Assembly (NCBI RefSeq): GCF_003334765.1
Contig: NZ_QOWT01000003.1
Source of the DNA: Escherichia coli
Lineage (GTDB): Bacteria > Pseudomonadota > Gammaproteobacteria > Enterobacterales > Enterobacteriaceae
Reading direction: 5' to 3' (one strand)
Length of the DNA: 64,000 nucleotides
Below are positions 1-64,000 of the stretch, piece by piece. How positions within the stretch are numbered: the stretch's first letter is position 1; the number at the start of each line of letters is the position of its first letter. Under the pieces are notes generated by a model. It searched no databases, was not told the origin of the DNA, and saw nothing but the letters and a program-made list of their open reading frames with translations. The position numbers were made by a program, and so were the translations under genes.

Positions 1-59
1 ATCGAACCAAGGACACGGGGATTTTCAATCCCCTGCTCTACCGACTGAGCTATCCGGGC
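1..59 (-). tRNA. pheV: tRNA-Phe, 5' part only (3' end lies beyond the window start)
   Basis: Reverse complement of 1-59 reads GCCCGGATAGCTCAGTCGGTAGAGCAGGGGATTGAAAATCCCCGTGTCCTTGGTTCGAT, i.e. acceptor stem, D-arm, GAA anticodon loop and start of T-arm of tRNA-Phe; lies next to yqgA as in E. coli. Confidence 0.9.
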
Positions 60-164
60 AACGGGGCGCATTAAACCTGATTCGCCTCGTCTCGTCAATC
101 AAATTTCTTCAATTTAGTGCAGACTGCACAATCTATCATCACTTTGCCGCTATTGCACACATTG

Positions 165-872
165 TCAGGCAAACCAGGCGGTCCAGGCGGCGGAAAGCGG
201 CATTGCCAGAAGGAGTGCTGGAAGCATGTTGACCACCGGGAACATTTTAATACCACAGATGCGTAATCCGGTTGCCAGCAGCAATAAACCGCCTACGGCG
301 CTGAAGTCTGCCATCATCGACGGTGTGGTCAGCGGTAATATCAGCGCGGCAGCCCACGCCAGTGTTAACTGGATGATCAGTAATGGAATGCTAATCACCG
401 ACACCGCAATACCCAGCGAGCAGGCGAAGATCATCGCCGTAAAGAAATCAAGAAATGACTTGGCGATTAAAATACTCGGATCGCCGGTCATCCCTTCGTT
501 CATCGCCCCGAAGATTCCGGTGCCGCTGGCGCAAAACAGAACAATAATCGCGACAAAATTCTGAATAAAAGATTCATGCGCTGGCTTCTTACGCGAGTGG
601 TGAAACAGATTATGCGCTTTGACGACCACTGTATTGACGCCTTTTTCCAGCAGACAAATTTCGCCGATTAATGCTCCGAGTAAGGTTGCTAAAACCATCG
701 CCGGAAGGTTGGCGCATTTCACCACCAGTAAAATACCAATCCCCAGCGATGCCAGACCAAAAATTGATGTCATGGAGACGCGGATACGTTCCGGTAAGCG
801 TTGGCTAAGGAGTGCGCCGAAAACGCCACCCAGTAAGACTGCACTTGCGTTGATAAAAGGGCCGATGACCAC
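165..872 (-). CDS. yqgA: DUF554 family inner membrane protein YqgA (235 aa)
   Basis: 235-aa hydrophobic ORF; position between pheV and speC matches E. coli. Confidence 0.85.
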
Positions 873-1270
873 AAGAGTTCCTGTTAGCTGTATTGTTTGA
901 TTTTCTTATTATGAACTTTTGGCGCCGTCGATGGCTTGTTTGTTCGCAAAGTCCTGGCTTGCACGCTTTAGCGAAAGGTGCCATGATTGCGCGAATTTTC
1001 TCCTCTCTGTACGGAGTTTGCCCGATGCACGCCACCTCCTTACATTCTCTCGCTTATCGCCGTTTTGCGCGAAACTCTTCTCTTTTTATGCTACTGCTCA
1101 TGCGGTGAAGTTAACGCACGCTCACTGCAGGACAACAGTAAAATCAGAGCGTTTCTGCTTTTACTGATGTCTGGTGGTCGGAGCTGGTGACCAGTTTGAC
1201 CCATATCTCATGGGGCAGGGTTTTCCACCTTGTCCGGTATTCTTACTTCCCCTAAACGGGTTTTGCGCTT

Positions 1271-3406
1271 ATGAAATCAATGAATATTGCCGCCAGTAGT
1301 GAACTGGTATCCCGACTTTCTACTCATCGCCGCGTGGTGGCGTTGGGAGATACTGATTTTACGGACGTCGCGGCAGTCGTCATTACCGCTGCGGATAGTC
1401 GCAGTGGCATTCTTGCGTTGCTTAAGCGCACCGGTTTTCATCTACCGGTGTTTTTGTATTCCGAACATGCTGTTGAATTACCTGCGGGCGTTACGGCGGT
1501 AATCAACGGCAACGAGCAGCAGTGGCTGGAGCTGGAATCCGCAGCCTGTCAGTATGAAGAGAATTTGCTGCCACCGTTTTATGACACGCTGACGCAGTAC
1601 GTTGAGATGGGTAATAGCACCTTTGCTTGCCCTGGACATCAACATGGTGCGTTCTTTAAAAAGCATCCTGCCGGACGCCATTTTTACGATTTCTTTGGCG
1701 AGAACATCTTTCGCGCCGATATGTGTAACGCTGACGTAAAATTGGGCGATCTGCTTATTCATGAAGGATCGGCGAAAGATGCGCAGAAATTTGCAGCCAA
1801 AGTCTTTCATGCCGATAAAACCTATTTTGTGCTGAACGGCACATCGGCAGCGAATAAAGTGGTGACGAATGCGCTGTTAACGCGTGGCGATCTGGTGCTC
1901 TTCGACCGTAACAACCATAAGTCGAATCATCATGGCGCGTTGATTCAGGCGGGGGCGACGCCGGTCTATCTGCAAGCTTCACGTAACCCGTTTGGTTTCA
2001 TTGGCGGTATTGATGCGCACTGTTTTAATGAAGAGTATCTGCGCCAGCAAATTCGCGACGTTGCGCCAGAAAAAGCCGACCTGCCGCGCCCGTTTCGCCT
2101 GGCGATTATTCAGCTGGGAACCTATGACGGCACTGTCTATAACGCCCGTCAGGTGATCGATACCGTTGGGCATCTGTGTGATTACATTCTGTTTGATTCC
2201 GCGTGGGTCGGTTACGAACAGTTTATCCCGATGATGGCGGATAGCTCGCCGCTGCTGTTAGAACTTAACGAAAACGATCCGGGGATCTTTGTGACTCAGT
2301 CGGTGCACAAACAGCAGGCGGGATTCTCACAGACGTCGCAGATCCATAAAAAAGATAACCATATCCGTGGACAGGCGCGTTTTTGCCCACATAAGCGGTT
2401 GAATAATGCCTTTATGCTCCATGCTTCTACCAGCCCGTTCTATCCGCTGTTCGCCGCCCTGGACGTTAACGCCAAAATTCATGAAGGGGAGAGTGGGCGT
2501 CGGCTGTGGGCTGAGTGCGTTGAGTTGGGTATTGAGTCGCGCAAGGCTATTCTTACGCGCTGTAAGCTGTTCCGCCCGTTTATCCCGCCCGTTGTTGATG
2601 GCAAATTGTGGCAGGATTATCCGACGTCAGTGTTAGCCAGCGACCGCCGTTTTTTCAGTTTTGAGCCGGGGGCGAATTGGCACGGCTTTGAAGGATATGC
2701 CGCGGATCAGTATTTTGTTGATCCGTGCAAGCTGTTACTCACCACGCCGGGTATCGATGCCGAAACCGGCGAATATAGCGACTTTGGCGTTCCGGCGACG
2801 ATTCTGGCGCACTACCTGCGTGAGAACGGCATTGTGCCGGAGAAGTGCGATCTCAACTCCATTCTGTTCTTATTAACTCCGGCGGAAAGCCACGAGAAGC
2901 TGGCACAACTGGTGGCGATGCTGGCGCAGTTTGAACAGCATATTGAGGATGATTCGCCGCTGGCTGAGGTGTTGCCGAGCGTTTATAACAAATATCCGGT
3001 GCGCTATCGCGACTACACCCTGCGCCAGTTGTGTCAGGAGATGCACGATTTGTATGTCAGTTTCGACGTCAAAGACCTACAAAAAGCGATGTTCCGCCAG
3101 CAGAGTTTCCCGTCAGTGGTGATGAATCCCCAGGATGCGCATAGCGCTTATATTCGCGGTGAAGTGGAGTTGGTGCGGATTCGTGATGCCGAAGGGCGAA
3201 TTGCGGCAGAAGGGGCGTTGCCTTATCCACCTGGCGTGCTTTGCGTGGTACCCGGGGAAGTCTGGGGTGGGGCGGTTCAACGTTATTTCCTTGCGCTGGA
3301 AGAAGGCGTGAATTTGTTGCCGGGATTTTCGCCGGAGTTGCAAGGTGTCTATAGCGAAACCGATGCGGATGGCATGAAACGGTTGTACGGTTATGTGTTG
3401 AAGTAA
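1271..3406 (+). CDS. speC: ornithine decarboxylase, biosynthetic (711 aa)
   Basis: ORF translation MKSMNIAASSELVSRL... 711 aa, recognised as SpeC. Confidence 0.95.
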   Translation: MKSMNIAASSELVSRLSTHRRVVALGDTDFTDVAAVVITAADSRSGILALLKRTGFHLPVFLYSEHAVELPAGVTAVINGNEQQWLELESAACQYEENLLPPFYDTLTQYVEMGNSTFACPGHQHGAFFKKHPAGRHFYDFFGENIFRADMCNADVKLGDLLIHEGSAKDAQKFAAKVFHADKTYFVLNGTSAANKVVTNALLTRGDLVLFDRNNHKSNHHGALIQAGATPVYLQASRNPFGFIGGIDAHCFNEEYLRQQIRDVAPEKADLPRPFRLAIIQLGTYDGTVYNARQVIDTVGHLCDYILFDSAWVGYEQFIPMMADSSPLLLELNENDPGIFVTQSVHKQQAGFSQTSQIHKKDNHIRGQARFCPHKRLNNAFMLHASTSPFYPLFAALDVNAKIHEGESGRRLWAECVELGIESRKAILTRCKLFRPFIPPVVDGKLWQDYPTSVLASDRRFFSFEPGANWHGFEGYAADQYFVDPCKLLLTTPGIDAETGEYSDFGVPATILAHYLRENGIVPEKCDLNSILFLLTPAESHEKLAQLVAMLAQFEQHIEDDSPLAEVLPSVYNKYPVRYRDYTLRQLCQEMHDLYVSFDVKDLQKAMFRQQSFPSVVMNPQDAHSAYIRGEVELVRIRDAEGRIAAEGALPYPPGVLCVVPGEVWGGAVQRYFLALEEGVNLLPGFSPELQGVYSETDADGMKRLYGYVLK

Positions 3407-3410
3407 GAAT

Positions 3411-3446
3411 AAAAAAACGGGTCACCTTCTGGCGACCCGTTTTTCT
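3411..3446. terminator. bidirectional rho-independent terminator shared by convergent speC and nupG
   Basis: AAAAACGGGTCACC-TTCT-GGCGACCCGTTTTT hairpin flanked by A-run and T-run. Confidence 0.8.
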
Positions 3447-3454
3447 TTGCGTAA

Positions 3455-4711
3455 TTAGTGGCTAACCGTCTGTGTACCTGTCGGGACACGAACGTGTTTA
3501 TATTTGAACATCGCCATGAACGCGAAGGCCAGAACCACGGAGTAACCTGCGAAAATCAGCCATACGGTCTGCCAGTCGGTAATGCCGTTTTGGGTGTACA
3601 TCTCAACCACTTTACCGCTCACGATGCCGCCGAGGATACAGCCGAAGCCGTTGGTCATCATCAGGAACATCCCCTGCGCGCTGGCGCGAATTGCCGGGCT
3701 AACTTCTTTTTCGACAAACACCGAACCAGAGATGTTGAAGAAGTCGAATGCGCAACCGTAAACGATCATCGACAGTACCAGCAGTACAGTACCGAACGGA
3801 GTCGGGTCGCCGTAAGCAAACAGAGCAAAACGCAGGATCCACGCCACAATACTGATCATCATTACGTTCTTAATACCGTAGCGGCTTAAGAAGAACGGGA
3901 TGGTCAGAATGAACAGGGTTTCAGAGATCTGCGAAATCGACATGATGATTGACGCATGCTGCACGATGAAGCTGCTGGCAAACATCGGATCTTTGTCGAA
4001 GCTGTGCAGGAAGGTATTACCGAACATGTTGGTAATCTGCAGTTCCGCGCCCAGCAGCATTGAGAAGATGAAGAAGATTGCCATGCGCTTGTTTTTAAAC
4101 AGAGCGAATGCATCGAGGCCCAGCAGGGTTGTCCAGCTCTGATTCGCTTGCTGTTTAGCAACCGGAATATGCGGCAGAGTCAGGGTAAACAGAACCAGAA
4201 TGGCGGAAAGCGCTGCGCCAATATACAGCTGCATGTGGCTTAATTCGAAGCCGGACAGGCTCACCACCCACATTGCCATGATAAAGCCGATGGTGCCCCA
4301 GATACGGATTGGCGGGAAGTCAGTAACGATATCCATCCCGGCATTTTGCAGGCGATAGTAAGAGATGGTGTTGATTAACCCAAGCGTTGGCATATAAGCA
4401 AACGAGTTAATCAATATCACAAGGAACATCGCCTCCGGCGTAGTGACCTCTGCCGCCATGAACAGCGTGATAGCGCCAATGGTGTGGCAAATGGCATAGA
4501 CCCATTTCGCACTTAACCATTTGTCGGCCACAATCCCCAGCAGCGCAGGCATAAAGACCGCGGCGATACCCAGTGAGCTATAAACTGCGCCGATAGAAGC
4601 ACCGTCAAACTTCAGGGTAACAAACATATAGGAGCCGAGGGTCGTCAGCCAACTTCCCCACAGACAGAACTGCAGAAAAGAGAGGATTTTCAGCTGCAGC
4701 TTAAGATTCAT
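3455..4711 (-). CDS. nupG: nucleoside:H+ symporter NupG (418 aa)
   Basis: ORF track 3455..4759; known protein starts MNLKLQLKILSFLQF 16 codons downstream of the ORF start; GAGGAA RBS upstream of that ATG. Confidence 0.93.
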   Translation of the reverse strand: MNLKLQLKILSFLQFCLWGSWLTTLGSYMFVTLKFDGASIGAVYSSLGIAAVFMPALLGIVADKWLSAKWVYAICHTIGAITLFMAAEVTTPEAMFLVILINSFAYMPTLGLINTISYYRLQNAGMDIVTDFPPIRIWGTIGFIMAMWVVSLSGFELSHMQLYIGAALSAILVLFTLTLPHIPVAKQQANQSWTTLLGLDAFALFKNKRMAIFFIFSMLLGAELQITNMFGNTFLHSFDKDPMFASSFIVQHASIIMSISQISETLFILTIPFFLSRYGIKNVMMISIVAWILRFALFAYGDPTPFGTVLLVLSMIVYGCAFDFFNISGSVFVEKEVSPAIRASAQGMFLMMTNGFGCILGGIVSGKVVEMYTQNGITDWQTVWLIFAGYSVVLAFAFMAMFKYKHVRVPTGTQTVSH

Positions 4712-4828
4712 GTTAATTTCCTCACATCGTGATGCGGATGAGTGTTTGAAAAAGCACATTTGACCGTGCGAGATGATGCGATTCTATCAACTTCGCGGAC
4801 TGGTTTTTTGTTACCTGTGGCAAATAAT

Positions 4829-4874
4829 TGCAAACATTCCCAATTTGCAAAACGAAATTGTGATGTGGATAACA
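4829..4874 (-). promoter_or_regulatory. nupG control region: CytR-type TTGCAAA-N9-TTTGCAA inverted repeat (4829-4850) and CRP-like TGTGA-N6-TAACA (4859-4874)
   Basis: motifs read directly in sequence about 120-160 nt upstream of the nupG start; nupG is known to be CRP/CytR regulated. Confidence 0.5.
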
Positions 4875-4912
4875 TTTTTACCCCTGGGCATCGTCAGGGG
4901 CGGTTAGTGGAA

Positions 4913-6019
<1,107 letters not shown>

Positions 6020-6056
6020 TTATGCAAGTTGCCGGAGGCGTGCTCCGGCACTGTTT

Positions 6057-6335
<279 letters not shown>

Positions 6336-6359
6336 TCATCCTCTTTATCGACTCACGCG

Positions 6360-7412
6360 CTAAACCGGCGCGCCAGTGCGTAACTGCTGTAACAAACGCT
6401 CCACGGGAGCCGCCAGGCCAACTGACGGCGGTTGCGCTAAGTTATACCAGAGCGCATTGTCTTCATCCATGCAGCCGATGAATGACGACACGGGAAGCCA
6501 CATAGGCACAATATCTAAGTGGAAATGGCTGAAGGTATGCCGAAACGCTGTCAGCTGTGTCAGGTTATCGGCAGCAATCTGCCGTTGCGCCAGCCACTGC
6601 CGCAAACTTTCTTCATCGGCAAACTGCGGGAAACAGTATAAACCGCCCCACAATCCGCTCGGCGGACGCTGCGCCAGCAATACTTCATCTTCGTGCTGTA
6701 ACAGCAAAAAGTAGCCGGTGCGCTCTGGCAGCGTCTGTTTCGGTTTTTTGCCCGGATAAAGCGACCAGCTATTGTTGGCGGCGGCAATACATCCGTTTTG
6801 TAGCGGACAGAGCGAGCATTTCGGCTTAGAGCGCGTACAAATCATCGCGCCCAAATCCATCATCGCCTGATTAAACCGCTCCACGCCGACCGCGGGCGTC
6901 ACCTGCTCGCTCAAACTCCACAGTTTATTCTCGACCTCTTTTTTCCCAGGCCAGCCGCTTACAGCATAGCAGCGCGCCAGCACCCGTTTGACGTTACCGT
7001 CGAGAATCGGAAAGTGCTTACCTAGAGAAAGCGAGAGAATCGCGCCTGCGGTGGAACGCCCGACGCCCGGTAACGCCGCGACTTCTTCAAAGGTTTCCGG
7101 GAATTTACCGCCGTGTAAGGTCGCCACTTGTTGTGCCGCTTTATGCAGATTGCGCGCGCGGGCGTAATAGCCAAGCCCGGTCCACAAGTGGAGAACTTCG
7201 TCGAGCGGCGCATTGGCGAGATCGGTCACCGTTGGGAAGCGCGCCATAAAGCGTTCAAAATAGGGGATAACGGTCGCAACCTGAGTTTGTTGCAACATCA
7301 CTTCTGAGAGCCATACTTTGTAGGGCGTCTTGTCAATTTGCCAGGGCAGCGTTTTCCGCCCGTATTTATCGTACCAGTCCAGAACCTGGGCTGAAAATTG
7401 CGACGCTTGCAT
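6360..7412 (-). CDS. mutY: adenine DNA glycosylase MutY (350 aa)
   Basis: known start [20 protein letters not shown] is 10 codons inside ORF 6360..7442. Confidence 0.95.
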
Positions 7413-7572
7413 GGTCACCGAATTCACTGTTGTTGGGGGCAAGATTGCAGCACAGCGACGGCAGGGTGTAAACCGGAACTTTCCGCAGCCACGGCCTTAT
7501 CATGCTTGCATCCGGCAACTAACTTTGGATAATGCCCGTTTTCAGAACACTTTCACAAGCGACTAAATCTTT

Positions 7573-8292
7573 ATGAAAAACGACGTCATCTCACCGGAAT
7601 TTGATGAAAACGGCCGCCCGCTGCGCCGTATCCGTAGTTTTGTGCGCCGCCAGGGGCGACTGACCAAAGGCCAGGAACATGCGCTGGAAAACTACTGGCC
7701 GGTGATGGGCGTTGAGTTCAGCGAAGATATGCTGGATTTCCCTGCGCTTTTTGGCCGTGAAGCGCCGGTGACGCTTGAGATTGGTTTTGGCATGGGCGCG
7801 TCGCTGGTGGCAATGGCTAAAGATCGCCCCGAGCAGGACTTCCTCGGCATTGAAGTGCATTCACCGGGCGTTGGTGCGTGCCTGTCTTCTGCGCATGAAG
7901 AGGGCTTAAGCAACCTGCGCGTGATGTGTCACGATGCGGTTGAAGTGCTGCATAAAATGATTCCTGACAATTCATTGCGCATGGTGCAGCTCTTTTTCCC
8001 TGACCCGTGGCACAAAGCGCGCCATAATAAACGCCGTATCGTTCAGGTGCCGTTTGCCGAGCTGGTAAAAAGCAAACTGCAGCTGGGGGGCATATTCCAT
8101 ATGGCGACCGACTGGGAACCTTATGCGGAACATATGCTTGAAGTGATGTCTTCTATTGACGGTTATAAAAACCTGTCAGAGAGCAATGATTACGTACCGC
8201 GTCCGGCATCACGTCCGGTGACGAAATTTGAACAACGTGGTCATCGTCTTGGTCACGGAGTATGGGACTTAATGTTCGAGAGGGTGAAATAA
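7573..8292 (+). CDS. trmB: tRNA (guanine46-N7)-methyltransferase (239 aa)
   Basis: [31 protein letters not shown]... recognised. Confidence 0.95.
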
Positions 8293-8618
8293 TGGCAAAG
8301 AACCGTAGCCGTCGTCTGCGTAAAAAAATGCACATCGACGAATTCCAGGAATTAGGATTTTCGGTGGCATGGCGATTCCCGGAAGGTACATCGGAAGAAC
8401 AGATTGATAAAACCGTTGATGACTTTATTAACGAGGTTATCGAACCGAACAAACTGGCCTTTGACGGCAGCGGTTATCTGGCCTGGGAAGGTCTGATCTG
8501 CATGCAGGAAATCGGCAAATGCACCGAAGAACATCAGGCGATTGTGCGTAAGTGGCTGGAAGAACGCAAACTGGAAGAGGTACGCACCAGCGAACTTTTC
8601 GACGTTTGGTGGGACTAA
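8292..8618 (+). CDS. yggL: DUF469 protein YggL (108 aa)
   Basis: [29 protein letters not shown]...; start overlaps trmB stop by 1 nt. Confidence 0.9.
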   Translation: MAKNRSRRLRKKMHIDEFQELGFSVAWRFPEGTSEEQIDKTVDDFINEVIEPNKLAFDGSGYLAWEGLICMQEIGKCTEEHQAIVRKWLEERKLEEVRTSELFDVWWD

Positions 8619-8650
8619 GAAAGCATACGGGCGATGACAAATGCAAAACT

Positions 8651-8730
8651 GCCTGATGTGCTACGCTTATCAGGCCTATAAAGATGCACGATCGAGTAGG
8701 CTGGATAAGGCGTTTACGCCGCATCCGGCA
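8651..8730. repeat. REP/BIME pair (two inverted REP units)
   Basis: GCCTGATGTGCTACGCTTATCAGGCCTA and TAGGCTGGATAAGGCGTTTACGCCGCATCCGGCA, canonical E. coli REP palindromes. Confidence 0.85.
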
Positions 8731-8801
8731 TGGAAAACGCGCACTTTGTTATCAATCTGGGGCCAGCAAATGCTGGCCTGATTTGTTCTTGAGGGAAGAC
8801 T

Positions 8802-9521
8802 ATGATGCGCAAAATGCTGCTGGCGGCAGCACTTTCAGTGACGGCAATGACCGCTCACGCCGACTACCAGTGCAGCGTCACGCCGCGTGACGATGTGATT
8901 GTCAGCCCGCAAACCGTGCAGGTGAAGGGCGAAAACGGCAATCTGGTGATCACGCCAGACGGCAACGTGATGTATAACGGTAAGCAATATTCCCTGAATG
9001 CCGCCCAGCGCGAGCAGGCGAAGGATTATCAGGCTGAACTACGTAGCACCCTGCCGTGGATTGATGAAGGCGCGAAAAGCCGCGTCGAGAAAGCCCGTAT
9101 TGCGCTGGATAAAATTATCGTTCAGGAGATGGGCGAAAGCAGCAAAATGCGCAGCCGTCTGACCAAACTTGATGCGCAGCTGAAAGAGCAGATGAACCGC
9201 ATTATCGAAACGCGCAGCGATGGCCTGACGTTTCACTATAAAGCCATTGATCAGGTTCGTGCCGAAGGCCAGCAATTAGTGAATCAGGCAATGGGCGGAA
9301 TTTTACAGGACAGCATTAATGAAATGGGCGCGAAAGCGGTGCTGAAAAGCGGCGGTAACCCATTACAGAACGTGCTGGGAAGCCTGGGCGGTCTGCAATC
9401 CTCAATCCAAACAGAGTGGAAAAAGCAGGAAAAAGATTTCCAGCAGTTTGGCAAAGATGTTTGTAGCCGCGTTGTGACTCTGGAAGATAGCCGCAAAGCC
9501 CTGGTCGGGAATTTAAAATAA
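8802..9521 (+). CDS. yggN: DUF2884 family periplasmic protein YggN (239 aa)
   Basis: 239-aa ORF with signal peptide MMRKMLLAAALSVTAMTAHA; position between yggL and ansB. Confidence 0.85.
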   Translation: MMRKMLLAAALSVTAMTAHADYQCSVTPRDDVIVSPQTVQVKGENGNLVITPDGNVMYNGKQYSLNAAQREQAKDYQAELRSTLPWIDEGAKSRVEKARIALDKIIVQEMGESSKMRSRLTKLDAQLKEQMNRIIETRSDGLTFHYKAIDQVRAEGQQLVNQAMGGILQDSINEMGAKAVLKSGGNPLQNVLGSLGGLQSSIQTEWKKQEKDFQQFGKDVCSRVVTLEDSRKALVGNLK

Positions 9522-9559
9522 TCCTCTATTTTAAGACGGCATAATACTTTTTTATGCCG

Positions 9560-9696
9560 TTTAATTCTTCGTTTTGTTACCTGCCTCTAACTTTGTAGAT
9601 CTCCAAAATATATTCACGTTGTAAATTGTTTAACGTCAAATTTCCCATACAAAGCTAAGGGATAATGCGTAGCGTTCACGTAACTGGAGGAATGAA
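9560..9696 (+). promoter_or_regulatory. ansB promoter region (CRP/FNR co-activated in E. coli)
   Basis: AT-rich region with TTGT...ACGTCAAA-like half-sites upstream of ansB; exact sites not resolved by eye. Confidence 0.4.
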
Positions 9697-10743
9697 ATGG
9701 AGTTTTTCAAAAAGACGGCACTTGCCGCACTGGTTATGGGTTTTAGTGGTGCAGCATTGGCATTACCCAATATCACCATTTTAGCAACCGGCGGGACCAT
9801 TGCCGGTGGTGGTGACTCCGCAACCAAATCTAACTACACAGCGGGTAAAGTTGGCGTAGAAAATCTGGTTAATGCGGTGCCGCAACTGAAGGACATTGCG
9901 AACGTTAAAGGCGAGCAGGTAGTGAATATTGGCTCCCAGGACATGAACGATGATGTCTGGCTGACACTGGCGAAAAAAATTAACACCGACTGCGATAAAA
10001 CTGACGGCTTCGTCATTACCCACGGTACCGACACGATGGAAGAAACCGCTTACTTCCTCGACCTGACGGTGAAATGCGACAAACCGGTGGTGATGGTCGG
10101 TGCAATGCGCCCGTCCACGTCTATGAGCGCAGACGGTCCATTCAACCTGTATAACGCGGTAGTGACCGCAGCTGATAAAGCCTCCGCTAATCGTGGCGTA
10201 CTGGTAGTGATGAACGACACCGTGCTTGATGGCCGTGGTGTCACCAAAACCAACACCACCGACGTAGCGACCTTCAAGTCTGTTAACTACGGTCCTCTGG
10301 GTTACATTCACAACGGTAAGATTGACTACCAACGTACCCCGGTACGTAAGCACACCAGCGACACGCCGTTCGATGTCTCTAAGCTGAATGAACTGCCGAA
10401 AGTCGGCATTGTTTATAACTACGCTAACGCATCCGATCTTCCGGCTAAAGCACTGGTAGATGCGGGCTATGATGGCATCGTTAGCGCTGGCGTGGGTAAC
10501 GGCAACCTGTATAAAACCGTATTTGACACCCTTGCAACCGCTGCGAAAAACGGCACTGCAGTAGTGCGTTCTTCCCGCGTACCGACGGGCGCTACCACTC
10601 AGGATGCCGAAGTGGATGATGCGAAATACGGCTTCGTCGCCTCTGGCACGTTGAACCCGCAAAAAGCGCGCGTTCTGCTGCAACTGGCTCTGACGCAAAC
10701 TAAAGATCCGCAGCAGATCCAGCAGATCTTCAATCAGTACTAA
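9697..10743 (+). CDS. ansB: L-asparaginase II, periplasmic (348 aa)
   Basis: MEFFKKTALAALVMGFSGAALALPNITILATGGTIAGGG...; carries the residues I recall as K-12-type (A27, D64, T252, N263 of the mature protein). Confidence 0.97.
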   Translation: MEFFKKTALAALVMGFSGAALALPNITILATGGTIAGGGDSATKSNYTAGKVGVENLVNAVPQLKDIANVKGEQVVNIGSQDMNDDVWLTLAKKINTDCDKTDGFVITHGTDTMEETAYFLDLTVKCDKPVVMVGAMRPSTSMSADGPFNLYNAVVTAADKASANRGVLVVMNDTVLDGRGVTKTNTTDVATFKSVNYGPLGYIHNGKIDYQRTPVRKHTSDTPFDVSKLNELPKVGIVYNYANASDLPAKALVDAGYDGIVSAGVGNGNLYKTVFDTLATAAKNGTAVVRSSRVPTGATTQDAEVDDAKYGFVASGTLNPQKARVLLQLALTQTKDPQQIQQIFNQY

Positions 10744-10747
10744 TCAC

Positions 10748-10778
10748 TTCGCCCCGGTATCGTGCCGGGGCTTATTCA
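10748..10778 (+). terminator. ansB terminator hairpin
   Basis: GCCCCGGTATCGTGCCGGGGC stem-loop followed by TTATT. Confidence 0.6.
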
Positions 10779-10859
10779 CTTCAGACTCACGTCCATTGCC
10801 AATTTTTATTACCCTAATGATAATCACCGGAATAAATTATTCCGCGCGAGGGTTTTCGG

Positions 10860-11867
10860 GTGAAAAAGCAATGGATTGTTGGTACGGCGCTGTTTATGTT
10901 GATGACTGGTAATGTCCGGGCAGATGGTGAACCGCCAACTGAAAATATCTTAAAAGATCAATTCAAAAAGCAGTATCACGGCATTCTCAAGCTTGATGTC
11001 ATCACCTTAAAAAATCTTGATGCTAAGGGTAATCAGGCCACCTGGTCAGCGGAAGGCGATGTCTCTTCCAGTGACGATCTCTATACCTGGGTCGGTCAGT
11101 TGGCAGATTACGAGCTGCTCGAACAGACCTGGACGAAAGATAAACCGGTGAAATTCTCGGCGATGTTAACCAGTAAAGGAACGCCCGCGTCTGGCTGGTC
11201 GGTGAACTTTTACTCTTTTCAGGCGGCAGCCAGCGATCGTGGGCGGGTGGTTGACGATATCAAAACCAATAATAAATATCTGATCGTGAATAGCGAAGAT
11301 TTCAATTATCGCTTTAGTCAGCTTGAGTCTGCGTTGAATAACCAGAATAACTCGATTCCTGCACTGAAAAAGGATGTAAAAGCGCTTGATAAGCAAATGG
11401 TGGCGGCGCAGAAAGCAGCGGATGCATATTGGGGAAAAGATGCAAACGGTAAGCAAATGACCCGCGAAGACGCCTTTAAAAAAATTCACCAACAGCGTGA
11501 TGATTTTAATAAACAGAACGATAGTGAGGCGTTCGCGGTTAAATATGACAAAGAGGTTTATCAACCGGCGATTGCGGCATGTCATAAACAGAGTGAAGAG
11601 TGTTATGAAGTGCCAATTCAGCAGAAACGAGATTTTGATATCAATGAACAACGGCGACAGACTTTTCTGCAATCACAAAAACTTAGCCGTAAATTGCAGG
11701 ATGACTGGATAACGCTCGAAAAAGGGCAATATCCGTTAACGATGAAAGTTTCAGAAATAAACAGTAAAAAAGTCACGATTTTGATGAAAATTGACGATAT
11801 CAACCAGGCTAATGAACGCTGGAAAAAAGATACCGAACAATTGCGGCGCAATGGGGTGATTAAGTAA
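10860..11867 (+). CDS. yggM: DUF1202 family protein YggM (335 aa), GTG start
   Basis: 335-aa secreted ORF; synteny ansB-yggM-hemW. Confidence 0.85.
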   Translation: MKKQWIVGTALFMLMTGNVRADGEPPTENILKDQFKKQYHGILKLDVITLKNLDAKGNQATWSAEGDVSSSDDLYTWVGQLADYELLEQTWTKDKPVKFSAMLTSKGTPASGWSVNFYSFQAAASDRGRVVDDIKTNNKYLIVNSEDFNYRFSQLESALNNQNNSIPALKKDVKALDKQMVAAQKAADAYWGKDANGKQMTREDAFKKIHQQRDDFNKQNDSEAFAVKYDKEVYQPAIAACHKQSEECYEVPIQQKRDFDINEQRRQTFLQSQKLSRKLQDDWITLEKGQYPLTMKVSEINSKKVTILMKIDDINQANERWKKDTEQLRRNGVIK

Positions 11868-11889
11868 TTTTTGCGATGACGCAAGAGTT

Positions 11890-11924
11890 GTAGCCGGATG
11901 TTGCGTACACGCCGCATCCGGCAA
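11890..11924. repeat. single REP-like palindrome
   Basis: GTAGCCGGATGTTGCGTACACGCCGCATCCGGCA. Confidence 0.7.
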
Positions 11925-11931
11925 TACAAAT

Positions 11932-13068
11932 TTACTCAGCCAGAAAAAGCTCCAGCAGCGAATTTAAAAACAACTTCCCATGTTCCGTTATCTGCCAGTA
12001 ATCCGCACATTCTGTGAGATAACCCTGAGCGATAGCCTCGTCTAACTGTGGGCGAATAACCTCTTCTGAAAGGCCAGTATACTGGCTAAACTCCACGCGC
12101 GGCGCGGCTTCCAGCAAACGGAAGCGATTCATAAAGAACTCAAATGGTTTATCTGCGGCTTCGACATCACGCTGGCTTTCCAGATACCGCCCCTGCATAA
12201 AACCACGTGGATGACGCGTTTTGGTGGTACGCAGAATGCGCCCATCCGGGAAGGTCACTTTGCCATGCGCGCCGCAGCCAATACCGATGTAGTCACCAAA
12301 GCGCCAGTAGTTGAGATTGTGCTGGCACTGATAACCGGGTTTGGCGTAAGCGGAAGTTTCATATTGCTGATAACCCGCTGCGGTTAATAACTGATGCCCC
12401 TGTTCGAAAATGTCCCACAGCGCGTCATCGTCCGGCAGTACAGGAGGGCGCGAGCCAAACAGCGTATTGGGTTCGATGGTCAGTTGATACCAGGAAAGAT
12501 GCGGCGGATTCAGTTCAATGGCCTGGCGTAGATCGCCTAGCGCCTCTTCCAGTGATTGATCCGGTAGCCCATGCATCAAATCGAGGTTAAAGCTACGTAA
12601 CCCTAAACCGCTCGCCAGATTTGCCGCTCGTTTCGCTTCTTGCGGGCCATGAATGCGCCCAAGTCGTTTCAGCTTTTCTTCGCTAAAACTCTGTACGCCA
12701 ATGGAGATGCGGTTCACACCAGCACGCTGATAATCAACAAAGCGATCGGCTTCAACCGTACCAGGGTTCGCTTCCATCGTAATTTCTGCATCCGCTGCCA
12801 GCGGCAAACGCGCACGTACGCCGTTCAGCAGCGTTTGCATCGCCGGGCCGGAAAGCAGGCTCGGCGTACCACCGCCAATAAAGATTGTCTTTACTTCACG
12901 GCCCTGAGCGTAAGCCACATCGTTGTCCAGATCGTTAAGCAGATGCTGAACATAATCGTCGTGCGGCACTTCTCCTTTCAACGCGTGAGAGTTGAAATCG
13001 CAGTACGGGCATTTCTGCACGCACCACGGGATGTGAATGTAGAGACTCAGCGGCGGTAATTTAACCAT
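11932..13068 (-). CDS. hemW: heme chaperone / radical SAM family protein HemW (378 aa)
   Basis: [27 protein letters not shown]... CxxxCxxC motif. Confidence 0.95.
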
Positions 13069-13654
13069 TACGTAAAGCGTCCAGCAGCAGTTTCAACGCC
13101 TGACCACGGTGGGAAATGGCGCTCTTTTCTTCGCGGGTCAGTTCGGCAGCGGTTTTCCCTTCGGAAGGTACGAAGAAGATTGGATCATAACCAAAGCCAC
13201 CAGTGCCCGCTGGTTCACGAGTAATCACGCCTGGCCAGCTACCGTGGCATACCAGCGGAGTGGGATCTTCCGCGTGACGCAGATATACCAGCACGCAGTG
13301 GAAACGCGCCTGACGTTGGTCGTCCGGTACGTCTTTCATTGTTTCCAGCAGTTTTTGCAGATTCTTTTGATCGGTCGCGTCTTCACCGGAATAACGCGCG
13401 GAGTAAATACCCGGCGCGCCACCCAGCGCATCTACCGCCAGACCGGAGTCGTCGGCAATTGCCGGTAAACCGGTCACTTTTGCCGCATGGCGCGCTTTCA
13501 GAATCGCGTTTTCGATAAAGGTCAGGCCGGTTTCTTCAGCGGAATCTACGCCGAGGTCTGTTTGGGCAACGATATCAAGACCGAAGTCGCTAAGCAGCGA
13601 CGCCAGCTCACGCACTTTACCGGCATTGCCGGTTGCGAGGACAACTTTTTGCAT
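13061..13654 (-). CDS. rdgB: dITP/XTP pyrophosphatase RdgB (197 aa)
   Basis: [21 protein letters not shown]... recognised; 8-nt overlap with hemW. Confidence 0.95.
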
Positions 13655-13661
13655 AGGATAC

Positions 13662-13952
13662 CTAATTAATTAACGCCGCGATTTCTGGCGGGATTTGTTG
13701 CGGATTAATGATTTTAATTTGTTTGTGGCGGCCAAGTTCGCCTTTTTCAATCACCACCTGGCTTTTGGCAACCCGGAATAGCTTACCGAGAAACTTCACC
13801 AGATGGCTGTTGGCCTGGCCGTCAACCGGCGGCGCGGTAATGGCGACTTTTACCTCGTCGCCATGTAAACCGACAATAGAATCACGGCTGGCTTTCGGCT
13901 GAATATAGAGCCGTAAAACCAGACCGTCATCATTAACTGTTACGGCACTCAT
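13662..13952 (-). CDS. yggU: DUF167 protein YggU (96 aa)
   Basis: [24 protein letters not shown]...; ATG overlaps yggT stop as ATGA; an in-frame upstream ATG would extend to 13964. Confidence 0.85.
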
Positions 13953-14515
13953 AACGCCATCCACAGCCCCGGCAGCAGCATATTTCCGGTCGCCTGCAAG
14001 ACTTCTGCGACACCCATATTGATGACATACAGCAGCAGAACGAGGATCATCGGCGAGAAATCAATCCCACCCATTGCCGGTAGCAAGCGGCGAATCGGGC
14101 GCAGCAGCGGATCGGCCAGCTGAATCAGCACGTATTCAATCGGGCTACGACCCTGGCTTACCCAGCTCATAATCGCCATCACCAGCAGGACCCAGAAAAT
14201 CAGCAGGCCGATGGTTTTCAGCAGAATTAATAAACCGGCAATCCAAATGATTGGCAGGAAGGTCACCACTTTAAACAGCACGATGGCTTTAATGAAACTG
14301 AGAATATAGGCAACCAGCAGCGAGGCGCTATCAATGGGTCCCATTGCCGGAATAACGCGGCGCAGTGGCCCGATAATCGGCTGCGTTACCTTCACTACAA
14401 ACTGTGAGAAGGGGTTGTAAAAATCACAATGAGCCCACTGCATCCAGATGCGTAATAACAGCACCATGGTATACAGCTCAATGACCGTTGAAAGCAGGAA
14501 AGTCAACGTATTCAT
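13949..14515 (-). CDS. yggT: YggT family membrane protein (188 aa)
   Basis: 188-aa polytopic membrane ORF in the yggS-yggT-yggU-rdgB-hemW operon. Confidence 0.9.
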
Positions 14516-14532
14516 GGCGTTCCTTTAATTCC

Positions 14533-15237
14533 TTATTTTTTAGAGTAATCACGCGCACCAAAAATTGCAGTGCCGATACGAACCATCGTGCTACCTGCCG
14601 CAATGGCGGCTTCCATATCGTCCGACATTCCCAGAGAGAGCGTGTCGATATGCGGGTAGCGCGTTTTCAGTCCGGCAAATGCTACAGCCATTTGGCGTGC
14701 AACTTCAAACTGCCTTACATATTCTGACTCAGGCGCAGGGATTGCCATCAGCCCGCGCAGACGTAAACGCGGTAGTTCAGCGACCGCAGCTGCCAGCTCG
14801 TCCAGTTCAGCCAGTTGAATCCCGGACTTACTGTTTTCATCACTAATATTAATTTGAATCAGTACGTTAAGAGGGGGAAGTTCTGCCGGGCGCTGGTCGT
14901 TCAGACGGGTAGCGATGCGCAAACGGTCGATGGTATGACACCAGTCGAAATGCTCTGCCACCAGGCGGCTTTTATTAGACTGCAACGGGCCAATAAAATG
15001 CCATTCTAATCCTGTTACGCCCAGTTCCTGAAAGTGGCGAATTTTATCTACCCCTTCCTGAACGTAGTTTTCACCAAATTGACGCTGCCCGGCATCAATG
15101 GCTTCTGCGATGGCGCTCGCAGGTTTTGTTTTACTGACTGCAAGCAGCGTAATTTCTTCTGGAGAACGGCCGCAACGCGTTGCAGCCGCTGAGATTTTGT
15201 CCCGGACCTGTGCCAGGTTATGCGCAATATCGTTCAT
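14533..15237 (-). CDS. yggS: PLP homeostasis protein YggS (234 aa)
   Basis: MNDIAHNLAQVRDKISAAATRCGRSPEEITLLAVSKTKP... recognised. Confidence 0.95.
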   Translation of the reverse strand: MNDIAHNLAQVRDKISAAATRCGRSPEEITLLAVSKTKPASAIAEAIDAGQRQFGENYVQEGVDKIRHFQELGVTGLEWHFIGPLQSNKSRLVAEHFDWCHTIDRLRIATRLNDQRPAELPPLNVLIQINISDENSKSGIQLAELDELAAAVAELPRLRLRGLMAIPAPESEYVRQFEVARQMAVAFAGLKTRYPHIDTLSLGMSDDMEAAIAAGSTMVRIGTAIFGARDYSKK

Positions 15238-15254
15238 TTTCCGAGGATCTTAGT

Positions 15255-16235
15255 ATGAATATGGAAGAAATTGTGGCCCTTAGTGTAAAGCATAACGTCT
15301 CGGATCTACACCTGTGCAGCGCCTGGCCCGCACGATGGCGTATTCGCGGGAGAATGGAAGCTGCGCCGTTTGACGCGCCGGACGTCGAAGAGCTACTGCG
15401 GGAGTGGCTGGATGACGATCAGCGGGCAATATTGCTGGAGAATGGTCAGCTGGATTTTGCTGTGTCGCTGGCGGAAAACCAGCGATTGCGCGGCAGTGCG
15501 TTCGCACAACGGCAAGGTATTTCTCTGGCGTTACGGCTGTTACCTTCGCACTGCCCGCAGCTCGAACAGCTTGGCGCACCACCGGTATTGCCGGAATTAC
15601 TCAAGAGCGAGAATGGCCTGATTCTGGTGACGGGGGCGACGGGGAGCGGCAAATCTACCACGCTGGCGGCGATGGTTGGCTATCTCAATCAACATGCCGA
15701 TGCGCATATTCTGACGCTGGAAGATCCTGTGGAATATCTCTATACCAGTCAGCGATGTTTGATTCAGCAGCGGGAGATTGGTTTGCACTGTATGACTTTC
15801 GCATCGGGATTGCGGGCTGCATTGCGGGAAGATCCTGATGTGATTTTGCTCGGAGAGCTGCGTGATAGCGAGACAATCCGTCTGGCGCTGACGGCGGCAG
15901 AAACCGGGCATCTGGTGCTGGCGACATTACACACGCGCGGCGCAGCGCAGGCAGTTGAGCGACTGGTGGATTCATTTCCTGCGCAGGAAAAAGATCCCGT
16001 GCGTAATCAACTGGCAGGTAGTTTACGGGCAGTGTTGTCACAAAAACTGGAAGTGGATAAACAGGAAGGACGCGTGGCGCTGTTTGAATTACTGATTAAC
16101 ACACCCGCGGTGGGGAATTTGATTCGTGAAGGGAAAACCCACCAGTTACCGCATGTTATTCAAACCGGGCAGCAGGTGGGGATGATAACGTTTCAGCAGA
16201 GTTATCAGCAGCGGGTGAAAGAAGGGCGCTTGTGA
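15255..16235 (+). CDS. yggR: PilT-like type IV pilus retraction ATPase homolog YggR (326 aa)
   Basis: Walker A GATGSGKST; start MNMEEIVALSVKHNVSDLHL 25 codons inside ORF 15180..16235. Confidence 0.9.
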   Translation: MNMEEIVALSVKHNVSDLHLCSAWPARWRIRGRMEAAPFDAPDVEELLREWLDDDQRAILLENGQLDFAVSLAENQRLRGSAFAQRQGISLALRLLPSHCPQLEQLGAPPVLPELLKSENGLILVTGATGSGKSTTLAAMVGYLNQHADAHILTLEDPVEYLYTSQRCLIQQREIGLHCMTFASGLRAALREDPDVILLGELRDSETIRLALTAAETGHLVLATLHTRGAAQAVERLVDSFPAQEKDPVRNQLAGSLRAVLSQKLEVDKQEGRVALFELLINTPAVGNLIREGKTHQLPHVIQTGQQVGMITFQQSYQQRVKEGRL

Positions 16236-16266
16236 CGTTGCTGTGTCTGATACGAATTGTAAATAT

Positions 16267-16360
16267 GCCCGATGCGCAAGCTTATCGGGCCTACAAGGGA
16301 AGCGTAACTTTGAATTCGCACTCACTGTAGGTTGGATAAGGCGTTTACGCCGCATCCAAC
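16267..16360. repeat. REP/BIME pair
   Basis: GCCCGATGCGCAAGCTTATCGGGCCTAC ... GTAGGTTGGATAAGGCGTTTACGCCGCATCCAAC. Confidence 0.85.
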
Positions 16361-16408
16361 ATGAAACAATGAGCACATTGTCAGAAATCTGTGCGCTAGT
16401 AAATCGCC

Positions 16409-16825
16409 TTAATATCCCTGCTCGAAATAGCTTTCGAGAATAATAACCGCAGAGGCAGAGTCGACTTTGCCTTTGTTGAGCGCCCGATAGCCGCCCTGTT
16501 CAAACAGACCGGAACGTGCCTCCACGGTGCTAAGTCGCTCGTCATGGAGCTTTACTTCAACACCGAAACGACCATGAATACGGTTGGCAAATTTACGCGC
16601 TCTGGCGGTTAACGGCTGTTCGGTGCCGTCCATATTCAGCGGCAAACCGACGATGATTTCGTCCGGCTGCCACTCTTTCAGTAAACGCTCGATAATGTTC
16701 CAGTCCGGCGTACCGTCCTGCGCTTTAATTGCAGGCAAAGGGCGAGCGGTGCCGGTAATGCGTTGGCCGACCGCTACGCCAATGCTTTTGGTGCCGAAGT
16801 CGAAGGCGAGTAAGGTTCCACTCAT
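16409..16825 (-). CDS. ruvX: putative pre-16S rRNA nuclease / Holliday junction resolvase-like RuvX (138 aa)
   Basis: [30 protein letters not shown]...; start overlaps yqgE stop. Confidence 0.93.
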
Positions 16826-17388
16826 CAGGCGTGTCCTGCCACACCAGGCATGGTGAGAATATCCACACCAATCAGTTTTGCCGCCTCGCGCCAGCGGTCG
16901 GCAATCGGCGTTTTGAACAGAATATTCAGATCTGCCGGGGCCGTTAGCCACGCGTTATCGAGAATTTCTTGTTCCAGTTGACCTTTCTCCCAGGAGGCAT
17001 AACCCAGAGCCACCAATACGTCAGACGGTTGTTTATCGGTGCCGAGCGTTTCCAGCACATCGCGGGAAGTGGTCATCACTGTGTTGTCTGAAATGCGAAT
17101 GCTGGAAGCAAAATTGGAGGGCGGAGTATGCAAAATAAACCCGCGATCTTCAGCCAGCGGACCGCCGAGCATAACCGGTTTATCCAGACGGATTGATTCA
17201 TCACGCGGCTCCGGCGTGATCTTCAGCTTTTCCAGAATCCCTTCAATTTTGAGATTTTCCAGCGGCTTGTTGACGATGATCCCCATTGCACCATTGGTAT
17301 TATGTTCGCAAATGTAGACCACGGAACGACGGAAAATCGGATCCTGGAGAGCAGGCATGGCAATAAGAAAGTGATGCTGTAAATTCAT
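16825..17388 (-). CDS. yqgE: UPF0301 protein YqgE (187 aa)
   Basis: [30 protein letters not shown]... recognised. Confidence 0.9.
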
Positions 17389-17496
17389 TGTCAGAGGTTC
17401 TGTTTCCTGGTTCAAAAAAGCAACAGCGCCCAGTATGCGTGGAAAGAAGGGCGCTGTCACTCAGAGTCTCAACGAGATCCTTCTCGCTAAGGTGGG

Positions 17497-18447
17497 TTAC
17501 TGCTGCTGTAAACGTGCTTCGATGGCATCCATTAACATTCCGGTGATCGACACCGGAAACTCTGCTTCAATCTCACGAATACAGGTTGGGCTGGTGACGT
17601 TAATTTCAGTCAGACGGTCGCCGATGATATCCAGACCAACAAAAATCAGCCCTTTTTCTTTCAGCGTCGGCCCAATCTGACGGGCGATTTTCCAGTCACT
17701 TTCCGTCAGCGGACGAGGTTCACCGCGACCACCGGCAGCCAGATTGCCACGGGTTTCGCCCCCCTGCGGAATACGCGCCAGGCAATACGGCACCGGCTCG
17801 CCATCCACTACCAGCACGCGTTTGTCGCCATCTTTAATGGCTGGCAGGTAATTTTGCGCCATGCAGTAGCGAGTGCCATGCTCAGTCAGGGTTTCGGCAA
17901 TCACGCCGAGGTTTGGATCACCTTCTTTCACGCGGAAAATCGACGCGCCGCCCATACCGTCCAGCGGCTTAAGAATGATGTCGCTGTGTTTTTCCCAGAA
18001 AGCTTTTAGCTGCGCTTTATTGCGTGTGACCAGCGTTTCTGGTGTTAAGTCAGAGAACCAGGCAGTGAACAGTTTTTCGTTACAATCGCGCAGGCTCTGC
18101 GGCTTGTTAACGATCAGCGTCCCTTTATCTTCGGCACGTTCCAGAATATAGGTCGCGTAGATAAACTCGGTATCAAACGGCGGGTCTTTACGCATCAGGA
18201 TCACATCGAGATCGGCCAGCGGCAGATCCTGCTCACCCGTGAACTCGTACCATTTATCGTAGTTCTGTTCGACGCTCAAAGTACGGGTACGAGCGCGAGC
18301 CTCACCATTGATCAAATAGAGATCGGCCATCTCCATATAGTGAAGTTCGTAACCACGACGCTGTGCTTCCAGCAACATAGCGAAACTGGAATCTTTCTTG
18401 ATGTTGATGTTTGCGATGGGGTCCATCACGATGCCGAGCTTGATCAT
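17497..18447 (-). CDS. gshB: glutathione synthetase (316 aa)
   Basis: MIKLGIVMDPIANINIKKDSSFAMLLEAQRRGYELHYMEM... recognised. Confidence 0.97.
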   Translation of the reverse strand: MIKLGIVMDPIANINIKKDSSFAMLLEAQRRGYELHYMEMADLYLINGEARARTRTLSVEQNYDKWYEFTGEQDLPLADLDVILMRKDPPFDTEFIYATYILERAEDKGTLIVNKPQSLRDCNEKLFTAWFSDLTPETLVTRNKAQLKAFWEKHSDIILKPLDGMGGASIFRVKEGDPNLGVIAETLTEHGTRYCMAQNYLPAIKDGDKRVLVVDGEPVPYCLARIPQGGETRGNLAAGGRGEPRPLTESDWKIARQIGPTLKEKGLIFVGLDIIGDRLTEINVTSPTCIREIEAEFPVSITGMLMDAIEARLQQQ

Positions 18448-18459
18448 TATTCTTCTCCG

Positions 18460-19191
18460 TTAGCCCAAATCGCCAAAACGCACTTGTAGCGCGGTAATGG
18501 CGGTGAGCGCAGTTGTCTCAGTACGCAAAACGCGAGGTCCCAACAGGATATCAGTAAATTGATAGCGGGCAGTCATGGCAATTTCATCTGCCGATAAACC
18601 GCCTTCCGGGCCAATCAGCAGGCGGACGCGTTCGACCGGTAACGGCAACGTATTGATGCTGTTGCTGGCGCGCGGGTGAAGATTCAGTTTCAGTCCTTCA
18701 TCCTGCTCTGCACACCAGGCTTCCAGATCCATCGCTGGACGGATTTCCGGCACCCGGTTACGGCCACACTGCTCACAGGCAGCAATTGCAATCTTCTGCC
18801 ACTGCTGGAGCTTCTTGTTCAGACGTTCACTATCCAGTTTAACGCCGCAGCGCTCAGAAAAAAGTGGCGTAATGAGGCTTACACCGAGTTCGATCGATTT
18901 CTGGATAGTAAATTCCATTTTTTCACCACGCGACATCACCTGACCGAGGTGAATATGCAGCGGAGATTCGCGATCGTCGATCTGGCCTTCCAGCACCTTC
19001 ACTTCCACGCTTTTTTTGCTGGCGCTGGTAATTTCGGCGTCAAAGACCTGGTTGCTGCCGTCAAACAATTGCAGCGCCTGTCCCGGCCCCATACGCAGTA
19101 CGCGCCCGATATGGTTGGCGGCATCTTCGCAAAGCGCGATGTGAGAATGGCTGGTCAGTGGTTCAGGATGATAAATGCGGGGGATACGCAT
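18460..19191 (-). CDS. rsmE: 16S rRNA (uracil1498-N3)-methyltransferase RsmE (243 aa)
   Basis: [34 protein letters not shown]...; start 9 codons inside ORF. Confidence 0.93.
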
Positions 19192-19270
19192 AGTTAAAAA
19201 TCCGCGTCGTCTCCCCACGCGGTTGTACGCGTGGGGTAGGGGTTAACAAAAAGAATCCCGCTAGTGTAGG

Positions 19271-19978
19271 TTAGCTCTTTCGCGCCTGGCAAGCGCGTTG
19301 CACATACGGGTTATGATTGCCCTGCACCTTCGCGATGCGTTCATCACGCTCGCACTCCCAGTCGGTAACTGGATACATCTTGTCCCATGCGTTGAACAGC
19401 TGCGTTTGCTGACGAGAGAGTGTCAGGTTGTATTGGTCACGCATATAGAAGTAGGTGCGCGCAATGGCACCGCGTGCACGCGCTGGTGGCTCGGCAACTT
19501 TTTCTTTGAAATCGACCTTCATGGCGCATTGACCGTACTGGCCTTCACCGCCATTCCACTGGCTGTACATAAAGTTGCCGCGATCGCCATTCACCTCACC
19601 GACTGACGGCTGCAGGTTATGCATATCGCTTTCCATCTTGCGATAGACCGGATCTTTGGCGCAATTTTTACGTCCACCGTCCTGCCAGCACTGGCGCTGG
19701 TGACCGAATTGCCAGGCAGGAACGACGTGTTCCCACTCTACGCGGCTGGCACGGTTTTCATTTTTTCGCACCTGATAGCCGCACGATTGCAGATCAACAA
19801 CGCCTTTTTTGCCCTGCCAGTTAATTTTACATCCGCAATAAAACGTACCGGGCGCGTCAGCGTGGACTTTTACCGCCGCGGCTTTCGCTTGAGAAAAACT
19901 ATTGATACCTTCGGCCAATGCCGGGCCGGAAAATGCTGCGCTCAGTACCACCGCAGCAATAGACAAATAACGGTACAT
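19271..19978 (-). CDS. endA: periplasmic endonuclease I (235 aa)
   Basis: [44 protein letters not shown]... recognised. Confidence 0.95.
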
Positions 19979-20072
19979 CACTTACTCCGTGTTAAAACGA
20001 GCCAGCAACGTAGCGAAAGTTGTTTTGGTATGCAATCAGCCAGATCAGGAAAGTTCCTGATAGTTCAGGTGG

Positions 20073-20570
20073 TTATTTCGCAACCAGCTGTTCGCCGCAG
20101 TGAACACAGCGATAGACGGCTTCGCCACGAACTACGCGATTATGACGGCGTACGGTAAGCTGATGCTCCTGGCACTTGCAGCGGTAGGGGAAGGTGTTGC
20201 GGCGCACGGATTGCAGTTCGAACTGATGCGTACGGCGGGCGGGAACGCCCAGCACGCTTTCCATCATCCACTTCCACTCTTTGCCATGTGGCGCTACGCG
20301 GCCGAAATGTTTCCATACCAGCAAATGTGCCAGTTCGTGCGGCACCACTTCTTCAATAAAGGCTTCACTGTTTTCCAACAGCAAAACGGGATTGAGACGA
20401 ATTTCATAGCTTTCCAGCCAGGCTGTTCCGGCAGAGGTTCCGCGCTGGGTGTAAGAGAGTTTTGGCTCCGGGTAGTTACGCCCTAGCTTCAGGTTGGCCT
20501 GGGCGAGTTTTTCCCGCAGGCGACGCATAACGGCCTGTTGGATGGCGATAGGGAGACGGGATGTTTTCAT
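20073..20570 (-). CDS. sprT: SprT family zinc metalloprotease-like protein (165 aa)
   Basis: [30 protein letters not shown]... HExxH motif ([11 protein letters not shown]). Confidence 0.9.
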
Positions 20571-20646
20571 AGCGGCAGAGGATAGAGCGAAGAAAAGATG
20601 ACTGCAAGAGGTGGCTTCCTCCATGATGGGAGGAAGCCTGAGGAGA

Positions 20647-22041
20647 TTAATCGTGAGCGCCGATTTCGCGCAGTTTACGACCTTTCATCAGATTACGTTC
20701 AATATGTTCCAGCGAAACGTGTTTGGTTTCCGGTACCAGCCACAATGTCAGCAGGATAAACAGTACGTTCAGAGCAGCATACACCCAGAAGGTGTTGGCG
20801 TTACCCAGCGTGTTGAGCATGGTCAGGAACGTTGCGCCAACGATCATGTTGGCAATCCAGTTGGTGGCAGTGGAGCAGGTGATGCCAAAATCGCGGCCTT
20901 TCAGCGGCTGAATTTCGGAGCACAGTACCCAAATCAGCGGACCGGCACTCATGGCAAAACCGACAATAAACATCAGCAGCATGGCGATGGCGAAATACTG
21001 CGCCGACGGAGAGTGGATACCGATATGCATCATTGTACCGAGTACGCCCATACCAGCAGCCATCACCAGGAAGCCCAGCGTTAGCGTTGGTTTACGTCCC
21101 CAGCGGTCAACAAGGCCGATTGCGATAAAGGTGGCAAGTACGTTGGTCAGGCCGACAATCACTGTCCCCCACATTTGCTCGGTGGTGTTGGTATAACCCG
21201 CCAGTTCGAAGATTTTCGGCGCGTAATACATGATGACGTTCATCCCGGTGAATTGCTGCATTACCTGCAATAGTACGCCAAGGAACACCGCGCGGCGGAA
21301 GTTGCTATTCTCTTTAAACAGCGCCCAGCCACTCTGTTTAACCTGCAAACTTTCACGGATTTCATCCAGTTCGCGTTTCGCTTCCGCGCTGGTGTCACGC
21401 AGGCGTAGCAGCACGCGTTCGGCATCAACAAAACGGCGTTTGGCGGCAAACCAACGTGGGCTGTCTGGCAGGAAGAAGACACCAATCAGCAGCAAAATTG
21501 CCGGGATGATAATCACACCCAGCATCCAGCGCCATGCACCGGTGTAGCTGAAGGCGGTATCAGAAAGATAAGCGCCGAGGATCCCGATAGTGATCATCAA
21601 CTGATACATCGAGATCATACTGCCGCGAATTTTTTCCGGCGCAATTTCAGAGAGGTACAGCGGTGCGGTATAAGAGGCCACACCCACTGCCAGCCCCAGC
21701 AAAACGCGGGAAAGAATCAGTACTTCAACGTTTGGCGCAGCAGCAGAGAACAGTGAACCGGCAACAAACAAGATTGCGCCGATCATCAGGCTCTTTTTGC
21801 GCCCGAGTTTAAAGGAGAGCCAGCCGCTGCCCACCGCACCGACTGCCGCACCGAACATCATGGAGCTTACGACCCATTCTTGCGTGTGCGAAGTAATCTG
21901 GAATTCATCTGCAATAAACGGCAGTGCGCCAGCAATTACACCGATATCCAGGCCAAAGAGTAATCCCGCCAGAGCGGCAAGGAAGCAGACGAAAAACGTC
22001 ATTGCCTTGTTTGACCGCCCCTGTTTTTTAGCGTCAGGCAT
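20647..22041 (-). CDS. galP: galactose:H+ symporter GalP (464 aa), MFS sugar porter
   Basis: [42 protein letters not shown]... recognised. Confidence 0.96.
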
Positions 22042-22104
22042 GATGCCCTCCAATATGGTTATTTTTTATTGTGAATTAAGATAGGTGAGTACGACGTAAA
22101 AAGA

Positions 22105-22139
22105 TGTGAAGCAAATCACATCAGTGTAATCGCTTACAC
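22105..22139 (-). promoter_or_regulatory. galP control region: perfect CRP palindrome TGTGA-AGCAAA-TCACA (22105-22120) and GalR/GalS-type operator GTGTAATCGCTTACAC (22124-22139)
   Basis: motifs read directly; galP is known to be regulated by CRP, GalR and GalS. Confidence 0.65.
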
Positions 22140-22426
22140 TAACATTTATCTTAGTTATGATTTAAGTGCATGAAAATAATTGAGTTATATCATCATAGAT
22201 TAAACGCTGTTATCTGCAATTAAGACTTTACTGAAAAGAAATGTAACAACTGTGAAAACCGAATAATAATATGAAAATATTACAAATCTTTGTCTGGTGT
22301 GGTTGGTGTAATCGGTTTCAGTAGCGATGATAATTTGCGGTAAAACGTGTTCAGGAAGAATGATGTTATTGTGCGGGCAGCTTTTTGCCGGATGCCGCGT
22401 GAACGCCTATCCACCGCGGTGAGGTA

Positions 22427-22454
22427 AAAGAAAAAGGCCAGCGCGAGGCTGGCC
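22427..22454 (-). terminator. metK rho-independent terminator
   Basis: GGCCAGCGCGAGGCTGGCC hairpin with T-run on the minus strand (AAAGAAAAA on plus), 23 nt after metK stop. Confidence 0.75.
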
Positions 22455-22476
22455 TTTGAAAGCAGGTGAAGAAAGA

Positions 22477-23631
22477 TTACTTCAGACCGGCAGCATCGCG
22501 CAGCAGCTGCGCTTTGTCGGTTTTTTCCCACGGGAAATGTTCGCGACCAAAGTGACCGTATGCTGCGGTTTCTTTGTAGATCGGGTGCAGCAGATCCAGC
22601 ATCTGAATCAGACCGTATGGACGCAGGTCAAAGAACTCACGTACCAGCAGAGTCAGTTGTTCAGAAGGCACTTTCTCGGTACCGAAAGTTTCCACCATGA
22701 TAGAGGTCGGTTCAGCCACGCCGATTGCGTAGGAAACCTGAATTTCACAACGATCGGCCAGGCCAGCAGCAACGATGTTTTTCGCGACATAACGTGCTGC
22801 GTACGCTGCGGAACGGTCCACTTTTGATGGATCTTTACCAGAGAATGCACCACCACCGTGACGTGCCATGCCGCCGTAGGTATCAACGATAATTTTACGA
22901 CCAGTCAGACCGCAGTCACCCATCGGGCCACCGATAACAAAACGACCGGTCGGGTTGATGAAGAATTTGGTGGCAGAAGTCAGCCATTCAGCCGGCAGAA
23001 TCGGCTTGATGATCTCTTCCATTACCGCTTCTTGCAGCGATTTCTGGTCGATTTCTTCAGAGTGCTGAGTGGAAAGCACGACAGCATCGATACCAACGAT
23101 TTTGCCGTCGTCATACTGGAAAGTCACCTGGCTTTTCGCGTCCGGGCGCAGCCACGGCAGAGTGCCGTTTTTACGCACTTCAGCCTGACGCTGTACCAGA
23201 CGGTGTGCATAGGTGATAGGCGCTGGCATCAGCACGTCGGTTTCATTGGTTGCGTAGCCAAACATCAGACCCTGGTCACCCGCGCCCTGTTCCAGCGGAT
23301 CGGCACGGTCAACGCCCTGGTTGATGTCAGGAGACTGTTTGCCGATAGCGCTCAGAACCGCACAGGAGTTAGCGTCAAAGCCCATGTCGGAATGTACATA
23401 GCCAATTTCGCGAACGGTGTTACGGGTGATCTCTTCGATGTCTACCCAGGCGCTGGTGGTGATTTCGCCGCCAACTAAAACCATGCCGGTTTTTACGTAG
23501 GTTTCGCAAGCAACGCGTGCTTTCGGATCCTGTTCGAGGATCGCGTCTAAAACGGCATCAGAGATTTGGTCAGCAATTTTGTCAGGATGCCCTTCAGAGA
23601 CGGACTCGGACGTAAAAAGGTGTTTTGCCAT
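22477..23631 (-). CDS. metK: S-adenosylmethionine synthetase (384 aa)
   Basis: [51 protein letters not shown]... recognised. Confidence 0.98.
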
Positions 23632-23671
23632 ATTTAATATCACCTAAAGAGAATTTGGTTAGCTCAAACTG

Positions 23672-23938
23672 TTGTGTGGATTTTCTGTGGTAGCGGATCC
23701 TACCACGACTCTGCAGGTTAAAAACACTGGCAGTCTGAGTGTTAATCGGTATGGATGGATTAACATCTGGATGGCTATTTTAGGTCAGTTCTTCACCCAA
23801 TTTCCACTTTTTTTTGAATCGTGTCTCATTCTGTTAAAAACGTGGCTGGAAATTTTTCCTGACAATGCTGGCATTCTGCGTATTTATCTTTTGCAATTTT
23901 CTGCCATTGTGGGGTATAAAACGCGGCGCGCGGCTTAA
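23672..23938 (+). CDS. yqgD: small hypothetical ORF upstream of and antisense to the metK promoter side; candidate yqgD
   Basis: 88-aa ORF in the position where K-12 annotates an 83-aa hypothetical yqgD; no independent coding evidence. Confidence 0.3.
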
Positions 23939-24150
23939 ATAAAAAGCACACGACGTTTCTTTCGTGTTGCCACTTCCAGCCGGGTTGAAATCAGAGTTTT
24001 GGCTTGTGGGTTCGTCTTAACAGGCGGCCGTGGAGGTGATACGAAATAATGAACCGTTGTCTGCTGCTTAACCTGTCTCACCGTTCTGGTGAAGATTCGT
24101 TCCCCGCACTCTGCATCTCTGCTTTGCATACCTGCCGATGTTATACCCAT
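23935..24150 (-). CDS. yqgC: small hypothetical ORF, candidate yqgC (71 aa)
   Basis: ORF of exactly 71 aa where K-12 annotates 71-aa yqgC; weak coding evidence. Confidence 0.35.
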
Positions 24151-24285
24151 CTCGGCGCTTCTCAGGATTCAAGAGCTGGTTACAGTTACTGAGGACTGAA
24201 CAAGGGCGCTCTTGTAAAAACAAGAGTTTTCTCGTGGTTTCGCCGAACTGTCACACTTACGTTCGGTTATGTGCTTAATAATGTT

Positions 24286-24417
24286 ATGAAAAAGAAACCG
24301 GTTGCGCAGTTGGAGCGTCAGCATTCACTGCTGGAAAATCCATGTGCTTATGGGTTGTTATCGCAGTTCCAGGCTGCGATAGTCGTTAACTGTTTTACAC
24401 TTAATAAAATAATTTGA
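24286..24417 (+). CDS. yqgB: small protein YqgB (43 aa), immediately upstream of speA
   Basis: ATG AAA AAG AAA CCG GTT GCG CAG... translates to [43 protein letters not shown]; stop 8 nt before the speA ATG; not in ORF track because under 60 aa. Confidence 0.8.
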
Positions 24418-24425
24418 GGTTCGCT

Positions 24426-26402
24426 ATGTCTGACGACATGTCTATGGGTTTGCCTTCGTCAGCGGGCGAACACGGTGTACTACGCTCCATGCAGGAGGTT
24501 GCAATGAGCTCCCAGGAAGCCAGCAAGATGCTGCGTACTTACAATATTGCCTGGTGGGGCAATAACTACTATGACGTTAACGAGCTGGGCCACATTAGCG
24601 TGTGCCCGGACCCGGACGTCCCGGAAGCTCGCGTCGATCTCGCGCAGTTAGTGAAAACTCGTGAAGCACAGGGCCAGCGTCTGCCTGCACTGTTCTGTTT
24701 CCCACAGATCCTGCAGCACCGTTTGCGTTCCATTAACGCCGCGTTCAAACGAGCGCGGGAATCCTACGGCTATAACGGCGATTACTTCCTCGTTTATCCG
24801 ATCAAAGTTAACCAGCACCGCCGCGTGATTGAGTCCCTGATTCATTCGGGCGAACCGCTGGGCCTGGAGGCCGGTTCCAAAGCGGAGTTGATGGCGGTGC
24901 TGGCACATGCTGGCATGACCCGTAGCGTCATCGTCTGCAACGGTTATAAGGACCGCGAATATATCCGCCTGGCATTAATTGGCGAGAAGATGGGCCACAA
25001 GGTCTATCTGGTCATTGAGAAGATGTCAGAAATTGCCATTGTGCTGGATGAAGCAGAACGTCTGAATGTCGTTCCTCGTCTGGGCGTGCGTGCACGTCTG
25101 GCTTCGCAGGGCTCGGGTAAATGGCAGTCCTCTGGCGGGGAAAAATCGAAGTTCGGCCTGGCGGCGACTCAGGTACTGCAACTGGTTGAAACGCTGCGTG
25201 AAGCCGGGCGTCTCGACAGCCTGCAACTGCTGCACTTCCACCTCGGTTCGCAGATGGCGAATATTCGCGATATCGCGACAGGCGTTCGTGAATCCGCGCG
25301 TTTCTATGTTGAGCTGCACAAGCTGGGCGTCAATATTCAGTGCTTCGACGTCGGCGGCGGTCTGGGCGTGGACTATGAAGGCACCCGTTCGCAGTCCGAC
25401 TGTTCGGTGAACTACGGCCTCAATGAATACGCCAACAACATCATCTGGGCGATTGGTGATGCGTGTGAAGAAAATGGTCTGCCGCATCCGACGGTAATCA
25501 CCGAATCGGGTCGTGCGGTGACTGCGCATCACACCGTGCTGGTGTCGAATATCATCGGCGTGGAACGTAACGAATACACGGTGCCGACCGCGCCTGCAGA
25601 AGACGCACCGCGCGCCCTGCAAAGCATGTGGGAAACCTGGCAGGAGATGCACGAACCGGGAACTCGCCGTTCTCTGCGTGAATGGTTACACGACAGCCAG
25701 ATGGATCTGCACGATATTCATATCGGCTACTCTTCCGGCACCTTTAGCCTGCAAGAACGCGCATGGGCTGAGCAGCTTTATTTGAGCATGTGCCATGAAG
25801 TGCAAAAGCAGCTGGATCCGCAAAACCGTGCTCATCGTCCGATTATCGACGAGCTGCAGGAACGTATGGCGGACAAAATGTACGTCAACTTCTCGCTGTT
25901 CCAGTCGATGCCGGATGCGTGGGGGATCGACCAGTTGTTCCCGGTTCTGCCGCTGGAAGGGCTGGATCAAGTGCCGGAACGCCGCGCTGTGCTGCTGGAT
26001 ATTACCTGTGACTCTGACGGTGCTATTGATCACTATATTGATGGTGATGGTATTGCCACGACAATGCCAATGCCGGAGTACGATCCAGAGAATCCGCCGA
26101 TGCTCGGTTTCTTCATGGTCGGCGCATATCAGGAGATCCTCGGCAACATGCACAACCTGTTCGGTGATACCGAAGCGGTTGACGTGTTCGTCTTCCCTGA
26201 CGGCAGCGTAGAAGTAGAACTGTCTGACGAAGGCGATACCGTGGCGGATATGCTGCAATATGTACAGCTCGATCCGAAAACGTTGTTAACCCAGTTCCGT
26301 GATCAAGTGAAGAAAACCGATCTTGATGCTGAACTGCAACAACAGTTCCTTGAAGAGTTCGAGGCAGGTTTGTACGGTTATACCTATCTTGAAGATGAAT
26401 AA
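24426..26402 (+). CDS. speA: biosynthetic arginine decarboxylase (658 aa)
   Basis: [55 protein letters not shown]... recognised. Confidence 0.97.
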
Positions 26403-26419
26403 TTAAGATTATTCCGCTG

Positions 26420-26460
26420 GCGGGTCGATTTATTTACGTAAATCGGCCCGCTTTCTTTTT
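26420..26460 (+). terminator. rho-independent terminator after speA
   Basis: GCGGGTCGATTTATTTACGTAAATCGGCCCGC hairpin followed by TTTCTTTTT. Confidence 0.75.
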
Positions 26461-26547
26461 ATATATTCTTAAAAATAATTTAGCTGCTTTTCTTATTAAA
26501 TAATCCCCCTACAATCGCTGCATTAATTAAATACAGAGGGAACGGTT

Positions 26548-27279
26548 ATGAAAAAATGGAAAGTACGTAGCGCGTTGATAGCATTAGTCGTGCTGCTGGC
26601 CGGTTGTTCCAGTAATGCGCAGTATAATAGCAGTACATCGGGCAATGTCGGCACCGCCTGGGGTGGGGATGTGCACTCATCGGTTCAGGGCGTATCTGCT
26701 GAGCGAGCCTGGCGCGATCCGGCAGAGATGATCGTTATTAGTTATTCGACTACTGTTCCTTCGGGCTACGACCGCGTTTATAGCATTCGTATTAACGAAC
26801 TGGAATATGCTATTCGCGATGGTAATTTTAATTCTCTACCTATTACGCGGGTTTATGATTCATCCAATAATGAACCACGCTATATTGTCCATGCCAGAAT
26901 CGGAATGAATTATCAATTATATATCCGTAATTACAGTCGTAACACCAACTACGAGATCGTTGCTACGGTTGATGGCCTGGATGTGCTGAACGGCAAGCAA
27001 GGTTCGCTGAATAACAATGGCTATATTGTGAATGCCGGAGATTCGTTAGCGATTAAAGGATTCCGCAAAGATAAACATACCGAAGCGGCTTTTCAGTTCG
27101 CCAACGTTGCTGATTCCTACGCAGCCAATTCGGCGCAAGGCGATGTGCGTAATACCGGTGTAATCGGCTTTGCCGCCTTTGAATTACAAGGCACGGCGCA
27201 AAACGCGCTGCCACCGTGCTCTGGACAAGCGTTTCCGGCGGACAACAATGGCTATGCGCCGCCACCGTGTCGGAAATAG
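26548..27279 (+). CDS. uncharacterised lipoprotein (243 aa), not part of K-12 gene order as I know it
   Basis: RBS GAGGGA 8 nt upstream of ATG; signal peptide and lipobox MKKWKVRSALIALVVLLAG-C; N/Y/S-rich body; C-terminal ALPPCSGQAFPADNNGYAPPPCRK with two PPC motifs; lower GC than flanking genes; flanked by terminators. Confidence 0.75.
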   Translation: MKKWKVRSALIALVVLLAGCSSNAQYNSSTSGNVGTAWGGDVHSSVQGVSAERAWRDPAEMIVISYSTTVPSGYDRVYSIRINELEYAIRDGNFNSLPITRVYDSSNNEPRYIVHARIGMNYQLYIRNYSRNTNYEIVATVDGLDVLNGKQGSLNNNGYIVNAGDSLAIKGFRKDKHTEAAFQFANVADSYAANSAQGDVRNTGVIGFAAFELQGTAQNALPPCSGQAFPADNNGYAPPPCRK

Positions 27280-27346
27280 TAACCTCGCTTGATGCCTCGC
27301 CCATTTAAGGCGATAATTAGCACAAAATTGTGTTTCGCAAATCCAA

Positions 27347-27387
27347 CCCTTCCTCGTCGGGCCTAACGACGCGGAAGGGTTTTTTTA
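27347..27387 (+). terminator. rho-independent terminator after the lipoprotein gene, abutting the speB RBS
   Basis: CCCTTCCTCGTCGG-GCCTAA-CGACGCGGAAGGG hairpin followed by TTTTTTT. Confidence 0.75.
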
Positions 27388-27414
27388 TATCGACTTTGTA
27401 ATAGGAGTCCATCC

Positions 27415-28335
27415 ATGAGCACCTTAGGTCATCAATACGATAACTCACTGGTTTCCAACGCCTTTGGTTTTTTACGCCTGCCGATGAACTTCCAGCCGTA
27501 TGACAGCGATGCTGACTGGGTAATTACCGGCGTGCCGTTCGATATGGCCACTTCTGGTCGTGCGGGTGGACGCCACGGTCCGGCGGCGATCCGTCAGGTT
27601 TCGACGAATCTGGCCTGGGAACACAACCGCTTCCCGTGGAATTTCGACATGCGCGAGCGTCTGAACGTGGTGGACTGCGGCGATCTGGTGTATGCCTTCG
27701 GCGATGCTCGTGAGATGAGCGAGAAGCTGCAGGCGCATGCCGAAAAGCTGCTGGCTGCCGGTAAGCGTATGCTCTCCTTCGGTGGTGACCACTTTGTTAC
27801 CCTGCCGCTGCTGCGTGCTCATGCGAAGCATTTCGGCAAAATGGCGCTGGTACACTTTGACGCCCACACCGATACCTATGCGAACGGTTGTGAATTTGAC
27901 CACGGCACCATGTTCTATACCGCGCCGAAAGAAGGTCTGATCGACCCGAATCACTCCGTACAGATTGGTATTCGTACCGAGTTTGATAAAGACAACGGCT
28001 TTACCGTACTGGACGCCTGCCAGGTGAACGATCGCGGCGTGGATGACGTTATCGCCCAAGTGAAACAGATTGTGGGTGATATGCCGGTTTACCTGACCTT
28101 TGATATCGACTGCCTGGATCCTGCTTTCGCGCCGGGAACCGGTACGCCAGTAATTGGCGGCCTGACCTCCGATCGCGCTATTAAACTGGTACGCGGCCTG
28201 AAAGATCTCAACATTGTTGGGATGGACGTAGTGGAAGTGGCTCCGGCATACGATCAGTCGGAAATCACCGCTCTGGCTGCGGCGACGCTGGCGCTGGAAA
28301 TGCTGTATATCCAGGCGGCGAAAAAGGGCGAGTAA
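27415..28335 (+). CDS. speB: agmatinase (306 aa)
   Basis: [61 protein letters not shown]... recognised. Confidence 0.97.
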
Positions 28336-28372
28336 GCGCCGGATAAGATGCGTTATGCGTCAAATCCGGCGT
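28336..28372. repeat. REP-like palindrome / convergent terminator between speB and loiP
   Basis: GCGCCGGATAAGATGCGTTATGCGTCAAATCCGGCG. Confidence 0.55.
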
Positions 28373-28382
28373 AATAAAATGC

Positions 28383-29141
28383 TTACTTAACTCCATCCGC
28401 GCTCATACGATCGCGAATATGCTGGGCGCGTTCGGCGGATGCTGGATGGTCGTCAAACATTGAGCTTTGACGGCCTTCTTCCAGCTTCGCCAGTTTTTCA
28501 AAGCTGGTGGCAAGACCTGCCGGGCTGATGCCGCGTTGGCGCAGAAGATCGTAAGAATAATCATCGGCTTCTGCTTCCTGGCGCTGGGAGAATTGCGAAT
28601 TAACTAATTTCTCGCCCAGATCACCGAGTTGTGATTGAGATAAACTGCCGACAATCCCGCCCGCAGAGGCCGCAGCTACTCGTACGGCATTTGTACCAAG
28701 TGCCACCTGCATCCCTTTTTTCACATGGCCCAACGCTACGTGCCCCATCTCGTGACCGATCACCGCTTCGACTTCGTTATCTGTCATCATATCCATCAGC
28801 CCGCTATAGACGCGGATACAGCCGTTAGCCATTGCAAAGGCGTTCACATCCTTCGCCATATACACTTTGTAATTCACCGGCTGACCGTTGATATTGTTGC
28901 CTAGCGCATTGGCAATAGTTGTCAGACGTTTAGCGTATTCGCTATTGGCTGGCGCAATCGTCGCCTTGCTGTCCATCTCCTGACATGCCTGATCGCTCAG
29001 GGTTTTCACCTGCGCATCACTCAAACTGTAAGCCTGAAAAGCTTCCGCTCCTGATGAGAGCAGTCCGTTGGCGTCCATATTCTGGCAACCGCTCAGTACC
29101 GTTGCCACGCTCATTGCTACCAATAAGGCGCGAATTTTCAT
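28383..29141 (-). CDS. loiP: outer-membrane metalloprotease LoiP (252 aa), M48 family lipoprotein
   Basis: MKIRALLVAMSVATVL-GC lipobox, HEMGH zinc motif; start 73 codons inside ORF 28383..29360. Confidence 0.93.
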   Translation of the reverse strand: MKIRALLVAMSVATVLSGCQNMDANGLLSSGAEAFQAYSLSDAQVKTLSDQACQEMDSKATIAPANSEYAKRLTTIANALGNNINGQPVNYKVYMAKDVNAFAMANGCIRVYSGLMDMMTDNEVEAVIGHEMGHVALGHVKKGMQVALGTNAVRVAAASAGGIVGSLSQSQLGDLGEKLVNSQFSQRQEAEADDYSYDLLRQRGISPAGLATSFEKLAKLEEGRQSSMFDDHPASAERAQHIRDRMSADGVK

Positions 29142-29418
29142 GTTTTCTCTTCCGCACAAGGTCAGGATTATTCTAAAAATGCGCCGTTTGCAGGTGAATC
29201 GACGCTCAGTCTCAGTATAAGGAAAAGCGCAGCGGACGGGCGAGCAGATTGCGCAACATGCGAGCATGATCCAGAGATTTCTGAAGCGGCAAAAGGATGT
29301 TCCATGTACATGACGCGCGGCTTGCGGTAAATTGTTGGCAAATTTTCCGGCGTAGCCCAAAACGCGCTGTCGTCAAGTCGTTAAGGGCGTGCCCTTCATC
29401 ATCCGATCTGGAGTCAAA

Positions 29419-31410
29419 ATGTCCTCACGTAAAGAGCTTGCCAATGCTATTCGTGCGCTGAGCATGGACGCAGTACAGAAAGCCAAATCCGGTCACCCGG
29501 GTGCCCCTATGGGTATGGCTGACATTGCCGAAGTCCTGTGGCGTGATTTCCTGAAACACAACCCGCAGAATCCGTCCTGGGCTGACCGTGACCGCTTCGT
29601 GCTGTCCAACGGCCACGGCTCCATGCTGATCTACAGCCTGCTGCACCTCACCGGTTACGATCTGCCGATGGAAGAACTGAAAAACTTCCGTCAGCTGCAC
29701 TCTAAAACTCCGGGCCACCCGGAAGTAGGTTATACCGCTGGTGTGGAAACCACCACCGGTCCGCTGGGTCAGGGTATTGCCAACGCAGTCGGTATGGCGA
29801 TTGCAGAAAAAACGCTGGCGGCGCAGTTTAACCGTCCGGGCCACGACATTGTCGACCACTACACCTACGCCTTCATGGGTGACGGCTGCATGATGGAAGG
29901 CATCTCCCACGAAGTTTGCTCTCTGGCGGGTACGCTGAAGCTGGGTAAACTGATTGCGTTCTACGATGACAACGGTATCTCTATCGATGGTCACGTTGAA
30001 GGCTGGTTCACCGACGACACCGCAATGCGTTTCGAAGCTTACGGCTGGCACGTTATTCGCGACATCGACGGTCATGACGCGGCATCCATCAAACGCGCAG
30101 TAGAAGAAGCGCGCGCAGTGACTGACAAACCGTCCCTGCTGATGTGCAAAACCATCATCGGTTTCGGTTCCCCGAACAAAGCCGGTACCCACGACTCCCA
30201 CGGTGCGCCACTGGGCGACGCTGAAATTGCCCTGACCCGCGAACAGCTGGGCTGGAAATATGCACCGTTCGAAATCCCGTCTGAAATCTATGCTCAGTGG
30301 GATGCGAAAGAAGCAGGCCAGGCGAAAGAATCCGCATGGAACGAGAAATTCGCTGCTTACGCGAAAGCTTATCCGCAGGAAGCCGCTGAATTTACCCGCC
30401 GTATGAAAGGCGAAATGCCGTCTGACTTCGACGCCAAAGCGAAAGAGTTCATCGCTAAACTGCAGGCTAACCCGGCGAAAATCGCCAGCCGTAAAGCGTC
30501 TCAGAATGCGATTGAAGCGTTCGGCCCGCTGTTGCCGGAATTCCTCGGCGGCTCTGCTGACCTGGCACCGTCTAACCTGACCCTGTGGTCTGGTTCTAAA
30601 GCAATCAACGAAGATGCTGCGGGTAACTACATCCACTACGGTGTTCGCGAGTTCGGTATGACCGCGATTGCTAACGGTATCTCCCTGCACGGTGGCTTCC
30701 TGCCGTACACCTCCACCTTCCTGATGTTCGTGGAATACGCACGTAACGCCGTACGTATGGCTGCGCTGATGAAACAGCGTCAGGTGATGGTTTACACCCA
30801 CGACTCCATCGGTCTGGGCGAAGATGGCCCGACTCACCAGCCGGTTGAGCAGGTCGCTTCACTGCGCGTGACCCCGAACATGTCTACATGGCGTCCGTGT
30901 GACCAGGTTGAATCTGCAGTGGCATGGAAATACGGCGTTGAGCGTCAGGACGGCCCGACTGCGCTTATCCTCTCCCGTCAGAACCTGGCGCAGCAGGAAC
31001 GTACTGAAGAGCAGCTGGCAAACATCGCGCGCGGTGGTTATGTGCTGAAAGACTGTGCCGGTCAGCCGGAACTGATCTTCATCGCGACCGGTTCTGAAGT
31101 TGAACTGGCGGTTGCTGCCTACGAAAAACTGACTGCTGAAGGCGTGAAAGCGCGCGTGGTTTCCATGCCGTCTACCGACGCGTTCGACAAGCAGGATGCG
31201 GCTTACCGTGAGTCTGTACTGCCGAAAGCGGTTACTGCACGCGTTGCGGTGGAAGCGGGTATTGCTGACTACTGGTACAAGTATGTTGGCCTGAACGGTG
31301 CTATCGTCGGCATGACCACCTTCGGTGAATCTGCTCCGGCAGAGCTGCTGTTTGAAGAGTTCGGCTTCACCGTTGACAACGTTGTTGCGAAAGCAAAAGA
31401 ACTGCTGTAA
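29419..31410 (+). CDS. tktA: transketolase 1 (663 aa)
   Basis: [41 protein letters not shown]... recognised; GGAG RBS. Confidence 0.98.
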
Positions 31411-31432
31411 TCGGTAAGATGCTTTGTGAGAA

Positions 31433-31457
31433 GGGCCGCGAAAGCGGCCCTTTTTTT
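31433..31457. terminator. tktA rho-independent terminator; its T-tract overlaps the stop codon of the convergent SPFH gene
   Basis: GGGCCGCGAAAGCGGCCC hairpin followed by TTTTTTT. Confidence 0.85.
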
Positions 31458-32364
31458 ACTTAGTAGAGATAAACGGAACTGTGCTGCCGGGGATCATGGT
31501 ATCGGGCAGTTTACCGTCCCAACGTTCGGCAGTGGTGAGGGCTACAAGTCCGGGATTATCCCGCAGAGCTTCACCGCGCAGGCGGATCGCTTCTGCTTCA
31601 GCCGCACTTTTTAAACGAATAGTTTCAGCCTCTGCCGCGCCTCTTACGCGAATAGTTTCCGCTTCTGCTTTAGCTGCCGCCAGTTTACTGTCTGCTTCTG
31701 CCTGGGCCTGAGTTACCGCTATTTGCGCCTGGATTTTCTCTGTTTCCAGATTTTGCTTACGCGTGGCAATGGCGACTTCTGCTTTCATTCGGTCTTCAAT
31801 CGACTTTTCATAAGCGTCAGAAAAATCAATATTTTCAATCTGGACCCCGTCAATTACCACTGGCCCAACAACGGCTTTGCGCATGGCATTTTGCAGATCC
31901 TGAACCAGTTTTGTACGATCCTGTACCGCGCTGATGGCGGTATATTGGCCGAAAACGTTCTCCAGTTGAGTTGGCAACTGACGGACAATCAGACGATCTT
32001 TTAATGCTTCAATGGTGTTGTAGGTGGTATAAACCGCGCCTGCTTCTGAAGGTTTAATGTGGAAGCTGACTGATACTGTCATTTGTGCCGGTTGCTGGTC
32101 GCGGCTGTAGGCCTGTAATCCCTGATAGACCACAGCCTGATTACGCGTGGAAATTTTCTCCACGCTTTCCATAAACGGGATCTTAAAACCCAGACCCGGC
32201 TCGGCAACTTTTACGATTTTTCCGTAGCGCAGCAAAATGCCGCGTTCACCTTCATTAACGGTGTAATACGAGAGAAATGGCAGCACAACCACGGCAAGCA
32301 CGCCAATGGCGATAGCAAGAGATTTTTGTGGGCGAAATGAGGTTAATGAAACAGGTGCTTTCAT
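31456..32364 (-). CDS. SPFH/band-7 (prohibitin/HflC-like) membrane protein (302 aa from ATG; ORF extends to a GTG at 32400)
   Basis: N-terminal TM segment LAIAIGVLAVVVLPF, PHB-type core GERGILLRYGKI..., C-terminal Ala/Glu-rich coiled coil AEAETIRVRGAAEAETIRLKSAAEAEAIRLRGEA; AAGGAAG RBS before the ATG at 32364; not one of the four K-12 SPFH genes (hflK, hflC, qmcA, yqiK). Confidence 0.85.
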   Translation of the reverse strand: MKAPVSLTSFRPQKSLAIAIGVLAVVVLPFLSYYTVNEGERGILLRYGKIVKVAEPGLGFKIPFMESVEKISTRNQAVVYQGLQAYSRDQQPAQMTVSVSFHIKPSEAGAVYTTYNTIEALKDRLIVRQLPTQLENVFGQYTAISAVQDRTKLVQDLQNAMRKAVVGPVVIDGVQIENIDFSDAYEKSIEDRMKAEVAIATRKQNLETEKIQAQIAVTQAQAEADSKLAAAKAEAETIRVRGAAEAETIRLKSAAEAEAIRLRGEALRDNPGLVALTTAERWDGKLPDTMIPGSTVPFISTK

Positions 32365-32740
32365 ATGAATCTTCCTTGAGTAAAGTGGGGAATATGTCAC
32401 ATGAGGTAAGGAGAAAATAGCCGACAGGTGAGAATTCAGAATCTATAAAGGGGTATAGCGAAAAAACGTTGCATTAAAAAAGTATGTTTTCGGATATTCA
32501 ATAAATAAATGGCGATATGCATCACAAATACAATAACAAACAAAATGTTGATTTTGTGATAAACATAACAAATACAAAGTTGACTTTAAAAATATCAATT
32601 TCATATTGTTGTTATTTAAGGTTTTATTATTTTGGTTTATGGGGTTTTTCTTCTCGCGTACCCAATTGCTTTCATTAAACCGCACGAGTATTTTATTTTT
32701 ACCGCCGGACGGTACCCTAAAAATAAAATAAGGATAATTT

Positions 32741-33184
32741 ATGCGGCTTAGTGATTATTTTCCAGAATCATCAATCTCAGTTATACATTCAGCAAAAGAT
32801 TGGCAGGAAGCTATCGATTTCTCGATGGCATCATTGCTGGATAAAAACTATATCAGCGAGAATTACATTCAGGCAATTAAAGATTCCACCATTAACAATG
32901 GCCCTTATTATATTCTCGCGCCAGGTGTGGCAATGCCTCATGCGCGACCGGAATGTGGGGCGCTTAAAACCGGGATGTCTTTGACGTTACTTAAACAAGG
33001 CGTTTATTTTCCGGGGAATGACGAACCGATTAAATTACTCATCGGGCTTTCTGCTGCCGATGCCGATTCGCACATTGGCGCTATTCAGGCGTTAAGTGAA
33101 TTACTGTGCGAAGAAGAAATACTCGAACAACTCTTAACAGCATCATCAGAAAAACAATTAGCGGACATTATCAGCTGCGGATAA
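32741..33184 (+). CDS. cmtB: PTS EIIA component, mannitol-family (cryptic), 147 aa
   Basis: MRLSDYFPESSISVIHSAKDWQEAIDFSMASLLDK... recognised. Confidence 0.9.
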   Translation: MRLSDYFPESSISVIHSAKDWQEAIDFSMASLLDKNYISENYIQAIKDSTINNGPYYILAPGVAMPHARPECGALKTGMSLTLLKQGVYFPGNDEPIKLLIGLSAADADSHIGAIQALSELLCEEEILEQLLTASSEKQLADIISCG

Positions 33185-33211
33185 TGACTCTCTCCTCTAC
33201 AGGATAATATT

Positions 33212-34600
33212 ATGGAAAACAAGTCTGCTCGTGCAAAGGTCCAGGCTTTTGGGGGCTTTTTGACGGCAATGGTCATCCCCAATATCGGTGCTTTTATTGC
33301 CTGGGGTTTTATTACTGCATTATTTATTCCTACTGGTTGGCTGCCGAATGAACATTTCGCCAAAATTGTCGGCCCGATGATTACCTATTTATTGCCCGTG
33401 ATGATTGGTTCTACCGGTGGTCATCTGGTCGGCGGTAAACGCGGCGCGGTCATGGGCGGAATTGGTACGATTGGTGTGATCGTCGGCGCAGAGATCCCGA
33501 TGTTCCTTGGCTCAATGATTATGGGGCCGCTCGGTGGGCTGGTCATAAAATATGTCGATAAGGCACTGGAAAAACGCATACCTGCTGGTTTTGAGATGGT
33601 TATCAATAACTTCTCATTAGGTATCGCGGGGATGCTCCTTTGTCTGCTGGGTTTTGAAGTGATCGGCCCGGCGGTGTTAATTGCCAATACTTTCGTCAAA
33701 GAGTGTATTGAGGCGCTGGTACATGCGGGTTATCTGCCTCTGCTGTCAGTCATCAATGAACCGGCGAAAGTGCTTTTCCTTAATAATGCGATCGATCAGG
33801 GCGTCTATTATCCGCTGGGAATGCAACAGGCTTCGGTTAACGGTAAATCCATCTTCTTTATGGTGGCCTCTAACCCAGGTCCGGGCCTGGGGCTGCTGCT
33901 GGCGTTTACCTTGTTTGGTAAAGGGATGAGTAAACGTTCTGCGCCCGGGGCGATGATTATTCACTTCCTCGGTGGGATCCACGAACTGTATTTCCCATAT
34001 GTGCTGATGAAGCCGCTGACTATTATTGCCATGATTGCGGGCGGTATGTCTGGCACCTGGATGTTTAACTTACTGGACGGTGGTCTGGTGGCTGGCCCAA
34101 GTCCGGGGTCTATCTTTGCTTACCTGGCGCTGACGCCGAAAGGTTCGTTCCTGGCGACAATTGCCGGTGTTACGGTAGGTACCCTGGTGTCCTTTGCTAT
34201 CACTTCGCTGATACTGAAGATGGAAAAAACGGTGGAAACGGAGAGCGAAGATGAGTTTGCTCAGTCAGCCAATGCGGTTAAGGCGATGAAACAAGAGGGT
34301 GCATTCTCGTTAAGCCGGGTTAAGCGTATCGCCTTTGTTTGCGATGCGGGGATGGGCTCCAGCGCGATGGGCGCAACCACCTTCCGTAAACGTCTGGAAA
34401 AAGCGGGGCTGGCAATTGAAGTAAAACATTACGCGATAGAAAACGTGCCTGCGGATGCGGATATCGTCGTTACTCATGCCAGTCTGGAAGGGCGCGTGAA
34501 ACGTGTGACGGATAAATCACTGATATTGATTAATAACTATATTGGCGATCCAAAACTCGACACTTTATTTAATCAATTAACCGCAGAACATAAACACTGA
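33212..34600 (+). CDS. cmtA: PTS EIICB component, mannitol-family (cryptic), 462 aa
   Basis: 462-aa polytopic ORF with C-terminal EIIB domain (CDAGMGSSAM). Confidence 0.9.
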   Translation: MENKSARAKVQAFGGFLTAMVIPNIGAFIAWGFITALFIPTGWLPNEHFAKIVGPMITYLLPVMIGSTGGHLVGGKRGAVMGGIGTIGVIVGAEIPMFLGSMIMGPLGGLVIKYVDKALEKRIPAGFEMVINNFSLGIAGMLLCLLGFEVIGPAVLIANTFVKECIEALVHAGYLPLLSVINEPAKVLFLNNAIDQGVYYPLGMQQASVNGKSIFFMVASNPGPGLGLLLAFTLFGKGMSKRSAPGAMIIHFLGGIHELYFPYVLMKPLTIIAMIAGGMSGTWMFNLLDGGLVAGPSPGSIFAYLALTPKGSFLATIAGVTVGTLVSFAITSLILKMEKTVETESEDEFAQSANAVKAMKQEGAFSLSRVKRIAFVCDAGMGSSAMGATTFRKRLEKAGLAIEVKHYAIENVPADADIVVTHASLEGRVKRVTDKSLILINNYIGDPKLDTLFNQLTAEHKH

Positions 34601-34614
34601 TTACAGAGGTAAAA

Positions 34615-35892
34615 ATGAAAACCAAAGTTGCTGCTATTTATGGCAAGCGGGATGTCCGTCTGCGCGAATTTGAATTGCCCGAAATTACCGATAATGAACT
34701 GTTAGTGAGTGTAATTTCTGACAGCGTCTGTTTATCGACCTGGAAAGCGGCGTTACTCGGTAGTGAACATAAACGCGTACCCGACGATTTAGAAAATCAT
34801 CCGGTCATTACCGGGCATGAATGTGCCGGGGTTATTGTTGAAGTGGGTAAAAATCTCACCGACAAATATAAAAAAGGCCAGCGTTTTGTATTGCAACCGG
34901 CGATGGGGTTACCAAGCGGATATTCAGCGGGCTACAGCTACGAATATTTTGGCGGTAACGCCACCTATATGATTATTCCTGAAATAGCCATTAACCTGGG
35001 CTGCGTATTACCGTATCACGGCTCTTATTTTGCTGCGGCGTCGCTGGCAGAGCCTATGTGCTGCATTATTGGCGCTTATCATGCCAATTATCACACCACG
35101 CAATATGTTTATGAGCATCGCATGGGCGTTAAACCTGGCGGCAATATTGCGCTGCTGGCATGTGCTGGCCCGATGGGCATTGGCGCTATCGATTATGCCA
35201 TTAACGGCGGCATACAACCGTCGCGGGTGGTGGTGGTCGATATCGACGACAAACGCCTGGCCCAGGTACAGAAGCTGCTGCCGGTGGAGCTGGCGGCCAG
35301 TAAAGGCATTGAGCTGGTGTATGTGAATACCAAAGGGATGAGCGATCCGGTACAGAAGCTGCGGGCGCTGACAGGAGATGTCGGGTTCGATGACATTTTT
35401 GTTTATGCGGCGGTGCCTGCTGTCGTTGAGATGGCTGACGAATTACTGGCGGAAGATGGCTGCCTGAACTTCTTTGCCGGGCCGACGGATAAAAACTTCA
35501 AAGTGCCGTTTAATTTCTACAACGTCCATTACAACAGCACGCACGTCGTCGGTACATCCGGCGGTTCAACGGACGACATGAAAGAGGCGATTACCCTTAG
35601 CGCCACGGGACAGTTACAGCCGTCGTTTATGGTGACCCATATTGGTGGCCTGGATGCGGTGCCAGAAACCGTGCTCAATCTGCCGGATATCCCAGGCGGT
35701 AAAAAACTCATTTATAACGGCGTGACCATGCCGCTCACTGCCATTGCCGATTTTGCCGAAAAAGGCAAAACCGATCCGCTGTTTAAAGAGCTGGCGCGGC
35801 TGGTTGAGGAAACGCACGGCATCTGGAATGAGCAGGCCGAGAAATATCTGCTGGCGCAATTTGGCGTTGATATCGGGGAGGCCGCACAATGA
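34615..35892 (+). CDS. yggP: putative zinc-dependent polyol/alcohol dehydrogenase YggP (425 aa)
   Basis: MDR-family features (GHECAGV, nucleotide-binding GAGPMG); synteny. Confidence 0.85.
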   Translation: MKTKVAAIYGKRDVRLREFELPEITDNELLVSVISDSVCLSTWKAALLGSEHKRVPDDLENHPVITGHECAGVIVEVGKNLTDKYKKGQRFVLQPAMGLPSGYSAGYSYEYFGGNATYMIIPEIAINLGCVLPYHGSYFAAASLAEPMCCIIGAYHANYHTTQYVYEHRMGVKPGGNIALLACAGPMGIGAIDYAINGGIQPSRVVVVDIDDKRLAQVQKLLPVELAASKGIELVYVNTKGMSDPVQKLRALTGDVGFDDIFVYAAVPAVVEMADELLAEDGCLNFFAGPTDKNFKVPFNFYNVHYNSTHVVGTSGGSTDDMKEAITLSATGQLQPSFMVTHIGGLDAVPETVLNLPDIPGGKKLIYNGVTMPLTAIADFAEKGKTDPLFKELARLVEETHGIWNEQAEKYLLAQFGVDIGEAAQ

Positions 35893-36854
35893 TGTCCCTG
35901 GCGTGGCCATTATTTCGCGTTACGGAACAGGCAGCGTTGGCTGCCTGGCCGCAAACCGGATGTGGCGACAAAAATAAAATTGATGGCCTGGCGGTCACCG
36001 CGATGCGCCAGGCATTAAACGATGTCGCTTTTCGTGGGCGAGTGGTTATCGGCGAGGGAGAGATTGACCATGCGCCGATGCTGTGGATTGGCGAAGAGGT
36101 GGGCAAAGGCGATGGGCCAGAAGTCGATATCGCGGTTGACCCGATTGAAGGCACGCGGATGGTGGCGATGGGGCAGAGCAATGCGCTGGCGGTGATGGCC
36201 TTCGCCCCACGAGGCAGCCTGCTACACGCGCCCGATATGTATATGAAAAAGCTGGTTGTTAATCGACTGGCGGCGGGCGCGATTGATCTGTCTTTGCCTC
36301 TGGCGGACAACTTGCGTAACGTGGCGCGGGCGTTAGGTAAACCGCTGGACAAGCTGCGCATGGTTACGCTTGATAAACCGCGCCTGAGTGCCGCAATTGA
36401 GGAAGCAACACAGCTGGGCGTGAAGGTTTTTGCCCTGCCGGATGGCGATGTCGCCGCCAGCGTGCTGACCTGCTGGCAGGATAATCCTTACGACGTGATG
36501 TACACCATTGGCGGTGCGCCGGAGGGCGTGATTTCTGCCTGTGCCGTTAAAGCATTAGGCGGGGATATGCAGGCCGAGCTGATTGACTTTTGTCAGGCTA
36601 AAGGGGATTACACGGAAAATCGGCAGATTGCAGAGCAGGAGCGCAAGCGTTGCAAGGCAATGGGCGTTGACGTTAACCGTGTGTATTCGGTCGATGAACT
36701 GGTGAGGGGGAACGATATCCTCTTTAGCGCTACGGGCGTGACGGGCGGCGAGCTGGTGAACGGTATCCAACAGACGGCGAATGGGGTGCGGACGCAGACA
36801 TTACTGATCGGCGGCGCGGACCAAACGTGTAATATAATAGACTCCCTGCATTGA
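35889..36854 (+). CDS. yggF: class II fructose-1,6-bisphosphatase (GlpX-like) YggF (321 aa)
   Basis: 321-aa ORF recognised as GlpX paralog; ATGA overlap with yggP. Confidence 0.88.
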   Translation: MMSLAWPLFRVTEQAALAAWPQTGCGDKNKIDGLAVTAMRQALNDVAFRGRVVIGEGEIDHAPMLWIGEEVGKGDGPEVDIAVDPIEGTRMVAMGQSNALAVMAFAPRGSLLHAPDMYMKKLVVNRLAAGAIDLSLPLADNLRNVARALGKPLDKLRMVTLDKPRLSAAIEEATQLGVKVFALPDGDVAASVLTCWQDNPYDVMYTIGGAPEGVISACAVKALGGDMQAELIDFCQAKGDYTENRQIAEQERKRCKAMGVDVNRVYSVDELVRGNDILFSATGVTGGELVNGIQQTANGVRTQTLLIGGADQTCNIIDSLH

Positions 36855-36875
36855 TGGTGATCTATCGGAAGACCA

Positions 36876-37385
36876 ATGGCGACGCTGACAGAAGATGATG
36901 TGCTTGAGCAACTGGAGGCACAGGACAATTTATTTTCATTTATGAAAACTGCGCATACCATTTTGCTCCAGGGGATACGCCAGTTTCTGCCGTCGCTGTT
37001 TGTCGATAACGATGAAGAGATCGTCGAATATGCAGTGAAGCCGTTACTCGCCCAAAGCGGCCCGCTTGACGATATTGATGTTGCACTGCGTTTGATTTAT
37101 GCGTTGGGGAAAATGGATAAATGGTTGTACGCCGATATCACGCATTTTTCCCAGTTCTGGCATTACCTGAACGAACAGGATGAAACGCCCGGATTTGCCG
37201 ATGACATGACCTGGGATTTTATCAGCAACGTCAATAGCATAACCTGCAATGCGACGCTCTATGACGCATTGAAAGCGATGAAGTTCGCCGATTTCGCCGT
37301 CTGGTCAGAGGCGCGTTTTAGCGGAATGGTCAAAACGGCGCTGACGCTGGCAGTAACGACCACCTTAAAGGAATTAACGCCGTGA
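36876..37385 (+). CDS. yggD: MtlR-like regulator domain protein YggD (169 aa)
   Basis: 169-aa ORF; synteny. Confidence 0.8.
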   Translation: MATLTEDDVLEQLEAQDNLFSFMKTAHTILLQGIRQFLPSLFVDNDEEIVEYAVKPLLAQSGPLDDIDVALRLIYALGKMDKWLYADITHFSQFWHYLNEQDETPGFADDMTWDFISNVNSITCNATLYDALKAMKFADFAVWSEARFSGMVKTALTLAVTTTLKELTP

Positions 37386-38095
37386 AAATTGAATTAACGG
37401 TGAATGGGCTGAAGATACAGGCACAGTACCAGAACGAAGAGATTGAAAATGTACATAAACCGTTGCTGCACATGCTGGCGGCCTTACAGACGGTAAATCC
37501 GCAGCGGCGTACGGTGGTTTTTCTTTGCGCTCCGCCGGGGACGGGTAAATCAACCCTAACCACCTTCTGGGAATATCTCGCGCAACAAGACCCGGAACTG
37601 CCCGCTATTCAGACGCTCCCGATGGATGGTTTTCACCATTACAATAGCTGGCTGGATGCGCATCAATTGCGCCCCTTCAAAGGCGCACCAGAGACATTTG
37701 ACGTTGCGAAACTGACGGAAAATCTGCGCCAGGTCGTGGAAGGGGATTGTACGTGGCCGCAGTACGATCGACAAAAGCATGATCCTGTTGAAGATGCGTT
37801 GCACGTTACCGCACCACTCGTCATCGTCGAAGGAAACTGGTTGTTACTGGATGATGAAAAGTGGCTGGAGTTGGCATCTTTCTGCGATTTTTCTATTTTT
37901 ATTCATGCACCTGCTCAAATTCTGCGGGAGCGCTTGATTAGTCGTAAAATTGCGGGAGGATTAACGCGGCAAGTAGCCGAAGCATTTTATGCCCGCACCG
38001 ATGGCCCCAATGTCGAGCGTGTGCTGATGAATAGCCGTCAGGCCAATCTGATAGTAGAGATGACTGAAGAAGGCCGGTATCACTTCACAAGCTGA
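37382..38095 (+). CDS. yggC: P-loop kinase-like protein YggC (237 aa)
   Basis: Walker A APPGTGKST; ATGA overlap with yggD. Confidence 0.85.
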   Translation: MKIELTVNGLKIQAQYQNEEIENVHKPLLHMLAALQTVNPQRRTVVFLCAPPGTGKSTLTTFWEYLAQQDPELPAIQTLPMDGFHHYNSWLDAHQLRPFKGAPETFDVAKLTENLRQVVEGDCTWPQYDRQKHDPVEDALHVTAPLVIVEGNWLLLDDEKWLELASFCDFSIFIHAPAQILRERLISRKIAGGLTRQVAEAFYARTDGPNVERVLMNSRQANLIVEMTEEGRYHFTS

Positions 38096-38379
38096 CAATT
38101 TATTCCAGTTATTGTAGGGTTATTATTACGCCAGCCTGGAATAAAGCTTCCCACAAAAGGGGATAAAAGTGTGATGTGAGTCAGATAAATGTCTTCTTCG
38201 GCTGGACAAACATTCCTTTTATTCCACGTTTCGCTTATCCTAGCTGAAGCGTTTCAGTCGATTAAATGTTCGACAATTAACCAATCAGTCGCAGTTTGCG
38301 ACAGGTAAGGTTTCCCCGGACGATTTGCTGGATTACTCTGTCTGGCAAATTTGCTCAGGGAAAACCTTGCAGGAGATCT

Positions 38380-39399
38380 ATGACCGTACGCGTAGCGATA
38401 AATGGCTTCGGTCGCATCGGGCGTAATGTGGTTCGTGCTTTGTATGAATCCGGACGTCGGGCGGAAATTACCGTGGTGGCAATCAACGAACTGGCGGATG
38501 CTGCGGGCATGGCGCATTTGTTGAAATATGACACCAGCCATGGCCGTTTTGCATGGGAAGTACGACAGGAACGCGATCAACTTTTTGTTGGTGATGACGC
38601 CATCCGCGTATTGCATGAACGTTCACTGCAATCGCTCCCCTGGCGTGAACTTGGCGTTGATGTAGTCCTCGACTGCACCGGCGTATATGGCTCCCGCGAA
38701 CATGGCGAAGCGCATATTGCCGCCGGGGCTAAAAAAGTGCTCTTTTCACATCCTGGCAGTAACGATCTCGATGCGACCGTTGTTTACGGCGTCAATCAGG
38801 ATCAACTTCGTGCGGAACACCGCATCGTTTCTAACGCTTCCTGTACCACGAATTGCATAATTCCCGTCATCAAATTGTTAGATGATGCGTACGGTATTGA
38901 GTCCGGCACTGTGACCACAATTCACTCCGCCATGCACGATCAACAGGTTATTGATGCATACCATCCTGACCTGCGTCGCACCCGGGCAGCCAGCCAGTCG
39001 ATCATTCCGGTCGATACTAAACTGGCCGCCGGTATCACACGATTTTTTCCGCAATTTAACGATCGCTTTGAAGCGATTGCGGTACGTGTGCCAACCATAA
39101 ATGTGACGGCAATCGATTTAAGCGTGACGGTGAAGAAACCTGTAAAAGCCAATGAAGTCAACCTGTTGCTGCAAAAAGCAGCACAAGGTGCATTTCATGG
39201 TATAGTTGACTATACGGAATTGCCGTTGGTCTCTGTAGATTTTAACCACGATCCGCATAGTGCCATTGTCGATGGTACTCAAACCCGGGTCAGTGGCGCA
39301 CACCTGATCAAAACGTTGGTCTGGTGCGATAACGAATGGGGCTTTGCTAACCGAATGCTCGACACGACGTTAGCTATGGCTACTGTTGCTTTCAGGTAA
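38380..39399 (+). CDS. epd: D-erythrose-4-phosphate dehydrogenase (339 aa)
   Basis: [37 protein letters not shown]...; AGGAG RBS; start 28 codons inside ORF. Confidence 0.95.
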
Positions 39400-39448
39400 G
39401 ACGCAAGCAGCGTCTGCAAAACTTTTAGAATCAACGAGAGGATTCACC

Positions 39449-40612
39449 ATGTCTGTAATTAAGATGACCGATCTGGATCTTGCTGGGAAACGTGTATTTA
39501 TCCGTGCGGATCTGAACGTACCAGTAAAAGACGGGAAAGTAACCAGCGATGCGCGTATCCGTGCTTCTCTGCCGACCATCGAACTGGCCCTGAAACAAGG
39601 CGCAAAAGTGATGGTAACTTCCCACCTGGGTCGTCCTACCGAAGGCGAGTACAACGAAGAATTCTCTCTGCTGCCGGTTGTTAACTACCTGAAAGACAAA
39701 CTGTCTAACCCGGTTCGTCTGGTTAAAGATTACCTCGACGGCGTTGACGTTGCTGAAGGTGAACTGGTTGTTCTGGAAAACGTTCGCTTCAACAAAGGCG
39801 AGAAGAAAGACGACGAAACCCTGTCCAAAAAATACGCTGCACTGTGTGACGTGTTCGTAATGGACGCATTCGGTACTGCTCACCGCGCGCAGGCTTCTAC
39901 TCACGGTATCGGTAAATTCGCTGACGTTGCGTGCGCAGGCCCGCTGCTGGCAGCTGAACTGGACGCGCTGGGTAAAGCACTGAAAGAACCTGCTCGCCCG
40001 ATGGTGGCTATCGTTGGTGGTTCTAAAGTATCTACCAAACTGACCGTTCTGGATTCCCTGTCTAAAATCGCTGACCAGCTGATTGTTGGCGGTGGTATCG
40101 CTAACACCTTTATCGCGGCACAAGGCCACGATGTGGGTAAATCCCTGTACGAAGCTGACCTGGTTGACGAAGCAAAACGTCTGCTGACCACCTGCAACAT
40201 CCCGGTTCCGTCTGATGTTCGTGTAGCAACTGAGTTCTCTGAAACTGCACCGGCTACCCTGAAATCTGTTAACGATGTGAAAGCTGACGAGCAGATCCTG
40301 GATATCGGTGATGCTTCCGCTCAGGAACTGGCTGAAATCCTGAAGAATGCGAAAACCATTCTGTGGAACGGTCCGGTTGGCGTGTTCGAATTCCCGAACT
40401 TCCGCAAAGGTACTGAAATCGTGGCTAACGCTATCGCAGACAGCGAAGCGTTCTCCATCGCTGGCGGCGGCGACACTCTGGCAGCAATCGACCTGTTCGG
40501 CATTGCTGACAAAATCTCCTACATCTCCACTGGCGGCGGCGCATTCCTCGAATTCGTGGAAGGTAAAGTACTGCCTGCAGTAGCGATGCTCGAAGAGCGC
40601 GCTAAGAAGTAA
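39449..40612 (+). CDS. pgk: phosphoglycerate kinase (387 aa)
   Basis: [45 protein letters not shown]... recognised. Confidence 0.98.
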
Positions 40613-40613
40613 A

Positions 40614-40646
40614 AAATCACAGGGCAGGGAAACCTGCCCTTGTTTC
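40614..40646 (+). terminator. pgk terminator / attenuating hairpin
   Basis: AGGGCAGGGAAACCTGCCCT hairpin followed by TGTTT. Confidence 0.6.
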
Positions 40647-40826
40647 AGCGCGCTTTTAAAGCACGCACTTTTTCATACTCTAAATAATTCGAGTTGCAGG
40701 AAGGCGACAAGAGAGTGAATCCCCAGGAGCTTACATAAGTAAGTGACTGGGGTGAGCGAACGCAGACGCAGCACATGCAACTTGAAGTATGACGAGTATA
40801 AGGCCCGACGATACAGGACAAGAGAC

Positions 40827-41906
40827 ATGTCTAAGATTTTTGATTTCGTAAAACCTGGCGTAATCACTGGTGATGACGTACAGAAAGTTTTCCAGGTAGC
40901 AAAAGAAAACAACTTCGCACTGCCAGCAGTAAACTGCGTCGGTACTGACTCCATCAACGCCGTGCTGGAAACCGCTGCTAAAGTTAAAGCGCCGGTTATC
41001 GTTCAGTTCTCCAACGGTGGTGCTTCCTTTATCGCTGGTAAAGGCGTGAAATCTGACGTTCCGCAGGGTGCTGCTATCCTGGGCGCGATCTCTGGTGCGC
41101 ATCACGTTCATCAGATGGCTGAACATTATGGTGTTCCGGTTATCCTGCATACCGACCACTGCGCGAAGAAACTGCTGCCGTGGATCGACGGTCTGCTGGA
41201 CGCGGGTGAGAAACACTTCGCTGCTACCGGTAAGCCGCTGTTCTCTTCTCACATGATCGACCTGTCTGAAGAATCTCTGCAAGAGAACATCGAAATCTGC
41301 TCTAAATACCTGGAGCGCATGTCCAAAATCGGCATGACTCTGGAAATCGAACTGGGTTGCACCGGTGGTGAAGAAGACGGCGTGGACAACAGCCACATGG
41401 ACGCTTCTGCACTGTACACCCAGCCGGAAGACGTTGATTACGCATACACCGAGCTGAGCAAAATCAGCCCGCGTTTCACCATCGCAGCGTCCTTCGGTAA
41501 CGTACACGGTGTTTACAAGCCGGGTAACGTGGTTCTGACTCCGACCATCCTGCGTGATTCTCAGGAATATGTTTCTAAGAAACACAACCTGCCGCACAAC
41601 AGCCTGAACTTCGTATTCCACGGTGGTTCCGGTTCTACTGCTCAGGAAATCAAAGACTCCGTAAGCTACGGCGTAGTAAAAATGAACATCGATACCGATA
41701 CCCAATGGGCAACCTGGGAAGGCGTTCTGAACTACTACAAAGCGAACGAAGCTTATCTGCAGGGTCAGCTGGGTAACCCGAAAGGCGAAGATCAGCCGAA
41801 CAAGAAATACTACGATCCGCGCGTATGGCTGCGTGCCGGTCAGACTTCGATGATCGCTCGTCTGGAGAAAGCATTCCAGGAACTGAACGCGATCGACGTT
41901 CTGTAA
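40827..41906 (+). CDS. fbaA: fructose-bisphosphate aldolase class II (359 aa)
   Basis: MSKIFDFVKPGVITGDDVQKVFQVAKENNFALPAVNCVGTDSINAVLETAAK... recognised. Confidence 0.98.
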   Translation: MSKIFDFVKPGVITGDDVQKVFQVAKENNFALPAVNCVGTDSINAVLETAAKVKAPVIVQFSNGGASFIAGKGVKSDVPQGAAILGAISGAHHVHQMAEHYGVPVILHTDHCAKKLLPWIDGLLDAGEKHFAATGKPLFSSHMIDLSEESLQENIEICSKYLERMSKIGMTLEIELGCTGGEEDGVDNSHMDASALYTQPEDVDYAYTELSKISPRFTIAASFGNVHGVYKPGNVVLTPTILRDSQEYVSKKHNLPHNSLNFVFHGGSGSTAQEIKDSVSYGVVKMNIDTDTQWATWEGVLNYYKANEAYLQGQLGNPKGEDQPNKKYYDPRVWLRAGQTSMIARLEKAFQELNAIDVL

Positions 41907-41930
41907 GATATTCCTTTCTGCTTATCTCAA

Positions 41931-42135
41931 GGCCCGCTCTGCGGGTCTTTTTTTCGCCAAAAGCAAAATTGCCTGATGCGCTACGCTTATCAGGCCTACA
42001 CGTATCCTGCAATATATTGAATTTGCAGGTTTTTGTAGGCCGGATAAGGCGTTCACGCCGCATCCGGCATGACAAAGCGCACATTGATATCTGTCTGAGC
42101 CCCGCTCTGCGGGGATTTTTTCGCCAAAAGCAAGG
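41931..42135. repeat. fbaA terminator plus REP/BIME pair, flanked by a duplicated 35-bp terminator-like module
   Basis: copy 1 CCCGCTCTGCGGGTCTTTTTTTCGCCAAAAGCAA (41933-41967), REPs GCCTGATGCGCTACGCTTATCAGGCCTAC and GTAGGCCGGATAAGGCGTTCACGCCGCATCCGGC, copy 2 CCCCGCTCTGCGGGGATTTTTTCGCCAAAAGCAA (42100-42133). Confidence 0.85.
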
Positions 42136-42263
42136 TGATTCAGATGAGAAATCTGTGATCTATTTGGCAAAATTATGCTTTATTGTTTACCCTTGTCAGA
42201 CTGCCCGTCATAAGGCGGCGGAGTGTATTTCTCCATTTTGAGTCAGTTGAAAAGGAATATTGA

Positions 42264-43124
<861 letters not shown>

Positions 43125-43262
43125 TCAACGCTGAGGCCAGATAATACTCTCTGGCCTCTCTCTTATTAGTTTTTCTGATTGCCAATTAATATTATCAATT
43201 TCCGCTAATAACAATCCCGCGATATAGTCTCTGCATCAGATACTTAATTCGGAATATCCAAC

Positions 43263-43898
43263 GTGTTTTCTTATTACTTTCAAGGTCTTGCACTTGGGGC
43301 GGCTATGATCCTACCGCTCGGTCCACAAAATGCTTTTGTGATGAATCAGGGCATACGTCGTCAGTACCACATTATGATTGCCTTACTTTGTGCTATCAGC
43401 GATTTGGTCCTGATTTGCGCCGGGATTTTTGGTGGCAGCGCGTTATTGATGCAGTCGCCGTGGTTGCTGGCGCTGGTCACCTGGGGCGGCGTAGCCTTCT
43501 TGCTGTGGTATGGTTTTGGCGCTTTTAAAACAGCAATGAGCAGTAATATTGAGTTAGCCAGCGCCGAAGTCATGAAGCAAGGCAGATGGAAAATTATCGC
43601 CACCATGTTGGCAGTGACCTGGCTGAATCCGCATGTTTACCTGGATACTTTTGTTGTACTGGGCAGCCTTGGCGGGCAACTTGATGTGGAACCAAAACGC
43701 TGGTTTGCACTCGGGACAATTAGCGCCTCTTTCCTGTGGTTCTTTGGTCTGGCTATTCTCGCAGCCTGGCTGGCACCGCGCCTGCGCACGGCAAAATCAC
43801 AGCGCATTATCAATCTGGTAGTGGGATGTGTCATGTGGTTTATAGCCTTGCAGCTGGCGAGAGACGGTATTGCTCATGCACAAGCCTTGTTCAGTTAG
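43263..43898 (+). CDS. argO: arginine exporter ArgO (211 aa), LysE family, GTG start
   Basis: 211-aa LysE-type membrane [28 protein letters not shown]... Confidence 0.93.
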
Positions 43899-43990
43899 GC
43901 GCTATCTGATGGAAAAATAAAACAGAGGCGCTAAGCTTGCCTCCAGAGGTCCTGAATTTTGGGCAAGTCAATTAACACGGAGAGACTAAC

Positions 43991-44731
43991 GTGAAGTTCA
44001 AAGTTATCGCCCTGGCGGCATTAATGGGTATTAGCGGGATGGCAGCGCAGGCTAACGAATTGCCGGATGGACCGCATATTGTCACCTCCGGTACGGCAAG
44101 CGTGGATGCGGTGCCAGACATTGCCACTCTTGCGATTGAAGTTAACGTGGCCGCGAAGGATGCCGCTACTGCCAAGAAACAGGCAGATGAGCGCGTCGCA
44201 CAATACATTTCCTTCCTTGAACTCAATCAGATCGCGAAAAAAGATATCAGCTCAGCGAACTTACGCACCCAGCCAGATTATGATTATCAGGATGGTAAAA
44301 GTATCCTGAAAGGCTACCGCGCTGTGAGAACGGTGGAAGTCACGCTCCGTCAGTTAGACAAACTGAATTCCTTGCTGGATGGCGCGCTGAAGGCGGGTCT
44401 TAACGAAATTCGTTCTGTGTCGCTGGGCGTGGCGCAGCCGGATGCCTATAAAGACAAAGCGCGTAAGGCAGCGATTGATAACGCGATTCATCAGGCGCAG
44501 GAACTGGCGAACGGCTTTCATCGTAAACTGGGGCCGGTATATAGCGTGCGCTACCATGTTTCCAACTATCAGCCCAGCCCAATGGTGCGGATGATGAAAG
44601 CCGATGCCGCGCCGGTGTCCGCCCAGGAAACTTACGAGCAGGCCGCTATTCAGTTTGATGATCAGGTCGATGTGGTCTTCCAGTTAGAACCTGTGGATCA
44701 ACAACCCGCTAAAACACCTGCAGCACAATAA
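43991..44731 (+). CDS. yggE: DUF541 periplasmic oxidative-stress protein YggE (246 aa)
   Basis: 246-aa secreted ORF; synteny. Confidence 0.88.
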   Translation: MKFKVIALAALMGISGMAAQANELPDGPHIVTSGTASVDAVPDIATLAIEVNVAAKDAATAKKQADERVAQYISFLELNQIAKKDISSANLRTQPDYDYQDGKSILKGYRAVRTVEVTLRQLDKLNSLLDGALKAGLNEIRSVSLGVAQPDAYKDKARKAAIDNAIHQAQELANGFHRKLGPVYSVRYHVSNYQPSPMVRMMKADAAPVSAQETYEQAAIQFDDQVDVVFQLEPVDQQPAKTPAAQ

Positions 44732-44897
44732 TACTTGTAGCCCGACGTATTCGTCGGGCTAATGCCTTTACCCGATATTGCCTCCTTTTTCTGTAATTTT
44801 CTGTAAAACCATGACGTAATCACCTATCTTTGCTCGCGGTTTCATCAAGGATAGGCTGACTGAAACGGTTAAGCGGACAAGGATGCGGGGGAGGGGG

Positions 44898-64000: not shown

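Follow-up and report, generated by a model that had tools for sequence, protein, structure and literature searches.

The bgl operon of Escherichia coli is a cryptic, CRP-dependent sugar PTS operon that has been shown experimentally to be silenced by H-NS from upstream and downstream elements. Its activation by insertion sequences or by mutations in the CRP site has also been demonstrated experimentally, and the operon possesses a BglG antiterminator leader. The cmt operon considered here resembles bgl in several respects, being a 'cryptic' sugar PTS operon with an AT-rich control region, a CRP-dependent promoter and a reported association with H-NS. It differs in that the H-NS flag of cmt is given at the level of the transcription unit only, and in that a scan revealed nothing terminator-like in the cmt region. 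The bgl operon is also the model that an earlier reading of this DNA (the sequence-only reading) had in mind.

Other related systems are the promoters with tandem CRP sites and papBA. The mtlA promoter carries several CRP sites, and deoP2, cdd and nupG each carry two sites together with CytR. In papBA, CRP acts from about -215 by countering H-NS. The cmtB region shares with the tandem-CRP promoters the presence of two CRP sites upstream of a carbohydrate transport operon; however, the CytR-type promoters have a spacing of 52–53 bp as compared to 44 bp at cmtB, and the distances of the cmtB sites to the predicted starts are atypical. Similarly to papBA, the CRP sites at cmtB lie far upstream of the best-conserved core promoter in an AT-rich divergent region that possibly binds H-NS, although CRP anti-silencing at cmt is a conjecture. 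Two CRP sites each are also listed for mtlA and yibI in enterotoxigenic E. coli (ETEC) (PMC4287617, Table 1).

The closest described system is the same locus in K-12 and ETEC H10407. Shimada et al. (2011, PMC3105977, Table S3) employed SELEX-chip to identify CGTGTTGTAGATCACA as a CRP site between cmtBA-yggPFDC and tktA in K-12. A cmtB-lacZ fusion with the K-12-type allele was found to be active, and its activity drops in a crp mutant (PMC3105977). Haycocks et al. (2015, PMC4287617) showed by ChIP-seq that this site is occupied by CRP in vivo in ETEC. A comparison of the K-12 tktA–cmtB region with the DNA analyzed here reveals the same locus and layout, with a CRP site at -230 and a CRP-like site 44 bp downstream, and an identical last 78 bp. 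The K-12 spacer is different in being 313 bp long and lacking an SPFH gene, so that tkt reads directly towards cmtB. In the present allele the region is divergent and 63 bp longer, and its distal 184 bp are only 51% identical to those of K-12.

The locus and its proposed function

The window, i.e., the whole 64,000-nucleotide stretch of the E. coli chromosome that was analyzed, contains the following features around the spacer in question.

29419–31410, plus strand: tkt, the start of the local gene order
31433–31457: terminator of tkt, hairpin GGGCCGC-GAAA-GCGGCCC followed by T7, read from the sequence; this type of hairpin also occurs 3' of tkt in other genera
31456–32364, minus strand: SPFH/Band-7 (prohibitin family) gene, 302 aa, ATG at 32364, convergent with tkt
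32365–32740: spacer between the SPFH gene and cmtB, 376 bp, 30.9% GC
32741–33184, plus strand: cmtB, PTS mannitol-type IIA component (NCBIfam equivalog NF007358, 323 bits; RefSeq), the first gene of cmtBA-yggPF...
3' of cmtB, plus strand: cmtA, yggP and a glpX-type gene, in that order

The SPFH gene product matches Pfam Band_7 with an E-value of 5.6e-32 and is named 'prohibitin family protein' in RefSeq. The stop codon of this convergent gene and the T-run of the tkt terminator overlap each other. Both genes that flank the spacer have a ribosome-binding site, AAGGAAG at 32371–77 on the minus strand for the SPFH gene and AAGGA at 32730–34 for cmtB. About 20 nt upstream of the former, which is a good site, lies an extended -10-like element, TGaCATATT (32391–99, minus strand). 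In the alignment it is common to six SPFH-bearing alleles, and it is a candidate SPFH promoter element.

The sequence-only reading described an AT-rich tract that forms a divergent promoter/regulatory region between the SPFH gene and cmtB. The first point was confirmed: positions 32461–32800 are the lowest-GC 340 bp in the 64 kb, with 28.5% GC vs. a mean of 51.5% (sd 4.6), and thus constitute the GC minimum of the window. The second turned out to be right in outline, and proteins do bind there. We estimate a probability of about 80% that the tract is the transcriptional control region of cmtBA-yggPF, joined at its far end to the short promoter and leader of the divergent SPFH gene, with cAMP-CRP acting at tandem sites. 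When glucose is absent, cAMP-CRP bound at these sites would activate the transcription of cmtB. Activation by CRP has been shown for the K-12-type allele; in the case of the present allele it is suggested by positional homology and site scores.

Other candidates in the spacer were considered. Small ORFs of 53, 41 and 80 aa were rejected as genes, their RefSeq annotation being absent in all 30 genomes listed; the 53-aa frame also meets a stop after 8 codons in the aligned B2 allele. An Rfam search of 31300–33300 with E ≤ 1 gave no match in 32365–32740. The sole match, a weak one, is AaHKsRNA20 on the tkt terminator (30.5 bits, with a gathering score of 43). A comparison by eye with the consensus sequences of sigma-54 and Cra boxes gave no match.

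Tandem CRP sites and the conserved layout

The proposed control region contains two predicted CRP sites and two promoter-like elements.

32511–32526: predicted CRP site 1, GGCGATATGCATCACA, centre 222.5 bp upstream of the cmtB ATG, starting at -230
32555–32570: predicted CRP or CRP-like site 2, TGTGATAAACATAACA, 44 bp downstream of site 1, starting at -186
32580–32607, plus strand: distal promoter-like element from the promoter scan (9/12), TTGACT-16 bp-CATATT, of putative function
32666–32694, plus strand: proximal promoter-like element, TTGCTT-17 bp-TATTTT, at -75 to -47; transcription is predicted to start near 32701

A repeated ACAAATACAA motif had been noticed before, and it is indeed there: the window contains exactly two copies (32524–33 and 32568–77), 44 bp apart and inside a 20-nt direct repeat. 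The motif corresponds to the right half and flank of the two tandem CRP sites. The sites were scored with a position weight matrix derived from 104 sites of the ETEC H10407 ChIP-seq study (PMC4287617, Table 1), built without the cmtB, galP and nupG sites. Site 1 reaches 12.9 bits, which places it above 50% of the training sites and at rank 5 of the ~64,000 window positions; 0.4% of spacer shuffles with matched AT content attain this score. With 15.2 bits, site 2 takes rank 4 in the window and exceeds 77% of the 104 training sites, a value attained in 0.1% of such shuffles. The three higher scores belong to the known nupG site, the known galP site and an uncharacterised site at 60978–60993. The matrix is validated by its lower-ranked matches in the window, which include sites published for serA, ygfI, epd and argP.

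Two further candidates were discarded. A third CRP-like site at 32386–401 matches the consensus at 8 of 10 positions but scores only 5.5 bits. A CytR octamer, GTTGCATT at 32469–76, is not conserved and is the only one in the region.

CRP site 1 aligns position for position with the K-12/ETEC site, which is also at -230. Across genera the alignment is almost free of gaps and the offsets from the cmtB ATG are fixed, with CRP site starts at -230 and -186 and TTG at -161 and -75. The same layout is seen in most of the ~30 enterobacterial species scanned. The 44-bp spacing of the CRP sites was recovered in 25 of 32 taxa scanned; for the remaining seven, a different pair was selected by the script. 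In most other genera the left half of site 2 is TGCAA rather than TGTGA (TGCAA-N6-TCACA in many), and for this reason site 2 could belong to another factor.

Of the two candidate core promoters of cmtB, the proximal element is the better supported. A scan for sigma-70-like pairs that required a real TTG in the -35 hexamer found only this pair to be positionally constant: TTGCTT or TTGATT, 17 bp and TATTTT occur at the same offset in 19 of 19 gap-free taxa. Its match to the consensus is only 7–8 of 12, and its blocks are invariant or nearly so. On its 3' side there follow a nearly invariant GTATTTTATTTTTA, 14–16 variable bases and a conserved GTACCCTAAAAATAAAATAAGGA just before the ATG. The distal element, with a predicted start near 32614, may serve as a second core promoter. 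Its TTG at -161 is invariant across genera, but most other taxa have only a weak -10-like hexamer, such as TAACTC or CAATTC. The ancestral layout would comprise two CRP sites, the -35-like TTG at -161, a core of TTGMTT-17 bp-TATTTT and a conserved A-rich leader.

The CRP sites are centred at about -51.5 and -95.5 relative to the predicted distal start, and at about -138.5 and -182.5 relative to the predicted proximal start. Neither set of distances fits the usual 41.5 or 61.5 cleanly. A class II geometry for site 2 was considered and rejected, since no positionally conserved -10 is found at the required distance.

Inverted repeats, DNA shape and H-NS

Next to cmtB there is a second symmetric element, which is absent from the sequence-only reading.

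32689–32701 and 32718–32730, plus strand: 13-nt perfect inverted repeat with the arms TATTTTATTTTTA and TAAAAATAAAATA, around the GC hairpin ACCG-CCGGA-CGGT

The repeat is non-random, as none of 500 shuffles gave a perfect 13-nt repeat. The left arm coincides with the proximal -10 and the right arm abuts the ribosome-binding site of cmtB. A role of the repeat as a terminator or attenuator was rejected: on either strand the stem has a T-run before it and an A-run after it, and a scan for terminators was negative.

The two arms could be paired half-sites of a specific repressor that covers the proximal -10, the start and the early leader, which would explain the cryptic look of the operon. Perfection over 13 nt, seen in 0 of 500 shuffles, speaks for such a repressor, as do the sequence conservation of both arms across genera, with 14–16 freely varying bp between them, and the overlap of the left arm with the best-conserved -10. 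However, the operon neither contains nor adjoins a regulator gene, and in 9 of 25 taxa a deletion of 3–5 nt shortens the right arm but leaves the left arm intact. There is also another plausible reason for the conservation of each arm, and no second perfect copy of the half-site occurs elsewhere in the window; a search for further copies returned only matches with two mismatches and of no evident meaning. We therefore consider a dedicated repressor unlikely. Our reading is that the arms are conserved for separate reasons, the left one as the -10 and start region and the right one as an A-rich translation initiation region.

It is also possible, though we would give it only a small chance, that the region is a geometry-dependent nucleoprotein switch. 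CRP bound 140–180 bp upstream would act against a repressor or an H-NS filament, and E. coli would keep two (or three) very old versions of the switch, one of them maybe from outside the genus. A gap-free 230-bp layout in about ten genera despite drift between the motifs, together with a 13-nt repeat that brackets the -10 and leader, could mark such a switch.

A third proposal is that, in transcripts starting upstream, the 13-nt repeat forms a leader RNA hairpin that acts against the ribosome-binding site and throttles the translation of cmtB. The hairpin is present in the minimum-energy folds, with z = -3.6 when folded as 51 nt of single-stranded DNA, and the first A of the ribosome-binding site is the last base of the right arm. 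Folded as RNA in its context, however, the repeat gives a z of only -0.7 to -1.2. RNAalifold on 25 taxa predicted no consensus structure (0 pairs), and in a search for covariation no pair of the long helix was changed on both sides, while the inner stem pairs in 60% of the cells. Rfam gave no match, and the left arm would be untranscribed if the start is that of the proximal promoter. Such control of translation is quite improbable.

The sequence-only reading went further and suggested that a curved, H-NS-silenced tract with a 7-bp inverted repeat as a candidate operator may explain why cmt is cryptic; in this model the operator would serve a dedicated regulator. The repeat concerned lies between the two CRP sites.

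32540–32557: 7-bp inverted repeat ACAAAAT-GTTG-ATTTTGT, its right arm shared with the flank and the initial bases of CRP site 2

The repeat does exist, but its symmetry is at chance level. When the spacer was shuffled 1000 times with its dinucleotides preserved, 47% of the shuffles gave an equal or better perfect repeat (arms ≥7 nt, loop ≤10). The left arm lacks conservation, reading ATAATTT in the B2 allele. It is not kept in E. whittamii, in E. albertii or in the MOD1, SCPM and K-12-type alleles, and it is also different in L005, L007 and L017. The right arm is kept across alleles because its sequence is supplied by CRP site 2, with the A/T flank and initial TGT of that site. The 7-bp repeat is a chance feature without a role of its own, and its candidacy as an operator falls.

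The proposed DNA shape fared no better. The AA/TT periodicity at 10–11.5 bp, expected of phased A/T tracts, is matched or exceeded in 61% of shuffles. In a wedge model, read only as a relative ranking of curvature within the window, the tract falls between percentiles 20 and 95, and predicted curvature was thus not borne out.

The case for H-NS itself is mixed. Higashi et al. (2016, PMC4720273, S2 Table) flagged the cmtBA-yggPFDC transcription unit as H-NS-bound in ChAP-seq; the flag may refer to the promoter, to intergenic DNA or to a coding region, applies to one or more of the strains SE11, SE15 and K-12, and gives no position. The H-NS nucleation motif TCGATAAATT has one 8/10 match in the tract (32498–32507) as compared to a shuffle mean of 1.5, with as good a result in 78% of shuffles, and is not enriched. 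The idea of an H-NS-type region is retained only in part: the composition is plausible and the transcription unit is flagged, but motif enrichment, phasing and curvature were not found. From its composition, binding of H-NS to the tract is plausible. We put the involvement of H-NS at about even odds.

Complete silencing is another matter. H-NS filaments exclude CRP elsewhere, according to the same ETEC study that shows CRP on the cmtB site (PMC4287617). The cmtB gene was induced 2- to 3-fold in enterohemorrhagic E. coli (EHEC) grown in bovine gut contents (PMC6199705). The CRP occupancy, the CRP-dependent reporter and the induction by gut contents argue against complete silencing of the K-12-type allele. 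The composite model of a curved, silenced tract with its own operator has on its side the very AT-rich composition, the ChAP-seq flag of the transcription unit and the single match to TCGATAAATT. It is contradicted by a 7-bp repeat at chance level whose left arm is missing from the B2, E. whittamii, MOD1, SCPM and K-12-type alleles, by the lack of A-tract phasing, predicted curvature and H-NS motif enrichment, and by the in vivo CRP occupancy and reporter activity of the K-12-type allele. We regard it as very unlikely.

In the preferred reading, that of a CRP-controlled promoter region, the low GC content would result from the close packing of promoter, UP-like and regulator sequences that are rich in A and T. 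H-NS is probably attracted as well by this composition and may keep basal expression low.

Origin of the tract and its versions in E. coli

The tract is a mosaic, in which 32365 to ~32475 derive from an SPFH insertion confined to Escherichia and ~32476–32740 are ancestral.

32365–32475, minus strand: insertion-derived part of the spacer, ~110 bp, 38.7% GC, right edge uncertain by ~10 bp
32476–32740, plus strand: ancestral cmtB control region, ~265 bp, 27.5% GC, with gap-free homology to tkt–cmtB spacers

The ancestral 265 bp, with 27.5% GC vs. 51.5% for the window, are the lowest in the window. They are homologous without gaps to the tkt–cmtB spacer of K-12 and of ~30 other enterobacterial species; the homology across genera starts at about 32476–32487. 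The insertion spans the DNA from the T-run of the tkt terminator (~31457) to ~32475 and accounts for the length difference of 1017 bp relative to K-12. The cmtB loci of 33 species were compared. In every genus other than Escherichia whose fetched DNA reaches tkt, the order is tkt, ~315 bp and cmtB, and the SPFH gene is missing, as for example in Citrobacter, Salmonella (arizonae and diarizonae), Raoultella, Lelliottia, Silvania, Superficieibacter and Huaxiibacter. The gene is present in E. albertii, E. whittamii, two other Escherichia lineages and B2 E. coli. Upstream of cmtB, a stretch of 300 bp has a GC content of 27–37% in each of the 23 related taxa examined, independent of the presence of the SPFH gene, from which it follows that the AT-richness is old and belongs to the cmtB control region rather than being imported. 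The notion that the AT-rich DNA is foreign and arrived together with the SPFH gene, an Escherichia-only insertion that does adjoin the tract, is hardly tenable: only ~110 bp (38.7% GC) belong to the insertion, the gene itself has 49% GC, and a foreign origin of the AT-richest 265 bp (32476–32740) is already refuted by the homologous, equally AT-rich spacers of species without the gene.

Within E. coli the SPFH gene occurs in 1831 of 5426 complete genomes (34%). The whole spacer is found in 1789 of the 5426; the other genomes, including K-12, BL21 and O157:H7, share only its last 78 bp. The K-12-type spacer occurs in 3595 genomes, and these together with the 1831 that possess the SPFH gene make exactly 5426. 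All 5426 complete E. coli genomes carry one of two very divergent promoter versions, one of which is joined to the SPFH insertion.

The divergence between the versions is concentrated in the distal part. Identity between the K-12 and window types is 51% from -262 to -79 (184 bp), then rises to 100% over the following 78 bp and amounts to 98% in cmtB, which gives a sharp edge at 32662/32663. The distal segment of either E. coli type is 46–53% identical to that of Citrobacter or Salmonella, and K-12 vs. window is no better. The B2 allele compares with the window at 98.5% for the SPFH gene, 94.8% for cmtB and only 72.7% for the distal control region, the last value coming from a gapped alignment with small indels. 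Identities of 72.7% or 51% in the distal region vs. 95–98% in the flanking genes suggest either that the control region diverges far faster than its neighbours with the motif positions kept, or that the haplotypes are very old, one of them perhaps imported.

In general, this is an ordinary and largely known catabolic promoter region, and its CRP dependence has already been published for the K-12 allele. The analysis provides an element map for a poorly understood sugar PTS operon, with two CRP sites, two candidate core promoters and a conserved leader. That its AT-richness is ancestral and not imported is a useful by-product. Competition between H-NS and CRP of the kind seen at bgl or estA, if it occurs here, would make the locus a further natural example but would not add a new principle. 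If the region were to act as a geometry-dependent switch after all, the E. coli versions would represent a clean species-wide dimorphism.

Two forms of the tkt-cmtB locus in E. coli

The tkt-cmtB locus turned out to be cleanly dimorphic among complete E. coli genomes, as seen when window positions 31411-32662 are compared with positions 3766-4000 of the K-12-type locus, which lacks the SPFH gene. The K-12-type spacer of 235 bp is present in 3595 complete genomes and the SPFH gene in 1831, the two numbers adding up to exactly 5426. The window carries the SPFH-bearing form, in which the following features are relevant here:

31456-32364, minus strand: SPFH/prohibitin-family gene
32365-32740: spacer between the SPFH gene and cmtB
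32476-32662: distal segment of the cmtB control region
32741-33184, plus strand: cmtB

In a RefSeq-annotated locus (spacer at 3999-4374), the locus tags skip from RS04205 (SPFH) to RS04215 (cmtB), and a spacer feature called at one time seems to have been dropped since.

In a B2 strain, the stretch from tkt to the SPFH gene contains a REP-like insertion of 174 bp (2871-3089 of its locus), with a copy of the tkt terminator hairpin on either side. In the window, an Rfam search returned a weak match to Aggregatibacter sRNA 20 at 31395-31462. Its score of 30.5 bits is below the gathering score of 43, and its position is that of the tkt terminator hairpin, which is most likely all that was matched.

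Two contigs, L029 under the name Chryseobacterium sp. and L033 under the name Alkalicoccobacillus porphyridii, contain enterobacterial DNA. L029 carries tkt-cmtB-cmtA, while L033, a contig of 297 bp, holds a partial cmtB 96% identical to that of E. coli; both are probably assembly contamination.

Other AT-rich tracts of the window and predicted curvature

The remaining two AT-richest tracts of the window lie at 60951-61290 (30.9% GC) and 22021-22360 (32.4% GC), and each contains a top-scoring CRP site according to a position weight matrix built from 104 ETEC ChIP-seq sites:

60978-60993: predicted CRP site TTTGATACCCATCACA, 15.5 bits
22105-22120: published CRP site of galP, within the tract 22021-22360

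In 120-bp stretches, a wedge model, used for relative ranking only, places the strongest curvature of the window at about 44730-44880, 11710-11830, and 51190-51310, with end-to-end/contour ratios down to 0.72 (mean 0.97).

Motifs and allele divergence in the cmtB control region

An inverted repeat, TAAC-N5-GTTA, is located 139-127 bp upstream of cmtB (window 32602-32614; K-12-type locus 3940-3952). It is kept in K-12, E. albertii, Lelliottia, Enterobacter, and Raoultella, is degenerate in the window allele (CATATTGTTGTTA), and could be a site for some factor. An exact CytR-type octamer, GTTGCATT, occurs at 32469-32476, at the edge of the SPFH insertion; the alignment revealed no conservation of it in other SPFH-bearing alleles.

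The window and B2 alleles, both SPFH-bearing, are only 72.7% identical in the distal control region (32476-32662 vs. 4110-4296 of the B2 locus), the SPFH gene being 98.5% and cmtB 94.8% identical. Between the K-12 and window types, identity in this segment is 51%, no higher than that of either type to Citrobacter or Salmonella, whereas the adjoining 78 bp (32663-32740) are 100% identical and cmtB 98%. Such an abrupt change at 32662/32663 suggests the boundary of an old recombination or replacement.

Follow-up and report, generated by a model that had tools for sequence, protein, structure and literature searches.

Organization and conservation of the cmtBA-yggPFDC locus

Six open reading frames, all on the plus strand, occupy positions 32741-38095 of the window (the whole stretch of 64,000 nucleotides of Escherichia coli DNA that was analysed), exactly where the earlier note had placed them: cmtB (32741-33184), cmtA (33212-34600), yggP (34615-35892), yggF (35889-36854), yggD (36876-37385), and yggC (37382-38095). 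The RefSeq annotation of E. coli B771, whose sequence is 100% identical to the window, agrees with the ORF listing and gives the same genes as cmtB, cmtA, yggP, glpX-type, fumE, and yggC; the name fumE (fumarase E) for yggD had been missing from the earlier note. All 5426 complete E. coli genomes carry the cluster, which is already catalogued as a chromosomal cluster of this species. Since it is the long-known y-gene cluster of K-12, its detection is no discovery, and the observation is correct but ordinary and of modest interest.

From cmtB to yggC the intergenic gaps are 27, 14, -4, 21, and -4 nt. ATGA-type overlaps had been ascribed to the operon; they are found at two of the five junctions (ATGA at yggP/yggF and GTGA at yggD/yggC), whereas the other three are true gaps. 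Scanning for internal terminators within cmtB-yggC revealed none that was convincing, and this together with the spacing suggests that the six genes may share a single transcript. In older literature, (yggDC) was given as a separate unit (PMC3946193). Compared with K-12, all six genes have equal lengths and differ by only 0-5 amino acids each (cmtA by 1 amino acid and 32 nucleotides). Values of dN/dS relative to K-12, E. albertii, and E. whittamii range from 0.01 to 0.27 across the cluster (0.12-0.19 for cmtB and 0.01-0.03 for cmtA), indicating purifying selection; the PTS genes, which would have counted against the reading of the earlier note had they been inactive pseudogenes, are intact and maintained. 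Full-length genes under purifying selection point to a functional, evolutionarily maintained cluster that is usually silent under laboratory conditions and not in decay.

The SPFH (prohibitin-family) gene preceding cmtB had been described as a non-K-12 gene directly followed by the operon. It is indeed missing from K-12 and is carried by 1831 of the 5426 complete E. coli genomes, but it is located on the minus strand (31456-32364) and is therefore divergent from cmtB, not co-directional.

Candidate regulatory elements

A script scan of the region upstream of cmtB detected two CRP-like sites, namely GGCGATATGCATCACA (32511-32526; 8/10 consensus positions) and TGTGATAAACATAACA (32555-32570; 9/10). 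The first lies in a 20-nt direct repeat (D2), within the former of its two copies (32514-32533 and 32558-32577, 44 bp apart), and the aligned upstream regions of Escherichia, Superficieibacter, Klebsiella, and Lelliottia have a GTGAT-N6-TCACA-like sequence at the position of this site. At the second position, other aligned Enterobacteriaceae have TTTGTG/TCACA-like sequences. The K-12 cmt promoter has been reported to depend on CRP, with uridine as inducer (PMC12412646); uridine also induces 12 further transporters and lacks specificity. The conditions in the cmtA-promoter figure of that study include mannitol, and uridine alone was reported there as inducer (PMC12412646).

Downstream of these sites, a distal sigma-70-like promoter candidate on the plus strand (32580-32609; TTGACT, a 16-18 nt spacer, and CATATT/TATTGT) was recognized by consensus match only, and its TTGAC element is kept in the cross-species alignment. 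It is followed by a conserved promoter-proximal block (32665-32730, plus strand) containing ATTGCTTTCA and CGAGTATTTTATTTTTA, with a possible -35 element TTGCTT (32666-32671) and a possible -10 element TATTTT (32689-32694), and then a 42-nt palindrome (inverted repeat I1). The palindrome has 13-nt perfect arms (32689-32701 and 32718-32730), includes TACCGCCGGACGGTA in its inner part (32700-32714), and ends at the cmtB Shine-Dalgarno sequence. Its conservation extends across Enterobacteriaceae, the inner stem being variable, and it may function as an operator or as a hairpin of the 5' leader. A sigma-54 binding motif, CTGGCGGCAATATTGCG, was also found on the plus strand inside yggP (35135-35151), approximately 740 nt upstream of yggF; it has one mismatch to site IS35 of a previous study (PMC4591121), and 0.01 matches would be expected by chance.

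Predicted functions of the encoded proteins

Profile and Pfam matches support the family assignments that had been made for all six proteins. CmtB (147 aa) is a mannitol-type PTS EIIA of the PTS_EIIA_2 type (NF007358: 323 bits, cut-off 192), is 98% identical to structure 2OQ3, titled 'mannitol-specific cryptic EIIA', and has a GVAMPHARPE motif that includes the phosphorylatable His; it would serve as phosphoryl donor to CmtA. CmtA (462 aa) is an EIICB of the mannitol subfamily, comprising permease and EIIB without a fused EIIA. It scores 480 against the curated mannitol-specific EIIC model TIGR00851 (cut-off 468.4) and 593.7 against NF011663 (cut-off 589), and its EIIB motif FVCDAGMGSSAMG aligns with the MtlA EIIB structures 1VKR and 1VRV.

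YggP (425 aa) is a Zn-dependent dehydrogenase of the MDR fold (Pfam ADH_N and ADH_zinc_N) that reached the cut-off of none of the NCBIfam equivalog models. The PDB entries matched best are dehydrogenases of polyols, butanediol, and threonine, with identities of about 20%, and it shares 45-46% identity over 98% of its length (E 1e-113) with annotated SorE proteins of canonical sor operons; by this similarity, it is a paralog of L-sorbose-1-phosphate reductase SorE, and we propose that it may act as a polyol-phosphate/ketose-1-phosphate oxidoreductase. The Zn-ligand residues C39, H68, and E69 are invariant in 13 close orthologs (alignment A1) and at least 90% conserved in a 33-sequence family alignment (A2), a conserved Rossmann motif GPMGIG with D209 is present, and the AF2 model (pLDDT 95.5) shows the fold of polyol dehydrogenases. 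Distant YggP relatives adjoin genes for ketose-1-phosphate aldolase-type (Aldolase_II) proteins and FGGY or PfkB kinases. In the Klebsiella sor pathway, the physiological direction of SorE is reductive, so that oxidation by YggP is an assumption. YggF (321 aa) is a class II (GlpX-type) sugar bisphosphatase (TIGR00330, class II FBPase: 584 bits, cut-off 259), which aligns over its full length without gaps with E. coli GlpX (1NI9; E 5e-112) and is related to the dual FBPase/SBPases 3ROJ and 5A5L.

YggD (169 aa) belongs to the MtlR family (Pfam MtlR, 1.8e-52; NF007455, 334 with a cut-off of 167) and matches structure 3C8G (7.7e-108) as well as the MtlR structures 6KCR and 3BRJ, and profile searches gave no match to fumarase families. 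Its score of 87 lies under the cut-off of the MltR subfamily model (149), which argues for a paralog and not an MtlR ortholog. It is probably the regulator of the operon, considering its family. YggC (237 aa) is a P-loop kinase of the PanK/uridine-kinase/FrcK lineage with the Walker A motif PPGTGKST. It passes NF006742 of the nucleoside/nucleotide-kinase family (504 bits, cut-off 402), scores far under the cut-offs of the PanK and Udk models, and has no significant Pfam domain in its E. coli form. The closest structure is 3C8U (E 4.6e-21), labelled 'fructokinase' by a structural-genomics group. The nearest relatives (PanK, Udk, and FrcK) point to no firm substrate class. A sugar/polyol kinase role was predicted for YggC in 2011 (PMC3223725), and an FrcK mutant of Sinorhizobium meliloti shows poor growth with fructose, mannitol, or sorbitol (PMC10433430). 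We propose that YggC might be a ketose-phosphate kinase.

Comparative genomics of the module

By comparing loci in 80 species of Enterobacterales, Vibrionaceae, and Clostridia, we found cmtB, cmtA, yggP, and yggC adjacent in every complete locus amid otherwise unrelated flanks. EIIA, EIICB, YggP, and YggC thus form an invariant core, and the persistence of this linkage in three distant bacterial groups supports one uptake-plus-catabolism module, as had been suggested from the window itself. The module had also been regarded as complete with its six genes. Of these, yggF occurs in some Enterobacterales loci and is missing from those of Rahnella, Budvicia, Vibrionaceae, and Firmicutes; it therefore cannot be an obligatory pathway step and is an accessory part of the module, not a member of the core. 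yggD is present in every gammaproteobacterial locus, and a PRD/Mga-type regulator takes its place in Firmicutes.

Other enzymes of bisphosphate metabolism accompany the core elsewhere. A PHP phosphoesterase gene directly follows yggC in all Vibrionaceae loci, and a PPi-PFK gene lies upstream of the module in three Lachnospiraceae-type loci, suggesting that such bisphosphate-handling enzymes, including YggF, were independently recruited. Transketolase, transaldolase, or aldolase genes are repeatedly found beside the module in at least four different arrangements; the adjacency of tktA in Enterobacteriaceae (tktA-[cluster]-epd-pgk-fbaA) may be purely positional. In a single locus (L088), the YggC slot holds a PfkB kinase, which matches 1-phosphofructokinase and hexose-phosphate kinase models best.

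Proposed pathway and alternative explanations

With moderate confidence, we favour the view that cmtBA-yggPFDC is a functional PTS-based operon for sugar-alcohol catabolism, in which a polyol would be converted via polyol-1-phosphate and ketose-1-phosphate to a bisphosphate. CmtB and CmtA would take up the polyol and phosphorylate one of its terminal hydroxyls, with PEP as the phosphoryl source via EI and HPr. YggP (Zn- and probably NAD-dependent) would then oxidise the carbon adjoining the phosphate, and YggC may add a second phosphate to yield a ketose 1,omega-bisphosphate, a role like that of FruK on fructose-1-phosphate; candidate products are fructose-1,6-, sedoheptulose-1,7-, or xylulose-1,5-bisphosphate. 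This product could be cleaved by a class II aldolase (the gene of FbaA follows closely downstream), or YggF could remove its C1 phosphate, and both routes would lead to glycolysis or the pentose-phosphate pathway. Expression would require cAMP-CRP and would probably be controlled by YggD, perhaps via the conserved palindrome before cmtB. Against the scheme, ATP would be wasted if a kinase acted ahead of a C1 phosphatase, and RefSeq names YggD a fumarase E. We infer the reactions, their order, the substrate, co-transcription, and the regulatory role of YggD, and the scheme may serve as a testable hypothesis. The earlier note had described the sugar as not established, and our literature search likewise found no paper assigning a substrate to the cluster.

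It is possible, though unlikely, that the cluster is a redundant second mannitol system, in which CmtAB imports D-mannitol, YggP replaces MtlD to give fructose-6-phosphate, and YggC, YggF, and YggD are unnecessary. The historical name 'cryptic mannitol' and the match of CmtA to TIGR00851 agree with this, but CmtA scores barely over its mannitol-subfamily cut-offs, and mannitol was among the conditions of the promoter study that reported only uridine. Also in favour, the module lies directly beside the canonical mtlA-mtlD-mtlR operon in the Rahnella inusitata group, yet organisms retain the module and mtlADR together. Moreover, the kin of YggP is SorE, which acts beside the phosphorylated carbon, not MtlD, and formation of fructose-6-phosphate would leave the kinase unneeded, whereas yggC or a 1-PFK-like PfkB gene is linked in every complete locus of the three phyla-level groups.

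We also consider it quite improbable that the substrate is a ketose, taken up by CmtAB as ketose-1-phosphate and reduced by YggP to a polyol phosphate that enzymes encoded elsewhere would finish. Ketose transporters exist in the wider Fru/Mtl PTS family, but CmtA belongs to its mannitol (polyol) subfamily. The reductive direction of SorE, the nearest characterised relative of YggP, would fit; however, sor operons carry a second dehydrogenase (SDR) that re-oxidises the polyol phosphate, which was found in the cmt module of no lineage, and the invariant kinase would have no obvious substrate.

Finally, a leftover cmtBA beside an independent spare gluconeogenic FBPase (YggF), fumarase E (YggD), and nucleoside/pantothenate-type kinase (YggC), as the RefSeq products (fumarase E; nucleoside/nucleotide kinase family), the separate (yggDC) unit, the sigma-54 site inside yggP, and the uneven conservation of yggF could suggest, is very unlikely given the EII/yggP/yggC linkage kept from E. 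coli through Vibrio to Clostridia despite differing flanks, the stop/start codon overlaps at yggP/yggF and yggD/yggC, the clear MtlR-family membership of YggD with a PTS regulator in its place in Firmicutes, and the low PanK and Udk scores of YggC.

Comparison with known systems

The predicted polyol operon resembles mtlA-mtlD-mtlR of E. coli in its EIIC-EIIB of the mannitol subfamily, whose EIIB carries an identical Cys motif, its PTS_EIIA_2-type EIIA, a downstream MtlR-family gene, and CRP-dependent expression. It differs in having the EIIA as a protein of its own (CmtB), a Zn-MDR SorE paralog in place of MtlD, and a P-loop kinase and a class II bisphosphatase as additional enzymes, and in that YggD falls under the MltR subfamily cut-off. 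In frcBCAK of S. meliloti, FrcK shares the PanK-like P-loop kinase lineage of YggC, and both are encoded beside genes for fructose or polyol transport; the transporter there is of the ABC type, not a PTS, and the substrate of FrcK is likewise not established (PMC10433430).

The sorCDFBAME operon (Klebsiella/Lactobacillus) shares with cmt a YggP homolog, SorE, a ketose-1-phosphate/polyol-phosphate oxidoreductase that acts on the PTS product and is 43-46% identical to YggP at full length, but it has a mannose-family four-subunit PTS and the SDR dehydrogenase and no kinase, whereas cmt has a mannitol-family PTS and a kinase and no SDR. In fruBKA, fructose is converted to fructose-1-phosphate and then to fructose-1,6-bisphosphate by the PfkB-family kinase FruK. 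The logic proposed for cmt is the same, with a ketose-1-phosphate formed after PTS uptake becoming a bisphosphate for an aldolase, and it is a FruK-like PfkB kinase that occupies the YggC position in L088; in E. coli, however, the cmt kinase is YggC, a P-loop protein of unrelated origin, a dehydrogenase step would precede it, and a bisphosphatase is attached. The order proposed for cmt, with polyol PTS, Zn-MDR polyol-phosphate dehydrogenase, kinase, and class II aldolase, is found in gatYZABCD, where galactitol-1-phosphate is converted to tagatose-6-phosphate and tagatose-1,6-bisphosphate. That system belongs to another PTS family, YggP reaches only 20 bits with the model of GatD (cut-off 550), and gat has its own aldolase, GatYZ, whereas the sole cmt module with a dedicated aldolase is that of Rahnella laticis.

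Organization and integrity of the cmt cluster

The cmt system has been listed among the phosphotransferase systems (PTS) of E. coli as 'cryptic mannitol-like' since the early 1990s. All six genes named in the earlier note, cmtB (32741-33184), cmtA (33212-34600), yggP (34615-35892), yggF (35889-36854), yggD (36876-37385), and yggC (37382-38095), are open reading frames on the same (+) strand and lie exactly where it had placed them, with tktA upstream and epd-pgk-fbaA downstream. The region 31400-38300 is 100% identical to E. coli B771, in which the RefSeq annotation has the same genes, and 97.7% identical to K-12 strains; some match to it is present in 5426 of 5426 complete E. coli genomes. 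cmtBA-yggPFDC is an already known, annotated, and universally present E. coli locus, and what is new here is a sharper, testable pathway hypothesis and no new element.

The successive junctions within the cluster measure +27, +14, -4, +21, and -4 nt. The ATGA-type overlaps described in the earlier note are found at two of these five junctions (one ATGA and one GTGA), the other three being gaps. A consensus scan revealed no convincing internal terminator. Because the genes share one strand, follow each other at short or overlapping junctions without an internal terminator, and stay linked across species, cmtB to yggC are predicted to form one transcription unit, although internal promoters are possible because of an intragenic sigma-54 site and the unit '(yggDC)' given in older literature. 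The sigma-54 site, IS35, was reported within yggP of K-12 (PMC4591121), and its predicted counterpart in the window (35135-35151, +) is kept with one mismatch (TTGCA to TTGCG), approximately 740 nt upstream of yggF.

The earlier note had allowed that the PTS components might turn out to be inactive pseudogenes. This is not what we found: all six genes have the K-12 length with 0-5 amino-acid differences, and dN/dS values calculated against K-12, E. albertii, and E. whittamii are low (0.01-0.03 for cmtA, 0.02-0.06 for yggP, 0.04-0.08 for yggF, and at most 0.27 for cmtB, yggD, and yggC), similar to those of the adjoining housekeeping genes, which rules out decay of the cluster. 'Cryptic' here means silent in the laboratory, not decaying.

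Families of the encoded proteins

The earlier note had described a mannitol-family EIIA and EIICB, and both proteins score above the corresponding family cut-offs. CmtB is a PTS EIIA of the PTS_EIIA_2 (mannitol/fructose/ascorbate) type (NF007358, 323 bits against a cut-off of 192), carries the phosphorylatable histidine in its GVAMPHARPE loop, and is 98% identical to the solved CmtB structure 2OQ3. CmtA exceeds the mannitol EIIC and EIICBA cut-offs marginally (TIGR00851, 480.0 vs 468.4; NF011663, 593.7 vs 589), and its EIIB cysteine motif, CDAGMGSSAMG, aligns to the MtlA EIIB structures 1VKR and 1VRV; a sequence search of the PDB with CmtA returned no EIIC(Mtl) structure. The family identities given for the other four proteins, namely a zinc-dependent polyol dehydrogenase-like protein, a class II fructose-bisphosphatase-type enzyme, an MtlR-like domain, and a P-loop kinase, were likewise borne out.

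YggP is a Zn-dependent medium-chain dehydrogenase (MDR) of the polyol-dehydrogenase branch by its domains (Pfam ADH_N, 7.5e-09; ADH_zinc_N, 1.4e-16), its Zn ligands C39, H68, and E69 (invariant in 13 close orthologs and at least 90% conserved in a 33-sequence family alignment), and its Rossmann motif GPMGIG followed by D209. No curated equivalog cut-off is reached by YggP, and its assignment as galactitol-1-P 5-dehydrogenase, L-threonine dehydrogenase, or scyllo-inosose dehydrogenase was rejected, each score being far below the respective cut-off (GatD, 20 vs 550; Tdh, 35 vs 458; IolM, 86 vs 450). Its closest named relative is SorE, the L-sorbose-1-phosphate reductase of sor operons: identity is 45-46% over 98% of the length to annotated SorE from canonical sor operons (K. 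pneumoniae and C. freundii records) and 43% to the L. plantarum equivalent. Such a level of identity, together with the mannitol-family PTS context, the presence of a kinase, and the absence of an SDR, speaks against YggP being a SorE ortholog; it is a SorE paralog whose chemistry is probably related. In the Klebsiella sor pathway, SorE interconverts L-sorbose-1-phosphate and D-glucitol-6-phosphate, acting at the carbon beside the phosphorylated one.

Structural modeling of YggP by AF2 depended on alignment depth, with a poor model from the 13 close homologs (pLDDT 56.6) and a much better one from the 33-sequence alignment (pLDDT 95.5). A Foldseek search of the PDB with the latter gave butanediol, sorbitol, and threonine dehydrogenases as best matches (TM of about 0.8 on the target) and no clue to the substrate, because all of them are generic Zn-MDR enzymes that share about 20% identity with YggP. 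Among 1.84 billion clusters, 221 represent the YggP family at E<=1e-30, which makes it a small one; orthologs of 63-92% identity occur in many Enterobacterales, Vibrionaceae, and Clostridia, and more distant relatives adjoin genes for ketose-1-P aldolase-type (Aldolase_II fusion), FGGY-kinase, or PfkB-kinase proteins. At one locus of the latter sort (L089, 568-6107), a relative of 42% identity directly follows a glycyl-radical enzyme and its activase and is accompanied by a PfkB-family kinase, which suggests that a YggP-type dehydrogenase was taken into an anaerobic radical-enzyme pathway there.

YggF belongs to the class II fructose-1,6-bisphosphatase (GlpX) family (TIGR00330, 584 against a cut-off of 259); residues 4-321 align without gaps to GlpX 1NI9, and the blocks GEGEID, DPIEGT, DGDV, and GGAPEG are conserved. 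A 30.8-fold rise of its mRNA over the level in LB has been reported for E. coli fed on Chlamydomonas (PMC10972114).

YggD consists of a full-length MtlR domain (PF05068, 1.8e-52, residues 5-167; NF007455, 334 vs 167), with structural matches to 3C8G (E 7.7e-108), 6KCR, and 3BRJ. Since its score in the MltR subfamily is below the cut-off (87 vs 149), YggD is a separate MtlR-family paralog. Its RefSeq name, fumE, reportedly rests on an in-vitro screen; the families matched by YggD are of the MtlR type only, with no fumarase or fumarate-lyase family among them.

YggC passes the cut-off of its own equivalog (NF006742, 504 vs 402) and contains a Walker A P-loop (PPGTGKST), but is far below the cut-offs for PanK (51 vs 235) and Udk (37 vs 180). 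No significant Pfam domain is found in the E. coli protein, and the Aliivibrio ortholog matches PF00485 (PRK). The nearest structures are 3C8U, a structural-genomics entry labelled 'fructokinase', and PanKs. YggC was predicted to be a sugar/polyol kinase in 2011, with work 'in progress' (PMC3223725), and its relative FrcK affects growth of S. meliloti on fructose, mannitol, and sorbitol (PMC10433430).

Distribution and genomic context of the module

Scanning one genome per species yielded 80 loci, and in every complete locus among them homologs of cmtB, cmtA, yggP, and yggC are adjacent. Gammaproteobacterial loci run EIIA-EIICB-YggP-(YggF)-YggD-YggC, and Firmicutes loci run regulator-EIIA-YggC-EIICB-YggP. 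YggD is restricted to gammaproteobacteria, and Firmicutes loci have a PRD/Mga-type PTS regulator in its stead, which supports a role of YggD as operon regulator rather than fumarase, as judged from gene content. YggF occurs only in part of Enterobacterales and is missing in the Rahnella inusitata group, Budvicia, Vibrionaceae, and Firmicutes. In all Vibrionaceae loci a PHP-domain phosphoesterase gene lies immediately 3' of yggC, and a PPi-dependent phosphofructokinase (PPi-PFK) is encoded just upstream in three Lachnospiraceae-type loci.

Genes of the pentose phosphate and aldolase steps recur beside the module: tktA upstream in Enterobacteriaceae; tal-tkt directly upstream in Vibrio hepatarius, Photobacterium sanctipauli, and one Vibrionaceae MAG; tkt 15 bp downstream of the PHP gene in V. 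mediterranei; an fbaA-type aldolase gene and tkt downstream of yggC in Rahnella laticis; and ptsI with a split tkt downstream of yggP in Anaerotalea. The flanking genes are otherwise unrelated between loci, and the module is therefore self-contained. Further genes next to the module in Rahnella, Budvicia, V. mediterranei, and several Firmicutes (among them thioredoxin-like, citrate transporter, cyo operon, opp, and glyQS genes) were dismissed as unrelated. We also left out of the module the GatD-like, 1-PFK, and GatY genes that precede the Garciella locus, which resemble a galactitol/tagatose cluster of their own. In the Rahnella inusitata group the module adjoins a canonical mtlA-mtlD-mtlR operon, implying that it is kept besides the mannitol system and not as its replacement.

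A metagenomic genome locus (L088, 6118-14190) carries the block EIICB(Mtl-type)-EIIA-YggP homolog (48% identity)-PfkB kinase-HPr-EI-Mga/PRD-type regulator. The best models for the PfkB kinase are 1-phosphofructokinase and hexose-phosphate kinase, so that the YggC slot is filled here by an unrelated ketose-phosphate kinase, and the locus is a version of the module whose kinase is not homologous to YggC.

Proposed pathway and substrate

Full-text literature searches returned no substrate assignment for the cmt cluster. The statement of the earlier note that its sugar is not established is a right description of a gap that was already recognized.

In the scheme that we propose, CmtAB would import and phosphorylate a polyol, YggP would oxidize the carbon beside the phosphate to give a ketose-1-phosphate, and YggC would phosphorylate the opposite end, a step analogous to that of FruK on fructose-1-phosphate. 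The bisphosphate thus formed could be cleaved by a class II aldolase or lose its C1 phosphate through YggF, in whose stead the PHP protein or PPi-PFK might act in other lineages. We incline slightly toward accepting this general route from polyol through ketose-1-phosphate and bisphosphate to aldolase or bisphosphatase. With FBP as product, one would expect a hexitol of the mannitol or glucitol type as substrate. A C7 polyol (via sedoheptulose-1,7-bisphosphate) or a C5 polyol (via xylulose-1,5-bisphosphate) would also agree with the linkage to tkt and tal and with the SBPase-related enzymes, although we consider any non-hexitol version of the scheme rather unlikely. It is comparably doubtful that YggC is the first member of a novel class of ketose-1-phosphate kinases of the P-loop (PanK/FrcK-like) type in a module catabolizing a polyol other than mannitol. 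Should this be the case, the most attractive substrates may be C7 (volemitol type, via sedoheptulose-1-P and then the 1,7-bisphosphate) or C5 (via xylulose-1,5-bisphosphate), and this reading would account both for the recruitment of three unrelated C1-phosphate enzymes (GlpX-type, PHP, and PPi-PFK) and for the transketolase, transaldolase, and aldolase neighbors in Vibrio, Rahnella, Anaerotalea, and Enterobacteriaceae.

Under the general scheme, the cmt cluster would function as a kind of hybrid of three known systems; it is orthologous to none of them. It resembles mtlADR in the types of transporter and regulator, the sor operon in the type of dehydrogenase, and fruBKA or gat in the proposed second phosphorylation ahead of the aldolase; sor operons, however, have a mannose-family PTS (sorFBAM) and the SDR SorD. 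Four of the six genes still bear y-names or doubtful names such as fumE. Identification of the substrate would fill one of the few gaps left in the carbohydrate PTS inventory of E. coli, give functions to YggP and YggC, and decide between the regulator and fumarase roles for YggD. Given the constant core of four genes, the paralogy to SorE, the exchanged kinase, and the transketolase link, the substrate question comes down to a few enzyme assays.

Upstream region and regulation

The K-12 cmt promoter is CRP-dependent and is induced about six-fold by uridine, which also induces 12 further aminoglycoside (AG)-importing transporters; deletion of cmtA raises the tobramycin MIC, and overexpression of CmtAB increases aminoglycoside uptake (PMC12412646). 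In the window, the region upstream of cmtB is AT-rich (GC of about 0.35) and contains two candidate CRP-like sites (32511-32526 and 32555-32570) inside a 20-nt direct repeat (32514-32533 and 32558-32577; 85% identical, 44 bp apart), each copy having a CRP-like half-palindrome. Equivalents of both sites are present in K-12 and other genera, and a TTGAC element upstream of cmtB is conserved as well. The conserved proximal block ends in a 42-nt palindrome (32689-32730) directly before the Shine-Dalgarno sequence of cmtB, in which a perfect 13-nt inverted repeat, TATTTTATTTTTA / TAAAAATAAAATA, surrounds the inner palindrome TACCGCCGGACGGTA. The outer sequence is conserved in Enterobacteriaceae, and the inner stem is variable with partly compensating changes. 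This palindrome could be an operator or a leader hairpin; because RNAalifold gave no consensus structure for the cmtB leader in Enterobacterales, we take it as a candidate operator only and claim no RNA element.

Upstream of -85 the region at first appeared non-homologous to that of K-12, as if the promoter had been replaced, but a multi-species alignment reveals weaker homology to about -260. The window-type and K-12-type regions are thus, by this alignment, diverged alleles of one homologous region, and the presence or absence of a further gene, of the SPFH/prohibitin family, lies upstream of the diverged cmtB 5' region.

Strain variation around the cluster

The SPFH gene (31456-32364, -) is located between tktA and cmtB, convergent with the former and divergent from the latter. 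It is missing in K-12, is present in 1831 of 5426 complete E. coli genomes, and has weak family matches of the HflC/HflK type only. A GC-rich hairpin with a T-run following tktA (31395-31462, +) forms a terminator region common to tktA and the convergent SPFH gene. The only Rfam match over 31300-38500, to Aggregatibacter sRNA 20, falls at this terminator, is below threshold (30.5 bits vs 43), and is in all likelihood due to chance.

Over cmtB to yggF, the nucleotide sequence differs from K-12 by about 2.5-3%, and the difference falls to about 0-0.4% from approximately 37300 on (the 3' end of yggD, yggC, epd, and pgk), with yggC having one difference in 714 nt. This drop points to a recombination mosaic boundary within the cluster near 37300. 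In many E. coli strains an island of roughly 3.1 kb separates yggC from epd (8405-11481 in L003, a locus of E. coli EC77). It codes for a PPC-domain DNA-binding protein and for an ECF transporter with S, T, and two ATPase components. K-12 and the window lack this island; in the window, the equivalent site is 38096-38379. In EC77, the only island carrier examined, the yggC allele encodes a protein of 88% identity, and identities among yggC alleles across Escherichia span 82-92%, with dS of up to 1.2.

Follow-up and report, generated by a model that had tools for sequence, protein, structure and literature searches.

Two copies of the fbaA terminator bracket a BIME-1 element in Escherichia coli, a probable case of insertion with duplication of the target hairpin

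The spacer between fbaA and mscS of Escherichia coli contains a BIME-1 element bracketed by two copies of the fbaA terminator module. We consider it likely that this arrangement arose in an Escherichia ancestor, when the element inserted into the terminator and duplicated it, that the resulting repeats later recombined with each other, and that the native terminator was kept. The anatomy of the spacer, its alleles, the single-terminator state of the outgroups and the same signature at other BIME-1 loci were observed directly. The polarity of the individual E. coli alleles, the activity of the terminators and the chemistry of insertion are inferred.

Organization of the fbaA–mscS spacer

The spacer lies in a 64,000-nt stretch of E. 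coli DNA (the window), to which all positions refer. The stop codon of fbaA, TAA, occupies positions 41904–41906. In MG1655, fbaA is 1080 nt long and is followed by a spacer of 357 nt, the same length as in the window. The features of the region are as follows.

40827–41906, plus strand: fbaA coding sequence, class II fructose-bisphosphate aldolase (open reading frame ending at 41906; RefSeq annotation under identical matches)
41930–41966, plus strand: module A, the native intrinsic-terminator module of fbaA and left copy of the duplication
41967–41969, plus strand: AAT, remnant of the BIME-1 left arm (from comparison with 16 other BIME loci)
41970–42000, no strand assigned: Y-type REP of BIME-1 (pattern match 41971–41999)
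42001–42033, no strand assigned: L linker of BIME-1, core CTGCAATATATTGAATTTGCA (Rfam ES036/CssrF match; conserved at other BIME-1 loci)
42034–42069, no strand assigned: Z1-type REP of BIME-1 (pattern match 42039–42068; inverted relative to the Y REP)
42070–42098, plus strand: right arm of BIME-1, TGACAAAGCGCACATTGATATCTGTCTGA (same motif 3' of the Z1 REP at 8730–8760 and in 17 of 17 loci)
42098–42133, plus strand: module B, right copy of the duplicated terminator module
42134–42263, plus strand: native upstream region of mscS (conserved across genera in the alignment; 3' of both terminators)
42264–43124, plus strand: mscS coding sequence (open reading frame; annotation)

The duplicated terminator module that an earlier note had reported downstream of fbaA is present. 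It is 36 nt long and consists of a terminator hairpin, a T-run and CGCCAAAAGCAA. Module A (AGGCCCGCTCTGCGGGTCTTTTTTTCGCCAAAAGCAA, 41930–41966) comprises a hairpin at 41929–41949 (AAGGCCCGC-TCT-GCGGGTCTT), seven T residues at 41948–41954 and CGCCAAAAGCAA at 41955–41966. Module B (AGCCCCGCTCTGCGGGGATTTTTTCGCCAAAAGCAA, 42098–42133) comprises a hairpin at 42100–42114 (CCCCGC-TCT-GCGGGG), an A, six T residues at 42116–42121 and CGCCAAAAGCAA at 42122–42133. The repeat search returned the pair as two direct repeats, one of 24 nt with 88% identity (21/24; 41930–41953 and 42098–42121, spacing 168) and one of 18 nt with 100% identity (41949–41966 and 42116–42133, spacing 167), so the two modules are not unrelated sequences, the outcome that would have spoken against the note. 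Its description of the repeat as almost exact needs one correction: the final 18 nt are identical between the copies and include 12 bases outside the hairpin, but three hairpin positions and one T differ, and two of the hairpin changes turn a G·T pair of module A into a C–G pair of module B. In the 64-kb window, only five families of direct repeats reach 16 nt with copies no more than 600 nt apart, and two of the five are this module pair. Given that rarity, the repeat exceeds chance.

Both modules have the form of an intrinsic terminator, a GC-rich stem-loop followed by a U-run, with RNA folds of −14.1 kcal/mol (nine pairs) for module A and −11.6 kcal/mol for module B. Indeed, both were called as terminator-like (stems 41929–41949 and 42100–42114, a T-run after each), and the region holds six such sites as against 1.1 expected in shuffled sequences. 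The tandem terminators after fbaA are in this sense a prediction from structure.

Modules A and B are separated by 132 nt, made up of a Y REP, a 33-nt linker, a Z1 REP and a right arm of about 29 nt. The two inverted REPs noted earlier between the modules are thus confirmed (41971–41999 and 42039–42068), although the fuller identity of the insert is a BIME-1 with linker and right arm. The Y REP forms an inverted repeat with 42034–42048, and the same REP occurs in every BIME-1 locus collected; inverted Y and Z1 units of this kind are found at 15 other canonical loci. The Z1 REP also gave a partial, below-threshold match to Rfam naRNA4. The linker is single-copy in the window, shares its core CTGCAATATATTGAATTTGCA with other BIME-1 loci and matches Rfam ES036/CssrF on the minus strand at 41992–42034 with 47.3 bits, above the gathering score of 37.6. 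Since the linker of RIP/RIB elements is described as IHF-binding (PMC3333891, PMC2817692), the one at fbaA is, by analogy, a putative IHF-type linker.

BIME-1 elements end in two arms, with the family consensus TGAGACTGATGACAAACGCAAAAT on the left and ATGAACAAAGCGCACTTTGTCAACAATCTGA on the right, and the outer parts of these arms are inverted repeats (GAGACTGATGACAAA versus the reverse complement CAGATTGTTGACAAA). At fbaA, the right arm is retained, in a degenerate form in E. coli and in its canonical form in the E. whittamii ortholog. The left arm is reduced to AAT, beside which the native CAAAAGCAA mimics the CAAACGCAA of a left arm. The roughly 28 nt to the right of the Z1 REP were also considered as unique DNA; this was ruled out by the same motif at the second BIME of the window and at metagenome loci, and the segment was assigned as the right arm. 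Folding of the insert by itself gives a single long hairpin (−51.6 kcal/mol, z = −4.6). Judged by its sequence, it is a BIME-1 of the RIP/RIB type with a truncated left arm, i.e., more than a mere REP pair. The MG1655 annotation lists no repeat features in this region.

REP sequences were also encountered elsewhere. The second BIME of the window (8640–8790) has a Y REP, a short linker of 20 nt with no IHF-type motif, a Z1 REP and both arms. Just 5' of it is a stop codon (at about 8617), and 3' of it comes the hairpin GGCCAGCAAATGCTGGCC, of which there is no upstream copy. In addition, a 46.9-kb plasmid of E. coli O157 AR-0428 (NZ_CP044147.1) contains, at 7450–7484, 35 nt that match the Z1-REP region of several BIME-1 queries from chromosomes with 100% identity; this plasmid-borne REP copy has no annotated feature.

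A separate observation concerns the ends of the spacer, which form a perfect 10-nt inverted repeat: ATATTCCTTT at 41908–41917, just 3' of the fbaA stop codon, and AAAGGAATAT at 42251–42260, over the ribosome-binding site of mscS. Pairing of the two in a read-through transcript could mask the mscS start. The 5' half is missing in Citrobacter, and with about 0.1 such pairs expected by chance in a region of that size, the repeat may mean nothing.

Alleles of the spacer and turnover of the repeats

The region was matched in all 5426 complete E. coli genomes of the census. The right junction of the two-module allele is present in 3774 of them (69.6%). The other common allele, found in about 30% of genomes, is exactly 167 bp shorter and has one module: the hairpin of module A and its T7, with GGTGAT directly after. 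Module A is identical to the sole module of this short allele, and module B is missing from it. Single-terminator alleles free of REPs, which the earlier note had proposed to look for, are therefore common. The spacer has also expanded. In at least one E. coli strain, SW070917, the spacer measures 524 nt and holds three modules and two BIMEs, the latter identical to each other, and Escherichia sp. E1V33 likewise has three modules and two BIMEs. In E. whittamii, the order is module, BIME and a degenerate second module. In E. coli LH50-c and E105, module B is a chimera, half B-type and half A-type. A third allele was considered for O157:H7 strain TR01 (L212, 2385–2670), whose 271-nt spacer lacks the Y REP and module B and contains N's (tttntncagg); it was rejected as most likely an assembly or consensus error.

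In the relatives, the spacers of Citrobacter, Kluyvera, Klebsiella, Raoultella and Pluralibacter have one terminator, no REP and an order colinear with that of the short allele, so that relatives free of the structure, whose lack would have counted against the earlier note, do exist, with spacers of about 190 nt. In an alignment of eight spacers, taken from other genera and from Escherichia with the short allele, the order is colinear throughout (189–197 nt, one terminator, no REP), and module A is the positional homologue of the single terminator of the other genera. The short allele is also present in two divergent representatives labelled E. coli (L005 and L006). Because the other genera have a single terminator and no REP, one terminator is the ancestral enterobacterial state, with the BIME and the second module derived within Escherichia. 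The scan for MscS in species-representative genomes, from which the relatives were taken, recovered only four Escherichia loci, and none from E. albertii, E. fergusonii or Salmonella, so that the date of insertion is only loosely bounded.

Sequence divergence bears on the age of the insert. Over about 134 nt, the BIMEs of E. coli, E. whittamii and E1V33 differ by 10–14 substitutions and a few gaps, which is similar to the divergence of mscS in the same comparison (7.6–12.5%). Since insert and mscS have diverged between species to a similar extent, the insertion appears to be old and orthologous. The two BIME copies inside E1V33 differ by one base, and the arrays would accordingly be recent.

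Within E. coli, the haplotypes of fbaA and mscS carry a mixture of long and short alleles, and local trees do not separate the two; 7CC (short) and LH50-c (long) have near-identical flanking haplotypes and opposite alleles. We conclude from these comparisons that the module repeats recombine often. Because the insertion is old and common to E. whittamii and E1V33, most E. coli alleles with a single module probably arose secondarily, by precise deletion between the repeats. Given the intermixing on haplotypes, the polarity of any individual allele is tentative. The CGCCAAAAGCAA of the single-module allele was also considered as a remnant of the BIME left arm, which would have proved deletion. 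This was rejected, since the native spacers of other genera align with it and are of conserved length.

Two further observations were made on this part of the chromosome. In strain E69 (CP089930.1; L006, spacer 1310–1500), fbaA departs from K-12-like sequence at only 3–5 of 600 sites near its 3' end, and the 5' end of mscS differs from E. coli at 71–73 of 537 sites and is closest to that of E. whittamii, a pattern that indicates a breakpoint of recombination at the terminator module or close to it. Just past module B, the 7–9 nt that come directly after GGTGAT (42140–42148) are far more variable than the remaining spacer, both across strains and across species (TCAGATG, ACAGATG, GCAGCTG, GGACAGG and GTACCTA). 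Most strains with the long allele have T at 42140, and most with the short allele have A.

The same signature at other BIME-1 loci and its origin

Seventeen independent BIME-1 loci, 15 of them canonical, were collected from metagenome contigs with a pattern for the right motif. At each locus, the 90 nt to the left of the Y REP were aligned with the 110 nt to the right of the Z1 REP, and 306 flank pairings from mismatched loci served as the control (mean score 14.2, maximum 22). At nine of the 17 loci, the flanks aligned with scores of 23–46, each above all 306 controls. The repeat at these nine loci is the locus's own GC-rich hairpin, 19–28 nt long, with the left copy abutting the left arm and the right copy abutting the end of the right arm. 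The remaining eight loci have no flanking repeat, which could be due to decay, as in module B of E. whittamii, or to a different history.

Filled and empty alleles were found at several of these loci. Between uspB and pitA, the BIME-1 site is filled in 1940 of the 5426 E. coli genomes; the empty allele is 173 bp shorter and has a single bidirectional terminator, A7-GCGGGCCAGTAAACTGACCCGCTCG-T4. Between yqjG and yqjF, K-12 is empty with a single AAACGAGGAGCTTCCTCCTCGTTTTTT, a metagenome allele is filled, and strain Z0117EC0005 has three hairpins and two BIMEs. The agp–yccJ site is filled in 89 of 5426 genomes, and its empty allele has one hairpin. At rsmS–mscK (filled in 3881 of 5426), the empty allele again has one hairpin, but sequence divergence in the region prevents a clean definition of the junction. 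Where the junctions are clean, the duplication starts 0–4 nt 5' of the stem and ends 1–3 nt past it. The duplication at fbaA extends 19 nt further (36 bp versus 19–28 bp elsewhere). The earlier suggestion of a target duplication or recombination scar from REP mobility is supported by this recurrence.

Two observations on individual loci may be added. Downstream of fbp on metagenome contig OLIF01000049.1 (L091, 11688–12036), the repeats on either side of a BIME-1 match perfectly (23/23), AACGCCGGATTGCTCCGGCGTTT; of all cases found it is the cleanest, and it appears to be recent. This fbp is 96% identical to that of E. coli but is followed by a different gene, which shows that the host is another organism than E. 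coli proper and precludes a comparison of the locus with E. coli. For the filled queries of agp–yccJ (L170) and yqjG–yqjF (L172), exactly 89 of the 5426 genomes cover at least 80% of each, and the rare filled alleles at the two sites may mark the same E. coli lineage.

An origin of the fbaA–mscS alleles can be proposed as follows. A BIME-1, a palindromic element of about 130 bp with Y REP, IHF-type linker, Z1 REP and inverted-repeat arms, would have entered the terminator of the epd-pgk-fbaA operon and duplicated its target, i.e., the whole hairpin, the T-run and 12 more bases (36 bp), so that these came to lie on both sides. The locus would then be unstable because a long palindrome sits between close direct repeats. 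Exchange or slippage between the modules could remove the 167-bp unit precisely, giving the single terminator of about 30% of genomes, or add a second one, as in the arrays of three modules with two BIMEs; exchange could also convert one module toward the other. As for the chemistry, one nick per strand, a few bases past the stem and on opposite sides of a hairpin or cruciform, after which the element is joined and the gaps are filled, would yield a duplication spanning the palindrome. The obvious but putative enzyme is the REP-associated transposase TnpA-REP/RAYT. TnpA-REP is reported to bind the hairpins of REPs and to act on single strands, which it cleaves at C|T (PMC3333891), and CT occurs near the ends of both BIME-1 arms; its relatives insert without target duplication (PMC2817692), and the proposed chemistry does not follow from the known behaviour of TnpA-REP. 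The missing left arm and the long duplication at fbaA could reflect either a left junction at a CAAA–GCAA microhomology or a later conversion, from module B into module A, that lengthened the repeat.

More generally, we tentatively suggest that BIME-1 elements may have spread by inserting into intrinsic-terminator hairpins and duplicating the whole hairpin, the 19–36 bp being set by structure, with both boundaries a few bases at most from the foot of the stem, and not by a fixed length. If so, each strand would be cut once, the two cuts lying on either side of an extruded hairpin or cruciform, in an insertion mode unlike the duplication-free single-strand transposition assumed for REP/RAYT, and each new BIME-1 would be an intrinsically reversible and expandable unit.

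Several other explanations of the fbaA locus have to be weighed. The single-module alleles of E. coli might be the original, never-occupied state, with the BIME allele entering part of E. coli, or other Escherichia, by homologous recombination between lineages. This reading accommodates a single-module allele that is identical to module A and colinear with the outgroups, and inter-lineage recombination does occur here, as seen from the E. coli-like fbaA beside an E. whittamii-like mscS in E69. Yet any transfer would have been ancient, the insert being as diverged between species as mscS, opposite alleles sit on the near-identical haplotypes of LH50-c and 7CC, and the three-module arrays and chimeric modules show that the repeats recombine readily; we regard a never-occupied state as rather unlikely. 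Much less probable is an origin in two steps, in which slippage duplicated the module in tandem and BIME-1 was later inserted exactly between the copies. Tandem duplication by slippage is common, and the junction between two hairpins could be a favoured target, but the order hairpin–element–hairpin recurs with different hairpins at nine of 17 independent loci, each of which would need the same coincidence, and wherever the alternative allele could be examined cleanly (four loci), it has a single hairpin and in no case an adjacent pair. A chance likeness of the modules, or convergence of two GC-rich terminators, is practically negligible. Their general form is indeed common to intrinsic terminators, yet 18 consecutive bases are identical, 12 of them outside the hairpin, 21 of 24 match over the hairpin, close direct repeats of such size are rare in the window, and the allele series in steps of exactly one 167-bp period already refutes it.

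A different question is whether the BIME and the second hairpin are a selected regulatory device, either an attenuator or read-through barrier tuning mscS or a 3' structure stabilizing the fbaA mRNA. BIME-based candidate attenuators have been proposed upstream of several genes, "in some cases mscS" (Naville and Gautheret, PMC2965389), and the two substitutions in module B (G·T to C–G) keep a 6-bp GC stem with its U-run. However, both hairpins lie 5' of the conserved mscS upstream region and not within a leader, and the BIME is preceded by an unchanged module A, at which most fbaA transcripts should already end. The absence of the module from about 30% of E. coli genomes and the loss of the second hairpin by decay in E. 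whittamii further argue against an essential role, and a selected device seems improbable. Because module A is unchanged from the single-module allele, the upstream copy most likely acts as the native terminator and still ends fbaA transcripts. The BIME and module B, positioned between it and the conserved mscS upstream region, would be at most a back-up stop for read-through. The consequence for the fbaA–mscS region is probably small, since the native terminator is intact upstream and about a third of strains do without the extra copy. Insertion of a BIME-1 with duplication of the terminator remains the preferred account of the locus.

Comparison with known systems

How REPs and BIMEs spread has been a question since their discovery, and the pathway of REP dissemination is still to be elucidated (PMC8266576). 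A reproducible insertion signature, consisting of inverted-repeat arms, a terminator hairpin as target and duplication of the whole hairpin, narrows the possible mechanisms. It also explains both the location of BIME-1 at the 3' ends of transcription units and its precise loss. The filled, empty and expanded alleles at several loci of sequenced E. coli are natural substrates for experiments.

The insert at fbaA closely resembles BIME-1 (also RIP or RIB; Gilson 1991; Bachellier 1994, 1997; Oppenheim 1993; Boccard and Prentki 1993), as far as these elements are described in PMC3333891 and PMC2817692. It is a single unit of inverted Y and Z1 REPs with a conserved long linker, and it is extragenic, located at the 3' end of a transcription unit and present or absent between strains. 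It differs in that the fbaA copy has no left flanking arm. Duplication of a terminator hairpin on both sides, as at fbaA, is not mentioned in the accessible descriptions of BIME-1. The text of PMC3333891 contains neither "duplicat" nor "direct repeat", and no mention of terminator or hairpin duplication at BIMEs was found in the REP/BIME literature searched, the early BIME-1/RIP papers being outside that scope. Presence and absence of BIME-1 between strains is known, according to Bachellier 1997 as cited in PMC3333891. BIME-1 also has several properties of a MITE: it is short and non-coding, ends in inverted repeats, has on its flanks direct repeats that are specific to each locus, and occurs in both filled and empty alleles. 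In a MITE, however, the duplications are short and of a length fixed by the transposase, whereas those of BIME-1 (19–36 bp) follow the size of the target hairpin. REPs have been stated not to show MITE signatures (PMC3184786).

A further parallel is the "insertion with long target duplication" of Helicobacter pylori (Nobusato et al. 2000, as summarised in PMC1643837). In that summary, an insert is bracketed by long direct repeats that are single-copy without it, as is the case at fbaA, but the inserts are restriction-modification genes, the repeats are longer, and there is no tie to a hairpin or a repeated element. In BIME-1, a locus-specific repeat that is single-copy in the empty allele was found at fbaA, uspB–pitA, yqjG–yqjF and agp–yccJ.

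The system closest in its presumed enzymology comprises IS200/IS605 and TnpA-REP/RAYT, for which REPs and BIMEs are presumed substrates and which make single-strand cuts at C|T near REP hairpins (PMC3333891, PMC8266576, PMC3116915). That family inserts without duplication (PMC2817692), and BIME-1 departs from its peel-and-paste mode, having a duplication of 36 bp at fbaA and of 19–28 bp elsewhere.

Deletion and expansion between close direct repeats around a palindrome, by replication slippage, belong to established E. coli genetics. Such slippage explains the exact loss and gain of 167 bp and the chimeric modules at fbaA; it accounts for the turnover of the repeats, not for the origin of the first duplication. 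Precise loss also has a precedent, as the abstract of Bachellier 1997 reportedly speaks of "excisions of a whole BIME-1". Collectively, the local finding is a confirmed insertion polymorphism, ordinary in function. The duplication of a whole hairpin around BIME-1, of which a prior description in the early BIME papers is conceivable, is possibly a new property of a known element.
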